DNA from: Armatimonadota bacterium
GTDB lineage: Bacteria; Armatimonadota; Zipacnadia; JAUWAU01
Assembly: GCA_030601885.1 (NCBI GenBank)
Contig: JAUWAU010000016.1
Coordinates: 66,817-130,816, forward strand
Reading direction: 5' to 3'
Length of the DNA stretch: 64,000 nt
A program made the translations under genes and the position numbers. The notes under the pieces were generated by a model. The model had not been told where the DNA came from. It ran no database searches and was given only the letters and a program-made list of their open reading frames with translations. Every line of letters starts with the position of its first letter. Position 1 is the first letter of the stretch. Shown one piece after another: positions 1 to 64,000 of this stretch.

Positions 1-102
1 CGAGTTGGCATCCTCACAGCGGGTGCGGCTGGGGCGAGATGAGGCGCTGTGATCGAGAACAGGAGGGGTTACGACGAGGGGCGATCAAGGCGAGACAGCC
101 GG

Positions 103-133
103 CAAGAATTAAGCAAGGTGTCCCCGGAATTCC
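103..133 (-). repeat. J-repeat copy 1 (32-bp junction repeat family), reverse orientation
   Basis: Reads CAAGAATTAAGCAAGGTGTCCCCGGAATTCC. Its reverse complement matches the unit GGAATTCCGGGGACACCATACTTAATTCTTGG at 4295..4326 with a few mismatches. Confidence 0.8.
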
Positions 134-200
134 ACCGGGCCCTCTCCTAATGAAGCAGAACCTGATGACATGCGGGCCCCCGGGATCGCCCAGCAAGGGA

Positions 201-1073
201 CTACAGAGTCCCCGGAACTCCTAGGGCGTACTGGCGTCGAAGCCACCTCCAGTACCCGATGAGCGTGAGCAGCATTGCCGCGGCAGTCACGCCATGGACG
301 CCAGCCGGGCTCCGCGGCACCAGCCCGAGCCACGCGAGGCCCAGGTACCACCGGCCAACCCAGGTCGCGGCGGTCCACAGAAGAAGGAGGCATGCGAGCT
401 GGTACGCACGGGGGAAGTCCGCGGCTCTAAGGGGGAACCAAAATTGCCGAAGCGTCATTCGCCGGCCAGTGAGGGCGGCACGGACGAACTCCGCCTCGCC
501 CGCCGGTCGAACGGCCCAGGCGGACCGGACCACCGCCCTCCGATGGCGCAGGAAGGCACCTAGAGCCAAGCACCCCCAGAGCAGGTCCGCCGCCTGCCCG
601 ACGCCCGCCAGCAAGTATACCAACCACAGCTCGTGCCCGGAATCAAGCAGTGCTCGGACGAACGGGTTCGCCTCCTGCGATAGGTCGGGCGTGTGCGCAA
701 GCGTCGCGCCCACGTCGAGCATAGACCCTCCCAACATGAAGGCACATCCGGCGCAAAAGGCGCCGCGGGGCACGTCAGCGTCGCCTAGCAACGCTATACG
801 ACGCACCAATCCCAGTAGGAGAGCTAATGAACCCCCAAGAACCCAGACGCAAGCTACCCGAAGGCCACGCAGCTCCTCGACGTATAGGACCGACGCCAGC
901 CCCAGCGAGATAATCGTGAAAGTAACGAGATACCATCGCGCGAGATGGGTCGTTCGCTCCGCCACGGATTGGCTCCGGCTCACTGCCCTTCGCACCCATT
1001 CCCAATCGCGCGAGAGCGGCTGGGCCCACAGGCGGCGGCGTGAAGGTACGGCACGCCTGCTCTCGCACCACAC
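201..1073 (-). CDS. Multi-pass membrane protein of unknown family; candidate immunity partner of Rhs fragment 1
   Basis: 290-aa ORF with several long hydrophobic segments (WYLVTFTIISLGLASVLYV, ACVWVLGGSLALLLGLV, LWLVYLLAGVGQAADLLWGCLALGAF, LACLLLLWTAATWVG). It starts 41 nt after the Rhs fragment stop on the same strand. No family recognised. Confidence 0.55.
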   Translation of the reverse strand: MWCESRRAVPSRRRLWAQPLSRDWEWVRRAVSRSQSVAERTTHLARWYLVTFTIISLGLASVLYVEELRGLRVACVWVLGGSLALLLGLVRRIALLGDADVPRGAFCAGCAFMLGGSMLDVGATLAHTPDLSQEANPFVRALLDSGHELWLVYLLAGVGQAADLLWGCLALGAFLRHRRAVVRSAWAVRPAGEAEFVRAALTGRRMTLRQFWFPLRAADFPRAYQLACLLLLWTAATWVGRWYLGLAWLGLVPRSPAGVHGVTAAAMLLTLIGYWRWLRRQYALGVPGTL

Positions 1074-1114
1074 GGACGGACCTTGCCGCGCCGACGCCCG
1101 CCCATCCGTCGCCT

Positions 1115-2245
1115 CTACCTGGGAGAGTAGTCGTAGTCGTGGCCGTCGTCGCCGCTGTCATCATCCGGGAGGGGCCCCACAGGCGGCCCACCGCCCTCGC
1201 CGTCGCCGCTCCCGTTGCACCCCCTCCAGCACCAGATCCACACCAGAATACCCGCGAGGCAGATCGCTACCCAAAAACGTCCGGCGGGATCGACGTACCG
1301 CGTCGGCGTGCCGCGTGCGTACGCGTACCAGTTCAGGCCTTGTCTGCTCGGGTCCAGCGAAACAAACCGACCGGACCCGGCGTCGTAATACCGCGCGCCC
1401 AGCAACGACAAGCCCAGATCGCCGTCCGCGTAGTAGCCGAACCCGCCCACGAACTTGCAGTGGTTCGTCGTTGAGCCGGTCGAAGTGCTGACGTTGCCCC
1501 ATGCATCGTACTTGTGGGTATCCGTGACCGTCTCCCCGGTGTTCGTTAGCGCCCGCGTGGAGCCCAGGTGGTCGAAGTGATACCAGTACAGCGTACCGCT
1601 CCGTTGCATGGCGATGAGGCCGCCCCCAGCGTTGCGGCGGTACTCAGCCGCCTCATTGCCCAATCCGTCCGTCTCAAACGCAACAGCGCCCACTCCGTAG
1701 AGGAACTTCGTGATCGTCCCGCCGAGGACCTTCTTGACACGCGTGCCATCCCCATCATACCTCATGACCGGATCGTCGCCCGTTGGGAAGTCCACGTTGA
1801 GCATCTTGTTGCGGAAGTCCCAGGTGTAGGTGGTGGTCTGCTGGTTGACCGTCTTGCTCGCCATGTTGCCGGCGTTGTCGTAGGTGTAGGTGATGTTGCC
1901 GGCGGCCGTCATCTGGTTCATGTTGTTGTACGTGTAGTTCGTATCGCTCGGCGCTACCTCATCGCGCTTCTTCGTTCGATTGCCCACGGCGTCGTAGGTG
2001 TAGCTGTAATCGTACAGGGTCTGCTGGCCGGAGTCCTCCTTCGTCTCGCGGGTCAGCCGGTATAGATCGTCATACGTGTAGTCCGTCACATCCCCGTTGT
2101 TCTCGGTCGCCGTGGTCGGATTCCCCAGCTTGTCCTGCTCGTAACTGATGCTCAGGAAGGTGGAGTTGTCGCTCTTCTTGTGCGTGATGGCCGTCAGCCA
2201 GTTGCGCGTGCTGTAAGTGTACAATGTATATGTCCCGTTTGGCAC
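1115..2245 (-). CDS. Rhs/YD-repeat protein, C-terminal fragment only (orphan Rhs tip 1)
   Basis: YD repeats are present (YTYDDLYRL, YSYTYDAVGN, YTYDNAGN, YTWDFRNK). The Rhs-associated core end is present (HFDHLGSTRALT, GARYYDAGSGRFVSLDP, NWYAYARGTPTRYVDPAGR), followed by a 53-aa tip. The ORF is only 376 aa with a GTG start, so the large N-terminal Rhs shell is missing. Confidence 0.85.
   Translation of the reverse strand: MPNGTYTLYTYSTRNWLTAITHKKSDNSTFLSISYEQDKLGNPTTATENNGDVTDYTYDDLYRLTRETKEDSGQQTLYDYSYTYDAVGNRTKKRDEVAPSDTNYTYNNMNQMTAAGNITYTYDNAGNMASKTVNQQTTTYTWDFRNKMLNVDFPTGDDPVMRYDGDGTRVKKVLGGTITKFLYGVGAVAFETDGLGNEAAEYRRNAGGGLIAMQRSGTLYWYHFDHLGSTRALTNTGETVTDTHKYDAWGNVSTSTGSTTNHCKFVGGFGYYADGDLGLSLLGARYYDAGSGRFVSLDPSRQGLNWYAYARGTPTRYVDPAGRFWVAICLAGILVWIWCWRGCNGSGDGEGGGPPVGPLPDDDSGDDGHDYDYSPR
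1799..2041. repeat. Highly similar Rhs core segment shared with 4051..4293
   Basis: Long runs of identical bases are shared with the second copy, e.g. GAGCATCTTGTTGCGGAAGTCCCAGGTGTAGGTGGTGGTCTGCTGGTT and CGTCATCTGGTTCATGTTGTTGTACGTGTAGTTCGTATCGCT. The offset between copies is 2252 bp. Confidence 0.85.
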
Positions 2246-2530
2246 GTCTAGCCGAAAGGCAGGAAACAGGGTCGAGGGAAAAGAGAGAAGGCGGCATCAA
2301 CAGGGCCGTCCCCGGCGGGGGCGATGGGCTGAGGTGAGGCATCCGGTGGGGCAGGTGCTGTGAAATGCTTGGTCGCGCCCGACCGCGGACCTCTTAGCCT
2401 GAGATGGAAAAAGCTCGTTCGGCACCCACCGGCACCCGTGCCGCCAGGGGGGCACCATAGACCGCTGCCGACGGGGAATCTCCTTTTTCCCCAGAGGCTG
2501 TCGACATGGGCAGCCCCACAACTACCTATC

Positions 2531-2550
2531 ATGAATGTCCCCGGAATTCC
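2531..2550 (-). repeat. J-repeat copy 2 (partial), reverse orientation
   Basis: Reads ATGAATGTCCCCGGAATTCC and contains the core GTCCCCGGAATTCC of the J-repeat. It lies 33 nt downstream of the stop of membrane-protein gene 2583..3176, between that gene and Rhs fragment 1. Confidence 0.6.
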
Positions 2551-2582
2551 GACTTGACCGGCGTGTCCCCCACAACCCGTCG

Positions 2583-3176
2583 TCATCCCCGAGTGACCGC
2601 CCGGTACACCGCCGCCAAGCCGGTGGCGCCCGCCAGCAGCAGAGCGACCGCGAACGCGGCCCTCGTGAAAGGAGGCCCTTGGGCGAGCGCCTGTGCCTGC
2701 CGGGCCATGACCGGTGCGACCCACGCATACGCGAGGGCGGCCGTCACGCAGAAGGCCCCCACCGCTAGCCACCATATACGCCTCGGCACGCCCGCACTGA
2801 GCTCCCGGCCCACGGGGCGGCCGCCCCGCCGGCGCTGCCCGGCCAGCGAGGCCCCCAATCCCGCGAGGGCCACCACAGCCAGAGCGCCAGGTGGGCAGTG
2901 GGGCCACCAGGCAAAAAACGCGCACCACAACCCCAGCAGAATGCCAGCCCAGCGCTGCCAGGAGTTGAGTCGGGTGATTCCCACGGCCATCGCCACACAC
3001 ACAAGCGAGAGCGTGACCGCCAGCCAGTGGGTGTGCTGATCGGCCGGGAAGGGGCCTCTGGGCTGTTGTCCGCTGAGTGCTGAAACGAGGGCTCGGGCAC
3101 ACAGTCCCACCAACACCACGGCGGCAACGACGCGGCTGAACTGCGGCAGGGCCACCCGACCCAATGGTCTCTTCAT
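2583..3176 (-). CDS. Multi-pass membrane protein of unknown family; candidate immunity partner of Rhs fragment 2
   Basis: Five or six hydrophobic segments are present (VVAAVVLVGLCARALV, WLAVTLSLVCVAMAVGI, WAGILLGLWCAFFAWW, IWWLAVGAFCVTAALAYAWV, AAFAVALLLAGATGLAAVY). An ATG at 3176 is preceded by GGGGAGG. The track ORF starts 9 nt earlier at a TTG. The gene lies about 30 nt downstream of the Rhs fragment 2 stop. Confidence 0.6.
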   Translation of the reverse strand: MKRPLGRVALPQFSRVVAAVVLVGLCARALVSALSGQQPRGPFPADQHTHWLAVTLSLVCVAMAVGITRLNSWQRWAGILLGLWCAFFAWWPHCPPGALAVVALAGLGASLAGQRRRGGRPVGRELSAGVPRRIWWLAVGAFCVTAALAYAWVAPVMARQAQALAQGPPFTRAAFAVALLLAGATGLAAVYRAVTRG

Positions 3177-3207
3177 GGAGCCCAACCTCCCCTCGCTCTA
3201 GCGGGCC

Positions 3208-4294
3208 CTACGCACCGTACTCCAACCAGCACACGCCATAGCATGCCGCCCAGGCTACGCTGCACGCTGCGAGGCAGCGCCCGAGCGCTTGCACCGCCAG
3301 CTGGTAACAGACGTACATGCATCCACCGCAAAGCGGGGGCGTGATGATGCATACGATGGCGCAACTCACAACGCACGCCGCCACCAGGGAACCGAAGACC
3401 ACGAGGCAGAGGGCCGCGCACCCGGCCATGCTCGCGTCGCAGTCGTCGAGGCAGCACTGCAGCGGGGTCCGGCCCTGCAAGCCCGTCGGATCCAGATGAC
3501 CGAGCGGGCTCGCCATGGCATACAGGTACAGATTGGCCCCCACGTGCAGCGGGTCCACGGAGACGAAGCGGCCTGCCTCGCGTGAGTACCACCTCCCCTG
3601 CAGCAGGAGGAGCCCAACGTCAGGGTCGGTGTAGTACCCCAGCGCTCCAACGAACTTGAAGGGGTTGGCGGTCGAGCCGCTCGAGGCAGTACCCTCGCCC
3701 CAGGCGTCGTACTTGTAGGTGTCTGTGACCGTCTCGCTCGCGTTCGTCAGGGCGCGCGTGGACCCGAGATGATCGAAGTGGTAGTAGCTCATGGTGCCGC
3801 CGCGCTTCATCGAGATGAGCTCCCCGCCCGACGAGCGCCGATATTCTCCGGTCTTCGATCCCTGCCCGTCCGTCTCGAACAGCAGCGGCTGAACCCCAAA
3901 GAGTATCCCGTCCGAGTTAGGCGGACGCACGGCGAACTCGGCCTGACCATACAGGTATCTGGTAACCGTCGCGCCCATCTTCTTGTAGACCCTCAGCCCG
4001 TCACCCTCGTACCGCATCACCGGGTCATCGCCGCTCGGGAAATCCACTTTGAGCATCTTGTTGCGGAAGTCCCAGGTGTAGGTGGTGGTCTGCTGGTTCA
4101 CCACTTTAGTCAGCATGTTGCCGGCGTCATCATACGTGTAGGTGATGTTGCCGGCAGCCGTCATCTGGTTCATGTTGTTGTACGTGTAGTTCGTATCGCT
4201 CTGCGCGACCTCATCGCGCTTCTTCGTGCGGTTGCCCACGGCGTCGTACGTGTAGCTGTAATCGTAGAGCGTCTGCTGCCCGGAGTCCTCCTTC
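3208..4294 (-). pseudogene. 5'-truncated Rhs/YD-repeat fragment (orphan Rhs tip 2)
   Basis: Rhs homology to fragment 1 begins exactly at KEDSGQQTLYDYSYTYDAVGN, immediately after J-repeat copy 3. The core end is GRWYSREAGRFVSVDP ... PLGHLDPTGL, followed by an 89-aa Cys-rich hydrophobic tip. The track ORF extension 4295..4476 reads through the repeat and overlaps the hepT gene in another frame. No credible start codon exists at the homology boundary. Confidence 0.8.
4051..4293. repeat. Highly similar Rhs core segment shared with 1799..2041
   Basis: Second copy of the segment described for 1799..2041. Confidence 0.85.
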
Positions 4295-4326
4295 GGAATT
4301 CCGGGGACACCATACTTAATTCTTGG
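4295..4326 (+). repeat. J-repeat copy 3, forward orientation
   Basis: Reads GGAATTCCGGGGACACCATACTTAATTCTTGG. It abuts the point where Rhs fragment 2 is truncated. Confidence 0.85.
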
Positions 4327-4379
4327 GTCGTGGCTTCCGCGGGCGGCGAACGCGTGGGATATTCTCTCGGACCGGGTAC

Positions 4380-4838
4380 TCACGGCTCTTCGCCCTCCAA
4401 GAAGACCTTGAGCTCTGTCTTGAGTCGCTCCAGCACGTCTTCCGAGCGAAGGACCAGGTCGGCCATTTTCGTCCACTGCAGCTCAAATGTGTAGGCATGG
4501 CGAAAGACGTGCCTGAACTGCATGTACTTGCCGAGCTGCGCACAGAGATCTCCGGATATGGCGGCTGGACGCTCAGCGAACGGCTTGGCCATCCGCAAGA
4601 GCAGATCAGCGTGCCATCGCTCTCCTGCAGGGAGTGAGGCGTCTATCTCGAGAGCTATTCGCTTGAATATGTTCTCAATGCCGGTATAGAGCGCGTGGAG
4701 AAATGCCGAAAGGGCCGACAGTTCAATGCTGTCCGGCTCCACGCTGCGCACTTTCACCAGCAGAGGCCGGTGGGTCTCAGCCAGACGTTGCAGAAGGGCG
4801 AGTTCAAGATTCACCTTCTCCCCAGTTTCAGGCCACAC
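4380..4838 (-). CDS. hepT: HEPN-domain toxin (HepT-like / nucleotidyltransferase substrate-binding family)
   Basis: 152 aa. It carries the Rx4H HEPN motif in FRHVFRHAY. It overlaps the upstream minimal nucleotidyltransferase gene by 11 nt, the classic MNT/HEPN arrangement. Confidence 0.75.
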   Translation of the reverse strand: MWPETGEKVNLELALLQRLAETHRPLLVKVRSVEPDSIELSALSAFLHALYTGIENIFKRIALEIDASLPAGERWHADLLLRMAKPFAERPAAISGDLCAQLGKYMQFRHVFRHAYTFELQWTKMADLVLRSEDVLERLKTELKVFLEGEEP

Positions 4839-5115
4839 GCCTCAGTTCGCCTTTCTTCTCCAAGTACTCGGTAAACGGATTGCGCTCGTCCAGGTCAATC
4901 AGATCGAAGGGCCTGGAGATGGCGAGAGCAGCCCTGCTCATGGCGTCGAAGAATCGTTCGGGCGGCAGCCCTCGCACAGCGAGGTCGAGGTCGGAGCTTG
5001 GCCCTTGCGCCCCGCGGCTGGCAGAGCCGAACACGAACACCTCCCGGGCACCGGCCTCCCGAAGAATTCCCGCCGCCATCTCGATGTCATGCTGTAGGGT
5101 ATTGACTGTGGTCAT
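4828..5115 (-). CDS. mntA: Minimal nucleotidyltransferase antitoxin (MntA-like)
   Basis: 95 aa. It carries the polymerase-beta-type NTase signature FVFGSASRGAQGPSSDLDLAV (GS...RG...DxD). It is translationally coupled to the HEPN gene. Confidence 0.8.
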   Translation of the reverse strand: MTTVNTLQHDIEMAAGILREAGAREVFVFGSASRGAQGPSSDLDLAVRGLPPERFFDAMSRAALAISRPFDLIDLDERNPFTEYLEKKGELRRVA

Positions 5116-5193
5116 CGCTGCACTCCTGAACGCTGTCTCATTGTATCACATTCTGCACCCACCGTGAATTCGGCGTCAATTCCTGAAATCCGG

Positions 5194-5225
5194 GGAATTC
5201 CGAGGACACCATACTCAATTCTTGC
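5194..5225 (+). repeat. J-repeat copy 4, forward orientation
   Basis: Reads GGAATTCCGAGGACACCATACTCAATTCTTGC, two or three mismatches from copy 3. It lies 79 nt upstream of the mntA start. Confidence 0.8.
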
Positions 5226-5428
5226 TCTGTGCCTTCTTGCGTAGGCCCTTGGACGATTCCGCCGACACAACACTCATTCTCTGCCCCCCAGCAACAACGC
5301 CCCGCCGCTCCGCCACGCTGAGCGTCCGGGCTGGCTGGCCGCGGCCGAGAAGGAGGTGTCAGGTGGTGGCAAGTCCAAGAAGCCCGGCACCGGGATTCGC
5401 ACAAGACGCATGAAGGGAGGAATGAGGC

Positions 5429-6469
5429 ATGCCGGATCGGAAGCCCGGCAAGACGGGCCGTCGCGATTTCCTCAAACGCGTTGGGGCGGGCGCGGTCATC
5501 GGCGCCGCCGGTACGGGGCTCGGCCCCACGGCCGGAGCGGCGCTGGCGACGTCGAAAGCCCCGAGTGGCAAGGAGAACATCGAAGACCGCCGTCTGGCAG
5601 AGACGAGCTCAAAGGAGGCGCCGGCTATGAGAATCGGCGTGAATCTGCTGCTTTGGTCAGCCGCAATGGGGAAAGAATCCCTGGGCCTCATTGAGAAGGT
5701 GGCTCGGTTCGGTTTCGACGGAGTGGAGATCTTCATCGACGAGCCCGCCAACATCGACCGCCGGGCCATCAAGAAAGTGGTGGATGATAACGGGCTGGGC
5801 ATCACGTGCTGCTCCATTGTTGGCCCGGACAGGCACCTGATAAGCGACGATCGGAAGATCCGCCGGAACGCGAGAGATTACCTCAAGGCTGCGGTCGAGG
5901 TCTCCCACGACGTCGGCAGCTCCATCTTCTGCGGCCCGCTGTATGCCGGAGTCGGTGTGCTTGTCGGCCGTCCGCGCACCGAGGAGGAATGGGGCCGGGC
6001 GGTCGAGGGACTGTCGGAGGTGGCCAAGGACGCCGAGGCGGCCGGTGTAACGCTATGCCTGGAGCCCCTCAACCGGTTCGAGACATACTTCGTCAACATC
6101 GTGGAGGACGCGGTGAAACTGGCGAAAGACGTGGACAGTCCCAACGTCAAGGTAATGGGCGATACCTTCCACATGAATATCGAGGAGAAGAACCTCCGTC
6201 AACCCCTCGTTGCGGCCGGGGACCTGCTTCACCATATGCATTGCTGCGGGAACGACCGAGGCACGCCGGGGGCAGGACACGTGGACTGGGACGACGTTTT
6301 TGCAGCCCTCCGCGATGTCGGCTACGATGGGTGGCTGGTGATCGAGTCCTTTGTGCTGGGCAACGAGGCCATTGCCAAAGCCGCCGCCATCTGGCGCGAT
6401 ATCGCCCCCTCTGGGGATGACTTGGCAAGGGACGGCCTCGCGTTTCTCAGGAGGATGTCCGCGGCGTAG
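5429..6469 (+). CDS. TAT-exported sugar phosphate isomerase/epimerase (xylose isomerase-like TIM barrel)
   Basis: A GGGAGGA RBS precedes the start. The twin-arginine signal is GRRDFLKRVGAGAVIGAAG. Family-typical blocks are present (MRIGVNLLLWS, FGFDGVEIF, LCLEPLNRFE, GDTFHMNIEE, HMHCCGNDRG). Confidence 0.8.
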   Translation: MPDRKPGKTGRRDFLKRVGAGAVIGAAGTGLGPTAGAALATSKAPSGKENIEDRRLAETSSKEAPAMRIGVNLLLWSAAMGKESLGLIEKVARFGFDGVEIFIDEPANIDRRAIKKVVDDNGLGITCCSIVGPDRHLISDDRKIRRNARDYLKAAVEVSHDVGSSIFCGPLYAGVGVLVGRPRTEEEWGRAVEGLSEVAKDAEAAGVTLCLEPLNRFETYFVNIVEDAVKLAKDVDSPNVKVMGDTFHMNIEEKNLRQPLVAAGDLLHHMHCCGNDRGTPGAGHVDWDDVFAALRDVGYDGWLVIESFVLGNEAIAKAAAIWRDIAPSGDDLARDGLAFLRRMSAA

Positions 6470-6583
6470 GGATGGGGCGCCAGGCACCCCTCTGCGGTCC
6501 GGACGCCGGATGTAAAGCTCGTCAACCTACTTGCTGCTCGGCTCCCACCGGCCCGTGGGTGAGACAAAGGAGAAAAGGCGAAG

Positions 6584-9436
6584 ATGATGCGCAGGCAACT
6601 GATTGCCCTTGCCGTGCTGACTGCTTTGTCGATCGCCGAGTCGTCGTTTGGCGTGGCTGCTCAGAGAGGCGAGGCAGAAGCTATCCTCGACCGGATCGGG
6701 ATCACTCGCGGGATTTGCGTCGTGCTCGGCGACAAGGAGTGTGAACTGGCCCTGGACCTCGCCCGGAACAGCGACCTGACGGTGTACCTGCAACTGGCCT
6801 CCGCCAGGGATGTGGAGGCGGCGAGCCGGGCGGCCGATGCTGCCGGGCTCCTTGGAACGCGGATATGGGTGGCAAAGGGCAATTCGACCCGAATCGGCCT
6901 TGCTGAGAACCTCGCCGACGCGCTCGTTGCAGTGGGCGATCCGGCGGGTGTGCCCAAGGCCGAGGTGCTGCGAGTGCTCAGACCCGAGGGGAAAGCTATC
7001 CAGGGGCGAGGAGAATTGGTCAAGCTCTTTCCCCAGGGGGCGGACGACTGGAGCCATCACTATCATGGGCCGGACAACAACCCCCAGTCCGAGGATCGTC
7101 TCGCCGTGGCTCCCTACATCACCCAGTTCATCGCTGAGCCGCGCTACGGACCGGGCCCGCAGGCTGCCGTCGCCTCGGCCGGACGCATCTTCATGGCCTT
7201 CGGGCATGTCGCCTGGCACAAGCGAGAAGAGCCCTGGCTGAACACCCTCGTCGCAATGAACGGGTTTAACGGCACCATTCTCTGGAAGCGACCACTGTCC
7301 CCGGGAATCATGGTCGATCGCAGCGCGATGATCGCGACGCCAACGACCCTCTACCTGGCGGACGACAAGTCGTGCAAGCTCCTCGACGCCGCCACCGGGA
7401 GGCTCACCGACGAGATCGTGGTACCGGCCAACCTCACGGACGGGCCCTTCTGGAAATGGATGGCGCTGGAAGACGGTGTTCTCTACGCGCTGGTGGGAAA
7501 AGCGGAACCCCTGGACCCCGTGGCACGCTGGCGCAGCGTCAGGCATGGCTGGCCGTGGAGCGGCGTATCGGAGGGGTACAACCGGTCTGAGTACACGTGG
7601 GGACTCGGGAAGACTCTCCTGGCGATAGATCCGAAGACGAAAAAGGTCCGTTGGCATCATCAGGAGGCCGTGCCAATTGACAGTCGGACGCTGTGCATGA
7701 AAAGCGGCCGCATCTACTACGGTTCTTTCGGCCAGTACATCGCGTCTCTGGACGCGAAGACCGGCAAGGTGATCTGGAGGAGAACGGCCGAGGATGACCC
7801 GGACGTCTTCAAGGCGATCGGGCCGTACCGCCCCGGCCACGGGTATGTCGCCGGCTGGAAGAGCACCGTGTATGTAAAATGCACCGACGAGGCGCTCTAC
7901 TTCGTGGGGCCGCAGGTGGAGTGGCTGACGGCGCTCTCGGCAGAGGACGGCCGAGTGCTCTGGACGTTCCCCAACAAAGACCTGCACGTGGTCATTCGCG
8001 ATGACGGTCTCTACACTATCGGCGCTCAGAAGAGCGAGGGACACACGAAGAAGCTAGACCCTCTGACCGGACAAGTCCTCGCCAGCTACGAAACACACCG
8101 GCGGGCGTGCACGCGATCCGTGGGCAGCGCCGATGGGATTCTCTTCCGAGCCAGCGGGGGCTCCGTGCGACTCGACTTGCCAACCGGCAAGCCGCAGTGG
8201 ATCTCGCCCATGCGCCCGTCGTGTCACATTGGCGTCCTCGTGGCCGGTGGACACCTCTACTGGGTGCCCTGGGTGTGCGACTGTAACCTCCAGATGTTCG
8301 GCGTGATCTGCTGCGGGCCGGCGGGCGGATTTGAGTTCGACCGAAGGGCCACCCAGCAGCAGCGACTCGAGAGGTCCGTTGACGACCGAACCAAGATCGC
8401 GCAATTCCAGGAGTCACCGGCTGACTGGCTCACCTACCGGGCGAATAGTGCCCGCACCGCCCGCACGCGGGCCGCGATACGCGATGAGGTGAGTCTCCTG
8501 TGGAAGTCTGAGCCAAAGGTGAAGTTCGAGCCCACGGCCCCGGTTGCCGCCGGCGGCATGGTCTTCGTCGGCGGCTCGGACGGTATCGTGCGCGCCCTGG
8601 ATGCGGCCACCGGAGCGCCTCGCTGGCGGGCCTACACGGGTGGCGCCGTGCGATTCCCGCCGTCGATCGCCGGCGGTCGGGCCCTTGTCGGATCCGGCGA
8701 TGGTTGGGTGTATGCTTTCGAAGCGGCCACTGGCAGGATGCTCTGGCGTTTCCGCGCCGCGCCGGTCGAGCGAAGAATACCGGTCTACGGCTCACTGCTG
8801 TCCACGTGGCCTGTCGCGAGCGGAGTGCTGGTCGAGCAAGGTGTGGCCTACTTCGCGGCCGGCATCAACGACTATGACGGCACCCACCTGTATGCCCTCG
8901 ACGTGGCAACCGGCGAGATCAAATGGCAGAACAACACGGCCGGCCACCTCGATGCCTGGTCCCGCAGGGGCATAGCCTGTCAGGGGGAGCTACTGCTGCA
9001 CGATGGCAAGCTGTACCTGGCGGGCGGCACCGCGGTGTCGCCGGGCGCTTTCGACGTCACGAACGGCGAGTGCCTCAACGATCCACCATCGTGGGTCGGC
9101 ACCCAGGCCCGGCGAGGCCGGGAACTGCGCCTTGCCAACGGGCGCGTGGAAGTCAGCGGACAGCCCCTCTACTCGCGAGCGGACTACCCCGTGTACGACA
9201 AGTCTGCGCAGTGGGATGACCCCGTCGTGGAGACGAAGAACGTCAGTCTCCTGTGCCGCCAGCGCGAAGATCCGCCGGGGGGCGTTTGGAGCCTCGTGGC
9301 CCGGGACCCCGCCAATGGCACTGATCTGTGGGAACAGCCGCTGCCGGACGAGCCGGTGCGGTGGGGCATGGCCGTGGATGCCGGTGGGCGCATCATCGTG
9401 ACGCTCCGAAACGGGCAAGTGCTCTGTTTTGGCTAG
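6584..9436 (+). CDS. Secreted PQQ-like (BamB-type) beta-propeller repeat protein with N-terminal degenerate methyltransferase-like domain
   Basis: AAGGAG RBS and a signal peptide (LIALAVLTALSIAESSFG). Propeller blades recur (LYALVGK, VIWRR, VLWTF, APRWRAYTGG, MLWRFRA, IKWQNN, LWEQPL). It is a paralogue of 25466..29053. Confidence 0.75.
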   Translation: MMRRQLIALAVLTALSIAESSFGVAAQRGEAEAILDRIGITRGICVVLGDKECELALDLARNSDLTVYLQLASARDVEAASRAADAAGLLGTRIWVAKGNSTRIGLAENLADALVAVGDPAGVPKAEVLRVLRPEGKAIQGRGELVKLFPQGADDWSHHYHGPDNNPQSEDRLAVAPYITQFIAEPRYGPGPQAAVASAGRIFMAFGHVAWHKREEPWLNTLVAMNGFNGTILWKRPLSPGIMVDRSAMIATPTTLYLADDKSCKLLDAATGRLTDEIVVPANLTDGPFWKWMALEDGVLYALVGKAEPLDPVARWRSVRHGWPWSGVSEGYNRSEYTWGLGKTLLAIDPKTKKVRWHHQEAVPIDSRTLCMKSGRIYYGSFGQYIASLDAKTGKVIWRRTAEDDPDVFKAIGPYRPGHGYVAGWKSTVYVKCTDEALYFVGPQVEWLTALSAEDGRVLWTFPNKDLHVVIRDDGLYTIGAQKSEGHTKKLDPLTGQVLASYETHRRACTRSVGSADGILFRASGGSVRLDLPTGKPQWISPMRPSCHIGVLVAGGHLYWVPWVCDCNLQMFGVICCGPAGGFEFDRRATQQQRLERSVDDRTKIAQFQESPADWLTYRANSARTARTRAAIRDEVSLLWKSEPKVKFEPTAPVAAGGMVFVGGSDGIVRALDAATGAPRWRAYTGGAVRFPPSIAGGRALVGSGDGWVYAFEAATGRMLWRFRAAPVERRIPVYGSLLSTWPVASGVLVEQGVAYFAAGINDYDGTHLYALDVATGEIKWQNNTAGHLDAWSRRGIACQGELLLHDGKLYLAGGTAVSPGAFDVTNGECLNDPPSWVGTQARRGRELRLANGRVEVSGQPLYSRADYPVYDKSAQWDDPVVETKNVSLLCRQREDPPGGVWSLVARDPANGTDLWEQPLPDEPVRWGMAVDAGGRIIVTLRNGQVLCFG

Positions 9437-9477
9437 CGCTTGATTGCGTCAATCGGCACGTGAAAGGCCTCGGGCCA

Positions 9478-9573
9478 GGAATGGCCCGCACACGCGGGCG
9501 GCGCCGCCCGCGGGCGACCCGCGGCCTCCCACCCACGCGTAGCTCGGGCTTTCGAGCGCGAGATTCCCGATCA
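9478..9573. repeat. REP-like GC-rich palindromic intergenic element (family copy D, diverged)
   Basis: Reads GGAATGGCCCGCACACGCGGGCGGCGCC...CCCACGCGTAGCTCGGGCTTTCGAGCGCGAG. It shares the GAATGGCCCGC...ACGCG / CGCGTAG.TCGGGCTTTC blocks with 19688..19806 and 23083..23276. Confidence 0.6.
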
Positions 9574-9670
9574 AACAACAGCTCTTGCATACCCATCGCC
9601 GGGCCCTTCCCCGTGTGCAATGAGCTGATCACACCTGTCTCTCGCATCCACGGAGCATCAGGAGAAGGAA

Positions 9671-10522
9671 ATGAGCCAAACCGCCGAAAGAAGCGCCGCG
9701 GGCTGGACGGCAAGACAAATCCGTCAGCGTCTCGGTATCTCGACCGCCATCTACCAGAAAAAGCGCCTGGGCGCTGGCGAGATCGCAGCGATACGGGAGA
9801 GAGGCATTCGGCGTATTGAGCTGCTCATAAAGCAGCCCTCCTTCGATTTCGAGGATCGCCACCAGGTGTCAGAGGTCCTCGGCGAATGTGAGAAGCAGGG
9901 CGTGGCGATCGTCTCCGTGCACGGCAGCCTGGAATTGGATTACAAAGCGGAAGACGAGACAACTCGGCGACAGGTCATCGGCGAGACCCTGAACTCGATA
10001 CGATTCGCCGAGGAGGTGGGCGCATCCGTCTTCGTCGCTCATTTTGGCTGGAATGAGAACACCGAGAGGACCGTGACAGAGCTGCTGGGCAATACCGACG
10101 GGTGCCAGGTGAGGCTCACTACCGAGAACATGCTCGGAAAGATCGAGCGGTATCTGCCCGTCGTGGAGGAGATAGGGACCGAGCGCTTTGGGCTGACATT
10201 GGATGTTGGCCACGCCAGAGACGCTGAGGGCCGCAATCCCTTTGCCATGAAACACCGCGCGCGCCGCGCTCTGGCTCAGTGCAGCGCCGGGCTTCTGCAC
10301 CTGCACCTCCACGAGACGTTTGATTTGGAGCAAAAGCGCGACCATTGGCCACCCCTGCACGAACGTGGGATCATCGCATGGGGAGAAGTCTTCGCCGCGC
10401 TCAGAGACATTGACTACCGGGGAGAGCTCCTATTCGAGGACGGCCGCGGCGAAGACCCAGAGGAATGGAGTCAAATGACCGGGGCCTTCCCCGAGAGCTT
10501 CGTTACTCGTTATGCCGAGTGA
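9671..10522 (+). CDS. Sugar phosphate isomerase/epimerase (xylose isomerase-like TIM barrel)
   Basis: AGGAGAAGG RBS. Family blocks are present (IRRIELL, VSVHGS, VFVAHFG, LTTENM, LTLDVGHA, LHLHLHE). Confidence 0.75.
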   Translation: MSQTAERSAAGWTARQIRQRLGISTAIYQKKRLGAGEIAAIRERGIRRIELLIKQPSFDFEDRHQVSEVLGECEKQGVAIVSVHGSLELDYKAEDETTRRQVIGETLNSIRFAEEVGASVFVAHFGWNENTERTVTELLGNTDGCQVRLTTENMLGKIERYLPVVEEIGTERFGLTLDVGHARDAEGRNPFAMKHRARRALAQCSAGLLHLHLHETFDLEQKRDHWPPLHERGIIAWGEVFAALRDIDYRGELLFEDGRGEDPEEWSQMTGAFPESFVTRYAE

Positions 10523-10692
10523 ATCGCTGCAGCTCTTGGGCCTCGCCGGGCACCCCCTGCCGTGCCCGCGCCCCCGCCTCGCGGAAGCCCGGAGGCCGTT
10601 CTTGCCGGATCGCGCGGCAGCATCCCTCCGGCATTGCCAAGGCTCTCAGGTTCTGCCAAGTAGGCTTGAACGGCAGGTTGCATTCCCACGTG

Positions 10693-11232
10693 CTACTCGC
10701 CTGACCTCGCCTTCGCAGCAACGGCCACCGTCGCGAGAGCGTGGGTGCCGTGGCAGTCGGTGCACATGGCCTGCCGAAGAATCTCCCGCCCATTCGGGCG
10801 CACCTTCCCCTTCCACTCGGCCAGGAATGCCGCGACTCTCTCGGGATGCTCGTGGGGGCCATGGCATCTCTCGCAGAACGGCGCCACCTCAGCGCGGCCG
10901 AACATGACGTCCGGCTTGATCTCGTGCCCCTCGTCGTCTGCATGCTCGGAACAGATCCCGTGGCAGACGGCGCAGGTGATGCCGAGTTTGAGATGCGTCG
11001 TGACGAGGAGCTCCTCTTCGAAGTTCGCGTGACAGACCAGGCAGGGCGAGTTGTCTTCAGGCAGCCTGGCTCTCAGGCCACTGCGTACAGCGTGGGCCGT
11101 GACTTGCTGCTGTATCTCCTGCTTGAATTGCTCGACCCTCGCGCCCATCTCCTGCGTCACGGACGACCCGTGGGCGGCCAGCCAGATTCCACCCGTGGCC
11201 ATCACCATGATCGCCGCCAATCTCCACTTCAT
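10693..11232 (-). CDS. Membrane-anchored tetraheme cytochrome c
   Basis: Four CxxCH motifs are present (CLVCH, CAVCH, CERCH, CTDCH). There is an N-terminal hydrophobic anchor (LAAIMVMATGGIWLAA) and a GGAGG RBS 7 nt upstream. It is a paralogue of 23273..23737. Confidence 0.85.
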   Translation of the reverse strand: MKWRLAAIMVMATGGIWLAAHGSSVTQEMGARVEQFKQEIQQQVTAHAVRSGLRARLPEDNSPCLVCHANFEEELLVTTHLKLGITCAVCHGICSEHADDEGHEIKPDVMFGRAEVAPFCERCHGPHEHPERVAAFLAEWKGKVRPNGREILRQAMCTDCHGTHALATVAVAAKARSGE

Positions 11233-11654
11233 TACTTTGCCTCCTACATCTGGTTCCAGGTCATAATGCTTTTTGTGGCCTCGAACATGAGTATCATGTC
11301 GCCGGAATTGCCTTGACGGAATAGAGCATCGCCGTGGGCCTCACGCCTCGCTGCGTGACGTGATGAGCAACTGCAGGAAGGACCGCTCGTGCCATTCGGG
11401 CGCCGGCAGCCAAGATACCAACGACTGCGCGCCATCGTCAAGAGAATGAGTACCATGCCTCCGAGTGCCAACTAACGGGTGTCTTTCAACAAGCCCCTTG
11501 TCTTGTCCCCATCTTGTGGCGAAACAGGTCACGGGTCATCCTCAGCAAAGCCCCCACGCGTCTCGCGTGGGGCAAGAGGACTCCATTCAGCTTTGCGCGA
11601 AGCTCGTCGGCGATCCCGCTGGGCGGGACCAGTCTCGTCACATGGAGAGCCCCA

Positions 11655-13008
11655 ATGAAACGACATCGCGTCCTTTGGCTCTTGCCTCCATTGGCATTGG
11701 CAACTGCCCCATTCGTCGCCACGCTGGGGATGGCTCAGGAGGGCAAAGACTCAGCGGTTCCGGCTCCAGCGAGAATCCACGAGTTGGCGAAGATGCTCCC
11801 GCAGTCGCCTCGCGGACTGGGCAGCCCCATCGAGGATCGCGAATCATGGCAGGCCATCGCCAACGTGCTGGGGGTCGAGGAGATTCTCTCTCGGGCCGAA
11901 GAGCTGACGAGGGGTGCGATCCCCGAGACCGTCGGCGAGGCGCTTTCCGGGACGCTCCGGCAGATCGCCGTTGTGGAGGCTCTACGAGCTGGCAGTGTAT
12001 CGCTTCCCCAATTCGGCAACCAGCAGGGCCGCCGTGGACAAGCCGCCCTCTGTTCCCCCTCGGCGCGACTACTTCCCGGAGGCTGGCGTGCTCATCTGCC
12101 GACCCGCCCCCGACAATCGGGGCCATGCGCTGGGCGTGGCGCTCAAGGGCGGTCATAATGGCGAGCACCACAACCACAACGACGTCGGATCGTTCGTCGT
12201 GGCGTTAGCCGGGAGAACCCCGCTGGTGGACCCGGGAAGGGAGAACTACTCCGCGCTGACCTTCACCGCCCGGCGCTACGAGAGCAAGCTGCTGAGCTCA
12301 TTCGGGCACTCCGTGCCGCGCGTGGCCGGCCGGTTGCAGCGTGCGGGCCGTGCCGCCGCCGCCCGGGTTCTTGAGACGGAGTTCACCGACCGGGCCGACA
12401 CGCTGGTGCTCGACCTCCGCGCGGCCTACGACGTGCCGGGCCTGCAAGGGCTCAAGCGGACCTTCGTCTTCTCCCGCGAGCGTGGCGGCAGCCTGACGGT
12501 AATCGACAGTGTCGAGTTCGCCGCCCCGCGGACCTTCGAGACGGCGCTGGTCACCTTCTCCCGGTGGCGTCAATTGGCCGCCGATCGCCTTTTGATCGGC
12601 GAGGGCCCCGAAGCCGTGCAGGTGGACATCGCCGCCCAGGGTGAGGAATTCGTGGTCCAGGCGGAGAGCATCGAGGCGGACCTCTCCGGCGGCCGACTCC
12701 CGACGCGTCTGGGAATAGCCCTGGCAAAGCCCGCCACCAACGCGACAGTCACAGTGACCATCGCCCCCGCTTCGCCGGACCAGGCGACCGGGCCAATGGA
12801 GTCCAAACGCGCCATGAAGCAAGCAGAGCGACCCATCTCAGACGTCCCCGGCATCAGCATCCCTGAGGATACCTCTCCCGTTCAGACGGCGGAAGTAACG
12901 GCGGAAGACGGCAACACAATTCAGATCGCCATCAGTAATTCTGGGGACACCATACTTAATTATTGGAGTCGAGTGTGGTGTCCGTCGAACTTCGGATTGG
13001 CCCAATAA
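11655..13008 (+). pseudogene. Heparinase II/III-family protein, apparently frameshifted and shortened
   Basis: A signal peptide (MKRHRVLWLLPPLALATAPFVATLG) and N-terminal region lie in one frame up to about 11990. The C-terminal heparinase II/III domain, with GGHNGEHHNHNDVGSFVV, continues in the +1 frame (track ORF 11914..13008). The combined length is much shorter than usual for this family. The last codons run into the J-repeat hairpin. Confidence 0.5.
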
Positions 13009-13033
13009 TTAAGTATGGTGTCCCCAGAATTAC
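12935..13033. repeat. J-repeat copies 5 and 6 forming a perfect 32-bp inverted repeat with a 35-bp spacer (MITE-like hairpin)
   Basis: 12935..12966 reads GTAATTCTGGGGACACCATACTTAATTATTGG. 13002..13033 reads CCAATAATTAAGTATGGTGTCCCCAGAATTAC, its exact reverse complement. Confidence 0.9.
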
Positions 13034-13036
13034 GGC

Positions 13037-13599
13037 ATGTGGATGGGTTCCATCCCCACGCATTCACTGAAGGGCTGCCTGGCCACCGCCCAGTTCATCA
13101 ATCGCTGCCTCGCCCGCGAGGAGGTGGTCGGCGCCAACTACCACAATGTGTCCGCCGGTGTCCGTGGGGCGTCATCTACCGGGGGAGAGAGACCGGAAAG
13201 CTCTACACGACCGGCATTCTCGACATGATCCGCGTCCTCAATGAGGGCGTGGGCGACCAAGTGGTGTTTTCCTCGGTCGAGGGGGAGCGCTGCGATCCGA
13301 GAAAGAGCGACATCAGTTTCACCGTCACCGCAATGACGACGCCTGAGGGGCTGAACCTGATTCTTGTCAACCGCGAAGCGGACGTCGCCCGCGATTTGAC
13401 GTTTCAGTTTCAGCGGGGCTATCGTTTGGTGGAAGAGATCTCACTCTCCGCCGAGTCCCTGGATTCCCACAACACCGAATTCCAGAGGGAGATTATCGTC
13501 TCCCGCGAGCGACCGCAGGTGCCAGAAGAGCTCCGGCGCTTCCTCATGCCCGCCAAAGCCCTGGCAACGCTCAAACTGAAGCTGATTCCCGGCACATGA
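13037..13599 (+). pseudogene. 3' remnant of a glycoside hydrolase (C-terminal beta-sandwich region), frameshifted
   Basis: Coding-looking sequence starts directly at the J-repeat. ATAQFINRCLAREEVVGANYHNV lies in one frame, and GKLYTTGILDMIRVLNEGVGDQVVFSSVEGE...LNLILVNREADVARDLTFQF...LMPAKALATLKL in another. No catalytic domain or plausible start is present. The family assignment is tentative. Confidence 0.4.
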
Positions 13600-13681
13600 T
13601 AGTCATTCGAGAAACCAGGGACAGTGGCGCTGTTGAAATACCCGGGCCCCGGCGGCTCGTTGTCTGGCCACCGGCCGCCCA

Positions 13682-13777
13682 CCGCGTAGGTCGGCCTTCC
13701 GCCTTCGCGAGAGGGACGAAGCTTCGGCGGAGTCCCTTCCAGGCCGACATCGCGGGCTGGAAGGCCCGCGCTACGCG
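13682..13777. repeat. REP-like GC-rich palindromic element (family copy C, permuted)
   Basis: Reads CCGCGTAGGTCGGCCTTCCGCCTTCGCGAGAGGGACGAAGCTTCGGCGGAGTCCCTTCCAGGCCGAC...GGCCCGCGCTACGCG. It shares modules with 23083..23276. Confidence 0.65.
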
Positions 13778-13893
13778 AACGGGTGTGTGGCCTGGGTTTT
13801 TCCACAGCCCCACAGTCACCCATTTCTGGGCACACGTTTACCCGCTGGGTTTGCCCGTCCGCCGAAACTCAGAAATAGGTGACTGTGCCTCGT

Positions 13894-15315
13894 TTAGATG
13901 CTCTCCTGCCAGTCCTTGATTCGCTTGGTCAGTCTCGCGATCACGTCGTCGTGCTTTCCGGAGTCGAAGAGGTTCGTGGTCTCGCCCGGGTCCTCGCTCA
14001 GATTGAAGAGCTGGCAGTGGTCCTCCCGGAAGAGACACAGCTTCCACCCGTCCGGGGACACGACGGTGCGGACCGGGGTGTTGCCGTGCCATTGGATGAA
14101 AACGTGGTCCTCGGCGACGGTCTCCCCGCGCGTCAGGGGGAGGAGGCTCTGGCCGGGAAGCGCCTCCCCCGCATCGGATCCCATCAGCTCCAGCAGCGTG
14201 GGGACCAGGTCGATATGGCTCACGGGCTGACGGATGACAGTCTCTTTCCGCCCGAGCCACGGGATACGCATGAGCCAGGGGACCCTGGAGGCCTCCTCAT
14301 ACATCACGCCCTTTGTCACCAGGCGATGGCTGCCCATCATGTCCCCGTGGTCGCTGGTGTAGACGACGATGGTGTTCTCGGTGAGCCCGAGATCCTCGAG
14401 GGCTCCCAGGATCTGCCCGACGCTCATGTCCACCTGGCTGCACAGCCCCCAGTACCTGGCAATCAGGTTGCGGAAGTCCTCCTCGGTCTCGCCGTACTTC
14501 TCCCGGTACCCCGCCAGTTTCTTGCGATAGGCCTCGGGCTCGTTCTCCTCCAGCGGGTCGTCGAAATTGGCCGGCAGATCCACATAGTCCGGAGCGTGCA
14601 AGTCGTCCAGGGGGCCGTAGAAGGGCATGTGGGGTTCGAGGAAGTTGACGTAGAGAATGAAAGGCTCACCGCGATGGCGCCTGAGGAAATCACCTGCGTT
14701 GTTCCCCAGGAATGCCGGTTTGCACTGCTCGATTGGCCTTCTGGCGGCGAAACCGCGGCTGAACTTGCCGTCCTTGGTGTCGGGCTCGTAGCCATGCTCG
14801 ATCAGGAAGTGGTGATAGTCGCTTCGGGCGTTCCTGTCGCGGCCTTCCCGGTAGTACTTCGCGTAGCCGTCCTCCATGGACACCCATTCCTCGAACCCGT
14901 GCTGGGCGAAGATCTCGTCGCCGAGGTGCCACTTGCCCATGTATGCCGTGCGGTAGTCCGGATCGGCCAGCACCTCGTTGAGGCAGGGGGTATCGAGCGG
15001 AAGCGGGATGTTGTTTTTGACGCACCCGCTCGTGTGGGGCCAAAGGCCGGTCATGACGGAGGAGCGTGAGGGCGTGCACACCGGCTGGGTGACGTATGTC
15101 TTCTCGAAGACGTAGCTCTCGGAGGCGAGCTTGTTGAGGTTCGGAGTCTTGATCTTCCGGTTCCCGTAGACCGCCATGGTGTCGGCGCGCTGCTCGTCGG
15201 TCCAGAGAAACAGCAGGTTGGGCTTGTCGCGCGGCGCCGAGGAGGCAGAGCGGCTCAGCCCCGCCAGGGACAGGGATCCGGCCGCACCCGCACCCAGGAA
15301 TTGTCTTCTGTTCAT
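13894..15315 (-). CDS. TAT-exported sulfatase (formylglycine-dependent, S1 family)
   Basis: The twin-arginine signal is NRRQFLGAGAAGS. Family blocks are NLLFLWTDEQRAD, the active-site CTPSRSSVMTG (CxPxR) and VVYTSDHGDM. Confidence 0.9.
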   Translation of the reverse strand: MNRRQFLGAGAAGSLSLAGLSRSASSAPRDKPNLLFLWTDEQRADTMAVYGNRKIKTPNLNKLASESYVFEKTYVTQPVCTPSRSSVMTGLWPHTSGCVKNNIPLPLDTPCLNEVLADPDYRTAYMGKWHLGDEIFAQHGFEEWVSMEDGYAKYYREGRDRNARSDYHHFLIEHGYEPDTKDGKFSRGFAARRPIEQCKPAFLGNNAGDFLRRHRGEPFILYVNFLEPHMPFYGPLDDLHAPDYVDLPANFDDPLEENEPEAYRKKLAGYREKYGETEEDFRNLIARYWGLCSQVDMSVGQILGALEDLGLTENTIVVYTSDHGDMMGSHRLVTKGVMYEEASRVPWLMRIPWLGRKETVIRQPVSHIDLVPTLLELMGSDAGEALPGQSLLPLTRGETVAEDHVFIQWHGNTPVRTVVSPDGWKLCLFREDHCQLFNLSEDPGETTNLFDSGKHDDVIARLTKRIKDWQESI

Positions 15316-15371
15316 TCGTTGCTCTCCTTTTGAGCTCCATGCGCGGCGTCCGTGATCACAATGACCGGCCG

Positions 15372-16124
15372 TTACGGATCTACGCGAGCGGCGGAGCCGT
15401 CCAGTTCGCGTATCCTGATATTGCGAAAGGCGACACGGGCGCCGTGGTCTTGGAGGAGAATGGCCCCTGTTTTGGCCTTAAAGAAATCCGCGGCGAAATG
15501 ATCCTTGGAGGACGGGCCTGCAAGCAGTTTGGACCATTCGCTACCGGGTGCGGGATCGACCATAACATCGACGGTCTGTGTGCCGTTGAGCCAGAAGCGC
15601 AGCCGGTCTTTGTTGTCACCGGCAGGTTCGAGCAGAATGCGAACATCGTTCCACTCGCCGGGTCGCTTGGCGAGGTCCTTGGGGGCGGCCACCAGGCCGT
15701 ACAGGGCTCCGGCGCAGCGATCGCCGCGGACCTTCACGTTGTATGAATCATAGAGTTGGTACTCGGGAGCGAGCCGCCACGGATGACGCTCCTCGGTCTC
15801 TTCGACCACGCGAAACATGACGCCGCTGTTGCCCTCTTCGGCAATGGTGTGTTCCAGCCGGAGATCGAAGTACCCGAAGCTCTCCTTTGTGATCAGGTCC
15901 CGGCCGCCCTTGGCGGTCATCACCATCGCCCCCTCGATGACCTGCCATTGCGGCTTGATCGTCTCTGATCTGTAGTTGCGCCAGCCGTCCAGGGAAGTGC
16001 CGTCGAAGAGGAGTCGGAAGCCCTGGTCCTTTTCCTCCGGGCTCAACTGGTTGAGCTGGTCGGCGGAGACGCCGGAGAAGATGAGCAGCAGGCAGATCAA
16101 GGCGAATGTGTGTGCCCTGTGCAT
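15372..16124 (-). CDS. DUF1080 (3-keto-disaccharide hydrolase-like) domain protein, secreted
   Basis: Signal peptide MHRAHTFALICLLLIFSGVSA. Family blocks are LFDGTSLDGWRNY, WQVIEGAM, DLITKESFGYFDLRLEH, GNSGVMFR and GAILLQDHGARVAFRNIRIREL. The track ORF starts 24 nt earlier. Confidence 0.85.
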   Translation of the reverse strand: MHRAHTFALICLLLIFSGVSADQLNQLSPEEKDQGFRLLFDGTSLDGWRNYRSETIKPQWQVIEGAMVMTAKGGRDLITKESFGYFDLRLEHTIAEEGNSGVMFRVVEETEERHPWRLAPEYQLYDSYNVKVRGDRCAGALYGLVAAPKDLAKRPGEWNDVRILLEPAGDNKDRLRFWLNGTQTVDVMVDPAPGSEWSKLLAGPSSKDHFAADFFKAKTGAILLQDHGARVAFRNIRIRELDGSAARVDP

Positions 16125-16232
16125 GGCTTTGGCTCCCGTGGAATGCATTGGGTATCCCTGTGTCCCCGGACTACAGGCAACGACAATGCAGGCAGGGATG
16201 CCTGCGTTCCCGGAGAGCGGAGGTCCTCTGAG

Positions 16233-17597
16233 CTACAGTGTCCAGCCCTCGCGGTAGGTCGGCTTGACGAGCTCGTTGGCCTCGTCGCTGTTGGTGAACT
16301 CCATCTTCTCGGCATCCCAGATCAGCTTCTCGTTCTTGATGCGCATGGCGATGACGCCGAGGAGGATGATCTCGGTGAGCGGTCCGCCATACTCGAAGCT
16401 GCCGCTGGCGGGCCTGCCGCCTTTGCAGGCTCTGACCCAGTCCTGCTGGTGGCCGTCTTTGCCGCCCTCGACGCGCTCGATGGCTTTGGGCGGGGGCTCA
16501 TTGTCCTCCAGTTTGTAGTCAGGGAGGATCTTGCAGCCGCCGGCGCCGTGGGAGCCGTGCATGATGACCCCCTTGTCGCCGATGATGAAGGCGCCGTTGC
16601 CGCCGAAGCCCTTGTGCGGCGGGTGCGGCTCGGGCCGGGGCGGGAGGAGGCCGCCCTCAAACCAGGTGAGCTTGACCGGGGGCAGATCGCCCCGGGCGGG
16701 GAACTCATAGCGGATGATCGAGGCGACGGGATAGGTCTCGGCCGCGACTTCGGGCTCGAAGTGCGTGGTATTGGCCTCCACCGAAATGGGCGCGCCGAGC
16801 TTCAGGGCCCAGAATGCCGGGTCGAGCGTATGGCAGCCGTAATCACCCAGAGCGCCGGTGCCGAAGTCGAGCCAGCCGCGCCAGTACCGTGGGCAGTATG
16901 CCGGATGGTAGGGCCGGTACTGCGCCGGGCCGAGCCAGAGGTCCCAGTTGAGGGTCTCGGGCACCGGGGGCGTGTCCTCGGGCCGGCGCATGGCCACGGG
17001 GAAGGAGAAGCCTCCAGGGGGGCGATTGCTCCAGGCGTGGATCTCGCGCACCTCGCCGATGGCGCCGTTCCAGATGGCCTCGCAGCAGAGGCGGATCTCG
17101 TCCGAGGAGTGGCCTTGGTTGCCCATCTGAGTGGCGACTTTGTGTTTGCGGGCCGCTGCCATCAGCCCTCGCACTTCGTAGATCGAATGGGCCAGGGGCT
17201 TCTCGCAGTAGACACGCTTGCCGCGCTCCATGGCAGCCATGGCGGCCACGTAGTGCGTGTGGTCCGGTGTGGCGACGATGACGGCGTCGATGTCTTTGTC
17301 CATCTCGTCCAGCATGACGCGGAAGTCGCGATAGACCTTGGCCTCGGGGTGTTTGTCGATGCCCTTTTTGCCCTGCTCCAGATCGACATCGCACAGGGCG
17401 ACGATGTTCTCGTCCGCTACGCGCCTCAAGTTGGCCCAGCCGCGGCCGCCGGCGCCGATGGCGGCGATGTTGAGCTTGTTGCCGGGGGCATCTTGACCCA
17501 GCACCCGGCCGGGGACGACGGTGAGGGCAAAGGCCGCCGAGGCCGCGGCGCCCATGAAGGTCCGTCGAGGAATCGTCCGCTTAGTCTCTTCTCGCAT
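16233..17597 (-). CDS. TAT-exported Gfo/Idh/MocA family oxidoreductase
   Basis: The twin-arginine signal is PRRTFMGAAASAAF. The Rossmann motif is LNIAAIGAGGRGWANL ... VALCDVD. It forms the usual pairing with the adjacent DUF1080 gene. Confidence 0.9.
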   Translation of the reverse strand: MREETKRTIPRRTFMGAAASAAFALTVVPGRVLGQDAPGNKLNIAAIGAGGRGWANLRRVADENIVALCDVDLEQGKKGIDKHPEAKVYRDFRVMLDEMDKDIDAVIVATPDHTHYVAAMAAMERGKRVYCEKPLAHSIYEVRGLMAAARKHKVATQMGNQGHSSDEIRLCCEAIWNGAIGEVREIHAWSNRPPGGFSFPVAMRRPEDTPPVPETLNWDLWLGPAQYRPYHPAYCPRYWRGWLDFGTGALGDYGCHTLDPAFWALKLGAPISVEANTTHFEPEVAAETYPVASIIRYEFPARGDLPPVKLTWFEGGLLPPRPEPHPPHKGFGGNGAFIIGDKGVIMHGSHGAGGCKILPDYKLEDNEPPPKAIERVEGGKDGHQQDWVRACKGGRPASGSFEYGGPLTEIILLGVIAMRIKNEKLIWDAEKMEFTNSDEANELVKPTYREGWTL

Positions 17598-17679
17598 GGC
17601 CCTGCCTCCTGCTGCTTACTTGAGCGCGTCTCCGTTCGGGCCCTTTGTGGCTTTGGCGCTCAACCCGGATGGCTGCCGT

Positions 17680-19593
17680 TCATCGTGGGTTGCCCTCGCC
17701 GACGCTGCGCCACACCTCGATGCCCGAGAAGTTCGCGGCGCCGCCGGTGCTCGTGATCTCGATCGTCCCGTCCGTCACCGTCGCAATCCACGGCCCTACC
17801 CGATGCCACTCTCCCTCAACCCCGCTGTAGTGATTCCGCGCCACTACGCGCCCCTCCAGCGAGATGCTCAACGTCTCCGGGTTGTTGTCCTCCCATACAT
17901 AAGCATACACCGCATACTTCCCGACGGGCACACTCGTCAGCGTCAGGCTCGCCCGCCCGTTCCATCGGAACGAGTGAATCATCCTCGCCCGCGCCTCATC
18001 CGTCGGCGGCCTCAACTGAACCTGCGGGCTGTTGAGCGCACGATCCTTGCAGACGAAGTTGGCCGCATCGTCCCCGTCCCACTTGTTGCCGTCGATCTCG
18101 ATGGCCGGCCCGTTGAGGTTGACGCCGCGATAGAACTCCCACCTCCCGGTCTCAGCCGGCGGCCCCCCGAGCTTCGTGATCGGCGTTCGCAGGTACACTT
18201 CATCCGTCCCCGTACCCGGCGGCGCCTCCACCGGCTCCCCGCTGACGTTCACAATCGCACGACGATACGCCGTCAGCGGCGGGTTCCCATCATCGACGAC
18301 CTCCAGGATCACATGGATCGTCCTCCCCGACGCCTCCTCTGGGACCGTGACCACGGCCTCAGTCGCGTCCGCACCACGAATCGGCGCCTCGGCCCAGTAG
18401 CTGCCGGCCTCCTTGTAGACCCACCATTTGTACGAGAGCTCATCGCCATCAGGATCCGACGACCCCGCCGCACTGAGCTCGACCTCGTCCCCCGGATCGG
18501 CGGATATCTCGAGCACCTTCCGCGTCGGGTCCCCATTGCACACCGCCGCCGGGTTATGGTTGCACTCCTCGTACGGCTTCACGCACCAGTCCGCCCTGGC
18601 CGCCCAGTCGTTCTGGAACGCCACGGCCCAGCGCAGAATCGATTCGTACCTGTTGCGCTCGTCCGGCGCCGACCTCCACGTGTCGCCGGCTCGCATAAAC
18701 CTGCCGCCCCAACCTCCGTAGGTCGGATGTTCGGCGCTGCCCAGGCCCACATCGATCGTGTGCATGAATGACGGGGAATCACCCTCGGACCGGAAGCTCC
18801 CGTCGTTGCGCGCCTCGTACATGGCGCACAGCGGGCCATGGTCGTTGAGTATATTCTCGTTCATCCATTCGGCGTCGAAGTACTTCTGCACCTCCGGAGA
18901 CTGTATGTCATCCCACCTATACGCAATCGCCCCGAAGGCGTTGCTTACGATGACCAGGACGTCCGGCCATTGCTCTGCGATGTAGTTGCGATATGTCTGG
19001 TCCTGCTCCGTGATGAGGTAGAGCCTGGCTTTCTGTGACACTTCGGCCATGCGGTCGGGGTGCTTCTCCTGGATCGTCTTCAGGGCACGGGCGATGGTGT
19101 TCGCCCCGCCCCAGGCCTGGAGCCACACTGGCGATGGATCGTCATCGAGCAGGACCTCCACGATGCGATCTGAGCCCGGAGTCGGCTCCCTCATGTCTCC
19201 CTCGAGCAGGATGTTGCCGACGAAGACCTGGCTGCGCAAGTACTCCGGGGAGGGATAGCCGGGGTCATTCTGCTTCAGGTAGGGATGGACCTCGGCGTAC
19301 TGGTCGATCTGCTCGTCGAGCCAGGAAACGTCGCGCCATGTCTTGCCCGGGTGGTCCTCGTCGCCCAGCCAGTGGTGCTTGGAGCTGGAGTGGATCAGCC
19401 CCTTGATGTCCCACTCGTTCGCGTACATCAGGAACCGAATCATGGAGCAGCGGTCGTCGATCTCGCCATCGGTGGTTGCGATGGCGCGGGGCTTCTTGCC
19501 GACGGGCGTGCCATCGCTGAGAGCGCAGCCATGGGAGATGGCGATGCAGAGGCATGCCAGGACGGCGGTTGACAGGAGGTGGGATGCGGTCAT
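17680..19593 (-). CDS. DUF1593 (nucleoside-hydrolase-like) protein with Ig-like and C-terminal carbohydrate-binding-like domains
   Basis: Signal peptide present. The DUF1593 block is ATTDGEIDDRCSMIRFLMYANEWDIKGLIHSSS. There is a PKD-like segment (LSAAGSSDPDGDELSYKWWVY). The C-terminal jelly-roll-like part is (NGPAIEIDGNKW ... GTIEITSTGGAANFSGIEVW). Confidence 0.75.
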   Translation of the reverse strand: MTASHLLSTAVLACLCIAISHGCALSDGTPVGKKPRAIATTDGEIDDRCSMIRFLMYANEWDIKGLIHSSSKHHWLGDEDHPGKTWRDVSWLDEQIDQYAEVHPYLKQNDPGYPSPEYLRSQVFVGNILLEGDMREPTPGSDRIVEVLLDDDPSPVWLQAWGGANTIARALKTIQEKHPDRMAEVSQKARLYLITEQDQTYRNYIAEQWPDVLVIVSNAFGAIAYRWDDIQSPEVQKYFDAEWMNENILNDHGPLCAMYEARNDGSFRSEGDSPSFMHTIDVGLGSAEHPTYGGWGGRFMRAGDTWRSAPDERNRYESILRWAVAFQNDWAARADWCVKPYEECNHNPAAVCNGDPTRKVLEISADPGDEVELSAAGSSDPDGDELSYKWWVYKEAGSYWAEAPIRGADATEAVVTVPEEASGRTIHVILEVVDDGNPPLTAYRRAIVNVSGEPVEAPPGTGTDEVYLRTPITKLGGPPAETGRWEFYRGVNLNGPAIEIDGNKWDGDDAANFVCKDRALNSPQVQLRPPTDEARARMIHSFRWNGRASLTLTSVPVGKYAVYAYVWEDNNPETLSISLEGRVVARNHYSGVEGEWHRVGPWIATVTDGTIEITSTGGAANFSGIEVWRSVGEGNPR

Positions 19594-19687
19594 TGCTCTT
19601 ACCTTTCGTGTGCAACTGGTCGGCGGATCGCCATCATCGGTAACTAGCGCTTCGTTCGGTAAGTTCGCGTGTCAAAGGCAGCGGGCC

Positions 19688-19806
19688 AAGAATGGCCCGC
19701 CTACGCGGCTGCGGCCTTCAGTGCGCCGCTCGCGGCCCGCATCCCCGCGTAGGTCGGGCTTTCCAGCCCGACAATTCCGACGCGGACCTACGAAAGCAGG
19801 CACTAG
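19688..19806. repeat. REP-like GC-rich palindromic element (family copy A)
   Basis: Reads AATGGCCCGCCTACGCGGCTGCGGCCTTCAGTGCGCCGCTCGCGGCCCGCATCCCCGCGTAGGTCGGGCTTTCCAGCCCGACAATTCCGACGCGGACCTACGAAAGCAGGCACTAG. It has internal inverted repeats (GCCCGCCTACGCGG / CCGCGTAGGTCGGGC; GTCGGGCT / AGCCCGAC). Confidence 0.85.
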
Positions 19807-19963
19807 CAGCAGGATGTGAATCGTCTTACCGCGGGCGTCCGTCGGCATTAGACGACCGTAATATGAACGAGCAACGGGCGGATATCAACCCGCCAACATG
19901 AGAAAAACGGGCCTCCACGCGGGATGCCCGCTCTTCCATTCATCCGCTTGAGCTCGTGCGACT

Positions 19964-21073
19964 CTAGACCCACTCCCAGTCCTTGAGCCACTGGTAATCA
20001 GCCGGAAGCTTGGCGTGCATCTCGTCGGCCGCCTTTTCCAGCTTGGCTTTCTCCTCGAGATTGAGCTCGCGCCGCTCGCGCACCGCCAGAGCCACGTTGT
20101 CCACCTGGTGCGTATTGATCAGGCCGGGGATCGGCGCGGTAATGCAGTCCGTGGCCAGGATGTTGCGAATGGTGAGCCGCGCGATCTCGTCGTCCTCCTC
20201 CGCGTGAGGGTTGCCAAGTGTGCTGTCGCCCTTGAAGAGCGAGTTGTTGGCGAAGGGCTTGATACCGAAGACTCCGACGTCGTACTTCCGCACGGCCTCA
20301 AACAGGCTGTCTGTACGCCGCTCTTTGCTCTTGGCGGTGAACGGCGTCGCGACGACCTGGACGGTCCCGGGATACGTCTCGATCATCCACTTGATATGGT
20401 CTCGATCGTGGGAGGAGAGGCCGGTAAAGCGCACCTTGCCCTGCTCTCGGGACTTCTCCAGGGCATTCATCATCTCCTCGACTTCCGCCTCGGTGTGCTC
20501 GCCGCTTCGCGAGAGCATGGTAATGCGCCAGACGTCCACGTAGTCCAGCCCGGCTTCCTTCATGCCCTTATCCAGCGTGCCGAGGAGCGCGTCCGCCGTG
20601 CGGTAGTTCTCCCTCCGCATCTCCTCCTGATACCACGAGAAGCCCAGGTAGACCGAGTCGCGCCGGCCCTTGAGGGCCTTGGCGTACGTCACGACCTCCT
20701 GCCAGGTGCAGGCGTCGATGTAGTTGATGCCGTGCTCGATGCAGCGGCTGACGACCTCGTAGCGGTTCTTATTGAAGTCCGAATTGCTCAGGTCGGCGTT
20801 GAGCCATTTGCCCTTCTCCCCGAACAGGCCCGGCACGAGCGTGTCCACGCGCTTCCAGTGCCCGCCCATGCACACGGCCGAGACCATCAGCCCGGTCTGG
20901 CCCAAGCGGCGGTACTCCATATCCGGATTATAGCTGCGCGTCTTCGTCACATCAACGGCCGCACTAGCCCCAGCGCCATCGAGCTGCGTGGCTGCCGCTC
21001 CGATAGCGGCTCCCGCGGCCGCGGTCTTCAGAAAATCACGCCGGTCAATCTTCTCGCCCTTGGGATTAGACAT
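19964..21073 (-). CDS. TAT-exported aldo/keto reductase
   Basis: The twin-arginine signal is DRRDFLKTAAAGAAIGAAA. AKR N-terminal block YRRLGQTGLMVSAVCMGG. Further blocks are INYIDAC and FTGLSSHD. Confidence 0.85.
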   Translation of the reverse strand: MSNPKGEKIDRRDFLKTAAAGAAIGAAATQLDGAGASAAVDVTKTRSYNPDMEYRRLGQTGLMVSAVCMGGHWKRVDTLVPGLFGEKGKWLNADLSNSDFNKNRYEVVSRCIEHGINYIDACTWQEVVTYAKALKGRRDSVYLGFSWYQEEMRRENYRTADALLGTLDKGMKEAGLDYVDVWRITMLSRSGEHTEAEVEEMMNALEKSREQGKVRFTGLSSHDRDHIKWMIETYPGTVQVVATPFTAKSKERRTDSLFEAVRKYDVGVFGIKPFANNSLFKGDSTLGNPHAEEDDEIARLTIRNILATDCITAPIPGLINTHQVDNVALAVRERRELNLEEKAKLEKAADEMHAKLPADYQWLKDWEWV

Positions 21074-21237
21074 ACACTACTCTCCTTTCTCCAGCCTGCG
21101 AAGAGCCGCAGGGAAGCCGGCAGAGGAGCGCGCCTACTGTCATGTGCGATCGCAGTAGAGGCGACTCTGTGCGGTCGCCCCGTTCTCTCCCGTATGAATA
21201 CGGGCTTCGCCTCCGATTACTCGTCCCCGCGGCTGGA

Positions 21238-22149
21238 TCAGCCCGCTGCGACCTTTGCGTAGCACTGCTTCAGATGGTCGCGCGCCATCGCCAGATGCTC
21301 AGACATCACCTCGGGCTCCGGCTCCCCGTGCATGAACGGGTTGACGTACCCGCGATAGCCCACGCTCGCCAGCGCCGCGATCCAGGGGGTGAAGTCCGCC
21401 GCGCCCACGCCGGGGAGCTGCTCTGCCCCCTTCGCCCGCTGCCACGCGTAGAAGAATAGCAATTGTCTCCCGCAGACGTCAATAGCCTTCGCCACCGAGG
21501 CGTTGAGCGCTTGCAGATGGTACGGCGCCAGCGCGATGCCGAGCCGCGGCGAGTCGTTGATGTCAACGAAGGCCTTCAGCGAGTCGATGGTGTTGAGCAG
21601 CCGGTTCCCGTGGTTCTCAATGGCCAGATACGAATCGTACTTCTCGGCAAGCTCCACCAGGGGCTTCAAGCTCTCAATGAAGGCCCTCATGTTCGCCGTC
21701 AGTTCCTCCGGCTCGCCGGGCTTCGTGCTCCCCTGCACGGCCACTCCGCCGCCGGCTTTTCCCAGCAGCTCCGCGTACTTGGCATATCCGCCCTTGTACG
21801 TGCTGAAGGCGAACAGCTTGAGCTTGTTCTTTGCGAGCATTTCCTTGAGCCCCTCAGGGCCCAGGCGCTCCAACACATCGTCCAGGTGCGGGCACCCGGT
21901 GTGTGCTGACCAGATGTCGATGGCCTCGAAGCCGAGCCTGGCGATCTCGGCACATGCCTCTTCAATCGGGAGTTGCTTGTAGTGTATCGAGGAGGTTGAC
22001 AGGCGGAGTTGCCACTTGCCCTCCGCTGCCACCGTCTGCCCTGCTCTGATGCTCTGCGCGGCGATGCCGGCGCCGCCGGCGGCCATCGAGATGAACTGCC
22101 GTCGGCTGAGCTTCCCACATCGCCGGGGACCTTTTTCTGCCCATCGCAT
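21238..22149 (-). CDS. TAT-exported sugar phosphate isomerase/epimerase (TIM barrel)
   Basis: The twin-arginine signal is SRRQFISMAAGGAGIAA. Family blocks are LGFEAIDIW, YLAIENHGN and LGIALAPYH. The start is uncertain: ATG at 22149 or GTG at 22173. Confidence 0.75.
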   Translation of the reverse strand: MRWAEKGPRRCGKLSRRQFISMAAGGAGIAAQSIRAGQTVAAEGKWQLRLSTSSIHYKQLPIEEACAEIARLGFEAIDIWSAHTGCPHLDDVLERLGPEGLKEMLAKNKLKLFAFSTYKGGYAKYAELLGKAGGGVAVQGSTKPGEPEELTANMRAFIESLKPLVELAEKYDSYLAIENHGNRLLNTIDSLKAFVDINDSPRLGIALAPYHLQALNASVAKAIDVCGRQLLFFYAWQRAKGAEQLPGVGAADFTPWIAALASVGYRGYVNPFMHGEPEPEVMSEHLAMARDHLKQCYAKVAAG

Positions 22150-22224
22150 GGTGCTCGAGCCTCGCGCCGTCACTCAACAGCCGTGGCGCCCCTTCCGCCT
22201 CGGCCAGTGCTTCCCTCCCTCAGT

Positions 22225-23067
22225 TCAGGCTTCGGCGAGCACCTGCTTCAGATACGCGATACTGCGCTCCGCCTGCTCTTCGGTGCCACATTCCACGGAG
22301 AGCACGCCGTCGAACCCCGCTTCCCTCAGCACCCGGATCACCGCGGGCCAGTCGATCACGCCATCGCCGCAGGCACAGCCGACCGGCGTGCCTGTGACCT
22401 TACCGCGCTCGGCTTCCTCCTGCTCGATGGAGATATCTTTGGCGTGGAAATGGACGACCCGGTCGGCAACGGCCTGCAGGTACTCGACGGGATCGTTCCC
22501 TGCCAGGAAAGCATTGCCGGCGTCGAAGTTGGCCTTCAGCATGGGCGAGGGGACCAGGTCGAGCAGCCGCAGATAGGTGTCCAGCTTCGTCGTGTAGATT
22601 TGATGCGGTTCGAGGCCGATGTAGACGCCGTGCCGCTCCGCCACGGGCAGCACCCGCTTGAGGGTATAGCGCATGATGTCGAAGGCTTCTTCATCGTTCT
22701 CGATCCAGGGCCCGCGCGGGCCTTCATCGGTGTTGACGACGGGAGCGCCGATGTCAGCGGCCCAGCGAATGGCCTGGGTCAAGTAGGGCACAGCTACCTC
22801 CGGCTTCATCAGCGGCGAGTGCGCCGACAGGCCCGACACCTTCAAGCCGCACTCGTGCAACAGCTCTTTGTAGGCCAGAGGGTCGTCCTCCATGCTCAGC
22901 ATGTGGTAGTACCCGGCTTCGGCCAACAGGTCGCGGCCCGTGGACACACAAGGTTCGACGTACTCGTAGCCCAATTCGGCGGCTCTCCGAGCGCCGTACT
23001 CGAAGTCCTTGTCCGCGTGGCGCACGTAGTCCAGATTGATGCCGATCCCGATCGCCATGACTCGCAC
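22225..23067 (-). CDS. Sugar phosphate isomerase/epimerase (xylose isomerase-like TIM barrel)
   Basis: 280 aa with blocks LGYEYVEP, VYIGLEPH, FDAGNAF, HFHAKD and GFDGVLSVE. Confidence 0.8.
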   Translation of the reverse strand: MRVMAIGIGINLDYVRHADKDFEYGARRAAELGYEYVEPCVSTGRDLLAEAGYYHMLSMEDDPLAYKELLHECGLKVSGLSAHSPLMKPEVAVPYLTQAIRWAADIGAPVVNTDEGPRGPWIENDEEAFDIMRYTLKRVLPVAERHGVYIGLEPHQIYTTKLDTYLRLLDLVPSPMLKANFDAGNAFLAGNDPVEYLQAVADRVVHFHAKDISIEQEEAERGKVTGTPVGCACGDGVIDWPAVIRVLREAGFDGVLSVECGTEEQAERSIAYLKQVLAEA

Positions 23068-23082
23068 CTCCGTACGTTCGGC

Positions 23083-23276
23083 GCGAATGGCCCGCCTACG
23101 CGGCTGCGGCCTTCAGTGCGCCGCTCGCGGCCCGCATCCCCGCGTAGGTCGGGCTTCCGCCTTCGCGAGAGGGACGAAGCTTCCGCCTTCGCGGAGGACG
23201 TAGCTTCAGCGGAGTCATCGGCGGAGTCCCTTCCAGCCCGACAATTCCGACGCGGACCTACGGAAGCAGGCACTAG
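23083..23276. repeat. REP-like element (family copy B = copy A plus a 75-bp internal module)
   Basis: The first ~85 bp and last ~45 bp match 19688..19806 almost base for base. A 75-bp block, CCGCCTTCGCGAGAGGGACGAAGCTTCCGCCTTCGCGGAGGACGTAGCTTCAGCGGAGTCATCGGCGGAGTCCCT, is inserted between GTCGGGCTT and TCCAGCCCGAC. Its last bases, CTAG, supply the stop codon of the cytochrome gene. Confidence 0.85.
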
Positions 23277-23737
23277 TGGGGCTTCTTCAGCCGCAGGCGC
23301 CTCTTCGCTTTCTTAGCTCTTTTGCCCGCCAGGATGTCGTGCGCCCCGTGGCATTGGCCGCAGTTCGGCGCCAGCCCGACGGCATCGGCCTTCCTCAACT
23401 GCTCCTTGTGGCACTCACCGCACAGGCTGGGGGCCGCTTCCTTTGTGAAAAGCCGGTCCGGCTTGACTTCGTTGTGCTCGTCCGTGACATGGCCCCGGCT
23501 CTCGCCATGGCAGGAAGCACAGGTCAGCCCAGCCGGGCCGTGCGCCCCAATGGCGAGCTGTTCCTGTAGATCCACGTGGCACATGGTGCACTTGGAGAAC
23601 ACCATCGCGACCGGCTGAGGCTCCGGCGCCTGTGCCTTCTCGTGGTCACAGCCGCCCCCGCCGCGGGCGCCAAGCAGGATCAGCACTATAATGCGAGCGA
23701 TGCGCCGAAGGGTCACGCCAGCCATCGCTTGGCCCAC
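23273..23737 (-). CDS. Membrane-anchored tetraheme cytochrome c
   Basis: Four CxxCH motifs are present (CTMCH, CASCH, CGECH, CGQCH). There is an N-terminal hydrophobic segment (IARIIVLILLGA). It overlaps the stop of the upstream AKR gene. Motif spacing matches that of 10693..11232. The start is GTG at 23737 or ATG at 23725. Confidence 0.85.
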   Translation of the reverse strand: MGQAMAGVTLRRIARIIVLILLGARGGGGCDHEKAQAPEPQPVAMVFSKCTMCHVDLQEQLAIGAHGPAGLTCASCHGESRGHVTDEHNEVKPDRLFTKEAAPSLCGECHKEQLRKADAVGLAPNCGQCHGAHDILAGKRAKKAKRRLRLKKPH

Positions 23738-24834
23738 TGGTACTCGGCCGTCAGCAGCCTGGGCACGTCGCGGCAGTAGCGATCGAGCGTTCGCAGCTCA
23801 GCTTGTGTCGGCGCTCCTTGCTTGACGACGGCGACGTTCTGCTCGACGTGCTCGAGTGTGTCCATGCCCGGGATAGTGACAGTTATGTAGGGGTTCGCCA
23901 GCACGAAGCGCAGGGCGAAGGCGGCAACCGTCTCCACCTCCCGCTTGTTGGCCTCGTAGCGCTTCTGGAACGCCTCTGTCCTGAACATGGCTGCTTTCAT
24001 GAAAGGCTTGATGGTCACAATGCCTCTGTCCCGGTTCTGGCATAGCTCGAAGAGAGTGCCCTCGCCTTTGGCCCCGGGATAGAGCCGGTCGGCGGCGCCG
24101 CTGAAGACGTAGTTGTAGGGCAGGTAGATGACGTCCACCTGCGGCTCCTCTCTGACCGCTTTGGCCTGGAAGGCCGGATGGTGGGTGGAGAGGCCCATGA
24201 AGCGGCATTTGCCCTCGTCGCGGAGCTTCTCGAACTCCTCGGCGAACCAGTGCACGTTGTGGAACTCCTCCATCGGCCATCCGAGCGGCATGGGGCCCTG
24301 CGGCACCGGCTCAGCGTTCGGATTCCCCTCCGGCGGCGTCATGCGGTAGACGTCTACGCAGTCTGTGCGCAGCATCTCCAGGCCCCGCTCCAGATGCTCG
24401 CGCACTACCCGCTTGTACTCAGCCTCCGGGCTCTGGCGCAGCTCGGGACGTCGAGCCTTCAGGAAATCGCGCACAATGTACGCCCGGTCGCGCCCCTTGC
24501 AGGCCTCCATGGCGATGCCCAGTTCCTTCGCCTCGCCGTCGCTGGTCGTGTCGAAGTAGTTGATGCCGAGACCCAGCGCCTTGGCGACTACGCGGTTGCG
24601 CACTTCCTGGTCGCCACCGCGATGATGCCCGCCCAGCCCAACATGGGAGCACCACAGCCCGGTCCGTCCGAGCCTTCGGTACGCCATGACCTCGTTGTAG
24701 TTCAGGATATCCTTGGGATTCATCTCCGCCGCCTCGGCAGCCGCACGTGCGAACAGGCCTGCTCCCACGGCAGCGGCCGGCAGCCGCTTCAGGAATCCAC
24801 GACGCCCCATTCCTCGCTCCGTCGGCTCGGACAT
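23713..24834 (-). CDS. TAT-exported aldo/keto reductase
   Basis: The ATG at 24834 is preceded by AAGGAGG. The twin-arginine signal is GRRGFLKRLPAAAVGAG. AKR N-terminal block is YRRLGRTGLWCSHVGLGG. The longer track ORF start at 24981 has no support. Confidence 0.85.
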   Translation of the reverse strand: MSEPTERGMGRRGFLKRLPAAAVGAGLFARAAAEAAEMNPKDILNYNEVMAYRRLGRTGLWCSHVGLGGHHRGGDQEVRNRVVAKALGLGINYFDTTSDGEAKELGIAMEACKGRDRAYIVRDFLKARRPELRQSPEAEYKRVVREHLERGLEMLRTDCVDVYRMTPPEGNPNAEPVPQGPMPLGWPMEEFHNVHWFAEEFEKLRDEGKCRFMGLSTHHPAFQAKAVREEPQVDVIYLPYNYVFSGAADRLYPGAKGEGTLFELCQNRDRGIVTIKPFMKAAMFRTEAFQKRYEANKREVETVAAFALRFVLANPYITVTIPGMDTLEHVEQNVAVVKQGAPTQAELRTLDRYCRDVPRLLTAEYQWAKRWLA

Positions 24835-25080
24835 GACAGCTTCCTCCTTACACGAGGTCTCGAGAGTCCGGACTGACAAATGGCGCCCTTGCGCCACCGG
24901 CAGCTTCGACATCTGTGCTCTACATCCTCCGAATACCGCGAATGGACCCGACAGGCGCGGCCGGGGCGTTTGCCAGTTCAAGGTGATCTCTTTACGTTTT
25001 CACACTGGCCCATTTCGCAGTTGCCGTACGACAACGACTCGTGGCGCTGCGGGAGGCACCTGCGCGAGCCATCGCATACC

Positions 25081-25455
25081 TCGCTCTTCGCGGACTTCGC
25101 CGAGACCTTTCTCGACTACGCTGGGGTGCCCATCCCGAAGGCGATGCGAGGCCGAAGTTTCCGTCCGCTTCTACAGGGCAAGACGCCAGCGGATTGGCGC
25201 AAGTCGTCGTTCTATGCCTACTGGGGCCGCCGAACCAAGCACTACGGAGTCCGAACCGAGAGATATAAGCTGGTGATTTGCCATACCGGTGAGCGCGAAC
25301 TGTATGACCTGAAGACAGATCCACAAGAGCGCAGGAGCGAGATCGGTAACCCCGAGTATGCCGCCGTGGTGAAAGAGTTTGAGGCGGAGCTGAAGAAAGT
25401 GATGGAGGAGATAAGAATCTCACAGGATGTTCTGCCCGGAAACCGAGGAGGATAG
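25081..25455 (+). pseudogene. 3' remnant of a sulfatase gene
   Basis: Only the C-terminal sulfatase region is present (FAETFLDYAGVPIPKAMRGRSFRPLLQG ... HYGVRTERYKLV ... ELYDLKTDPQE). There is no N-terminal catalytic CxPxR part. Upstream codons of the track ORF look non-coding. Confidence 0.65.
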
Positions 25456-25465
25456 GACCAAGACC

Positions 25466-28400
25466 ATGACTCAAAAGGTGCTGATTCGGCGGGCAATCGC
25501 GTGGATGAGGACGCCGGCCACGATCTTGGCGTTGGCTGCGGCGTCTGCGACCATGTCGGCGGCGGACTGGCCGCAGTACCGGGCCGACGCCACCCGGAGT
25601 GGATACGCGCCGGAGACGCTGCCGAGCCAACTCTCCCTCAAGTGGGTTCGCCATGCGAGGCATGCGCCCGATCGGGCATGGGTGGGCCGGAGCCTGGCGC
25701 GGTCACGGATGAAGTTTGACTGGGCGCACAGCGTAGTTGTGGCCGATGGCATCGGTTATTTCGGCAGTTCGACAGATGACAAGCTGTACGCTATCGACGC
25801 CGCCACCGGTGAAGAGAAATGGAGTTTCTTCACCGGCGGGCCCATCCGCCTTGCCCCTGCCGTCTGGAAAGATCGTGTGTTCGTCGTCAGCGATGATGGG
25901 TTTCTGCACTGTCTGTCGGCACTGGATGGCACGGAGCTCTGGAAGGTGCGCGGCGGCCCCGATCCCGATCTGGTGATCGGCAACGGGCGCGTCGTGTCGC
26001 GTTGGGTGGCGCGTGGCGGTCCGGCCGTTCGGGACGGCGTGGTCTACTTCGGCGCGGGCATCTGGCCCACGGATGGGGTCGCCATCTACGCCGTTGATGC
26101 TGAGAGCGGCAAGGTTCTGTGGTGCAATGACAACGCCGGCGCCCTGGAGATCGACCAACCGCACATGGGCGCCTATTCCCGGGGAGGCGTCGCGGCGCAG
26201 GGATACCTGGCGGTTACGAGCGACAAGGTGTTCGTAATGACCGGTCGCTCCATCCCGGCGGCGTTTGACCGGAAGACCGGACGCTTTCTCTACTTCCACC
26301 TGAGTCGGTACGGAGGGAAGACGCCGTGGGGTGTGGGCGGTGGCGATGTGGTAGCGACCGATGATGTCTTCTTCACGGCGGGCTTCGCCTTCGATACCGC
26401 AACGGGCATGCGACATCATCAAGTTGGCAAACGTAACTGGTGGATCCCTTTCGTCAGGGACGGACACCAGTATCACGGCGAATTCCTGGTAGGTGTGCGG
26501 CAAGTTATCGCTGCTACGCCGGATGGGTTCGTCAGGTCGGAGGGCTCGACCGTATACGGCTCCGCCCTCTCCAGGAAGACCTATGCTGTCCGCCGGGAAT
26601 GGGAGACCTCTGTTCATACGCCCCGCCTGGCATCTGTCGGACCGGCGAACAAGGGATACATGGAGAGAATCGACGACGCTCCTCTGGTGGCGGATCAGTG
26701 GTCTGTCGAAACAGACGGTCCGATCCAGGAGCTCATTGTCGCCGGCGGAACCATCGCGCTGGGCTCGGCCAACCGGGTCTTTCTCGTGGACGCAGTATCG
26801 AGGAGAGTCACGTGGTCAACCGAACTCGACAGCGCCGTCTACACATTGGCCGCATCGGACGGCTGCCTGTACGCCAGCACCGGCAAAGGGACCATCTACT
26901 GCTTCGGTGCGCAGGATGTGAACGCGGCTCCGAGAGAGATCGAGCTGAGCTCGAGGGCCTCGCCGTATCCGGACAACAGCCTCGCGCGTAGGGCGGCCCA
27001 GGAGATCATTCGCCAGACGGGCATCACCAGCGGTTACTGTCTGGATCTGGGATGTGGCAATGGTGCGCTGGCCTATGAGCTGGCGAAGCGGACCGATCTT
27101 CACATCATTGGCATAGATGCCAATCCGGCTAACGTCAGGGAAGCGCGGCGCAAACTGGATGCCGCCGGGCTCTACGGGGTGAGCGTGGCCGTCCTGCAAC
27201 GGGCTCTCTCGACCACGTATCTTCCCGACTACTTTGCGAACCTCATCGTCTCCTCATCGGCACTTCTCACGGGCACCGGCGGCTTGCCCGAGGGAGAGAT
27301 CGCCCGCCTCCAGCGCCCTTACGGCGGCACAGTTTGCCTGGGGACGCCGGGGGCCATGACTGTCAACGTGCGCGGCGAACTCGAGGGCGCGGGCAGTTGG
27401 ACTCATCCGCTTGGCGATCCCGGCAACACCATGTGCTCGGGCGATGAGCTCGCCAGAGGCCCGCTGGGGGTCTTGTGGTACAGGGACGAGACCCTCGAGA
27501 CCATTGACCGCCACGGCAAGAACCCGGCGCCGCTGTTCTACAAAGGCGTGCTGCTGCGCGAAGGCATCAACGCCATTGACGGAATCGACGCCTACAACGG
27601 CCGCGTCATGTGGCGCGTTTCTTTGCCAGAGCTGTTGGGCGCCTACCTGGGCGGCTCGGGCGTCGGGGCGACCCAGGTCGCAAACACGTACTGCGTCGCC
27701 GATGACGTCGTCTACGCCCGACAGGGGAGCCACTGCCTACTACTGCACGTCTACACGGGAAAACGTCTGGACAGATTCGAAGCGCCCAAGCATCCGGACG
27801 GACGCAAACACGACTGGACGTATGTCGCTTGTGAGGACGGCATTCTGTACGGCGCGCTCGCCAACGACACGCACATCGTCAAGTCGCAGCACGGAAGCGG
27901 AAACGAGCGCACGCAGGTCCCCATGGACAGGCACTTCACGGAATCCTCCATGGTCTTTGCCATAGACGCGGATACGGGCGAGGTGAAGTGGACGTGGGTT
28001 CCTGAACAGTCGATCCGGAACAATTCCTTCGCCGTCGGGAATGGCTGCATCTTCTTCATCGATCGCCCCGTGGCCGAGATTGACCGAATCCTCCGTGAAG
28101 TCGCCGAGGCGAAGCGCCGCGGAGGGGAGCCCCTGCCGGCCCATCCGCTCGGCAGGTTGTTGGCTCTGGACGGGAACACGGGGGAGTTGCTGTGGGATAG
28201 GAAAGACAATGTTCACGGTACCACGCTCGTTCTGAGCGCCAAACATGACGCGCTCCTCATGTGCTACAACCACGTCGGTCGCGCTCTTGCCTCGGATGGC
28301 TTCAATCAAGGAACCACCTGCTTTCGGGCGTCGGATGGAACGATTCTGTGGGAAACGACGCAGAAGCTGGGCGGGCAGCGTCCCGTGGTCGTCGATCGGA

Positions 28401-29053
28401 CGATGTACAGCCCCCCGGGCGCGTGGGATCTGCTGACGGGAGAGCCGAAGACCGTAATGCGAAATGGTCAAGAGGTGCTCTGGCAAATCAAGGACCGGCG
28501 GATGGGTTGCGGCCCGTTGGCCGGCTCGCAACACCTGCTAATGGGGCGCGCGGGGGCCATGGGATACTACGACCTGGCGTATGATCCCGGGAGATACGAG
28601 TACTTCGGCGGCGCGCGGGCGGGATGTTGGATCAACATGATCGCGGCCGGCGGCATCGTTCTGGCGCCTGACGACAGCCGGGCCTGCCGCTGCGCCTATC
28701 AGAACCAGGCGTCCGTTGCCCTCAAAGAGTATGGGGAACGTCCGCCGAGGGTCACGGTGGCGAGCGAACCGGCGAACTACGCCTATGACATCGCCAGGAG
28801 GTCGTATAGCTTCGTTGGCAAGCTCATCATCGAGATGAGTCATCCCAAGGACGATGTCGAGATACGCTACACACTGGACGATAGCTATCCAACGATGGGA
28901 TCAGCTCTCTACACGGGGCCCATTACATTGACGGAGACAATGCCCGTGCGGGCCTCGGCGTTCAGGAACGGCAGGAAAGTGGCCGTTCGCGACGGCATCA
29001 TCTTCACCAAAGTCCGGAAGCTGGACACGACCACCGGGAAGAAGGGGCAATGA
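25466..29053 (+). CDS. Secreted PQQ-like beta-propeller protein with an internal class I SAM-methyltransferase domain and a C-terminal chitobiase/hexosaminidase-type (Fn3-associated) domain
   Basis: Signal peptide present, followed by propeller blades (ADWPQYRAD, KLYAIDAATGEEKWSF, LHCLSALDGTELWK, VLWCND). The SAM motif I is GYCLDLGCGNGALAYELAKRTDLHIIGID. A second propeller follows. The C-terminal block is IRYTLDDSYPTMGSALYTGPITL. The start could instead be the ATG at 25427. Confidence 0.75.
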   Translation: MTQKVLIRRAIAWMRTPATILALAAASATMSAADWPQYRADATRSGYAPETLPSQLSLKWVRHARHAPDRAWVGRSLARSRMKFDWAHSVVVADGIGYFGSSTDDKLYAIDAATGEEKWSFFTGGPIRLAPAVWKDRVFVVSDDGFLHCLSALDGTELWKVRGGPDPDLVIGNGRVVSRWVARGGPAVRDGVVYFGAGIWPTDGVAIYAVDAESGKVLWCNDNAGALEIDQPHMGAYSRGGVAAQGYLAVTSDKVFVMTGRSIPAAFDRKTGRFLYFHLSRYGGKTPWGVGGGDVVATDDVFFTAGFAFDTATGMRHHQVGKRNWWIPFVRDGHQYHGEFLVGVRQVIAATPDGFVRSEGSTVYGSALSRKTYAVRREWETSVHTPRLASVGPANKGYMERIDDAPLVADQWSVETDGPIQELIVAGGTIALGSANRVFLVDAVSRRVTWSTELDSAVYTLAASDGCLYASTGKGTIYCFGAQDVNAAPREIELSSRASPYPDNSLARRAAQEIIRQTGITSGYCLDLGCGNGALAYELAKRTDLHIIGIDANPANVREARRKLDAAGLYGVSVAVLQRALSTTYLPDYFANLIVSSSALLTGTGGLPEGEIARLQRPYGGTVCLGTPGAMTVNVRGELEGAGSWTHPLGDPGNTMCSGDELARGPLGVLWYRDETLETIDRHGKNPAPLFYKGVLLREGINAIDGIDAYNGRVMWRVSLPELLGAYLGGSGVGATQVANTYCVADDVVYARQGSHCLLLHVYTGKRLDRFEAPKHPDGRKHDWTYVACEDGILYGALANDTHIVKSQHGSGNERTQVPMDRHFTESSMVFAIDADTGEVKWTWVPEQSIRNNSFAVGNGCIFFIDRPVAEIDRILREVAEAKRRGGEPLPAHPLGRLLALDGNTGELLWDRKDNVHGTTLVLSAKHDALLMCYNHVGRALASDGFNQGTTCFRASDGTILWETTQKLGGQRPVVVDRTMYSPPGAWDLLTGEPKTVMRNGQEVLWQIKDRRMGCGPLAGSQHLLMGRAGAMGYYDLAYDPGRYEYFGGARAGCWINMIAAGGIVLAPDDSRACRCAYQNQASVALKEYGERPPRVTVASEPANYAYDIARRSYSFVGKLIIEMSHPKDDVEIRYTLDDSYPTMGSALYTGPITLTETMPVRASAFRNGRKVAVRDGIIFTKVRKLDTTTGKKGQ

Positions 29054-29283
29054 GCGGCCCTGAAGCGCCGACACGAAGGGATGTCCTGAGCAACACAGTC
29101 TCGGCGCCGCGATGATGAGAGACCTGCCCACGATATTGCAGTTACTGCGCCTCGACAGTGCGGGCGATGTCCGTGAGGACCTCGGGGATCGCCAGGACCA
29201 GCCTGCGTCCGTCTGAGTGGGCTTCTGTGGCCGACGTTCGATGAATATCTTGGCGGATGATCCGCGTAGAACAGCGGCTTGCC

Positions 29284-30615
29284 TTATCCGGCGGCCATTT
29301 TCGGCTGCAGGCGGCGCGCGGCTGCCCACAGTGCAATGGCAAGCCAAAGCCGCATCTGTGGGGCGTAACGGCGCCAGGAGCGGACGAAGCTCGATTCGAA
29401 CACCCACGTCCACGCCAACGCGGCAGGCAGCGCCAGAAGTGAAGGCAATCCGCCAAGTGCCACCCAAACCTGCCCCCCGCCCGGTGCTGCTACTGCGCTC
29501 CACCATTCCCGCAGCGCCTCCGGGTATTGCATAGCCAGGCACACTACCAGGCCAATGAGGGCCAACTGAGCGACCGCCTCCCCCGCCACCCAGAGCACCG
29601 CCCACCACAACCTCCCCCAGGCGCTCCAGCCCTGCGTGGCTCGATTCATGGTCTCGGGCGCCACCAGCGAGTCGATGCGGTCGAGCAGATCCTCCCACGC
29701 ATCCGCATCGTCGAGCCGCACCAGACCCAACGCATCGGTCAGCAGCCACCAGCCATCGGTCCTCGTCCCGACAAGCAGGCACCAGGCTGCAGTGAACTGC
29801 AGGAAAAGCGCCGCGGCCAGGGCGGCGGGCCAGGCGGTGCCCACATAGATGGCATACGAAACGACCGCAGCCACAAGCTGAAGGTACACGCCACCAGCGT
29901 CCACGATACACCGCCGCGCGCGCGGGAGCCTCCAGGCTTCAGTGACATCCGCACTCCAGGATGCCGGCAGGAGCCCGGTCACATCGCCATGAGTACCGGA
30001 GAATCTTCGGCACGCTGCGAGATGACCTAACTCGTGCAAGAAGACGAGCAACGGCGCCAGGAGGCTCAAGACCAGGACGTCGAGCCACGAAAGCTGGTGC
30101 AGCGCGCGGGCTACTTGGGGAAGCCCATCGAACACGACCATCCGGACTAGCATGGCCAGTACGGCGACCAGTACAGCAGCCGCCACCGGCCGTGCGAATA
30201 GGACGCCCAGCAACGGTGTAGCCACCCCGAGCTGGCCCGCCTTGACAGTGACCCGCCAGGCACCCGCCGTTTTCTCGACAAAACGCGGAGGCACTGGCTC
30301 CATGTCCGGTTCGGCGTCGTCGTCCTGGGCGCGGCGGCCGGCCAGGAGGCCTCGTGGCCCCAGCCTATTCTCCAGAGCCCACTCAACCTCCCACCGCGTG
30401 ACGTGGCGGCGCCAGAGGCGGGAGACGGCGCGCGCAATTCGCTCCTCAGACCGCATCCCATCGATGCAGGAGAGGAGTTGATAGAGGGACTCGGAGATGC
30501 GGAAGAACCTGGCGTCCGGTAGCCGGACCAGGTAGGCCGGCTGGGGCAGATCCACGTCGAAGGGGCCGATCCAAACGCCCTCGGCGAGGCGTGGCTTGGC
30601 GGCGCTCGCGGGCAT
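29284..30615 (-). CDS. PqqD/RRE-like domain fused to an M50-like multi-pass membrane zinc metalloprotease
   Basis: The N-terminal block is FFRISESLYQLLSCIDGMRSEERIARAV (PqqD-like). HELGH sits within a TM segment. TDGWWLLTDALG resembles the second M50-type motif (xDGxxxLxD). At least six hydrophobic segments are present. The ATG lies 3 nt after the stop of 30619..32718. Confidence 0.65.
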   Translation of the reverse strand: MPASAAKPRLAEGVWIGPFDVDLPQPAYLVRLPDARFFRISESLYQLLSCIDGMRSEERIARAVSRLWRRHVTRWEVEWALENRLGPRGLLAGRRAQDDDAEPDMEPVPPRFVEKTAGAWRVTVKAGQLGVATPLLGVLFARPVAAAVLVAVLAMLVRMVVFDGLPQVARALHQLSWLDVLVLSLLAPLLVFLHELGHLAACRRFSGTHGDVTGLLPASWSADVTEAWRLPRARRCIVDAGGVYLQLVAAVVSYAIYVGTAWPAALAAALFLQFTAAWCLLVGTRTDGWWLLTDALGLVRLDDADAWEDLLDRIDSLVAPETMNRATQGWSAWGRLWWAVLWVAGEAVAQLALIGLVVCLAMQYPEALREWWSAVAAPGGGQVWVALGGLPSLLALPAALAWTWVFESSFVRSWRRYAPQMRLWLAIALWAAARRLQPKMAAG

Positions 30616-30618
30616 GGC

Positions 30619-32718
30619 TCAACTCTCTTGGAGGGCCGTGAGCAGCGCCCGGAGGCAGAAGGCGGTGGTCACCGTTGCGCTCTTGAAGGTCAACACGTGT
30701 GCAGACGTCGTCGCCTGCCGCTCCAACCGGAGGCGCGATAGGTCCACTTTCACGAAGGGACTGGCGGGCCATGCGCCGCTGCTGCGCTGGCGGCCGAGGA
30801 GATATGACAGCCCCCGCCTCCCGGCCGTGTCGAGCTCCGGTTGGCCCTCTTGCAGATCACACGCCAGTACACCGAAGGCCGTCTCCAGAGGCGTGCTTTC
30901 CGGTTCTCCCCATCCGCCATCCTGGTGCTGCGCCTGCAGCACGTACTGCAGCCCGCGCGCCAGCGGCTCGCAGTCGGGCTCGACATCAGCCAGAAGCCGA
31001 CAGCACAGCCACGTGGGATAGGTTCGACCCCAATACCAGTGGCCAGACCAACTGCCGTCCGAGTGCTGGACGCTCGCCAGGTAGCTTACACCGGCTCGCA
31101 GAACCTCGCCGAAGGCCTGCTTATCGTACAAGCAAACCCCGAACAGCGCATTGGCAACGACGTCCAGATCCGGCTCTTCGCCCCATGCCTCGTACATTCG
31201 TGCCTTGGCCCGCAGGGCGTCCTCATCGTCGGGGTCGGCCAGCCACGTGTCCACGGCACCATTTGAGCGCACATTGTGCTCGGCCAGCAGGGCCACGACA
31301 TCGCCGCACAGCTCGGCCATTCGCTCCGGCGCCGCACTGGCCAAGGCAGACAGGACGGCGCCCAGCGTGTCGGCATCCGCCGGCAGTCCGCTCACGCCCG
31401 GGATGTACGTCCATCCTCGTTGCGGGCCTTCGAGGCGGCTGCGTGCCAGGTAATCAACCTCGGCCTGCAACACTTCGTCAGGCACCATCAGACCGACGCG
31501 TCGGCAGTGCGCGAGGGCCTCCAGGATAAGGGCTCTGGCGAACACGTCGCCCGTGCGAAGGTGTCCACCCTTCGCCAGGGGCTCCGGTTGGGGGAAAAAC
31601 ACGGGGTGCCGTGCCTCGACAAAGCCCCGCTGCTGCTCCTGGACCAGCAGCCTCAGAGCCGACTCAGTCGCCTCGCGCGCCCGCTCTGTCGTCACTTCAT
31701 CCGATGCCGGTCTGGGGAGGGGCTCTGCCTCAATCCGGGCTCGCTCTTTTGTTGTAGCGCGGAGCAGTTCAAGGTCCTGCTGCAGGTTGGCTGAGCGAGT
31801 TCGTGCGCGCTGGACGTACCCCAGCCAGCCTGGACAGCCCTGCTCAGCGGCCAATTCGTGCGCGTGGTCAAATGCTGCGATGGACTCGCCCAGCGCCTCC
31901 TCAGCCAGCCCCGAGAAGTACATGAATTTGCCCACCAGCTCGGCGTCTGGCTTCTCGTCGCCCATGATCTGGTTGGCTAGGCCGCTTTCGATGAGGGTCC
32001 GGGTCAGGATGTAGGAGTAGTTCCCCCGCTCATAGTCGAACTTCCAATCGCAAAGATCGTCGTGCAATTGCAGGCCCATGGCGTGGTGGTCTTGGGAGGC
32101 GGTCAGCGGCTCAATCTTGTCGGGCTCGTGACCGAGCAGCCCCAGCGCCGTGGGGACCAGCTTGGCACATGCCTGCTTCCCCGTAGCCGAGCGCCAAAGC
32201 TCCTCTCCCGTGTAGGGGATCACTTGGCCGTCGTGGCGGCTGCGCTCCGCGACCATGACACCGGCCTGCTCCAGCCAGAAGGCGTCAAAGCGGAGCCAGA
32301 AGTCCGAGCTGGCGTCGAACAACTCCTGAAACGCGCGCGAGGCTTGCTGCAGACGATAGTGGCAACTCAGATAGCTGGCCAGGATGAACGGCCGCGCGTG
32401 TCCAAGCTGTGCGTCCACCAACTTGTCAAGCAAGATGGCGTGCTCAGCGACGAGCTGCGCACCAACCGCCAGTGTGCGCGCGTCCTCTGCCGTAACCCGC
32501 GGGAAGCCAGACAGAAACAGATAGACGTAATCATGGAACGAGCAATAGGCGGCGATGCTGTCAACCCACGTCCCGTCCTTCTCAATCACGCCGTCCATCG
32601 CTTCCCACTCGATGTAGGGCGATTGCTTCAGTGACTCATAGAAGCTGCCCACCACCTGCGTCGCGAGCGCCCAGACTTGCTCCACCTCGTGTGCCATGTG
32701 AGAATCGGGCTCCTGCAT
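30619..32718 (-). CDS. Fusion protein: N-terminal polyprenyl-synthase-like (class I isoprenoid fold) domain plus C-terminal QW-repeat prenyltransferase/terpene-cyclase-like alpha/alpha barrel
   Basis: N-terminal half: GLQLHDDLCDWKFD sits at about residue 215-228, where a second Asp-rich motif is expected. ATGKQACAKL is KT-like. A degenerate first motif, AILLDKLVD, sits at about residue 95-102. C-terminal half: four QW-like repeats are present (YLARSRLEGPQRGW, YLASVQHSDGSW, YVLQAQHQDGGW, YLLGRQRSSGAW), plus LPADADTLG. The ATG at 32718 is preceded by GAGGAG; the track start at 32724 is a TTG. Confidence 0.6.
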   Translation of the reverse strand: MQEPDSHMAHEVEQVWALATQVVGSFYESLKQSPYIEWEAMDGVIEKDGTWVDSIAAYCSFHDYVYLFLSGFPRVTAEDARTLAVGAQLVAEHAILLDKLVDAQLGHARPFILASYLSCHYRLQQASRAFQELFDASSDFWLRFDAFWLEQAGVMVAERSRHDGQVIPYTGEELWRSATGKQACAKLVPTALGLLGHEPDKIEPLTASQDHHAMGLQLHDDLCDWKFDYERGNYSYILTRTLIESGLANQIMGDEKPDAELVGKFMYFSGLAEEALGESIAAFDHAHELAAEQGCPGWLGYVQRARTRSANLQQDLELLRATTKERARIEAEPLPRPASDEVTTERAREATESALRLLVQEQQRGFVEARHPVFFPQPEPLAKGGHLRTGDVFARALILEALAHCRRVGLMVPDEVLQAEVDYLARSRLEGPQRGWTYIPGVSGLPADADTLGAVLSALASAAPERMAELCGDVVALLAEHNVRSNGAVDTWLADPDDEDALRAKARMYEAWGEEPDLDVVANALFGVCLYDKQAFGEVLRAGVSYLASVQHSDGSWSGHWYWGRTYPTWLCCRLLADVEPDCEPLARGLQYVLQAQHQDGGWGEPESTPLETAFGVLACDLQEGQPELDTAGRRGLSYLLGRQRSSGAWPASPFVKVDLSRLRLERQATTSAHVLTFKSATVTTAFCLRALLTALQES

Positions 32719-33045
32719 GCACAAACTCCTCTCTCGCCAGAGGGCGGAATGCGGTTTCGTTCAGTCTAGGCGCACTGACAGCGCTGCTGGCTCAGGGGCG
32801 GCGCCCGCTTCCGGCCCCAGCTACTTTGTCCGCACCGCGCCGGCCCGCCATGCGCGAACGCTGTGCTCAAGGCGGCACCGACATCGTAGATGCCTGCCCA
32901 TTGTTGGCACAGGCCATTGGCCGGCCGCCTATAGGGTCTACGTTCGGCAATGAACGGGATCCCGCGTGCGCGCGTTGGGAGGAGCGAGGGCTGTGGGGTT
33001 TTGTATCAGGAAGGCTCCATCCGGCCCCCGACGATGTGCAACTCA

Positions 33046-33176
33046 GAGCCTATCCCAAAACCCCTCGACTTGTCATGCTGAGCCTGGCGAAGCATCTCGC
33101 AATAGCCTCCGGGACGAGATTCTTCGCGTTGCTCAGAATGACATTTCTTCGAGCGGCTGGTTTTAGGATAGGCTCT
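33046..33176. repeat. Nested palindromic intergenic element
   Basis: Outer arms are GAGCCTATCCCAAAACC and GGTTTTAGGATAGGCTC. Inner arms are TGTCATGCTGAGC and GCTCAGAATGACA. Each pair has one mismatch. It lies in the spacer between the precursor peptide gene and the fusion gene. Confidence 0.8.
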
Positions 33177-33512
33177 AAATCACGGGACAGCTCCAGCACT
33201 GCCTTCCCAGCCCTCGAGAGCGATTCCCTAACCATCCCGTGTCCGCTTGCCGCTGCTGCCAAGCCCGAAACGGCCGGCTCTCGCGGCCCCGGGTAGTCGC
33301 AATGACACCCTTTCGCGGCTGCCGCCGGCCGGGGCTTGGTCCACGTTGTGCACCAGCGAAACGTCGCCCTGCCCGTGAGCACGTGTGCCCGTGCGTGCAT
33401 GAGCCCGTTCCCCAGAGCGTCACACCGCCTCGCGTCCACGGATAGCACCCCACGGAGCCCTGACCCTCCGCCTGCCCTCGCTGTGGTGCAGAGGGTCCAA
33501 TTCCCACAGCGG

Positions 33513-33704
33513 CTACTCCGGCTCTGGCTTCGGCATTTCTTTCTTGCCCCAGTCGCCGCACGCTTTGAAATTGTCGCACACGCACCCCCAAGCCTCCCCA
33601 CGAACGTCCAGCTCCTCCATGGCCAGCCGTTCCTCAAGCTCGTCTATGGACACCGCAGCGAACAACTCGGTGTTCAATGACTCGATTTGCTTACCAGGGC
33701 TCAT
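33513..33704 (-). CDS. Candidate RiPP precursor peptide (63 aa)
   Basis: The sequence is MSPGKQIESLNTELFAAVSIDELEERLAMEELDVRGEAWGCVCDNFKACGDWGKKEMPKPEPE. The ATG at 33704 follows a GGAGGA RBS (33711..33716) by 6 nt. It lies 97 nt downstream of the rSAM stop. It is hidden in the C-terminus of the 172-aa track ORF, whose upstream part overlaps the rSAM gene out of frame. Confidence 0.6.
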   Translation of the reverse strand: MSPGKQIESLNTELFAAVSIDELEERLAMEELDVRGEAWGCVCDNFKACGDWGKKEMPKPEPE

Positions 33705-33801
33705 GCTGTGTCCTCCTTGTGGAACCGCCACCCCGCCTCCGTGGGCTGCTGGATGCGACCTTTTCCAGGGCCCACACGGAGCCGAACGGTTCTGCTGTTC
33801 C

Positions 33802-35208
33802 CTATGCTGCCGCCGTAGATGAAAGCTGTTGCGCCGACTTGTCACTGTTGCGATCCAGCCACTCGACGTACGCCAGCGGCGCCACTCGTTGGAAGAGCTC
33901 GGGAAAGTCAGCGCAGTGCGGCTCGTACAGGTCGCCGGTTTCCCAAAAGGCGCGCTGCGCGCAGCCGCCTCCGCAAAGCAGGGCGTAGGGACATTTCCGA
34001 CACTGTGGTATGTTCGCCACCGTCCGCGCACGCCATCGCTCGACCGCCTCGTCGTCCAGCTCTAGATCCGGCACATACCTGCCCAGTTTGCCCTCCGGCG
34101 TCCGCACCGCTTCCCAGCATGCATACACATCGCCGGATGGGTCGAACAGATACATGGCTCTATTGGCGCCGCAGAAGGACGGCTGCAGGCGCGGAAGGCC
34201 CGTCTGCCGCAGCAGGCCAAACACGGTTCTGCGTAAGCCGAAGTCTGTACGCAGACACGAGAGTTCGGGATGGCTGGCCTGCAATCGCTGAAGGCCCTGC
34301 ATCATCTCGACCGGAGAAAGAGTTTGCCGAGCAGTCGATGGGGCATACACCACGTGGCAGTACGGGTGGAAGTTTTCGTGTGCCGCCCATCCCTGCTCCC
34401 GATAGAAGCGGGCCAGCTCCGGTATCAGGCTCAGATTGCTGCGGTCCACGTTCGTCCGCAGGCTCACGTCCACGCCGGCTTGAAGCGCGAGGGCGATGTT
34501 GTCGCTGATAGCAGCGAAGGTGCCGCGGCCGTCAGGCCCAATGCGGCGCTGGTCGTGGATCGGCTGGGGCCCGTCCAGGGTGATTTGGATCTCCTCGATC
34601 TTGCCCGCCCCCAGCAAGTGGCGGTAGTGTGCCAACCCTACGCCATTAGTAGTGGCGTGCAAGGCATAGCCGGCCTCAGTGCTCCTCTGGACCATGTACT
34701 CCACTATCTCCAGATTCCGGGGCATCAGCGGCTCGCCGCCATACAGCGTGATTGGCGCCCGCTGCTGGTCCTCGGGCTGCAGCTTCTCGATGGCCCGGAA
34801 CGCAGCGTCCACCGTGGCCTCATCCATGTGCGTCTCGCCACGCTCGGCGTCACGCCCGTCACGCCCGGCCTGAATGCAGTAGGGGCAGCGCAACTGACAG
34901 TCGTAGGTCGGAATCAGGTGAAATGTGGTGTACCGCCGATCCCGCCGATGAATCGCATCGGCAATCCGGCACATCAAGTCCCGTTCCTCTTCGGGGGTCT
35001 TGTCCGTGAGATACCCCCGCTGACGAAGCTGCGCCGCCGTTTGGGGCAGAATGTCTTCCGGCGCATGGGCGCAGCCATCCGCTGCCTCTCGCAGGAACGC
35101 TGCCACCTCACTAGCGACAACATCCACCGCACCCGAATAGCCGTGCACCAGAAGAACGCGACCCGATCCGGGCAAATCCGCCATCATCGTGTAGTCGCTT
35201 GTCCGCAT
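33802..35208 (-). CDS. Radical SAM / SPASM-domain peptide-modifying enzyme with N-terminal RRE-like extension
   Basis: CQLRCPYC (CX3CX2C) sits about 104 aa from the favoured start, MRTSDYTMM. The full 7-Cys SPASM pattern is present: C-x12-G-x4-C (CGANRAMYLFDPSGDVYAC), CX2CX5CX3C (CRKCPYALLCGGGC), then PHC. The track ORF starts 108 nt further upstream. Confidence 0.85.
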   Translation of the reverse strand: MRTSDYTMMADLPGSGRVLLVHGYSGAVDVVASEVAAFLREAADGCAHAPEDILPQTAAQLRQRGYLTDKTPEEERDLMCRIADAIHRRDRRYTTFHLIPTYDCQLRCPYCIQAGRDGRDAERGETHMDEATVDAAFRAIEKLQPEDQQRAPITLYGGEPLMPRNLEIVEYMVQRSTEAGYALHATTNGVGLAHYRHLLGAGKIEEIQITLDGPQPIHDQRRIGPDGRGTFAAISDNIALALQAGVDVSLRTNVDRSNLSLIPELARFYREQGWAAHENFHPYCHVVYAPSTARQTLSPVEMMQGLQRLQASHPELSCLRTDFGLRRTVFGLLRQTGLPRLQPSFCGANRAMYLFDPSGDVYACWEAVRTPEGKLGRYVPDLELDDEAVERWRARTVANIPQCRKCPYALLCGGGCAQRAFWETGDLYEPHCADFPELFQRVAPLAYVEWLDRNSDKSAQQLSSTAAA

Positions 35209-35318
35209 GTGCACCACCGGGCGTTGACATCTCCCAACGGCCAAACGCCAAGCCGGGGCAGCTTTGTCTCTGCTGGCTCGTCCCACCGCGCCCAGCCCGT
35301 TGAGGTAACCAGGCACGT

Positions 35319-35870
35319 CTATGCGTCGATCCGGCCCATTAGAGCCTCGCTGAATTGAAACTGCTGTGTCTCGACTGCACGGTTGTCGAGCGCGGACAGG
35401 CTGGACCTCACACCCCTGGTCTGGCTCATGCTGCGGGACATGCTGGGGTCCTTGACAACCATTATGGCCGTGTACATGGGGGCTCCTTCCGTGCCCACCA
35501 CCAGCTTGTAGATGGCTGCGCGCTGGATGCCCGCCTGTTTGCCGTACTGCGCAAACGCCTGCTGCAAGTCCGCCTCAAGCTGGGCCTCCTGCCCCGCTTT
35601 TGGCTTCCAGTACTGAGCCATGATAACGGGGCTGGCACGAAGCTGTGCAATGGTAGGCGCGTTCGGCATCACCCGTTCGACGCCCGCAGCCCGTGTGGAC
35701 GGTGTCCGCGTCCGACCCAGCGGGCCCCGCCGCGTTCGCAGTTGTGCGGAGGCGCGCTTGGGAAGAATCAGCGCACCCAGACCGCCCAGCAGCGATCCGG
35801 CTAAGGCGCCCAGTCGTATGAGCGCCCGGCGTCGGGCACTGCCTGCCTTCGTCTTACGGTCCTCTGGCAT
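35319..35870 (-). CDS. Hypothetical exported small alpha+beta protein (ABM/Dabb-like?)
   Basis: The N-terminus is TAT-like (SARRRALIRLGALAGSLLGG). The C-terminal ~100 aa (VIMAQYWKPKAGQEAQLEADLQQAFAQYGKQAGIQRAAIYKLVVG...AIMVVKDP) resembles a ferredoxin-like monooxygenase/stress-barrel fold. It lies directly upstream of the rSAM gene on the same strand. Confidence 0.45.
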   Translation of the reverse strand: MPEDRKTKAGSARRRALIRLGALAGSLLGGLGALILPKRASAQLRTRRGPLGRTRTPSTRAAGVERVMPNAPTIAQLRASPVIMAQYWKPKAGQEAQLEADLQQAFAQYGKQAGIQRAAIYKLVVGTEGAPMYTAIMVVKDPSMSRSMSQTRGVRSSLSALDNRAVETQQFQFSEALMGRIDA

Positions 35871-36397
35871 CTCTCAATCCTCCTTGTGCTGGACTCGCTA
35901 GCACGACTGCATTTCAGACTAATTCGGCTTTCTTCTCGGCCGAGTCGTCACCTCCTCCGTTTAGGGCCATATGCACACCCTTGCCGGACTCGCCGACCGC
36001 CGCACAGCGGCGCTGTATGCCATGGGCATGGCTGTTAGGGTGAATTGTGAGCAGTCTAACAAAGGGGGTATTGTATGTCAACCGCCGCCGGTTAGCGCGG
36101 TGGGAACGGCAGTTGACCGGCGACGACGGGCAGCGATGGCGTTAGTCTCCCACCGGAGCTTTGTCCGACTTTTCCCGCCCACGCCAGGATCCAGTTCCGG
36201 CACGCCCATCTCAGTGGAATGCGTGCGTTTCGTCGCGTCACGGTCGTCCTCGCCTCTTCGAGGGGCAGGGCGCGGAGTACAACCTGATGCTGACCTTCGG
36301 CCCGGCAGTCTCGCTGGTGCACTGAGGCAGCTTGCTCGGGCAAAGGACAATCAGCGGCGCTCGCGGAACGACGCCCGGGGGAGGTGCGGCGCACACC

Positions 36398-37492
36398 ATG
36401 GACAAGCAATCGAAGCCACTCGCCTATGTGGAGGCCGGAGTGGACCAGGCGCGCGAGGCACGTGCCCTCGCCGGGCTCGTCGGCTGGCTGGCGAAGGCGA
36501 ACGAGCTCCGCGACGGGATCGGAACGTCGGTATTGCCCTCCGGCCACTACGCCACGGTGGTGGACATCGGGCACAACACCGGCCTGGCGCTCTGCACCGA
36601 CGGCGTCGGCACGAAGGTGCTCGTGGCGCAGCTCATGGGCAAGTACGACACCGTGGGCATCGACTGCATCGCGATGAACGTCAACGACCTGATCTGTGTG
36701 GGGGCCGAGCCCATCGCCATGGTGGACTACCTCGCCGTCGAGGAGGCCGACGAGGAGCTGCTCGAGGGAATCGGCAAGGGTCTGTACGAGGGGGCGAAGC
36801 AGGCCAACATCACCATCCCGGGCGGCGAGGTCGCGCAGCTCCGGGAGATCGTCAAGGGCGCGGTCCAAGGCAAGGGCTTCGACCTGGCCGGCGCCGCCTT
36901 CGGCCTCGTGCCGCTCGATGGCATGATAACGGGCGAAGACATCAAGCCGGGCGATGCGATAGTTGGGCTGGCCAGCAGCGGCATTCACAGCAATGGCTTG
37001 ACGCTGGCGCGGAAGGCGCTCCTGGAGCAACTGGGGCTTCGCGTTGACAGCCACGTGGCGGAGCTTGGGCGCACCGTGGGCGAGGAGCTGCTCGAGCCGA
37101 CGAGGATCTACGTCCGGCCGGCGCTGGAGATGCTGCGCTCAGACGCTGACGTCAAGGGCCTCGCGAACATCACCAGCGACGGCCTCACGAACCTGGCTCG
37201 ACTCTCGCGCGAGGTGGATTACGTCATTGAGGAGCATCCGGAGCCCCCGCCGATATTCCCGCTGATCCAACGCGCCGCCGGCGTGACGGACGAGGAGATG
37301 TACACGGTCTTCAACATGGGCGTCGGCTTCTGCGTGGTGTGCGCCGAAGGGGATGCGGACGCGGTCATCGAGATCGCTCAAGCGCACGAGATAGACGCGT
37401 GGAAGCTCGGCAGTGTGGAACAGGGAAGCGGACGGGTGATGCTTCGGACGCGGGGACTGGTCGGTGAGGGCGGGGAGTTCCGGCGGGTGTAG
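36398..37492 (+). CDS. purM: PurM-type AIR synthase (phosphoribosylformylglycinamidine cyclo-ligase) family protein
   Basis: Family blocks are YVEAGVDQ, LCTDGVGTKVLVAQ, GIDCIAMNVNDLICVGAEPIAMVDYLA, IPGGEVAQL, GLASSGIHSNGLTLARK and FNMGVGFCVV. The start is the ATG at 36398 (MDKQSKPLAY). Confidence 0.7.
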   Translation: MDKQSKPLAYVEAGVDQAREARALAGLVGWLAKANELRDGIGTSVLPSGHYATVVDIGHNTGLALCTDGVGTKVLVAQLMGKYDTVGIDCIAMNVNDLICVGAEPIAMVDYLAVEEADEELLEGIGKGLYEGAKQANITIPGGEVAQLREIVKGAVQGKGFDLAGAAFGLVPLDGMITGEDIKPGDAIVGLASSGIHSNGLTLARKALLEQLGLRVDSHVAELGRTVGEELLEPTRIYVRPALEMLRSDADVKGLANITSDGLTNLARLSREVDYVIEEHPEPPPIFPLIQRAAGVTDEEMYTVFNMGVGFCVVCAEGDADAVIEIAQAHEIDAWKLGSVEQGSGRVMLRTRGLVGEGGEFRRV

Positions 37493-37501
37493 GGCGAAAG
37501 A

Positions 37502-37524
37502 CACGGGTTGACAAGCAACCCGTG
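37502..37524. terminator. Hairpin between convergent genes (possible bidirectional terminator)
   Basis: CACGGGTTG-ACAAG-CAACCCGTG forms a perfect 9-bp stem with a 5-nt loop. It lies between the purM stop (37492) and the stop of 37550..38005. There is no clear U-tract. Confidence 0.35.
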
Positions 37525-37549
37525 CCACACGGCGGTGATGGCGGGGTGC

Positions 37550-38005
37550 TCAGCCTCGCCGCCGAATGACCTTCGCCAGTCGCACCTCGTTGCCCCGCTC
37601 GTTGTACACGACTTCGTCAGCGAGTCTGGTGATCAGCAGCAGCCCCCGGCCGGATGGCTCTGTGGGGGAGACGCTTTTCAGCGCCCTCCCCAGACGTCGC
37701 GCCACGTCGAAGCCATTACCCTCGTCCTTGACGCGCACGATCAGGCGCCCGTCCTCGCAGGCATGCGCGATCTCAACTCGCTTCCGCACGTCCTGCTTGT
37801 TGCCATGCATGATGGCATTGACCACGGCCTCGTGCACCGCCAATGTCATGTCGAAGGCCTCGCGGGGCCCGAGGCCGACATGCTCAACGAGCTCTCGCAT
37901 CCACTGCTTCACTCGCCCGAGTTGATCCAGGGCACTCGCGATTACCATAGCACTTCGAGGAATCGATACCCGTCTCACTTTGCTGTCATCAGTTGCGTCG
38001 CCCAC
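37550..38005 (-). CDS. Anti-sigma regulatory factor / Ser-Thr kinase of the RsbW-SpoIIAB type (HATPase_c_2)
   Basis: Family blocks are AVHEAVVNAIMHGN, VKDEGNGFD and GRGLLLITRLADEV. Confidence 0.7.
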   Translation of the reverse strand: MGDATDDSKVRRVSIPRSAMVIASALDQLGRVKQWMRELVEHVGLGPREAFDMTLAVHEAVVNAIMHGNKQDVRKRVEIAHACEDGRLIVRVKDEGNGFDVARRLGRALKSVSPTEPSGRGLLLITRLADEVVYNERGNEVRLAKVIRRRG

Positions 38006-38154
38006 ACGGCCGTACTCCGAGGGGATATTCCATATCTGACAGGCTCATTCCCAGCCCGGAGCTGCCATCGGCCGCCAGCCCCAGCTCTACAACGAGATCC
38101 TTCGCTCCCGAAGGTCGCTCAGGATGACGTTCGCCAGCACGCTTCCTCGTCGCA

Positions 38155-38862
38155 TCAGTCAATGCCATATATGCGCGCCAGATTGCGCCAGAAGATCAGC
38201 TCCAGCTCCTCTTCGGAGAAGTCCTGTCGTTTGATCGCCTCCACGCACAGCACGGGTATGGCGCCGGGGGCGTTGCTGCCGAAAACGATGCGCTCCGCTC
38301 CGACGGCCTCCACCGCGCGCTTGATGACGATGGGCTCCGCCGTCGCGATGGTCGTGCCCAGGTAGATGTTCGGGCATTTCTCCGCCGCAAGCACCGCTTC
38401 CGCCGTGTGAAGACGGTAGCCCATGTGGTCCATTATGACGGACACGTCGGGATAGCGCTCCGCCAGAGCGGCGATTTGCAGCGGCATCGCATTGTAGTCG
38501 CCCGAATGTATGTTGACTGGTATTCCCAGCTCCTGCACCTTTTCCATGATGGGGTCGAGAATGCGGTCCGTGGCCGCGTACCCGTGATAGGTGGGCATGA
38601 GCTTCAGAGCGCGCATGCCCAGCTCGGTGACGCACATCTCCAACTCAGCCACGGCCTCTTGTTCAAATCGCGGATTGACCTGACAGCAGCCGATGAACCG
38701 GTCATCGCCGGCGATCAGCTCAGCCACCATCCGGTTCGGCGGTCGAAACTTCGCCGACGGCATCCCCACCATCTTCTCGATCCCGGCCTCGTCGGCCCAG
38801 ACGAGCAGTTGCTCCCTCTCCTCGGGATCAGTGACGTACACCTCGAAATCGTAGATCTTCAT
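38155..38862 (-). CDS. Amidohydrolase-2 family metal-dependent hydrolase (TIM barrel)
   Basis: The ATG at 38862 (MKIYDFEVYV) follows AGGAGAG. Family blocks are VNIHSGD, IMDHMGY and VFGSNAPG. Confidence 0.6.
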   Translation of the reverse strand: MKIYDFEVYVTDPEEREQLLVWADEAGIEKMVGMPSAKFRPPNRMVAELIAGDDRFIGCCQVNPRFEQEAVAELEMCVTELGMRALKLMPTYHGYAATDRILDPIMEKVQELGIPVNIHSGDYNAMPLQIAALAERYPDVSVIMDHMGYRLHTAEAVLAAEKCPNIYLGTTIATAEPIVIKRAVEAVGAERIVFGSNAPGAIPVLCVEAIKRQDFSEEELELIFWRNLARIYGID

Positions 38863-38965
38863 CGCGCCGACTCTCCTGGGCTCCAATGCGATCGTCAAGG
38901 AGCCAGTGTCATTTCACCAGGCCGCGCTGCCGGTCCTGCGACGAACGGCACGACCCGCGTTGCCT

Positions 38966-40210
38966 CTATTTGGGAACTTGAGGGGTGACCGCGGTCGCGG
39001 CCGGTCGGGCCTCGGTCGGTGGCGTGCGCACGAAGCAAGCTGCGCAGGCATATATGAATGCCAGCCCTGCGGCCCCGAGGAAGACGGTCGCTGCGGAGAA
39101 GCGGGCCCACACGTAGCCACCGAGAGTGGGAATCGACATCGACACGGCATGATCCAGGGTTACGCTGAGCGCCAGCGATGGGGTCACGTCCTCCCGCTTC
39201 AGGGCGATCTTGTCGAGGTATGTCGTGCGTGCCATGCCGACGGAGAAGAGGAGCTCATCGCACACGTAACACAGACAGATCAGATACAGCGTCCAGTCGC
39301 CCAAGGGCAGGCGATCGCCGTAACCGTAGCCGAGGCACACGAGGATGAGCGCCAGGCCTTCGCCCACCAGGATGATGCGCTCGCCGACTCGGTCGATGAG
39401 CTTGCCTATTTGTGGCTGCAAGAGCACGCCGATGACGGCATTGATCATCCCCAGCTTTGCCAAGGTGGACGCCGGCTGCTGAAAGATGCGGACGAGCACC
39501 CATGGGCCGAAGGTGAGAAAGACCTGCTTACGGGCCCCAAAGAGTACGGACAGCAGATAATAGAGGCCATAGCGCCTCCGGAAGACCAGCGGCCGCTGGC
39601 GGGTGCGATCGACCGGCTCCGATCGCATGCGGAGGTAGACGGCGCTTCCGGCCAGGGCGAATACGGCGCCGGCGATGAATACCGCCGAGTAGGCGCCCGG
39701 CCAGTGCTCCGTGACGATCCACACGACGGCGCAGCCGAGAATCGTCGCCAGTCTCCTGGTGGCCCCCACCTGCCCCAGTCGCCGCCCCCGCTCCCCGGCC
39801 CGCGCTAGCTGCAGCGCGAGAGTACTGGAGGCGGGTTGCGCCAGGTGGCTGCCGGCACTCCAGACCATGAGCGCTGCAATCATGGGGCTGTAATGGCGCC
39901 CTACGAGGCCCAGGCCCAGCATTCCTGCCGCCACTCCAGCCGACGCCACCGCCCCCAGGCGTGATGCCGACAGAAAAAACAGACCGGCCCAAAACGCGGC
40001 GGCGAGAAACCCGGGCAGTTCGCGGGGGAACTCGAGGCGGCCCCGCGTTTGAGGGCCCATGTCGAAGGTGTCGCTGAGGAAGTTGTTGATGGTGCTGTGG
40101 AATACGCCGGCGGTTGCACCCACGCAGGCGATGGCGCCGAGGAAGATGAGCAATTGGGGATCGGCCGCGCGCACTCGCTCGATGGCACGGCCCAGTGGCG
40201 ATCTCAGCAT
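38966..40210 (-). CDS. MFS transporter
   Basis: 414 aa with about 12 hydrophobic segments and typical MFS loop charge patterns (RGRLEFPRELPG, GRRLGQVGATRRLA). Confidence 0.7.
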   Translation of the reverse strand: MLRSPLGRAIERVRAADPQLLIFLGAIACVGATAGVFHSTINNFLSDTFDMGPQTRGRLEFPRELPGFLAAAFWAGLFFLSASRLGAVASAGVAAGMLGLGLVGRHYSPMIAALMVWSAGSHLAQPASSTLALQLARAGERGRRLGQVGATRRLATILGCAVVWIVTEHWPGAYSAVFIAGAVFALAGSAVYLRMRSEPVDRTRQRPLVFRRRYGLYYLLSVLFGARKQVFLTFGPWVLVRIFQQPASTLAKLGMINAVIGVLLQPQIGKLIDRVGERIILVGEGLALILVCLGYGYGDRLPLGDWTLYLICLCYVCDELLFSVGMARTTYLDKIALKREDVTPSLALSVTLDHAVSMSIPTLGGYVWARFSAATVFLGAAGLAFIYACAACFVRTPPTEARPAATAVTPQVPK

Positions 40211-40293
40211 TCAAATGTACCAGGCGTCCGTGCGCCTGGGGCGGCTGCGCGCGAGTGGGAGCAGGGGCGCAGCGGATGGCCCTGGTGCTTCCG

Positions 40294-40476
40294 TCACTGT
40301 TCGGCCTGAAGGTCGTACAGTACCGTCCCGCTTAGCAGCTTCGGATAGAAATACGTTCCCTTCTGAGGCATCTGCTGACCGGCAAGGGCCACCTGCATAA
40401 CCTCATCGGGTCGCGTCGCGTTCACAAACAGCGCCATGGCCGCCTCGCTGGCATCCACGGACTGCATCGCCTCCAC
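40294..40476 (-). pseudogene. Possible C-terminal remnant of a DUF1015-family gene
   Basis: The C-terminal motif QMPQKGTYFYPKLLSGTVLY resembles the conserved DUF1015 end (MPxKSTYFYPK). Only about 60 codons remain, and there is no upstream continuation in any frame. Confidence 0.35.
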
Positions 40477-40848
40477 GGCATCGCCACCACGCGCGAGGTG
40501 TCTCGCACTATCTCAGCATCATCGTGCAGCCTCGCAAACGGCTTGACAACCGCCATTTCCCCAATCCTTTTCCCGCCGACACCGACGGCAGAGTATATCA
40601 GAGCCCCACCGCCGACGCAAGGACCGCGGCCGACGTAGGAATCTTCGCCGGCGGCGCGGAATAGGGAACCGTCCGGCCTGGGGTCTTGCGGTGGATGCGA
40701 GCACCAGGGGGATCCCGGATGACGGCCGACTCAGACCGCACGCTGTGTTGGCACAAGTATGCGCAGACGGCGCTCTGTAGGCCGCCAAGGCAGCGATATG
40801 CATACATCACAACGAGGGGCGTTCGGCTTCTCGAAAGGGGCACACGAA

Positions 40849-41538
40849 ATGCCGACTCTGAAATACCTGGGACACACCTGCTTCACGGTGACCGAGGGCA
40901 CAGACTCCGTTATCTTCGATCCGTTCCTGGAGGGCAATCCGCAGGCAATTGTTGGGCCAGACGACGTGGACGTGGTGGCCGTACTCCCCAGCCACGGACA
41001 CAGCGACCACATCGGCGACACGGTGCGGATCGCCAAGCGCTGCGATGCGCTCGTCATCGCTCCGTACGAGCTCGCCGTGTACTGCGAGCGGCAGGGCTGC
41101 AAGACACATCCGCTGCACATTGGCGGCGGCCGGGACTTCCCCTTTGGTCGCGTCAAGCTCACCATGGCGCTCCACGGCTCTGGCATCATGGAGGAGGAGC
41201 CCCCCATTTACACGGGTCCCCCGTGTGGGTTCATCCTCACCATGGGCGGCAAAACCATCTACTACGCGGGCGATACCGGGCTCTTTGGCGACATGAAGCT
41301 CATCGGCGACCTCAACACCATCGATTTGGCCCTGCTCCCCATTGGCGACAACTTCACCATGGGGATCGATGACGCGGTCCACGCGGTGAAGCTCATCCGC
41401 CCGGCGAAGGTCGTGCCGATGCACTACAAGACGTTCGATCCGATCATGGTGGAGCCTGAAGAGTTCGCTGAAAAGGTGGCAGCCCAAACTTCATCAGAGT
41501 GTATCGTAATGGAGCCGGGCGCGAGTATTGACATCTGA
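40849..41538 (+). CDS. UPF0173-type metal-dependent hydrolase (metallo-beta-lactamase superfamily)
   Basis: Family blocks are MPTLKYLGHTCFTV, FDPFLEGNP, LPSHGHSDHIGD, HIGGG, YYAGDTGLFGDM, LPIGDNFTMG and VPMHYKTF. Confidence 0.85.
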   Translation: MPTLKYLGHTCFTVTEGTDSVIFDPFLEGNPQAIVGPDDVDVVAVLPSHGHSDHIGDTVRIAKRCDALVIAPYELAVYCERQGCKTHPLHIGGGRDFPFGRVKLTMALHGSGIMEEEPPIYTGPPCGFILTMGGKTIYYAGDTGLFGDMKLIGDLNTIDLALLPIGDNFTMGIDDAVHAVKLIRPAKVVPMHYKTFDPIMVEPEEFAEKVAAQTSSECIVMEPGASIDI

Positions 41539-41625
41539 GGACGGCCACGCCTCCCCGAATCTGCCACCGAGAAAACGATCGCCATAGGTGGACCCTCGCG
41601 GGCTGCCCGTGCGCCGATGTCGGGC

Positions 41626-41838
41626 CTATGCGAAGGCATCCTGCGGGACCTTGTCCAGGTACGGCTCCTTCGTCTGCACCAGGTGCTCCCGCAGGCGGCG
41701 GTGCAGACGGCGCACGACCTGGCGGCACTTGCGCTCCTCGATCCGGTTGACGTTCTCGTCCGGATCATCGACCACGTGGTAGAGCTCGTTGAAGCCGTTG
41801 GACCGGTACACGTACTTCCACTCCCCCTGGCGGATCAT
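41626..41838 (-). pseudogene. Displaced 3' fragment of a sulfatase gene (paralogous to the 3' end of 45787..47346)
   Basis: The 70 codons are MIRQGEWKYVYRSNGFNELYHVVDDPDENVNRIEERKCRQVVRRLHRRLREHLVQTKEPYLDKVPQDAFA. The intact gene ends ...MIRQGEWKYVYRSNGFNELYHVVDDPDENVNLVEDRKYRAVVREMHRRLRDHLAATKEPRLDQVPQDPFA. Confidence 0.85.
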
Positions 41839-41847
41839 GGGCGCGCA
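41758..41847. repeat. 90-bp exact direct repeat (partner 45911..46000)
   Basis: ACGTTCTCGTCCGGATCATCGACCACGTGGTAGAGCTCGTTGAAGCCGTTGGACCGGTACACGTACTTCCACTCCCCCTGGCGGATCATG is identical at both positions. Confidence 0.9.
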
Positions 41848-41987
41848 CGTCCGCGCCGTGTCCTTCTTTCTCGGCCTCTCCTTCGGCTACATGGCCGCCA
41901 CAGTGGCCGCCGTGTGCGTCGCCTTCGCCGTCGGCAAGCCCTTCAGCTTCGGCGCCGGCCGGCGGTTGTACTTCGATATCTGATGCA

Positions 41988-44900
41988 CTAAGGCATGAGC
42001 GCCTGGTCGAGCACGGAGAGGCTGTGGAGGTCGGGGTGTGCCTTCTCCATTTGCTGGATCTGCCACTGCAGGGAGCGGCGGAGCTGCTCATCCTCTGCGC
42101 CGAGCATGGCGCTGACGATGATCGGATAGGCCGCTTCGGCGTCGAGGGATGCGAGACTCCCCGCCAGCGCGCTGCCGTAGTTGCGGTAGTTCGTGCGCCG
42201 CTCCGTCGCTGCTCTCTGCCCAAGGCGAGCGTCCTCGGGACCCATCGCCATCAACTGCTCAAGCAGCGCCGCCACGTCGCGAAACGCCGGGCGATGCCCA
42301 TGCTTCCCGAGCACGCCCGCAGCACGCACCCGTGGGGCCAAGGCTGCCGCGCCTCGGAGCACGGAGTGCACCTTCTCAAGGCCAGCGCCGCCGAGGTTGG
42401 CGAGGGCCTCCATCTCCGCGGAGCGGGTCCAACTCGCCCACGTGGCGAGGCTGGTGTCGAGCGCTTGGGAGAGGTCGGGGAGGGCCTCCGTACATCTGAG
42501 CTCGCCGAGCGCGCGGGCCAAGCTAGCGCCGCGGCGGTCCCATGCACGGTAGGCGGCCAGCAGCGCCTTTGCCGCCCCGGGATCGCCCGACCCCGCAAGG
42601 TACTCTATCACCTCGCGTGGTGGATAGGGGCCCGACGCGGCCCAAGTCACCAACTGCTCGACGGGAGGCCAGTCGTCGCTCTCGTCGGTGAAGTTGCCGG
42701 CCACGTACACGAGCGCCTTGGCTGCCGCGACCTGCACAGCGGTGCTGGGATCGCGCAGCGCTTCGTACAGCGGGGCGCGAGCGAGGGCGAATGCATGCGC
42801 GCCGGCGGCGGACTGCTCGGGATCCGCCAGGGGGACTGCCCAGCCCGCGCGAGCGCCCCGCTCGCGATCCTCCGGGGCGAGCGTCCACCGGCGGCCGCGT
42901 TTGGTGGCCAAGGAGCCGAGCCCCTCCGCCGCGCCGAGGCGCTCGTTCGCGTCGGCGGATCGCCGCAGCACGTCCACTAGCAATGGCACCGCGTCCCTGC
43001 CCAGACGGCGCACGAGCGCTTTGACCGCGGCAGCACGCGTCTCGCGGGCTTCGTGGTCCCCCCCGGTGACTCCGAGCAACTTCACGCAGAGCGGTACGAT
43101 CCGCTCGTCGTCGTACGCGGCGAGCACATCGATGGCCTCCGCCCACAGAGTCGGCTCCTGCTGTCTGAGCAGACCGAGGACCGCCGAGACGAGGCGCTCG
43201 TCGTGGTACTCGCTGGCGAGGCGGAGGTAGGCCTCCATCGAGCGGTGCCAAGCCCAGTAGTCGGAGCCCGTGTCCTCGGGCCTCGGGACGCGCAGGCCGG
43301 ACACGATATTGTCCACACCCTTCACGTCTTCGGCCAGAGCAAGCGCCTCCGTCGCGCCACGGTGCCGTCGTGCGCGGACGCCAAAGCGCTCCTTGTCCGG
43401 ATCGGGGGTCGGGATGTGCTTTGCGGCCTCGATGCCCTTCTCACCGAACTCCTGCAGCGCGAGGGCCACCAGGCTGCCGCCGCGCGCGCCCCGCACCCTG
43501 GCGAAGGACTCGGCAATCACGGGCACCGAGCGTTCCTGCTTGAGGCACGCAAGCGCGCAGACGGCAATGCCCGGGTAGAGGGGGTCGGCATCGAAGGCGA
43601 GGGCTGCTTCTAGGAGGGGGATGCCTGCTTCGCCAACGGCGTCGGCCACGTGCCTGCCGGCGGCCTGGTAGTCGCCCACGCTCGGGCCGCCGCGGTTCAT
43701 GAAGCCGCGGGGCCTGAAGGCCGCGGCCTCCACAAACACCGCCACAAGCTCCGGCTCCAGGATGCGAATGAGCAGCGCCTCGCACAACACCCGCGGGTGC
43801 CAGTCGGTGGCCGAGTCCTTGTGCTTGCGAAGAGGACCGACGGCGCGACTGCCGAGTGCGAGGATGTCGTCCCGGAGCTGCCGGTGCATGTGCTCTCGCG
43901 CCGCGACCGCAGCGTCAAGAAGAATACGCAGCCCACGCGCGTCCCCTCTGCGGGCGAGGCAGCGCGCGGCCACCTCGCGTACGGTGGGCGCCTCGGCTTC
44001 GAGGAGCTCCGCGAGGCGCTGGCGGTCGCCCCCCATCGCCGGCAGCACCGCCTCAGCCAACTCGGCCGCGGCCCTGTACTGGGCTGCATGCGCGGCATCT
44101 GGATCGTCGGCTCGCCGCACGACTTCCTCGAGCATCGGGACGGCGTCACGGCTCCCGAGGAGCAACGTGGCCACGACAACAGAATCGATGTACCGCGTCG
44201 GCTCCGGCTCAAGTAGTTCGCGATACGCCTCGAGGGCACGCTTATCGCCCATCCCCGCAAGGGCCAGTGCGAGTTGTGGCCCGTACTCGTCAGAGAACTT
44301 GTGACGGAGCAGCCCGTCGGCGAGCACCTCGAACGCGAGGCTGTTCCCCTTCAGTCGCGCGAGGCGCAGGAGGTCCTCCGAACTGAAGTACACGTAGGCG
44401 CGCTCGATGAGCAGTGGGGCGGGAATCGCCTCGGGGGTCGCGTCAAGGCGGTAGCGTTCCCAGAAGTTGGTGCGACCGAAGAGCGGAGCAACGGTGCGAT
44501 AGAACGATGCCGCTGCCTCCGGGTGCTCGAGCTCGAACAGAAGGCCGGAGGCGATCGCGCGCGTTGTCAGAGGCCCATCGCCGTGGGCGCGCTGCTTCAG
44601 GAACTCCAGTGCCGCATCAGCGAAACTCAGCATGGCCTCCCGCACGGGGGTGTAGCGCCGTTCTCTCGACGTGTTATACCGTCGCTTGCCGTCGGGGCGG
44701 GCTATTCGCCCAAGCTCAGCAAAGACGAGGGGGACGGCCTCGGGCGCGCGCATCTCGCCGAGCGCGGCGCAGTAGCCCTCGGTCTGCTTCGAGTGTGTCG
44801 CCTCTTTGAGCCCGCTCATGAGGAGGGGCGCGCTTTCGGTGTCGCCGATCCGGCCGAGGGCGAGCGCGGCTCCCGTCGCCCGCATCATGGCCGGCCAGTT

Positions 44901-45626
44901 GCGCTCACGGGTCTGCCGTGCCGCTTCCGTATAGCCGTCGGGCCATTCGGTCGGGCAGTCCCGGACCGCATCGCGCAGCACGGGCGCCGCCGGCTCGCCG
45001 ATCGCTGCCAATGCATCGACGATGCTCGCGCCGTGTCGGGAGTACACGCCGTAGCGGTGAAGAAGGCCGGGGGCAGCCTCCGGAGCAGCGAGATGCTCCA
45101 GCACACGGAGGGACCGTCTCCACAGTACCTCGTTCTCGCTTATCCTTCCTCCGGCCGTGTCGCGCAGGCGGTCGAGGATGACGGGGACGGCGTTTCTGTC
45201 TATGACGACCGTTGTGGGCTCCGGCTCCGTGCCGGGTTGGGCCGGCTTTGGCCCCTCGTAGGGCGGCAGCGTGACGCGCACGGTCGCCTCCTCGCCAAGC
45301 TCAACTTCCGCATGCCGCGCCGCCATCGCATGCAGCCACAACGCCACCTTCTCCGGCTCTTCGATGCGAAGGATGAGCGCCCTCGCCAGATTCCGCTGGC
45401 GCCAGACGGGGCTGCTCGCCTTCTGCCTCAGGAACGGAAGGATGGCCTTTCCCTCGCGCTCGAAGAGGCTGCGCCCGATCGCATGGGCTTGGCCGTCGAG
45501 CTGCGCGGTCTGGATGAACGCATCCTCGCGGCTCAGTTCGATCGGCAGAGCCGGTGTCGCGAGAACGCTGAGCGCCGCCGGCAGGAGGACGATCGAGAAC
45601 CATCGGGGATAGTCACTGAGAGGCAC
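41988..45626 (-). CDS. Giant HEAT/Armadillo-type repeat protein with N-terminal signal/anchor
   Basis: 1212 aa. The N-terminal hydrophobic segment is WFSIVLLPAALSVLATPA. Throughout there are recurrent ~30-40-aa helical repeats with A/L/R-rich patterns (e.g. AVPLLVDVLRRSADANERLGAAEGLG, VREVAARCLARRGDARGLRILLDA). Confidence 0.7.
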   Translation of the reverse strand: MPLSDYPRWFSIVLLPAALSVLATPALPIELSREDAFIQTAQLDGQAHAIGRSLFEREGKAILPFLRQKASSPVWRQRNLARALILRIEEPEKVALWLHAMAARHAEVELGEEATVRVTLPPYEGPKPAQPGTEPEPTTVVIDRNAVPVILDRLRDTAGGRISENEVLWRRSLRVLEHLAAPEAAPGLLHRYGVYSRHGASIVDALAAIGEPAAPVLRDAVRDCPTEWPDGYTEAARQTRERNWPAMMRATGAALALGRIGDTESAPLLMSGLKEATHSKQTEGYCAALGEMRAPEAVPLVFAELGRIARPDGKRRYNTSRERRYTPVREAMLSFADAALEFLKQRAHGDGPLTTRAIASGLLFELEHPEAAASFYRTVAPLFGRTNFWERYRLDATPEAIPAPLLIERAYVYFSSEDLLRLARLKGNSLAFEVLADGLLRHKFSDEYGPQLALALAGMGDKRALEAYRELLEPEPTRYIDSVVVATLLLGSRDAVPMLEEVVRRADDPDAAHAAQYRAAAELAEAVLPAMGGDRQRLAELLEAEAPTVREVAARCLARRGDARGLRILLDAAVAAREHMHRQLRDDILALGSRAVGPLRKHKDSATDWHPRVLCEALLIRILEPELVAVFVEAAAFRPRGFMNRGGPSVGDYQAAGRHVADAVGEAGIPLLEAALAFDADPLYPGIAVCALACLKQERSVPVIAESFARVRGARGGSLVALALQEFGEKGIEAAKHIPTPDPDKERFGVRARRHRGATEALALAEDVKGVDNIVSGLRVPRPEDTGSDYWAWHRSMEAYLRLASEYHDERLVSAVLGLLRQQEPTLWAEAIDVLAAYDDERIVPLCVKLLGVTGGDHEARETRAAAVKALVRRLGRDAVPLLVDVLRRSADANERLGAAEGLGSLATKRGRRWTLAPEDRERGARAGWAVPLADPEQSAAGAHAFALARAPLYEALRDPSTAVQVAAAKALVYVAGNFTDESDDWPPVEQLVTWAASGPYPPREVIEYLAGSGDPGAAKALLAAYRAWDRRGASLARALGELRCTEALPDLSQALDTSLATWASWTRSAEMEALANLGGAGLEKVHSVLRGAAALAPRVRAAGVLGKHGHRPAFRDVAALLEQLMAMGPEDARLGQRAATERRTNYRNYGSALAGSLASLDAEAAYPIIVSAMLGAEDEQLRRSLQWQIQQMEKAHPDLHSLSVLDQALMP

Positions 45627-45786
45627 GCTGTTCCACCTCCACGGCCGGCCGAGCCGCCGAAGTGCGGCCCGGTCCCTTTCTCTTGGACCCCATGGACAAG
45701 GCCCGGCGTTGCCTGACTTCGCGAGCTACCGTCAGTACCTCAGACGCTCCGGATCTGTGGCGAGTTCAGCAGCCGGCGCCGCAGCA

Positions 45787-47346
45787 CTACGCAAAGGGGT
45801 CTTGGGGGACCTGGTCGAGGCGGGGCTCCTTCGTGGCGGCGAGGTGGTCGCGGAGGCGCCGGTGCATCTCCCGCACCACCGCCCGGTACTTCCGGTCCTC
45901 CACCAGATTCACGTTCTCGTCCGGATCATCGACCACGTGGTAGAGCTCGTTGAAGCCGTTGGACCGGTACACGTACTTCCACTCCCCCTGGCGGATCATG
46001 CGCATGACCCACGCGCCGGTTCCGTGGGCCGTGCGCTCGCAGAAGGCAGCTCTGTCGCGATCCTCCTTCTCCCGGCCCTCGATGAGCTGCCGGAGGCTGC
46101 GGCCATCGATTCCCTCGGGAGCCGGCACGCCGGCGTAGTCCAGCAGCGTCGGCATGATGTCCACGGAGTTGGCGGGCGTGTTGATCACCGTGCCGGGTCG
46201 AATTCGGCCGGGGAGGCGCATCAGCATCGGCACGCGGCCGACGGCGTCGTAGAAAGCGGGGAGCGACTTGCCTACCGACCCGTGTGAGCCCTGCATGTCA
46301 CCGTGGTCCGCGGTGAAGAGCACGAGCGTCTTGTCCGCGAGGCCCAACTCCTCCAGGCGCTTCAATATGCGGCCGACGTTCCAGTCGATGAATGACACCT
46401 GCCCGTAGTAGCAGCGCAGGTACTCCCGGATGCCCTCCGGGCCGATGCAGTCGCCGAGCCGGCGGGCGACGCTGGTGCGGTACATCTCGGGGCAGATGTC
46501 GAGGTTGTCGGGGAGGGGCATCGCCGCCGGATCGTACATGCTGTAGTAGGGCTCGGAGGTGACCCAGAGGGCGTGCGGCGGCGACCAGGAGCAGGTGATC
46601 ATGAAGTTGCGGTCGCGGTACTTCTCCAGCAGCCCCATAGTCTGCTCGGTCATGAGGCTCTCGGGCAGGCCCTCGGGCGGGATGACGCTGCGCCCGATGA
46701 TGGAGATGTCCTGCTTCGGGCGCCGATCCAACGTCGCCCATACCTTGCGCCCCTCCACGACCGCGTCGGTCATCTCGACGGGGCGCCCCCAGGCGCGCGC
46801 TTCGCCGGGCTTCTTCGGGTAATCGGCGGCCGGGGAGTGTTTCTCCTGGAACACACCGTACCCACTGACGTAGCCTCGGCCCTCGTCATCGCCGCGGTAC
46901 GCGCGGAAGTCCGCCTTCGGCCCGAGATGCCACTTGCCTCGATGGCCGGTGGCGTATCGGCGGTCGAAGAGCATGTCCTCGGTCGTCACCCAGTCGCTCC
47001 GCGCGGCGTGCTCGCGGCCCCGGACGTTGGTGTTCTGCCCGTGCCGATGCGGGTACAGCCCGGTGACGACGGATGCGCGCGTGGGCGAGCAGAAGGGAGT
47101 GGGACAGAAGGCCTGCGTGAACCGAACACCCTCGGCGGCGAGACGGTCGAGGTTGGGTGTGTGGATAAGCTCGTTCCCGGCGCAGCCAAGCGTGCGGTGA
47201 TGCTGCTGGTCGGTCATGAGGAAGAGGATGTTGAGGCCGTCTCCCTCTGCATGAGCCGGCAGCTCCATAGCCTGCACGGCAGCGGCTCCGAGCAGTGTGC
47301 CCCCGGTGCGCGTGATGAACTCCCGGCGGGTCATGTCACGACTCAT
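45787..47346 (-). CDS. TAT-exported sulfatase (S1 family)
   Basis: The twin-arginine signal is TRREFITRTGGTLLGAAA. Family blocks are ILFLMTDQQH, the active-site CSPTRASVVTG and VLFTADHGDM. Confidence 0.9.
   Translation of the reverse strand: MSRDMTRREFITRTGGTLLGAAAVQAMELPAHAEGDGLNILFLMTDQQHHRTLGCAGNELIHTPNLDRLAAEGVRFTQAFCPTPFCSPTRASVVTGLYPHRHGQNTNVRGREHAARSDWVTTEDMLFDRRYATGHRGKWHLGPKADFRAYRGDDEGRGYVSGYGVFQEKHSPAADYPKKPGEARAWGRPVEMTDAVVEGRKVWATLDRRPKQDISIIGRSVIPPEGLPESLMTEQTMGLLEKYRDRNFMITCSWSPPHALWVTSEPYYSMYDPAAMPLPDNLDICPEMYRTSVARRLGDCIGPEGIREYLRCYYGQVSFIDWNVGRILKRLEELGLADKTLVLFTADHGDMQGSHGSVGKSLPAFYDAVGRVPMLMRLPGRIRPGTVINTPANSVDIMPTLLDYAGVPAPEGIDGRSLRQLIEGREKEDRDRAAFCERTAHGTGAWVMRMIRQGEWKYVYRSNGFNELYHVVDDPDENVNLVEDRKYRAVVREMHRRLRDHLAATKEPRLDQVPQDPFA
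45911..46000. repeat. 90-bp exact direct repeat (partner 41758..41847)
   Basis: Identical to 41758..41847. It lies inside the 3' end of the intact sulfatase gene. Confidence 0.9.
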
Positions 47347-47367
47347 GTGATCGCCTCCCAGAGAAGG

Positions 47368-48777
47368 CTATTCCTGCTCGATGGAATGCGGCCCAATCGC
47401 CGCCGTGCGCATCGTCCGGTAGTCGGAGTTAAACAGCCACTCGTCGCCGATCTCCCGCATCTTCCGCCACATGCGCTTGGTCATGTCGATGAGCATGTCG
47501 CGATGGGCGGGATCTTGCGCGAGATTGTGCCGCTCGTCGGGGTCGTCGGCGAGGTCGTAGAGCTCGTCTATCCCGCCGGGCGAGAAGACGAACTTCCAGT
47601 TGTCGCGCCAGACGAGTCGCTGCGTGTAGAAGAAACGCTGGCTGTAGAACTCCGCGTATGCCTCGCGCCACTCGTCCGGGTCGGCGGTCCTTTCGAGCAC
47701 AGGCCGGAGGCTTCGCCCCTGGCAGGCCGGCAACGGATCCAGGCCGACGAGATCCAGCAGCGTCGGCGCGATGTCCACCATGCTCACGAGCGTGTCGGAG
47801 TCAAGGCGGCCATCGGTCATGCCCGGTGCGCGAAGGATCAGCGGGATGTTGTACACGTCCTCGTACGACAGGCAGAGCCCCAGGCCGATGATGCCCCTGG
47901 CGCCGACCATCTGGCCATGGTCCGATGTGAAGACGATGATGGTGTCGTCGTACGTGCCGGTCTCCCGCAGCACGTCGAGCACTCTCCCGACCTCGTGGTC
48001 CACGAAGGTGATGACGGCCAGGTACGAGGCGAGGGTCCTGCGCCACTCGTCGTCCGTGATGCTGCTCCACGAGTCGCGGATCCGGCGGAGCATTTCGGGC
48101 TTGTCGAGCAGGTCGTCATGGAGGGATGCGGGCAGGGGCACGCTCTCCACGTCGTACATGCTCATGAACTGGGTGGGGGCGACGAGGGCCCCGCCCGGCT
48201 CGATCATGGAGACGAAGCAGCAGAAGGGCGCATCGCCGTCGGCGTGCCTGCGGATGAAGTCGATCCCCTTCTCGATGGCCGGATGGCGGATCGGCTCGCT
48301 GCCATCCGCCGCCTCGGCAGTCAGGACGGTGTCGCGGTAGCCCTCGTTGTGCAGGACGACCTCGGTGCCCTTGACGCGCGGCACTCTCGCTCCCTGGACG
48401 TCGGTGTCGTACTCGTCCCAGCCGAAGCGCTTCAGCTTCTCCGACTGCTCGACGTGCCATTTGCCGAAGTAGGCGTTTCGGTAGCCCGCGTCGTGCAGAC
48501 GCTGCGGCCAGTGCACGAGATGCTGCCGGATGTCGAGCCACTCCTTCTGCTGCGTGTGGGTGCAGTCCCACACGCCGTGCGTGGACGGGTACGTGCCCGT
48601 CAGCAGCGACGCGCGAGAGGGAGAACAGATGGCATTCGTGGTGTAGCAGCGGCGGAAACGGATGCCTTCGGCGGCCAGGGCGTCCAGGTTCGGCGTCAGG
48701 CACTGGCCGCCCGGCGCCATCGCCTTCTCGCCCGCGTGGTCCGTCATCAGCAAGACGACATTCGGTTGACCCGGCAT
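47368..48777 (-). CDS. Sulfatase (S1 family) without an obvious signal peptide
   Basis: The ATG at 48777 follows GAGGAG by 7 nt. Family blocks are NVVLLMTDHAG, the active-site CSPSRASLLTG and IVFTSDHGQM. The N-terminus lacks a hydrophobic or RR leader. Confidence 0.85.
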   Translation of the reverse strand: MPGQPNVVLLMTDHAGEKAMAPGGQCLTPNLDALAAEGIRFRRCYTTNAICSPSRASLLTGTYPSTHGVWDCTHTQQKEWLDIRQHLVHWPQRLHDAGYRNAYFGKWHVEQSEKLKRFGWDEYDTDVQGARVPRVKGTEVVLHNEGYRDTVLTAEAADGSEPIRHPAIEKGIDFIRRHADGDAPFCCFVSMIEPGGALVAPTQFMSMYDVESVPLPASLHDDLLDKPEMLRRIRDSWSSITDDEWRRTLASYLAVITFVDHEVGRVLDVLRETGTYDDTIIVFTSDHGQMVGARGIIGLGLCLSYEDVYNIPLILRAPGMTDGRLDSDTLVSMVDIAPTLLDLVGLDPLPACQGRSLRPVLERTADPDEWREAYAEFYSQRFFYTQRLVWRDNWKFVFSPGGIDELYDLADDPDERHNLAQDPAHRDMLIDMTKRMWRKMREIGDEWLFNSDYRTMRTAAIGPHSIEQE

Positions 48778-48987
48778 GGAGGCACTCCTCACTCCCCAGT
48801 CGTCATGCCGTGGGGCGCAGGCCGCTGTCTGAAGCGGGGTCCCGTACGGGACTTCCAGCCTGCATCCCAGGCTTCCAGCCTACAGAAAGCGCCCATCCCG
48901 CTCCGCCCGCAGCGACCACAGGGCCGAATCCGACGGCGCCCGGCTCATCATGTCTGCGAGCGACATGGAGGTGAGCCTCGCTGGGGG

Positions 48988-50028
48988 CTAGTTCGACAGA
49001 ACGACCGGCCGACCCGATTCACAAGACTCATACGCGGCCACGATAACCTCGAGCGTCTTGCGACCTTCTTCGCCCGGTATATCCGCGGGCTCGCCATCCA
49101 GCACGGCAGCCGCGAAGCGGTCCATGGCAAGGACCCCACTATCCATGGACTCGAGCTTGAGGTCAGTCCACTCTCCACTCTCCAGCCCGGGGACTTCGCG
49201 CGTGGTATACACCTGTAGTCGCGCTCTCCCCTCGAAGATGATCTGCCCGTGGGTGCCGTAGATCCTGTTCCCCGGGCCGCGTCCACCGCGGGCGCAGGAG
49301 GAGCCCAGTATGTTGCCGACGGCGCCGTTGTCGTAGCGGAGCGTGACGCTGATGAAGTCCTCCACTTCGACGTCGGTGCAGAACGTGTCGTATTCGGCGT
49401 ACACGCGAGTGGCTTCCAGGCCGGTGATGTAGCGCAATCGATCGATATCGTGCACCAGGTTCATGATGAGAATGCCGCCGCCGGACTCCTCCTTCGACTT
49501 GCGCCACGTCGTCTGAACGCGCCCCGTGAAGCCGCCCGTCCAGTAACTGTCCGCCTTGTCCCCGGCGGCGGTGAACGTCAACGCAATGACGTCTCCAATG
49601 GCGCCGGCTTCGATGAGCTCCTTCGCTCGCCGTGCCGCGGGCGTGTACCGAGTGACGAGGCGCACCATGAGCACCACCGAGGCCTTGCTGCACGCGTCGA
49701 TCATCGCGTCGGCCTGCTCCAGCGTGCAGGCGATGGGCTTCTCCACCATCACGTGCTTCCCGGCCTCGGCGGCCTGGATGGTCTGCGGCGCGTGCAGGTT
49801 GTGCGGCGTGGAGATCACGACGGCGTCAACATCGTCGCGTTCCAGCACCTCGTCGAGGCTCGTCGTCCACTCCGTGTCATACTCGGCCGCGAATGACCTG
49901 GCCACTTCCTCCACAACATCCATGGCGACGACCATCTCGGTGCGGTCGGAGTTCCGGATCGCCTTGCCCGTGGATTTGTAGGCAATCTCGCCGGCGCCGA
50001 TCATCCCAAGTCGCAGTTTGGTGGGCAT
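48988..50028 (-). CDS. Gfo/Idh/MocA family oxidoreductase (cytoplasmic)
   Basis: The start is MPTKLRLGMIGAGEIAYKS. Family blocks are VVAMDV, VVISTPHNLH and HVMVEKP. Confidence 0.85.
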   Translation of the reverse strand: MPTKLRLGMIGAGEIAYKSTGKAIRNSDRTEMVVAMDVVEEVARSFAAEYDTEWTTSLDEVLERDDVDAVVISTPHNLHAPQTIQAAEAGKHVMVEKPIACTLEQADAMIDACSKASVVLMVRLVTRYTPAARRAKELIEAGAIGDVIALTFTAAGDKADSYWTGGFTGRVQTTWRKSKEESGGGILIMNLVHDIDRLRYITGLEATRVYAEYDTFCTDVEVEDFISVTLRYDNGAVGNILGSSCARGGRGPGNRIYGTHGQIIFEGRARLQVYTTREVPGLESGEWTDLKLESMDSGVLAMDRFAAAVLDGEPADIPGEEGRKTLEVIVAAYESCESGRPVVLSN

Positions 50029-50094
50029 GTGGTTCACCTGCTTCAAAGATTCGAGGCCTCTACTGTAGGCGAGCACCTGTGGCTCACCAGTCCG

Positions 50095-51231
50095 CTAAAG
50101 CCATCCCGTCAGCTTCGCCAACAGCCGCGTATACTCGATGAAGTTCGGCCAGGAGATGTCCGGCGGCACCCCGTGGTCGCACCCGGGGATGAAGCCGCCG
50201 TCCTTCAGCATAGGCGGCACCACGCGCATGACTTCCTCCTCCATGACCTTCCCGCCCGCCGCGATGGCGCGCTTGTCGATGGCGCCGTGGTAGGCCATGT
50301 CCTTCCCGAACTCTCGCCGGAACTCCACGATGTCGTTGTGCGCGGCGACCTCGATGGGGCAGCAGCAGTTGATGCCCGCCTCGATCCACAGCGGGATGAG
50401 CTCGCCGATGTAGCCGTCCGAGTCCATGTCGATGATGGGGCAGCCGCTTGCCTTGATCTCGCCGATCCACTGCTCGTAGGCGGGCATGAGGAAGCGGCGG
50501 CACATGGCGGGCGAGATCATGCTGTGCGCCTTGTAGGCCATGTCCTCCGAGATGCCCACGCGGTCGAGCTGGACGCGCTCCAGGATCGGCGCCATGGTGC
50601 GGGAGACGAAGTCGGCCCAGAATTCGCACATCTCGCCCACGAACTCCGGGTCGTCGGCCATCAGGATGCAGAGCCCCTCCATGCCGCACCACTCGCGGAG
50701 CTGCCAGAAAGGGCCGTTGAAGCTTATGCCCGTCACGTAGTCGCGGTTCCTGAGGGCTCTACATCGACGCTCGAAGTCCCTCGGGAAGCGCCCGGGCGTG
50801 TCCGGGTCGTAGCGCTCCTTCATCCGCTCCCAGTCGTCGCGGCCTTCGACGGGGAACTTGTGCCACTTGCGCGTGACGAAGTCCTTGGCGCTGCGCAGGT
50901 AGGTGTAGTCGAACTCGTCCGAGATCTCGACGACGGCGCCCATCCAGTCGCTCACGAGGTAGTGGCCGTCCTCGTGCTTGAGCACCTTCTCCTCGAACTG
51001 GGGCATCATCTTGAACGAGACGCCGACGCTTCGCGATGGCTTCGTCTTGTCGGGCTCGATGCCGAGGATCTCGAGCAGCGTGCTCATGTAATTCGCGCCC
51101 TCGGGCAGCCCCTGCTTGTACCAGGCCGCCCGTGTAGACTCCCTGGGCCCGCCGGGGCTCAGAGGCACTTTGTCCGGTTGGCCGAAGAGCAGTGTTTCGA
51201 GGTAGCGTTCGCGTTGGTTCATTGCTGTCAT
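50095..51231 (-). CDS. Uroporphyrinogen decarboxylase (URO-D) family protein
   Basis: The N-terminus MNQRERYLETLLFGQPDKVP is family-typical. The C-terminal block is GGFIPGCDHGVPPDISWPNF. It is a paralogue of 51429..52526. Confidence 0.7.
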   Translation of the reverse strand: MTAMNQRERYLETLLFGQPDKVPLSPGGPRESTRAAWYKQGLPEGANYMSTLLEILGIEPDKTKPSRSVGVSFKMMPQFEEKVLKHEDGHYLVSDWMGAVVEISDEFDYTYLRSAKDFVTRKWHKFPVEGRDDWERMKERYDPDTPGRFPRDFERRCRALRNRDYVTGISFNGPFWQLREWCGMEGLCILMADDPEFVGEMCEFWADFVSRTMAPILERVQLDRVGISEDMAYKAHSMISPAMCRRFLMPAYEQWIGEIKASGCPIIDMDSDGYIGELIPLWIEAGINCCCPIEVAAHNDIVEFRREFGKDMAYHGAIDKRAIAAGGKVMEEEVMRVVPPMLKDGGFIPGCDHGVPPDISWPNFIEYTRLLAKLTGWL

Positions 51232-51428
51232 CCGTTTTCAAGGTCCGGCCTGGTTTCTGTAGCCGGAGCAGCTTGCTCCGGCAGGCCTTAGGCTCTCCCC
51301 CTCGTGCCACAAGCCCGGAGCCCGGACTATGCAGGTCAGGCAGGGGACCCGCCTGGGCAAGCTGCCCAGGCTACAACGGGTGATATGAATGCTCGGAATA
51401 GGACGATGAGGCATTCTCCCACGGGCTA

Positions 51429-52526
51429 TCAGTTGAGCGCTGCCGGGCCCCACTCCGGCGCGTCGAAGATCTCGCGCAGCAGCTCGAGGTAGTACATGAA
51501 GTTCTCGAAAGGGATGTCCGGCGGGGCGGCGTGGTCCACCATCGGCCCGTAGCCGCCGGCCTCGACGAGCTGCGGCACCTTCGACATCACCTCTTCCCTC
51601 ACGGCCTCACGGTCCGCTGCCAGCGCCCGCTTATCGATGGCGCCGATCATCAGCAGCTCGCGCCCGTATTGCCCGCGGTACTTCAGCGCGTCGCAGTCCG
51701 CGGCCACCTCGATGGGATACACGCCGTTGACGCCGCCCTCGAGCCAGAGCGGGATGAGCTCGTCGGTGTTGCCGTCGCAGTCGAGGAGGAAGACGTCAAT
51801 CCCCCGAGCCCGCAGGAAGGCCGTGACGCGCTGGTAGCACGGCAGCATGAACTCGCGGACGAGCGAGGGCGAGATCAGGCTGCCCGTCTTCATCGCCATG
51901 TCCTCCCAGAGGACCGCGAAGTCCAGCTCCACTTCGTCCACGGCGCGCTCGATGGTGGCGATGACGAAGTCGGCGATGTAGTTGGTCATCTCGCGGACCA
52001 GCTCCGGATCGTCGTAGTACATGACCGCCAGGTGCTCCATCCCCATCCAGTTCCGGATCCAGCCGTAATAGGAGCCCCCATGAATGCCGAGCGGATAGTC
52101 GCGCCCGCTCCAGCCGCGCTTGGCGTCCTCCCAGTACTGCGGGTAGCGGCACGGCGCGGCCGGATCGAGCCGCTCCTTGAAGATCTCCCATTGCTCCCTT
52201 CCGCGGAGCGGATATGTGATCCACTGCGGCATGCCGATCTCGCGGTCCTTCCACACCCTCATGCGCCCGCCCAGCTCATCGGCGACGATCTTGTATTGCT
52301 CCGTCTCCTCTATCGTCTCTTGCTCCAGTCCGGGGACGAGCCCGAGGCTGATGGGCAGCGTCTCGTAGCGGTCGAAGCCGAAGAAGGCGTTGAAGTGGAC
52401 GTCCTTCGGGAGGCCCTCGTTCTGCCAGCGCTTCACCGTGTCGCGGAAGACCCACTGGGGCATCATGAAGGGTCGGTCGGGCTTACCGAAGTGCATGGTC
52501 TCGTGGAAGCGCTCGCGGGCGGTCAC
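51429..52526 (-). CDS. Uroporphyrinogen decarboxylase (URO-D) family protein
   Basis: The N-terminus is MTARERFHETMHFGKPDRPF and the C-terminal block is GGYGPMVDHAAPPDIPFENF. It is co-linear with its paralogue along the whole length. Confidence 0.7.
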   Translation of the reverse strand: MTARERFHETMHFGKPDRPFMMPQWVFRDTVKRWQNEGLPKDVHFNAFFGFDRYETLPISLGLVPGLEQETIEETEQYKIVADELGGRMRVWKDREIGMPQWITYPLRGREQWEIFKERLDPAAPCRYPQYWEDAKRGWSGRDYPLGIHGGSYYGWIRNWMGMEHLAVMYYDDPELVREMTNYIADFVIATIERAVDEVELDFAVLWEDMAMKTGSLISPSLVREFMLPCYQRVTAFLRARGIDVFLLDCDGNTDELIPLWLEGGVNGVYPIEVAADCDALKYRGQYGRELLMIGAIDKRALAADREAVREEVMSKVPQLVEAGGYGPMVDHAAPPDIPFENFMYYLELLREIFDAPEWGPAALN

Positions 52527-52735
52527 TGGGCATCGCCTCGTTTCGTGCGTGACGCGGCGGAGGCTAGTTCCACGCGGCGGCGATGTGTCCTGCCGAGCAG
52601 GCGAGGAGCCGGGTGAGAGCGAAGTAGGGGTCCGGGGTGCACGGCTTGGCCCCTGACCCTTCGGCCCCGTGCGGGATCCCGAAGGGGGTCAGGCGCCGTG
52701 GCACACGGATTCTCGAGGAATGGAGGGCTGGGAAA

Positions 52736-53698
52736 ATGAGCAGTCTAAGATTCGTTGTGGCTGGACTACTGCTCGTCGTTTCGCTGGCGCTTCTTGGAGA
52801 CAGAGGCCTGGCGCAGCAGGCGAGGCGTCAGCCGCCGAGGCCGGCGCCGGATGTGGCCGACGTCTCTTACGGCCCGCACGCGAGCAGCGTGCTCGACCTC
52901 TGGAAGGCCAAGTCCGACGAACCGACGCCGCTGGTCGTGTTCATCCACGGCGGCGGCTTCCGGGGCGGCGACAAACGGGGAGTGCCGGCTCCGCTGCTCC
53001 AGGAGGCTCTCGCAGCAGGCATGTCGGTGGCCTCCATCAACTATCGCCTGAGCAACGTGGCCACCTTCCCGGCGCCTATGCTCGACAGCACCCGGGCCAT
53101 TCAGTTCCTGCGCTCGAGGGCCGCCGAATGGAACCTCGATCCGACGAAGATCGCCTCCACCGGCGGGTCGGCCGGGGCCGGCATCTCCATGTGGATCGCC
53201 TTCCGCGACGACATGGCAAAGCCCGACAGCGACGACCCCATCGAGCGCCAGTCCACCCGGCTCTCGTGCATCGGGCCCTACAACGGTCAGTGCTCGTACG
53301 ATCCGCGCTTCATCAGGAAGCACATCGGCGGGAGCGACATTTCGCATTCGGCGCTGCTGGCGTTCTACGGCCTTGCGCGGGAGGAGTTCGACACGCCGAA
53401 GGCCCACAAGCTGTTCGAGGCGGCATCGGCCATCAACTACCTCACCGCCGACGATCCGCCCGTGTTCATGTTCTACCCGGCGAAGGCGGCTCCGCTTCCC
53501 CTTCCCGCCGACGTGGCCGAGGGCGTATGCATCCACCATCCGCAGTTCGGCGTCGTGCTGAAGCAAGAGATGGACAAGCTGGGGATCAAGTGCGAGCTGC
53601 ACCTGGCTGAGGAGTACGGGGAGGCACGGCAGAAGCTGCAGGCGACCGCCTTCGGCCAGATGGTGAAGTTCTTCGGAGAGTGCTTTGCAGGTAAGTGA
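52736..53698 (+). CDS. Secreted alpha/beta-hydrolase esterase (HGGG / GxSxG type)
   Basis: Signal peptide MSSLRFVVAGLLLVVSLALLG. The oxyanion block is VVFIHGGGFRGGD. The nucleophile elbow is STGGSAGAG. Confidence 0.8.
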   Translation: MSSLRFVVAGLLLVVSLALLGDRGLAQQARRQPPRPAPDVADVSYGPHASSVLDLWKAKSDEPTPLVVFIHGGGFRGGDKRGVPAPLLQEALAAGMSVASINYRLSNVATFPAPMLDSTRAIQFLRSRAAEWNLDPTKIASTGGSAGAGISMWIAFRDDMAKPDSDDPIERQSTRLSCIGPYNGQCSYDPRFIRKHIGGSDISHSALLAFYGLAREEFDTPKAHKLFEAASAINYLTADDPPVFMFYPAKAAPLPLPADVAEGVCIHHPQFGVVLKQEMDKLGIKCELHLAEEYGEARQKLQATAFGQMVKFFGECFAGK

Positions 53699-53715
53699 GG
53701 GAGCGAGGCAGCTCT

Positions 53716-53835
53716 ACGCCTGCGGGAAGCCCTCCTCGCGGAGGCGGGCGCCGATGGCGCGCATCTGGGGCTCGTCTCGGGGGTCGATGGAGCCGTCGCC
53801 CCGGGGGCCGGTGTTGAGGAGCAGGTTGGCGTTGG
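53716..53835 (-). pseudogene. Displaced 3' fragment of the GH29 fucosidase gene
   Basis: It translates on the minus strand to NANLLLNTGPRGDGSIDPRDEPQMRAIGARLREEGFPQA-stop. The intact gene ends NANLLRNTGPRGDGSLDPRDEPQMRAIGARLREEGFPG-stop. Confidence 0.8.
53724..53834. repeat. 111-bp near-identical direct repeat (partner 54768..54878)
   Basis: Reads GGGAAGCCCTCCTCGCGGAGGCGGGCGCCGATGGCGCGCATCTGGGGCTCGTCTCGGGGGTCGA(T/G)GGAGCCGTCGCCCCGGGGGCCGGTGTTG(A/C)GGAGCAGGTTGGCGTTG. I can see two mismatches. Confidence 0.9.
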
Positions 53836-53843
53836 CGTGGCGG

Positions 53844-54722
53844 CTACTGGGCTGCGCGGGTGAGGGCGCCCTTCGCCGCGTGCCACACGACTACAAAGGT
53901 GACGGCATAGGCGGCCGCTGAGCACACCGTGAGCCAGAGCGCGACCGCCTCGCTGGTGCCACCCAGAGAGTTGGCGGCAATTGACGCCAGCCGGCCCACG
54001 ACGATGGGGAGGCCCACCCCCGCGATCAAGACGCTGACCACGCCGGCGACCGCCCGGCGTCGCGTCAGGACGCCGACGAGGAGTCCGAGTGTGCTCGCGG
54101 CGAGAAGCTGCGTGAGGACGCCGATGGCCCAGACCACATGCAGACCCGGATGTGCGCCTGCGGCCATCGCGAGAGGCTCCATTGAAACGGCGCAGACTAG
54201 GCGCACCACACAGAATGGCATTGCCAACGCCCCGAGTCTGCCGACCAGAAGCTGGCGAACTGACGCGCCACTGGTGAGGGCTGCTGCCAGGCGGCCCTCC
54301 CTCCGGTCAGCCACAAGCGACATCGCGGCGTGCGCAGGCAGGACGTAGCGAGCGGCAACAAGCACTAGCCATTCGGCTATTCGGATGATGACTGCGAGAA
54401 TCGCACGCCAGTGTCCCGTCCACAGAGATGCCTCATAGGCGAAGACGGCTGGTCTTGGGAGCTCCGGAGGCAGGCCAGCTTGAAGGAGCCAGAATGTCGG
54501 CCAGACGCGGCTGTCCGGGTCGATCCGGTTGATGGCCAGGAGCGTACCGTGATACGCGACATAGTCCACGAGGGCGACCGGGGGCGCTACGAACAACAGC
54601 ACGCCGATCATCCACCCGGGCCACATCCGCCGGGCCTCGAAGCAGAATACGGAGTTTCTGCCCAAGACCGGCACGCGTTCCCAGCCCAGTCTGTCTGCGC
54701 GTTGCTCACCCGTGTCCGTCAT
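53844..54722 (-). CDS. Multi-pass membrane protein of unknown family (ABC-2-permease-like topology?)
   Basis: 292 aa with about 6-7 hydrophobic segments. It sits between the fucosidase gene and the displaced fucosidase 3' fragment. Confidence 0.55.
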   Translation of the reverse strand: MTDTGEQRADRLGWERVPVLGRNSVFCFEARRMWPGWMIGVLLFVAPPVALVDYVAYHGTLLAINRIDPDSRVWPTFWLLQAGLPPELPRPAVFAYEASLWTGHWRAILAVIIRIAEWLVLVAARYVLPAHAAMSLVADRREGRLAAALTSGASVRQLLVGRLGALAMPFCVVRLVCAVSMEPLAMAAGAHPGLHVVWAIGVLTQLLAASTLGLLVGVLTRRRAVAGVVSVLIAGVGLPIVVGRLASIAANSLGGTSEAVALWLTVCSAAAYAVTFVVVWHAAKGALTRAAQ

Positions 54723-54759
54723 TCCGAACGGCCTCTATCCCCGGGAGACCTCTCGGGCC

Positions 54760-55824
54760 TCACCCCGGGAAGCCCTCCTCGCGGAGGCGGGCGCCGATGG
54801 CGCGCATCTGGGGCTCGTCTCGGGGGTCGAGGGAGCCGTCGCCCCGGGGGCCGGTGTTGCGGAGCAGGTTGGCGTTGCCCTGGCGCGCTTCGCGCAGCGA
54901 CTCCCAGACCTCGTCGGCGGTCTTGTGGTGTGTGTCCTCCGCCTCCTGGTAGCCCCATGAGACGGGCGGGCCGATCATGGTGGTGCAGACCTCGAGTGGC
55001 TTCCCGGGCTGGGCGTACACCTGGCCCTGGCGCCCCTCGTCGCCCTCCTCCGGCACGTGGTGCTCCGGCGCGAAGAAATCCTCTGTGCCCAGCCACCCCT
55101 GCTTGTAGGTGACGAGCACCTGCGGCTGCATGCCGCGGATGAAGTCGTAGAGCTCCTGGCACTTGAACTGTTCCCCGGGGCCCTTGCGCGGGACCGCGAT
55201 CCCGTCCAGCCAGATGCCGGCGATTTGGCCGTAGTTCGCGAGCAGCTCCTTGATCTGCGCCGTCATCAAGTCAACGTAGATCTGCAGATCGTGGTCATCC
55301 CCGTACGCGTACGACGGCTCCGGCGGGTCGTACTTCGGCCGCGCGCTGCCTCCCCACTCGTCGTTGTTGGGCGCGTGGGGGTGCTTCCAGTCGCGGCCGT
55401 GGGAGTAGTAGAAAAAGAGGCCGAGGCGGCGCTTGCTGCAGGCTGCCGCGAGCTCGGCGAGGAGGTCGCGCTTCGCGGGCGAGTTGGCGCTGGTGAAGTC
55501 GGTCTCCCTGCTGTCCCACAGGCAGAAGCTGTCGTGGTGCCGAGTGGTGATGTTGATGTACTTCATGCCGCAGTCCTCGGCGAACGCGGCGATGTGGTCC
55601 GCGTCGAACTTCTCGGCGGTGAACTGGTCCTTGAGCTTGGCGTACTCGGCCACGGGGATCTTCTCCCGAAGCTGCACCCACTCGTGCCGACCCAGCAGCG
55701 AATACAGGCCGTAGTGCAGGAAGAGGCCGTACTTGGCGTCCCTGAACCACTCCGTGGCCGCGGCTCTGGGGTCCTGCTGGTACTGGTCCTCGTAGCCTCT
55801 CAGATAGCTCGGAATCTCGGCCAT
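54760..55824 (-). CDS. Alpha-L-fucosidase (GH29)
   Basis: The ATG at 55824 follows GGAGGG by 7 nt. Family blocks are AKYGLFLHYGLYSLLGRHEW, KYINITTRHHDSFCLWDS and FFYYSHGRDW. Confidence 0.85.
   Translation of the reverse strand: MAEIPSYLRGYEDQYQQDPRAAATEWFRDAKYGLFLHYGLYSLLGRHEWVQLREKIPVAEYAKLKDQFTAEKFDADHIAAFAEDCGMKYINITTRHHDSFCLWDSRETDFTSANSPAKRDLLAELAAACSKRRLGLFFYYSHGRDWKHPHAPNNDEWGGSARPKYDPPEPSYAYGDDHDLQIYVDLMTAQIKELLANYGQIAGIWLDGIAVPRKGPGEQFKCQELYDFIRGMQPQVLVTYKQGWLGTEDFFAPEHHVPEEGDEGRQGQVYAQPGKPLEVCTTMIGPPVSWGYQEAEDTHHKTADEVWESLREARQGNANLLRNTGPRGDGSLDPRDEPQMRAIGARLREEGFPG
54768..54878. repeat. 111-bp near-identical direct repeat (partner 53724..53834)
   Basis: It lies in the 3' end of the intact fucosidase gene. 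See the partner entry. Confidence 0.9.
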
Positions 55825-55906
55825 GAGGTATCCCTCCGATGTATCGTTCGTCACCACGGGCCGTTCGACTTCCCGGCGAGCATCCCCTGCCGACCCCTGT
55901 TGGCTG

Positions 55907-58117
55907 TCATCCTCGCCAGAACCCGAACACCTCGACGCCCCAGATGACGCCGATTATGCTCCACATTCCGCCGATGACGAACTCCCCGATTATCAGCCCC
56001 ATGAACAGCGGCAGCAGGCGCATGTACATCTTGTAGCCGCCGTAGCGTATGATGATGACCTTGGCGAGCCAGGCGATGAACAGGCTCGAGTACGACCAGC
56101 CCATCGACCATTCGCCTGAGATGGCATAGCCCAATGGGTGCAGCGGGAGCGAGACGAAGCGCGCCCGAAGGGTCATAAGCCCCAGGGCCGTGAGCAGCCC
56201 GACGGCGATGGCGCCGCTGACGTTGTAGTCCGGCTGCTGCCCCACCTCGAGCCACGTCTGCAGCCGCGTGAAGGCCTCCCGCCCGTAGCCGTGCGTGCCC
56301 CAGCCGGTCATCTTCCCCCGCACGCCGAGCCGGTACGCGATGTGCAGGTAGGCCCAGAAGTGGCTCAGGCAGCCGGCGAGGACGGCGATCATGATGGCGA
56401 AGGCCATGCGCCGCTGGGACATGCCCGTCCGCTCGCAGAGCTTGAAGCCCTCGAGCTGGTGCGGCATCGGGTGGCTGCGGTACGCCCGGTTGAACCAGCG
56501 ATAGAAAGTGAATACCGTGAGCGCCCGGGGGCCAAAAGCCCCCGTGCCGAGCACCGTCGGGAGCATCGCGTCGGGCCCCACGTGGTGCAGGTCGTGCGTC
56601 GGCGGGCCGAGCTGGGCGCGCATGCGGGTGATGGCGACGGCGATGATGTAGTACAACACGAAAAACGTTATGCCCGCCCAGATGGGGAGGCCTATGGCGT
56701 GCGAGAAGAGCACGAGGGCGACTATCCCGCCAAGAGCCCCATAGACGGCCGCCCGCGGCCGGAGGGCCTCCTTGTCGAACTCGGCGCTTTGCGGTCCAAC
56801 GAAAGCCATGCGCAGCACGCTGCCGAAGTATGCCCGGGCGGCATACACGGCGAAGAGGCAGATGGCGATGTAGGCGCCGAGTGCCTGCTCCTTGGCGTAT
56901 GGCCAGTAGCCCCGGCCGACCGGCAGCCCCAGAGCACTGGAGATGATGGCCTCGAGCTTCCAGATGATGAAGAAGAACCAGCAGCTAAAGAGCAGGTCCA
57001 CCGGCAGTAGGTAGCCGAGACCGACGACGAAGGGGAAGACCGTCACCGGCGTTGAGCCGATGCCGCTCCACGGACGCGCCCGGACGTACTGGCGGAGGTT
57101 GAACCGCTGCGCGTTCCACGCGGGCACGGACGGGAAGAACATGTGCAGGCCGTTGAGCAGATCGTACAGCCCCGCCAGCGCAAAGCCGATCCACATCATC
57201 TTGTCCCGCAGCAGAGAGCCCTGCGGATCGGTCATGTCGTACGGGAGCAGCACAATCGGGTACGTCAGCCGCTCCTGCTCCATCCAGCGCTTGCGCACGA
57301 TCGCACTGAGACACACCATCACGCCGAGCAGCACCATGATGAAGGCGGTCCAGATTAGCGAGGGCCAGAGCCACGTGAGGAGGCGTTCGGGCCGGTAGAA
57401 TGTCGAGCCGCCCTCGAAGTACGGCTTCAGCACGTCCATGTCGCTAACGCCCAGAAAGCCCGGCATGTGCTTGTGGAACATGTCGGCCCAGTCGTTTTCA
57501 GGCGTGGCGTACCAGTAGCCGTACGGCATGATGCAGATGAGCGGCTTGAGCATGTCGATGGAGCACAGGGCGGTGACCATGCAGAGCATGGTGTAAATGA
57601 CCAGCAGCTCGGTGCGGGCAAGGGCGATGCGGGGCCAGAGGCGCCGGAGGATGTGGTTCAGGAGCGTCAGGGCCAGGAGCGTGAGAACGACGTTGAAGAA
57701 GAGCGACACGGTGCTGGCGAAGCCCCGCCCGCGCACGATCTCCATGTGGATGAGCCAGTAGCATTGAAACGGCGCAAGCGCCACGCCGATGAGGATCGAC
57801 CGCCACGTGACGCCCTCGAGAATGGCTGTGCCATTCTCACTGATTCTCTCAATCGTGCTTGGATCAGCCACCGGGTTTGCCGTCGCTGGTTCGCTCTTCG
57901 TCCCTGGCGCCAGGCGTTCGCCTCTCGAGGCGAGGGCTCCTCTTGTGCGTGCGCACAGACGGCTGGTCCGGCGCCTGCCGGTTTCCCTGACTCGTCCCTC
58001 CGAAGGCAGCGGATCATCCTGCCATGGCGTCACGTTCGCTACTACTGGAGAAATGCGGTATAATCGCATGGGCCGGAACACGTCGGTGCACGAGAGGATG
58101 TGCGAGCGATGAATCAA
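55907..58117 (-). CDS. Large multi-pass membrane protein (resembles the DUF6785/DUF6784-type proteins of PVC bacteria); start uncertain
   Basis: About 14 or more hydrophobic segments begin at GVTWRSILIGVALAPFQCYW. The first ~100 track codons are Arg/Pro-rich and probably not all coding. It lies 82 nt upstream of the GH29 gene on the same strand. Confidence 0.6.
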   Translation of the reverse strand: MIHRSHILSCTDVFRPMRLYRISPVVANVTPWQDDPLPSEGRVRETGRRRTSRLCARTRGALASRGERLAPGTKSEPATANPVADPSTIERISENGTAILEGVTWRSILIGVALAPFQCYWLIHMEIVRGRGFASTVSLFFNVVLTLLALTLLNHILRRLWPRIALARTELLVIYTMLCMVTALCSIDMLKPLICIMPYGYWYATPENDWADMFHKHMPGFLGVSDMDVLKPYFEGGSTFYRPERLLTWLWPSLIWTAFIMVLLGVMVCLSAIVRKRWMEQERLTYPIVLLPYDMTDPQGSLLRDKMMWIGFALAGLYDLLNGLHMFFPSVPAWNAQRFNLRQYVRARPWSGIGSTPVTVFPFVVGLGYLLPVDLLFSCWFFFIIWKLEAIISSALGLPVGRGYWPYAKEQALGAYIAICLFAVYAARAYFGSVLRMAFVGPQSAEFDKEALRPRAAVYGALGGIVALVLFSHAIGLPIWAGITFFVLYYIIAVAITRMRAQLGPPTHDLHHVGPDAMLPTVLGTGAFGPRALTVFTFYRWFNRAYRSHPMPHQLEGFKLCERTGMSQRRMAFAIMIAVLAGCLSHFWAYLHIAYRLGVRGKMTGWGTHGYGREAFTRLQTWLEVGQQPDYNVSGAIAVGLLTALGLMTLRARFVSLPLHPLGYAISGEWSMGWSYSSLFIAWLAKVIIIRYGGYKMYMRLLPLFMGLIIGEFVIGGMWSIIGVIWGVEVFGFWRG

Positions 58118-58897
58118 GGGGCGAGCATCATGCTAACCCTGCGCGAGCGTGCCGGCTATGTGGATGTAGAGTCCTTTGTGACCGCTACACGCGCGCTGAC
58201 GGTCATTCTGCGTGAGGTCGGTTCGGCGATCCCTGGCGGGCCCGGCGAGGGCCTTCGATGGGGCGTCTGTGCGTTGAGGTCGGATGGTGGTACGCTGGAG
58301 GCGGTCGCTATTCCGAAAGACTGCGCAGCCGCTCAGGCCAGTCACGTGATCGCCGCGTGCGTGGCTGGACTCAAGCACCTTGAGCACCATGCAGAACCCC
58401 CCGAGTTCTTCACAGACACAGCCCTTGTGGAAGCCAAGGCTCTGGTGAACCTATTGGAGCGTGACGTGGGCCGCATTGCCGTCGCAGGTGCGAATCAGCG
58501 CGCCGTCATTACTCAGCACGTGGCGGCTCACGTGGACGAGATCCTCGCCCGCGGCTACACGACTCCTATCTCTGTGGAAGGCCAAGTGGAGAGCATCTCG
58601 CTCCACGATCGTCCCGTCTTTGGGCTCCGGGAGCGCTTAGGCGGGCGCCGCGTCGAGTGCCACTTCCCGAGAAAGATGCTCGACGATGTGCGGGAGGCAC
58701 TCGGCCGCCGCGTGCTTGTCACCGGCAACGTACGCGTCAGCGAGGTAGACGACCCGCCGAGCATCCAGGTAGCGGCGATTCGAGCGTTCCCGCCGGAGGA
58801 GGAGCTCCCGTCCACCGACAGGATTAGAGGCCTGGATCGCGACTTCACCGGGCCGACCGATTCCGCTACACATGTGCGGGGGCTGTACGATGCCTAA
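58109..58897 (+). CDS. Hypothetical protein (~260 aa), upstream partner of the PIN toxin
   Basis: The ATG at 58109 follows GAGAGGA. No domain recognised. Its stop (TAA, 58895..58897) overlaps the PIN start (ATG, 58890) by 8 nt. Confidence 0.55.
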   Translation: MNQGASIMLTLRERAGYVDVESFVTATRALTVILREVGSAIPGGPGEGLRWGVCALRSDGGTLEAVAIPKDCAAAQASHVIAACVAGLKHLEHHAEPPEFFTDTALVEAKALVNLLERDVGRIAVAGANQRAVITQHVAAHVDEILARGYTTPISVEGQVESISLHDRPVFGLRERLGGRRVECHFPRKMLDDVREALGRRVLVTGNVRVSEVDDPPSIQVAAIRAFPPEEELPSTDRIRGLDRDFTGPTDSATHVRGLYDA

Positions 58898-59369
58898 CAG
58901 GCCGCCACGCCGATACTGGGACTCGAACGTGTTCATAGCGCTCATAAAGGACGAAGAGGGTCGTGCCCCGACGATGGCTGCCATCCTCGATGCGGCTGAG
59001 CGGGGCGAGACCGAGATAGTCACATCGGCGTTCACGCTCGTCGAGGTCATTAAGACCCCGGATGCTGCGACCCCACTCACGGAAGCTGAGGAGGCCCTTA
59101 TCCGAGGTTACTTCGAGCACGAGTTCCTGCTCGCGGTGCCATTCGGCTTGGCTATGGCGCAGGACGCCAGGCAGCTCATTTGGCGGCACAACATCCGTGT
59201 TTCGGACGCCATTCACGTTGTCACCGCGTTGCACGCCGGTGCCGATGTGCTCCAGACCTACAACGCCCGCCTGCATCGCCTCACGGGGCAGGAGGGGATA
59301 TCCCCTCTCGTGGTCCGGGAGCCAACGTTTGAGGGCAAGGTCGCGACGGGCCGCGGAGGAGGCGAGTAG
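58890..59369 (+). CDS. PIN-domain (VapC-like) ribonuclease toxin
   Basis: The PIN acidic residues are in context: YWDSNVFIAL, SAFTLVEV and SDAIHVVTALHAGADVLQTYN. It is about 159 aa with a short C-terminal extension. Confidence 0.75.
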   Translation: MPNRPPRRYWDSNVFIALIKDEEGRAPTMAAILDAAERGETEIVTSAFTLVEVIKTPDAATPLTEAEEALIRGYFEHEFLLAVPFGLAMAQDARQLIWRHNIRVSDAIHVVTALHAGADVLQTYNARLHRLTGQEGISPLVVREPTFEGKVATGRGGGE

Positions 59370-59454
59370 GAGTCCGGTGCCGCGCTGTGGTTGCTGCGTC
59401 AGAGGCATACCCGGGCAATCCCAGTGAGGTGGGAAGGACTGCCCATGGGCTGGC

Positions 59455-60234
59455 TCACTGTGCCTGCCTCGTCGCGACCGCCAGCAGATGATCCCAGGTG
59501 CGCTCCTCGTACTCGGAGCCATCGAAGGCGCCGTAGAAGCCCACCTCGGAGAAGCCGGCGGCGTGGAGCTGGCGCTCGAGGTCGGTGCGGAACGTGGGCC
59601 GGTGCTGCGTCGTCTCCACATGGTGCGCCCACTTGCCGCCTTCTTTCATGAGCGTCACCATGTTGAAGCCCACGAGCTCCGCGCCGAAGTCCAGCACGCG
59701 CAGGAACACCATCTCTTTGCCGTCGCGGAGGCCCGACGACGGTGGCATGAAGCGTTCGCCGTCGGCGATCATCTGCGCGTAGTTCAGCGTCTGCAGCACG
59801 AGCACACCGCCCGGGCCCAGGGAGGCATGGAAATCGTCGAGGGCCTCCTGCGCCGCCGACTCGGTGAGCAGGTGGGGGTAGGAGCTGCCGAGGCAGGTGA
59901 TCGCGTCAAACGTGCGCCCGATCTTCGCCTGGATCTCCCCAAAGCCCACCGGCAGGAACTCAATGCCGAGTTCGCCAAAGCTGCTCTCGCACACCGCCAA
60001 CATCTCCCGGCTCGGGTCGCATCCCACCACCTCCAGGCCCCACTCCCGGAACAGCGCGGCGTGGGGACCGGTGCCACAGGCCATGTCCAGGACGGTGCCA
60101 ACGTCGTGCTTCGTGAAGAGCTGCTCGTAGAAAGGCCCCTCACGCGCCAGGCGCTTCTCCCAGTCGATTAGCAGATCGTAGTTGGCCCCCAGGGCGTCGT
60201 AGAAGCGTGTATCGCCGGTCATGTGATGGCCCAC
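59455..60234 (-). CDS. Class I SAM-dependent methyltransferase
   Basis: Motif I is VLDMACGTGPHAALFREWGLEVVGCDPS and motif post-I/II is FDAITCLGSS. Confidence 0.8.
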   Translation of the reverse strand: MGHHMTGDTRFYDALGANYDLLIDWEKRLAREGPFYEQLFTKHDVGTVLDMACGTGPHAALFREWGLEVVGCDPSREMLAVCESSFGELGIEFLPVGFGEIQAKIGRTFDAITCLGSSYPHLLTESAAQEALDDFHASLGPGGVLVLQTLNYAQMIADGERFMPPSSGLRDGKEMVFLRVLDFGAELVGFNMVTLMKEGGKWAHHVETTQHRPTFRTDLERQLHAAGFSEVGFYGAFDGSEYEERTWDHLLAVATRQAQ

Positions 60235-60364
60235 CTCCTGATCGTGGGTTGCAGTTGACGGCGGCGCACGGAAGATCGTATTGTATAGGGCCCGTCATCG
60301 CCGACGGGCGCCGGTCTGTCGCCCCCGGACAATGCCACTGCCAGCCCTGAAACGGAGGGCCCCA

Positions 60365-61036
60365 ATGAACTGGATAGTCAAAGGCTTGTTCACCGAGCAG
60401 ATGCTCCTCTTCGCAGCAGCGAGCACGTGCCTGTTCATCGCAAGTGCCTTCTCCGCGGCCTGGGCCCAGGCCACGGATACCATCATAGATGAATGGGCCG
60501 CTGTGAAAGCCCCACCACCGCCTGAGCTAGAGCCGGTAACTGTGGACCCAAAAGCGACGGCGCTCCTCGTTTTGGACATTCAGAACCAGAACTGTAATCT
60601 CGAGAGAAGGCCTCGATGTGTAGCTTCGTTGCCGGGAATCAAAGCCCTACTCGCGGAGTGCAGACGCAAGGGCATGCCCGTTGTTTACTCCTTAACGAGA
60701 AACGCGAGCAAAGCAGACATCAGGGACGAGGTAGCACGCATCGCAGAAGAGCCCATAGTCAAGGCTGGAGTGGACAAGTTCTTCGGGACCGACCTGGAGG
60801 GGATATTGAGGTCGAAGGGCATCGAAACGGTGATTTTGGTCGGGACTTCCGCGCACGGAGCTGTCCTCCACACGGCTACTGGCGCCGCTCTGCGAGGGTT
60901 CAGAGTCATCGTCCCAGTCGATGGAATGTCGGCCGGGGAAACCTATGCTGAGCAGTACACCGCCTGGCACTTAGCGAACGCGCCTGGCACGCGAGGCAAA
61001 ACGACTCTAACTCGGATCAGCTTGATCGGATTCTAA
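60365..61036 (+). CDS. Secreted isochorismatase-family cysteine hydrolase
   Basis: Signal peptide LLFAAASTCLFIASAFSAAWA. Family blocks are ALLVLDIQN, VILVGTSAHGAVLHTA and VIVPVDGMSA. Confidence 0.75.
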   Translation: MNWIVKGLFTEQMLLFAAASTCLFIASAFSAAWAQATDTIIDEWAAVKAPPPPELEPVTVDPKATALLVLDIQNQNCNLERRPRCVASLPGIKALLAECRRKGMPVVYSLTRNASKADIRDEVARIAEEPIVKAGVDKFFGTDLEGILRSKGIETVILVGTSAHGAVLHTATGAALRGFRVIVPVDGMSAGETYAEQYTAWHLANAPGTRGKTTLTRISLIGF

Positions 61037-61112
61037 GCGTGGCGAGGTCGCTCGCCGGCAATGCGCCAGGGTCGCCGGCGGCGAACACGACGACCGAACG
61101 GAGTGAGTTTGT

Positions 61113-62477
61113 ATGTGGCGGCACGTCATTATCTGGGTTGGCTTGCTGATGGCAGGACATGCAGCCTACGGACAGGGCGAATCGGCAAACGTGCCGACCG
61201 CCGACGAGGCCCGGGCCGGCCTGCTCCAGGCCGTCTCCGCCTTCCACGCCCTTTCAGTCCAGGGCGGGCACGCCAATGCGTACTCCCCCGACCTCAAGAC
61301 GCGGTACGACGGCAGCCACGGCAAGTACGGGCCCATCAGTGCGCCGGACCAGATCGAGATGGAGCCGCCGGCCACGCCGTGGATCGGCCGGACGATGCTG
61401 GGGGCGTATCGCGTGACGGGAGATGAGCGATACCTTCGGATGGCGAGCGAGGTCGCCGACGCCCTGGCCAAGGTGCAGGCCGAGTCGGGCGGATGGCCCG
61501 CCCGGGCGCGACTCAGCGGCCCGCGACCCAAGACCAGCGACATGGACGACAACCGGACGCAGGCGTGCGTGCTGTTTCTCGTGGAGCTGGCCGAGGTGGA
61601 GCCCGCGCCGGGGCACAGGGATGTCATGCTGCCGGGCCTGGACCTGTTGCTCAAGGCCCAGTACCCGAGCGGCGGCTGGCCGCAGGTGTACCCGCCGCCC
61701 GAGGATCAGGACAACTACCGCCGCTACCACACCATCAACGACGCCACGATCCCCGACTACATGCGCACGCTGCTGACGGCGTACCGCGTGCTGGGCGAGC
61801 AGCGATATCTGGACGCCGTGCTCCGTGCGGCCGATTGGCTCCTGCAGGTGCAGCTCCCCGAGCCGCAGGCCGTCTGGGCACAGCAATACTACGACGACTT
61901 CGTCAACGGCCCGCTGACGCCCAATTCTCCCGCGCCGGCGCGCTGGTTTGAGCCGACGGCGCTCGTCTCCTCCGAGAGCACGGCCGTGCTCCGTATCTTG
62001 ACGGAAATCTGGCTGGAGACGGGCGACAGGCGCTACAGAGACGCCATCCCCAAGGCGGTCAAGTGGTTCAAGCGATCGCGTCTGCCGGACGGTCGTTGGG
62101 CCCGCTTCTACGAGTTGTGCACGAATCGGCCATTGTATTGCACACCGGACCGCATCATCACGTACTCCGATGAGGACCTCCGCCCGGGCTATGCATGGCA
62201 GAGCTCATGGGGCGAGTCCGCCATTGCGCTCTGGACGAAGATCCGGAAGCTCGGGCGCAAGGGCATGCTGGCCGAGCGCGACCGTAAGCCCAGCGCGGAG
62301 CGCGTGCGTGAGCTCGGCGCAGCGGCCCGTCAGGCGCTCGACACCCTCGACGAGCGCGGGCTTTGGGTAACGGAGGGCTTCGAGGGCCACGAGCGCGTAT
62401 GGGCCGGCGCGTTCTGCAGCCGTGTCGGCGAGTTGTGCGCGTATCTGGAAGCTCTGAAGGCCCGCGAGAACGGATAG
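61113..62477 (+). CDS. Secreted alpha/alpha-barrel polysaccharide lyase, probably PelA/Pel-15E (PL10) pectate-lyase family
   Basis: Signal peptide present. Repeated SGGWP blocks occur (ESGGWPARA, YPSGGWPQVYP), followed by HTINDATIPDYMRTLLTAYRV. This assignment rests on my memory of the family motifs. Confidence 0.5.
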   Translation: MWRHVIIWVGLLMAGHAAYGQGESANVPTADEARAGLLQAVSAFHALSVQGGHANAYSPDLKTRYDGSHGKYGPISAPDQIEMEPPATPWIGRTMLGAYRVTGDERYLRMASEVADALAKVQAESGGWPARARLSGPRPKTSDMDDNRTQACVLFLVELAEVEPAPGHRDVMLPGLDLLLKAQYPSGGWPQVYPPPEDQDNYRRYHTINDATIPDYMRTLLTAYRVLGEQRYLDAVLRAADWLLQVQLPEPQAVWAQQYYDDFVNGPLTPNSPAPARWFEPTALVSSESTAVLRILTEIWLETGDRRYRDAIPKAVKWFKRSRLPDGRWARFYELCTNRPLYCTPDRIITYSDEDLRPGYAWQSSWGESAIALWTKIRKLGRKGMLAERDRKPSAERVRELGAAARQALDTLDERGLWVTEGFEGHERVWAGAFCSRVGELCAYLEALKARENG

Positions 62478-63021
62478 AGACTATCGCATCCAGGCAATAG
62501 CAGCGTCACCGTGCGGACTCCCATCCCTCCCGGCAGGCCGCTGACTTGTCGTGGCAGCTCGCGTGCCTCTGCTGCCATGGCACCTGCCTGCGCTGCAGCG
62601 AGGCGCCTCTGCGCGCAGATGGCCCCGACCACGACCTGCCGGTGTGCTGGCCACCTCATCTGCCCCAGCAGCCTGAAGCCTCCCTTGCCTCCGGTAACAC
62701 TGTGTCGCGTTGGCTGGGAACACCCGTGGGCCCGAGGCTATGTGCCCCACCGGCCAGTGCGGCCCAACGCGGTTGATGCTCCGGGATCGATGTTGTCACT
62801 TAACGTAGCACTATGCGCGCTCACTGGTTCCGCCCGCACGAGCGGTGGACATTTATCCAGCATATCTCCATTGCGGCAGGCACATTTGGACACCGAGCGC
62901 GCTGTTGGACAGGAAAAACGGCGCCAAACACCCCGTCGCACGGCGTTGCGCGGCTGAATCCCGCGCCCATCAGTACAACCTTTGCGCCAATCCTGGCAAC
63001 TAAGTAATCAAGAGGTAAACA

Positions 63022-63477
63022 ATGGAAACGCATGCTGTGGCGTGCCCAAATCCTGCCTGCGACAACTTCGGACGCCGCAGAAGCCGCGACATCGTGGCAG
63101 TGTCGCCCGTGGGCAAGGACAAAAAGCGGGAGCGCTTTCGGTGCAAGGCCTGCGGCAGGAAGTTCGTGGCAACCTGCGGCACCTTTATGTACCGGATGCG
63201 AATCCCGGAGGGAGCATTTCTCGATATTCTCAGGCGGCACCACCGCGGTCAAACGATTGCCGACATCGCAGCTTCTATCGGGGTTTCCACGGACACGGTG
63301 CTCCGCGTCTTCGATAGAACGCTGCCGTATCGCGAACAGGTGAATGAGGCGCTCATTATGGAGTGCAGCCTGCCCGCGCGAACGGCCGAGGAGATAGTGC
63401 AATTGATGGAACACCGGGCCCGGCAAAGGACCACCCAGCGCCGACAGCGGGCCCGCGAGACGGGCGTGCCACGGTAG
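63022..63477 (+). mobile_element. Transposase-like zinc-ribbon plus HTH protein (IS1595 / IS1 InsA-type N-terminal module) without a DDE domain
   Basis: The zinc ribbon is CPNPACDNFG...RFRCKACGRKFVATCGTFMY. The HTH is GQTIADIAASIGVSTDTVLRVF. It is 151 aa, and no catalytic transposase ORF follows it in the remaining 520 bp. Confidence 0.5.
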
Positions 63478-64000
63478 CGAGGCGCGAACGACACACTGGG
63501 GCGTGCTCCCAGCAGGCGGTGCGCACCGCACAAGCGTTTCTGTGACCGATTGCACGCGAGGCTGATGCGTCCCGAACTTGAGCTGAGACGCTCCGTCTGC
63601 AGCCCCGGACATACAGGGCGGTGATATACTGAGATGATTGGCTCAAAGGACAAGACGCGATACTGCACGATCACGATCTATGGGGAATTCGCAGAGGTCT
63701 TGGCGGGTACCGACATTGCCCGCGGCATTGCGGAACTGCAGGCAGAGACAGATGCCGCGCAGCACGTGAGAGACTGAGCTAGCAGCGTCAGTATTTGCAT
63801 CGCCGATAACACCCCTGCACTGATCTCCGCGCCACACTCGCAGCAGCAGTTCAGATGGCGATCGGACGGCTCACGGGCTGACGAGCCGTCGCACACCTGA
63901 GGCGACCTCTGGCGTCGGCTCACGTCGGTGCGGGCGAGCCAGAGGTGCGCAGGCACGTGCCATCCAGTACAGGAGGTCAAGGAGATGCACGTGTTGCATG

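Follow-up and report, generated by a model that had tools for sequence, protein, structure and literature searches.

Why does a fucosidase gene end twice? In an uncultured member of the Armatimonadota, the 3' end of a gene for a GH29 α-L-fucosidase is present in two copies, and a gene for a membrane protein lies between them. How did this arrangement arise? We will refer to the copy of the 3' end within the working gene as R, to the displaced copy as R', and to the membrane-protein gene as the cargo. By "the window" we mean the whole stretch of DNA that was analysed (64,000 nucleotides). The features around the fucosidase are:

52637-53698, + strand: BD-FAE/alpha-beta-hydrolase esterase (Pfam BD-FAE, 4.5e-29), the convergent resident neighbour downstream
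53714-53842, - strand: repeat copy R' with its own tail (CAG GCG TAG), an orphan fucosidase 3' end
53843-54765, - strand: inserted segment of 923 nt, with sharp identity boundaries on both sides
53844-54722, - strand: cargo gene, an ORF for a membrane protein of 292 amino acids (no Pfam match)
54766-54885, - strand: repeat copy R, the 3' end of the working fucosidase gene (from a repeat search)
54760-55857, - strand: GH29 α-L-fucosidase, the intact host gene (Pfam Alpha_L_fucos, PF01120, 7e-61)
55907-58117, - strand: DUF6785/DUF6784 polytopic membrane protein (Pfam DUF6785, 2e-155; DUF6784, 4e-29)

R' and R form a direct repeat of 120 nt (53723-53842 vs. 54766-54885) with 97% identity and a spacing of 1043 nt. 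The core of the repeat (53723-53834) has two mismatches (53788/54831 and 53817/54860), and its 5' edge has two more (at 53835 and 53837). Read on the - strand, R has C at 54831 and G at 54860, where R' has A and T. These are the only two copies of the repeat in the 6.8-Mb genome (blastn, E = 7e-52), and the 923-nt insert is present just once. R ends 6 nt upstream of the fucosidase's stop codon, and the intact protein ends with ..EEGFPG. R' has no start codon and matches residues 324-364 of the fucosidase (tblastn); read in frame, it ends with ..NANLLLNTGPRGDGSIDPRDEPQMRAIGARLREEGFPQA*, with its stop codon at 53714-53716. Beyond the repeat, the tails of R and R' differ by 2-3 codons only. The insert consists of a 2-codon tail with stop (GGG TGA), a 37-nt spacer, and the 292-amino-acid gene. 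The R' repeat starts 1 nt past the stop codon of the cargo, and the high-identity core starts 9 nt past it. On the 3' side of the cargo, in - strand order, R' is followed by CAGGCGTAG and then by the esterase; 15 nt separate the stop codon of the orphan fragment from that of the convergent esterase. An earlier sequence-only reading of this DNA had reported the duplication of the fucosidase's 3' end around a 292-amino-acid gene, as well as the in-frame repeat of the C-terminus with a different stop context. Both observations hold, and its coordinates were right to within 1-2 nt.

The DUF6785 gene lies upstream on the same strand and probably forms one operon with the fucosidase, and the cargo gene is probably co-transcribed with them. 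We found no promoter-like or terminator-like site in the insert. The proportion of G or C at third codon positions (GC3) is 0.93 for the fucosidase gene and 0.77 for the cargo gene.

The cargo protein has roughly 6 helices and has no direct match in Pfam. A profile search of 1.84e9 proteins identified about 10 members of its family. Beyond the family, the profile's weak matches were to proteins from Pfam's ABC2_membrane_2/3/4 (E = 1e-7 to 1e-3). When we compared an AlphaFold2 model of the cargo protein (pLDDT 84.9, pTM 0.82) to structures in PDB, the top folds were NosY, CcmB, and the transmembrane domains of ABCG and ABCA, although these matches were weak (E = 0.06, TM 0.42-0.47). From the model and the profiles, we predict that the cargo is a very divergent protein with the ABC-2 (NosY-like) permease fold. 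Its family is tiny and is confined to this lineage. The paralogues of the cargo protein share 28-35% identity with it and are found elsewhere in tandem arrays; no ATPase partner of the ABC type is encoded beside the cargo gene or beside the family's arrays. As for a donor of the cargo, the nearest relatives are at most 35% identical, a word-index protein search returned the cargo itself only, and plasmid and phage collections contained no match.

The insert does not resemble a mobile element. It contains a single ORF, with no integrase or transposase, and there are no terminal inverted repeats at its ends. We found no significant attC-like hairpin either (z = -0.3 and -0.5). The insert does not fit an integron cassette or a transposon, as there is neither an attC-like palindrome nor a terminal inverted repeat. 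Furthermore, no Rfam family, tRNA, or dispersed repeat was found at the fucosidase site.

We conclude that the insert is a real recombination scar, but of a kind that has already been described. With moderate confidence, we propose that it is an "insertion with long target duplication" and that it arose when a circularised fragment was integrated by a single crossover of the RecA type. The term is credited to Nobusato et al. 2000 in the account given by Furuta, Abe & Kobayashi 2010 (NAR 38:2428; PMC2853133). In the reported cases, restriction-modification (RM) systems were inserted with target duplications of 46-423 bp and without any mobile-element genes, mostly in competent species (PMC2853133). 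As in those cases, a block that is free of mobility genes lies within a direct duplication of a unique target: the fucosidase repeat is unique, direct, and over 30 bp, and no feature of a mobile element is found in or beside the insert. Some of the reported repeats overlap the 3' ends of genes, as at the fucosidase, and the reported inserts deviate in composition from the host genome. Unlike the reported cases, the cargo here is a lone ABC-2-like gene instead of an RM system, and the host is an uncultured member of the Armatimonadota. (A homologue of ComEC is present in the genome.)

The single crossover has an experimental counterpart in E. coli. Amarir-Bouhram et al. 2011 (PLoS One 6:e28876; PMC3240628) studied integration with one-sided homology, and in 56 of 60 integrants, they found duplications of a gene end, of 109-950 bp, from a single crossover of a re-circularised molecule. 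There, as at the fucosidase, homology on one side leads to a gene-end duplication that flanks foreign DNA, and no site-specific recombinase is needed. However, theirs was a laboratory conjugation assay, while the circle at the fucosidase is one that we infer rather than observe. The canonical form of homology-facilitated illegitimate recombination (HFIR), which leads to an insertion with a deletion (PMC3240628), was also considered. It does not match the fucosidase locus, where the resident DNA was duplicated rather than deleted. Since the layout at the fucosidase matches additive integration by a single crossover as already described (PMC2853133, PMC3240628), the route is not specific to this genome.

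In the order and direction of events that we infer, the ancestral fucosidase would have ended with ..NLLLNTGP..EEGFPQA*, and the convergent esterase gene would have ended 15 nt away. From a putative donor, the incoming DNA would have brought some 113 nt from the 3' end of a fucosidase allele, followed by the new 2-codon tail and stop codon, the 37-nt spacer, and the complete ABC-2-like gene, and it would have recombined with the resident gene via the short homology. Most likely, this step was a single crossover of the Campbell type, in which the host's machinery for homologous recombination integrated a circularised fragment. The same product would also result if homologous exchange took place on one side only and the other end was joined illegitimately. 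As a result, the working gene would run into the incoming copy R and then into the cargo, and the resident R' would be dead and displaced by 1043 nt downstream. The two direct repeats could also recombine anew, which would delete the cargo. As the event would be reversible, some members of the population are likely to have the cargo and others to lack it.

We looked for an empty site among 40 relatives, in JGI metagenomes, and in a same-genus MAG, and found none; the best orthologues of the fucosidase in these sources have 60-73% amino-acid identity. In the sole same-genus MAG, the contig ends within the fucosidase, at residue 123, and synteny is limited to the pair of DUF6785 and the fucosidase. 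Look-ups of exact proteins (the whole fucosidase, three guessed partial products of it, and the DUF6785 protein) returned no match.

Is this layout unique to the fucosidase? The sequence-only reading had counted three occurrences of one architecture within the window, namely the fucosidase, a sulfatase/HEAT locus, and Rhs genes. The sulfatase/HEAT locus does share the layout: its repeat (41626-41842 vs. 45787-46003) ends exactly at the sulfatase's stop codon. The Rhs locus (RHS-repeat ORFs at 1115-2245 and 3208-4476) has the classical orphan-tip arrangement instead. In Rhs and CDI systems, what comes after the repeated core is a different toxic tip, together with its immunity gene. Orphan tips of rhs and cdiA form when homology within the gene adds a new 3' sequence and a downstream gene, and the old end stays downstream. 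Because the Rhs repeat is a core that is followed by different toxin tips, Rhs is related in logic but is not the same architecture. The fucosidase repeat, in contrast, comes as close as 2 codons to the stop codon, and its cargo is no toxin/immunity pair. The fucosidase locus does not fit the displacement of an orphan tip, as in Rhs or CDI: only 2-3 codons differ past the repeat, and the cargo codes for a polytopic membrane protein.

When we compared the genome to itself, we found 23 loci with a gene's 3' end, cargo, and the gene's own 3' fragment, 10 of them with repeats of at least 90% identity. The scan took local direct repeats of 50-400 nt that had an identity of 88% or higher and one copy at the stop codon of a gene. 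At least nine further genes in the genome have the fucosidase-type layout, a density of about 1.5 loci per Mb. This bears out the claim of the sequence-only reading that the route is a general one here: neither the hosts nor the cargos are related to each other, and no integrase is present. The hosts are conserved genes and include dnaE, aspS, mnmE, GH42, PIG-L, a flavodoxin, and a Gfo/Idh/MocA gene. The cargo at other loci includes PIN, IS1595, HD, and AAA_21/DUF4276 genes. At eight of the nine best loci, the downstream neighbour is convergent, as compared to a baseline of 32% for the genome (p = 6e-4). The mean GC3 is 0.77 for cargo and 0.81 for the genome (p = 1e-4), and 0.85 for hosts. The cargo looked foreign next to its neighbours, but a GC3 of 0.77 is no lower than the 23rd percentile genome-wide, and so we regard composition as weak evidence of a foreign origin.

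At seven of the other loci, R and R' have diverged mostly at synonymous positions. Across these loci, 40 codons differ between R and R', and 32 of these differences are synonymous, as compared to a neutral expectation of 25% (p = 5e-13). This implies that the two copies were alleles, both of them functional during their divergence, and so one of them arrived with the cargo. Together, conserved hosts, convergent junctions, cargo with low GC3, and copies that differ at synonymous sites only are signatures that could be used to find such events in other genomes.

At the fucosidase, however, all four of the differing codons are non-synonymous. This 0:4 pattern is compatible with neutral drift after the event (P = 0.29) but not with the allelic pattern of the other loci (P = 0.0016). 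So R and R' were probably identical when the event took place, to judge from these codons. If they were, then a duplication in situ is indistinguishable from a crossover with a near-identical donor. In a comparison of the C-termini of about 90 orthologues, the working fucosidase has R333 within a near-invariant motif, NLLLNTGP. This change, from L to R, is the only one that can be polarised, and it lies in the working copy; the R' fragment retains the consensus codons for NLLLNTGP.

So we also considered that the target was duplicated in situ, without a homologous step. In one version, foreign DNA is ligated or copied into a staggered break, and fill-in duplicates the interval between the nicks, which would be 6 nt before the stop codon and about 120 nt upstream. 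In another version, a template switch during replication copies the cargo and then the gene end a second time. The lack of synonymous differences between R and R' (0, as against 4 non-synonymous) is what is expected of copies that were identical at birth, and at two other loci, the repeats are 100% identical. Also, insertion with long target duplication has been described without a settled mechanism (PMC2853133). We nevertheless consider an in-situ origin to be unlikely. No Ku gene was found in the genome, which makes classical end-joining unlikely. The derived residue R333 sits in the working copy. And an in-situ copy could not account for the seven loci with the same layout and with diverged alleles (32 synonymous to 8 non-synonymous differences).

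Another candidate is a remnant of a site-specific element that replaces the 3' end of its target gene, as the e14 prophage does in icd, whose integrase was lost or acts in trans. As related in the account of Hill et al. 1989 that PMC13626634 gives, e14 in E. coli K-12 is an element of 15 kb that encodes its integrase and uses a defined attachment site. According to the same account, the sequence that ends the working gene is borne by the element, the original 3' end is a downstream pseudogene (icdC), and recombination of the two copies restores a chimeric gene. The order of icd, e14, and icdC is thereby equal to that of the fucosidase, the insert, and R', and the conserved housekeeping genes that are hosts at the other loci are typical targets of integrases. 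Compared to e14 as described there, however, the fucosidase insert is just 0.9 kb (923 nt, with one membrane-protein gene) and has no recombinase. Among the ~25 cargo proteins that we scanned at the best loci, there was no integrase and just one transposase (IS1595). All eight of the genome's tyrosine recombinases are away from these loci: none are on the fucosidase's contig and none are at the ten best loci. Finally, the cargo ends at 17 loci have no motif in common that could be a core, and the repeats vary from 67 to 263 nt across loci. An origin of this type is therefore quite improbable. The single crossover that we favor needs neither an integrase nor a transposase, and the fucosidase would then be a clean natural example, from an uncultured phylum, of the gain of an accessory gene without them.

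Could the arrangement be an artefact of assembly? Strain variants might have been collapsed or chained together, or a small circle might have been threaded into the chromosome. The genome is a MAG with 90 contigs and 6.2% contamination, and repeats of this kind do break or loop the assemblies of metagenomes. As an independent check, we used the Logan contigs (k=31) for run SRR14872663. One Logan contig, L048, is 100% identical to 53805-54795 of the window, which includes the insert and both junctions; another, L049, is 100% identical to 52679-53752, which includes the esterase, the fragment's tail, and 30 nt of the repeat. An assembly made independently thus contains both junctions at 100% identity, and so the insert is not an artefact of the MAG's assembly. 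(The phase of the two variants between R and R' with the two tails is as given by the MAG's assembly.) The Logan contigs end after precisely 30 nt of shared sequence, which is what a de Bruijn graph requires if both contexts exist; those for a second locus (C24) behave likewise. The junction from the cargo's stop codon to the middle of fucosidase coding sequence is an unbranched path at k=31, and a plain presence/absence polymorphism would not yield an edge in the graph from the end of the cargo to the start of R'. R and R' also differ in their sequences and their tails, and a 1-kb circle could not maintain itself. Although the Logan contig end at 53805 does hint at a third haplotype in the sample, and several small contigs in the MAG share identical ends, we regard an artefact as highly improbable. 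The small contigs with identical ends (C4, C23, C30, C43, C47, and C76) had first been read as looped-out cassettes. We dropped that reading because they are mostly tandem arrays of FlgD_ig/DUF7253 surface proteins, along with one IS.

A tandem duplication of the fucosidase, with most of the second copy later replaced by the membrane-protein gene, is scarcely credible: the genome does contain many tandem paralogues (local repeats are direct in 322 cases and inverted in 17, and two sulfatases and two URO-D genes are in tandem nearby), but two events would be required and the junction would have to fall 1 nt past the cargo's stop codon, the insert has no other fucosidase-like remnant, and the same layout is found at dnaE, aspS, and mnmE, which are single-copy essential genes where tandem duplicates are not expected.

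The duplicated gene ends might be more than mere scars. It is conceivable, if rather doubtful, that they are the working parts of a cassette system without a recombinase. In such a system, the last 70-260 nt of a conserved gene would bracket the cargo, and RecA might loop out a circle of gene end plus cargo, which we suggest only tentatively. With as much hesitation, we speculate that the circle enters another cell, where a single crossover would reinsert it at the same gene end. In this Armatimonadota population, the system would serve at least nine loci, with a preference for convergent junctions, and genes for toxin-antitoxin systems, defence, and IS elements abound among the cargo; these observations would fit. 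If this speculation is true, then the Logan contig end at 53805 marks an empty-site allele that co-exists in the sample. The orphan 3' fragments of such loci will be mis-called as pseudogenes or as small ORFs.

A gene for a 292-amino-acid membrane protein lies between a working GH29 α-L-fucosidase gene and a second copy of that gene's own 3' end. From the fucosidase side to the convergent esterase, the features are:

55907–58117, minus strand: DUF6785/DUF6784 membrane protein, first in transcription order
54760–55857, minus strand: GH29 α-L-fucosidase (Pfam, 7e-61), second in transcription order
37 nt, minus strand: spacer between the fucosidase gene and the 292-amino-acid ORF
53844–54722, minus strand: 292-amino-acid ORF (the cargo), without a Pfam match
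53723–53842, minus strand: second copy of the fucosidase 3' end (R'), beginning 1 nt past the ORF
53714–53716, minus strand: stop codon of R', separated by 15 nt from the esterase stop
52637–53698: BD-FAE esterase gene, convergent with the fucosidase side

The 3' end of the working gene (R) and R' align over 120 nt at 97% identity, with a core of 112 nt that contains two mismatches (repeat search and MAFFT). These two are the only copies that blastn detects in the entire 6.8-Mb genome (E = 7e-52). The working gene ends in ..EEGFPG* and the fragment in ..EEGFPQA*, and the insert contains no fucosidase remnants besides R'. The sequence-only reading had described this locus accurately to within 1–2 nt. 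It was also right that a sulfatase locus about 8 kb away has the same layout: the architecture there is confirmed.

The window comes from a metagenome-assembled genome (MAG) of 90 contigs, with 95% completeness and 6% contamination. To examine the junctions in an independent k=31 assembly, we retrieved Logan contigs of run SRR14872663 by exact-protein look-up, and both junctions were present at 100% identity. One contig (L048) matches 53805–54795 at 100% and includes the entire insert and both junctions; another (L049) matches 52679–53752 at 100% and covers the esterase and the tail specific to the fragment, plus 30 nt of the repeat. Three of the four ends of these contigs lie within the repeat at a distance of exactly one specific and 30 shared bases, which is where a de Bruijn graph must stop if both contexts are in the reads. 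Thus, the junction that joins the stop codon of the cargo to mid-coding sequence of the fucosidase is real DNA. Presence/absence polymorphism by itself would not yield such an edge in the graph. Logan contigs behave identically at another locus with this type of layout (C24). The phase of the two internal R/R' variants with the two tails is as given by the MAG assembly.

We also noticed that L048 stops at 53805, exactly 30 nt beyond the last junction-specific base (53835), even though its final 30-mer includes the R'-specific variant at 53817 and does not occur in the MAG's other copy of the repeat. The implication is that the sample has a third context or haplotype for that 30-mer; candidates are an empty-site allele, a polymorphic R, and the fucosidase gene of a related organism.

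We considered whether a known type of mobile element could explain the locus. The layout is like that of e14 in icd, but e14 has an integrase and an attachment core (PMC13626634), and the fucosidase locus has neither. The insert encodes no integrase or transposase, and the genome's eight tyrosine recombinases are on other contigs or far from any locus with this layout. At the junctions, we found no tRNA, Rfam family, promoter-like or terminator-like site, or significant hairpin, and no dispersed repeats (including the tyrosine-transposase repeat). Nor do the cargo ends of different loci have a motif in common. (A dispersed repeat of ~130 nt, with 88–98% identity among copies, occurs at seven or more places in the genome; one copy is in the window at 33042–33174, or C61:99858–99990.) The likeness to Rhs orphan tips, which had been proposed from the sequence, holds in its logic; however, Rhs orphan tips have divergent tips, as in the pattern of the window's RHS fragments, and the fucosidase locus does not.

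The signature instead matches insertion with long target duplication. As described in PMC2853133, these insertions have duplications of 46–423 bp, lack mobility genes, carry restriction-modification systems, and are found for the most part in competent species. In E. coli with one-sided homology, 56 of 60 integrants had a gene-end duplication of 109–950 bp, which arose when a re-circularised molecule underwent one crossover, while true homology-facilitated illegitimate recombination led to deletions (PMC3240628). The fucosidase scar is very likely a true insertion with duplication. Given the match in signature and the E. coli route, we lean towards a single crossover of the Campbell type, or a one-sided exchange equivalent to it, which would have run through the final ~113 nt of the fucosidase gene. 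The homology would stop at the stop codon because donor and recipient have the gene in common and not the downstream sequence. The genome encodes ComEC and lacks Ku, which is compatible with a single crossover but does not prove it. The scar belongs to an already-described class, and what our analysis adds is mainly the genome-wide pattern and the comparison of synonymous and non-synonymous changes.

The sequence-only reading had suggested that the layout is general in this genome, and a genome-wide scan bears this out. In a genome self-comparison at spacings of 300–10,000 nt, there are 322 local direct repeats versus 17 inverted ones. Using a simple GC3-based gene call, we found 23 pairs in which one copy spans a gene's stop codon and its partner is downstream; ten of them reach at least 90% identity. 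Nine pairs are of the mirror-image 5'-end type. The host genes are unrelated and mostly conserved: DnaE, AspS, MnmE, GH42, a GH127-like protein, PIG-L, flavodoxin, and Gfo/Idh/MocA, as well as the window's own fucosidase and sulfatase. The cargo includes PIN and DUF5615 toxins, an IS1595 transposase, an HD protein, a 1416-amino-acid SMC-like ATPase, AAA_21 with DUF4276, an ABC importer, and unknowns. The C-terminal fragments are in frame at seven loci (tblastn). Boundaries are abrupt, with the repeat ending at −21 to +34 nt from the host stop, mostly at 0–11 nt. Mean GC3 is 0.77 for cargo versus 0.81 for the genome (p = 1e-4) and 0.85 for hosts. A convergent downstream neighbor lies within −14 to 129 nt at 8 of the 9 best loci, versus a baseline of 32% (p = 6e-4); such junctions would be favored because insertion there disrupts neither an operon nor a promoter.

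For instance, the cargo behind the stop codon is the SMC-like ATPase at dnaE (C49:9181–18527), a DUF5615 PIN-like toxin and unknown genes at aspS (C35:48980–54819), and the IS1595 transposase at mnmE (C36:43822–48793). After the cargo, each has an in-frame copy of its own last 35–70 codons, and the differences between copies are almost exclusively synonymous. Separately, a perfect 72-nt intergenic direct repeat (window 19690–19761 and 23085–23156) flanks 3.4 kb with three genes, one for a TAT-signal aldo/keto reductase and two for xylose-isomerase-like TIM-barrel proteins; this, too, may be an insertion with long target duplication, through intergenic sequence. We did not retain small contigs with identical ends as evidence for the layout, as these are surface-protein arrays and one IS. 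Three whole contigs of 3–6 kb (C4, C23, and C30), with 106–140-nt ends that are 100% identical, are probably collapsed tandem arrays of FlgD_ig/DUF7253 surface-protein paralogs.

At seven other loci, R and R' differ at 40 codons in all, 32 of them synonymously, versus a neutral expectation of 25% (p = 5e-13). This excess indicates that these copies separated as alleles at a time when each was still the end of a functioning gene; one of them therefore arrived from another lineage with the cargo. The sulfatase copies have 17 synonymous and 14 non-synonymous differences. At the fucosidase locus, all four differing codons are non-synonymous (Q/H, G/A, R/L, and L/I); this is consistent with drift after the event (P = 0.29) but departs from the allelic pattern of the other loci (P = 0.0016). 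The two copies were probably identical at the time of the event, which points to either a near-identical donor or an in-situ duplication. About 90 fucosidase orthologs have the motif NLLLNTGP; the dead fragment keeps the Leu and the working gene has R333 (codon 333, at 54859–54861), so the change is in the functional copy. R333 could be mildly damaging or a population polymorphism, and the hint of a third haplotype may account for the latter.

A word-index search with the cargo protein matched only itself, and it has no match in plasmid and phage collections. A profile of the protein and three paralogs, run against 1.84 billion representatives, found a family of about 10 members, below which are weak matches (E = 1e-7 to 1e-3) to proteins that Pfam assigns to ABC2_membrane_2/3/4. 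The AlphaFold2 model is confident (pLDDT 84.9, pTM 0.82), and its best PDB matches, although weak (E 0.06, TM 0.42–0.47), all fall among type-V ABC transmembrane domains (NosY, CcmB, and ABCG/ABCA). Elsewhere, two or three members of the family stand in tandem, next to genes for an NHL-repeat protein and a Cys/Met PLP enzyme, and no ABC ATPase adjoins these arrays. The copy at the fucosidase locus is solo, ectopic, and only 28–35% identical to any of its relatives, which excludes a recent intragenomic duplication as its origin.

The starts of C31 (1–505, reverse) and C60 (1–1688) overlap within a paralog of the cargo gene; joined, they give the "home" tandem pair of the family, with the NHL-repeat and PLP-enzyme genes after it. 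This arrangement is also found in the only same-genus MAG and in the ENA contig k141_123762. In the latter, an AAA_15/AAA_21 ATPase and DUF4276 pair (1121–3030) lies directly upstream of three family genes in tandem, and such a pair is the cargo at this genome's GH42 locus.
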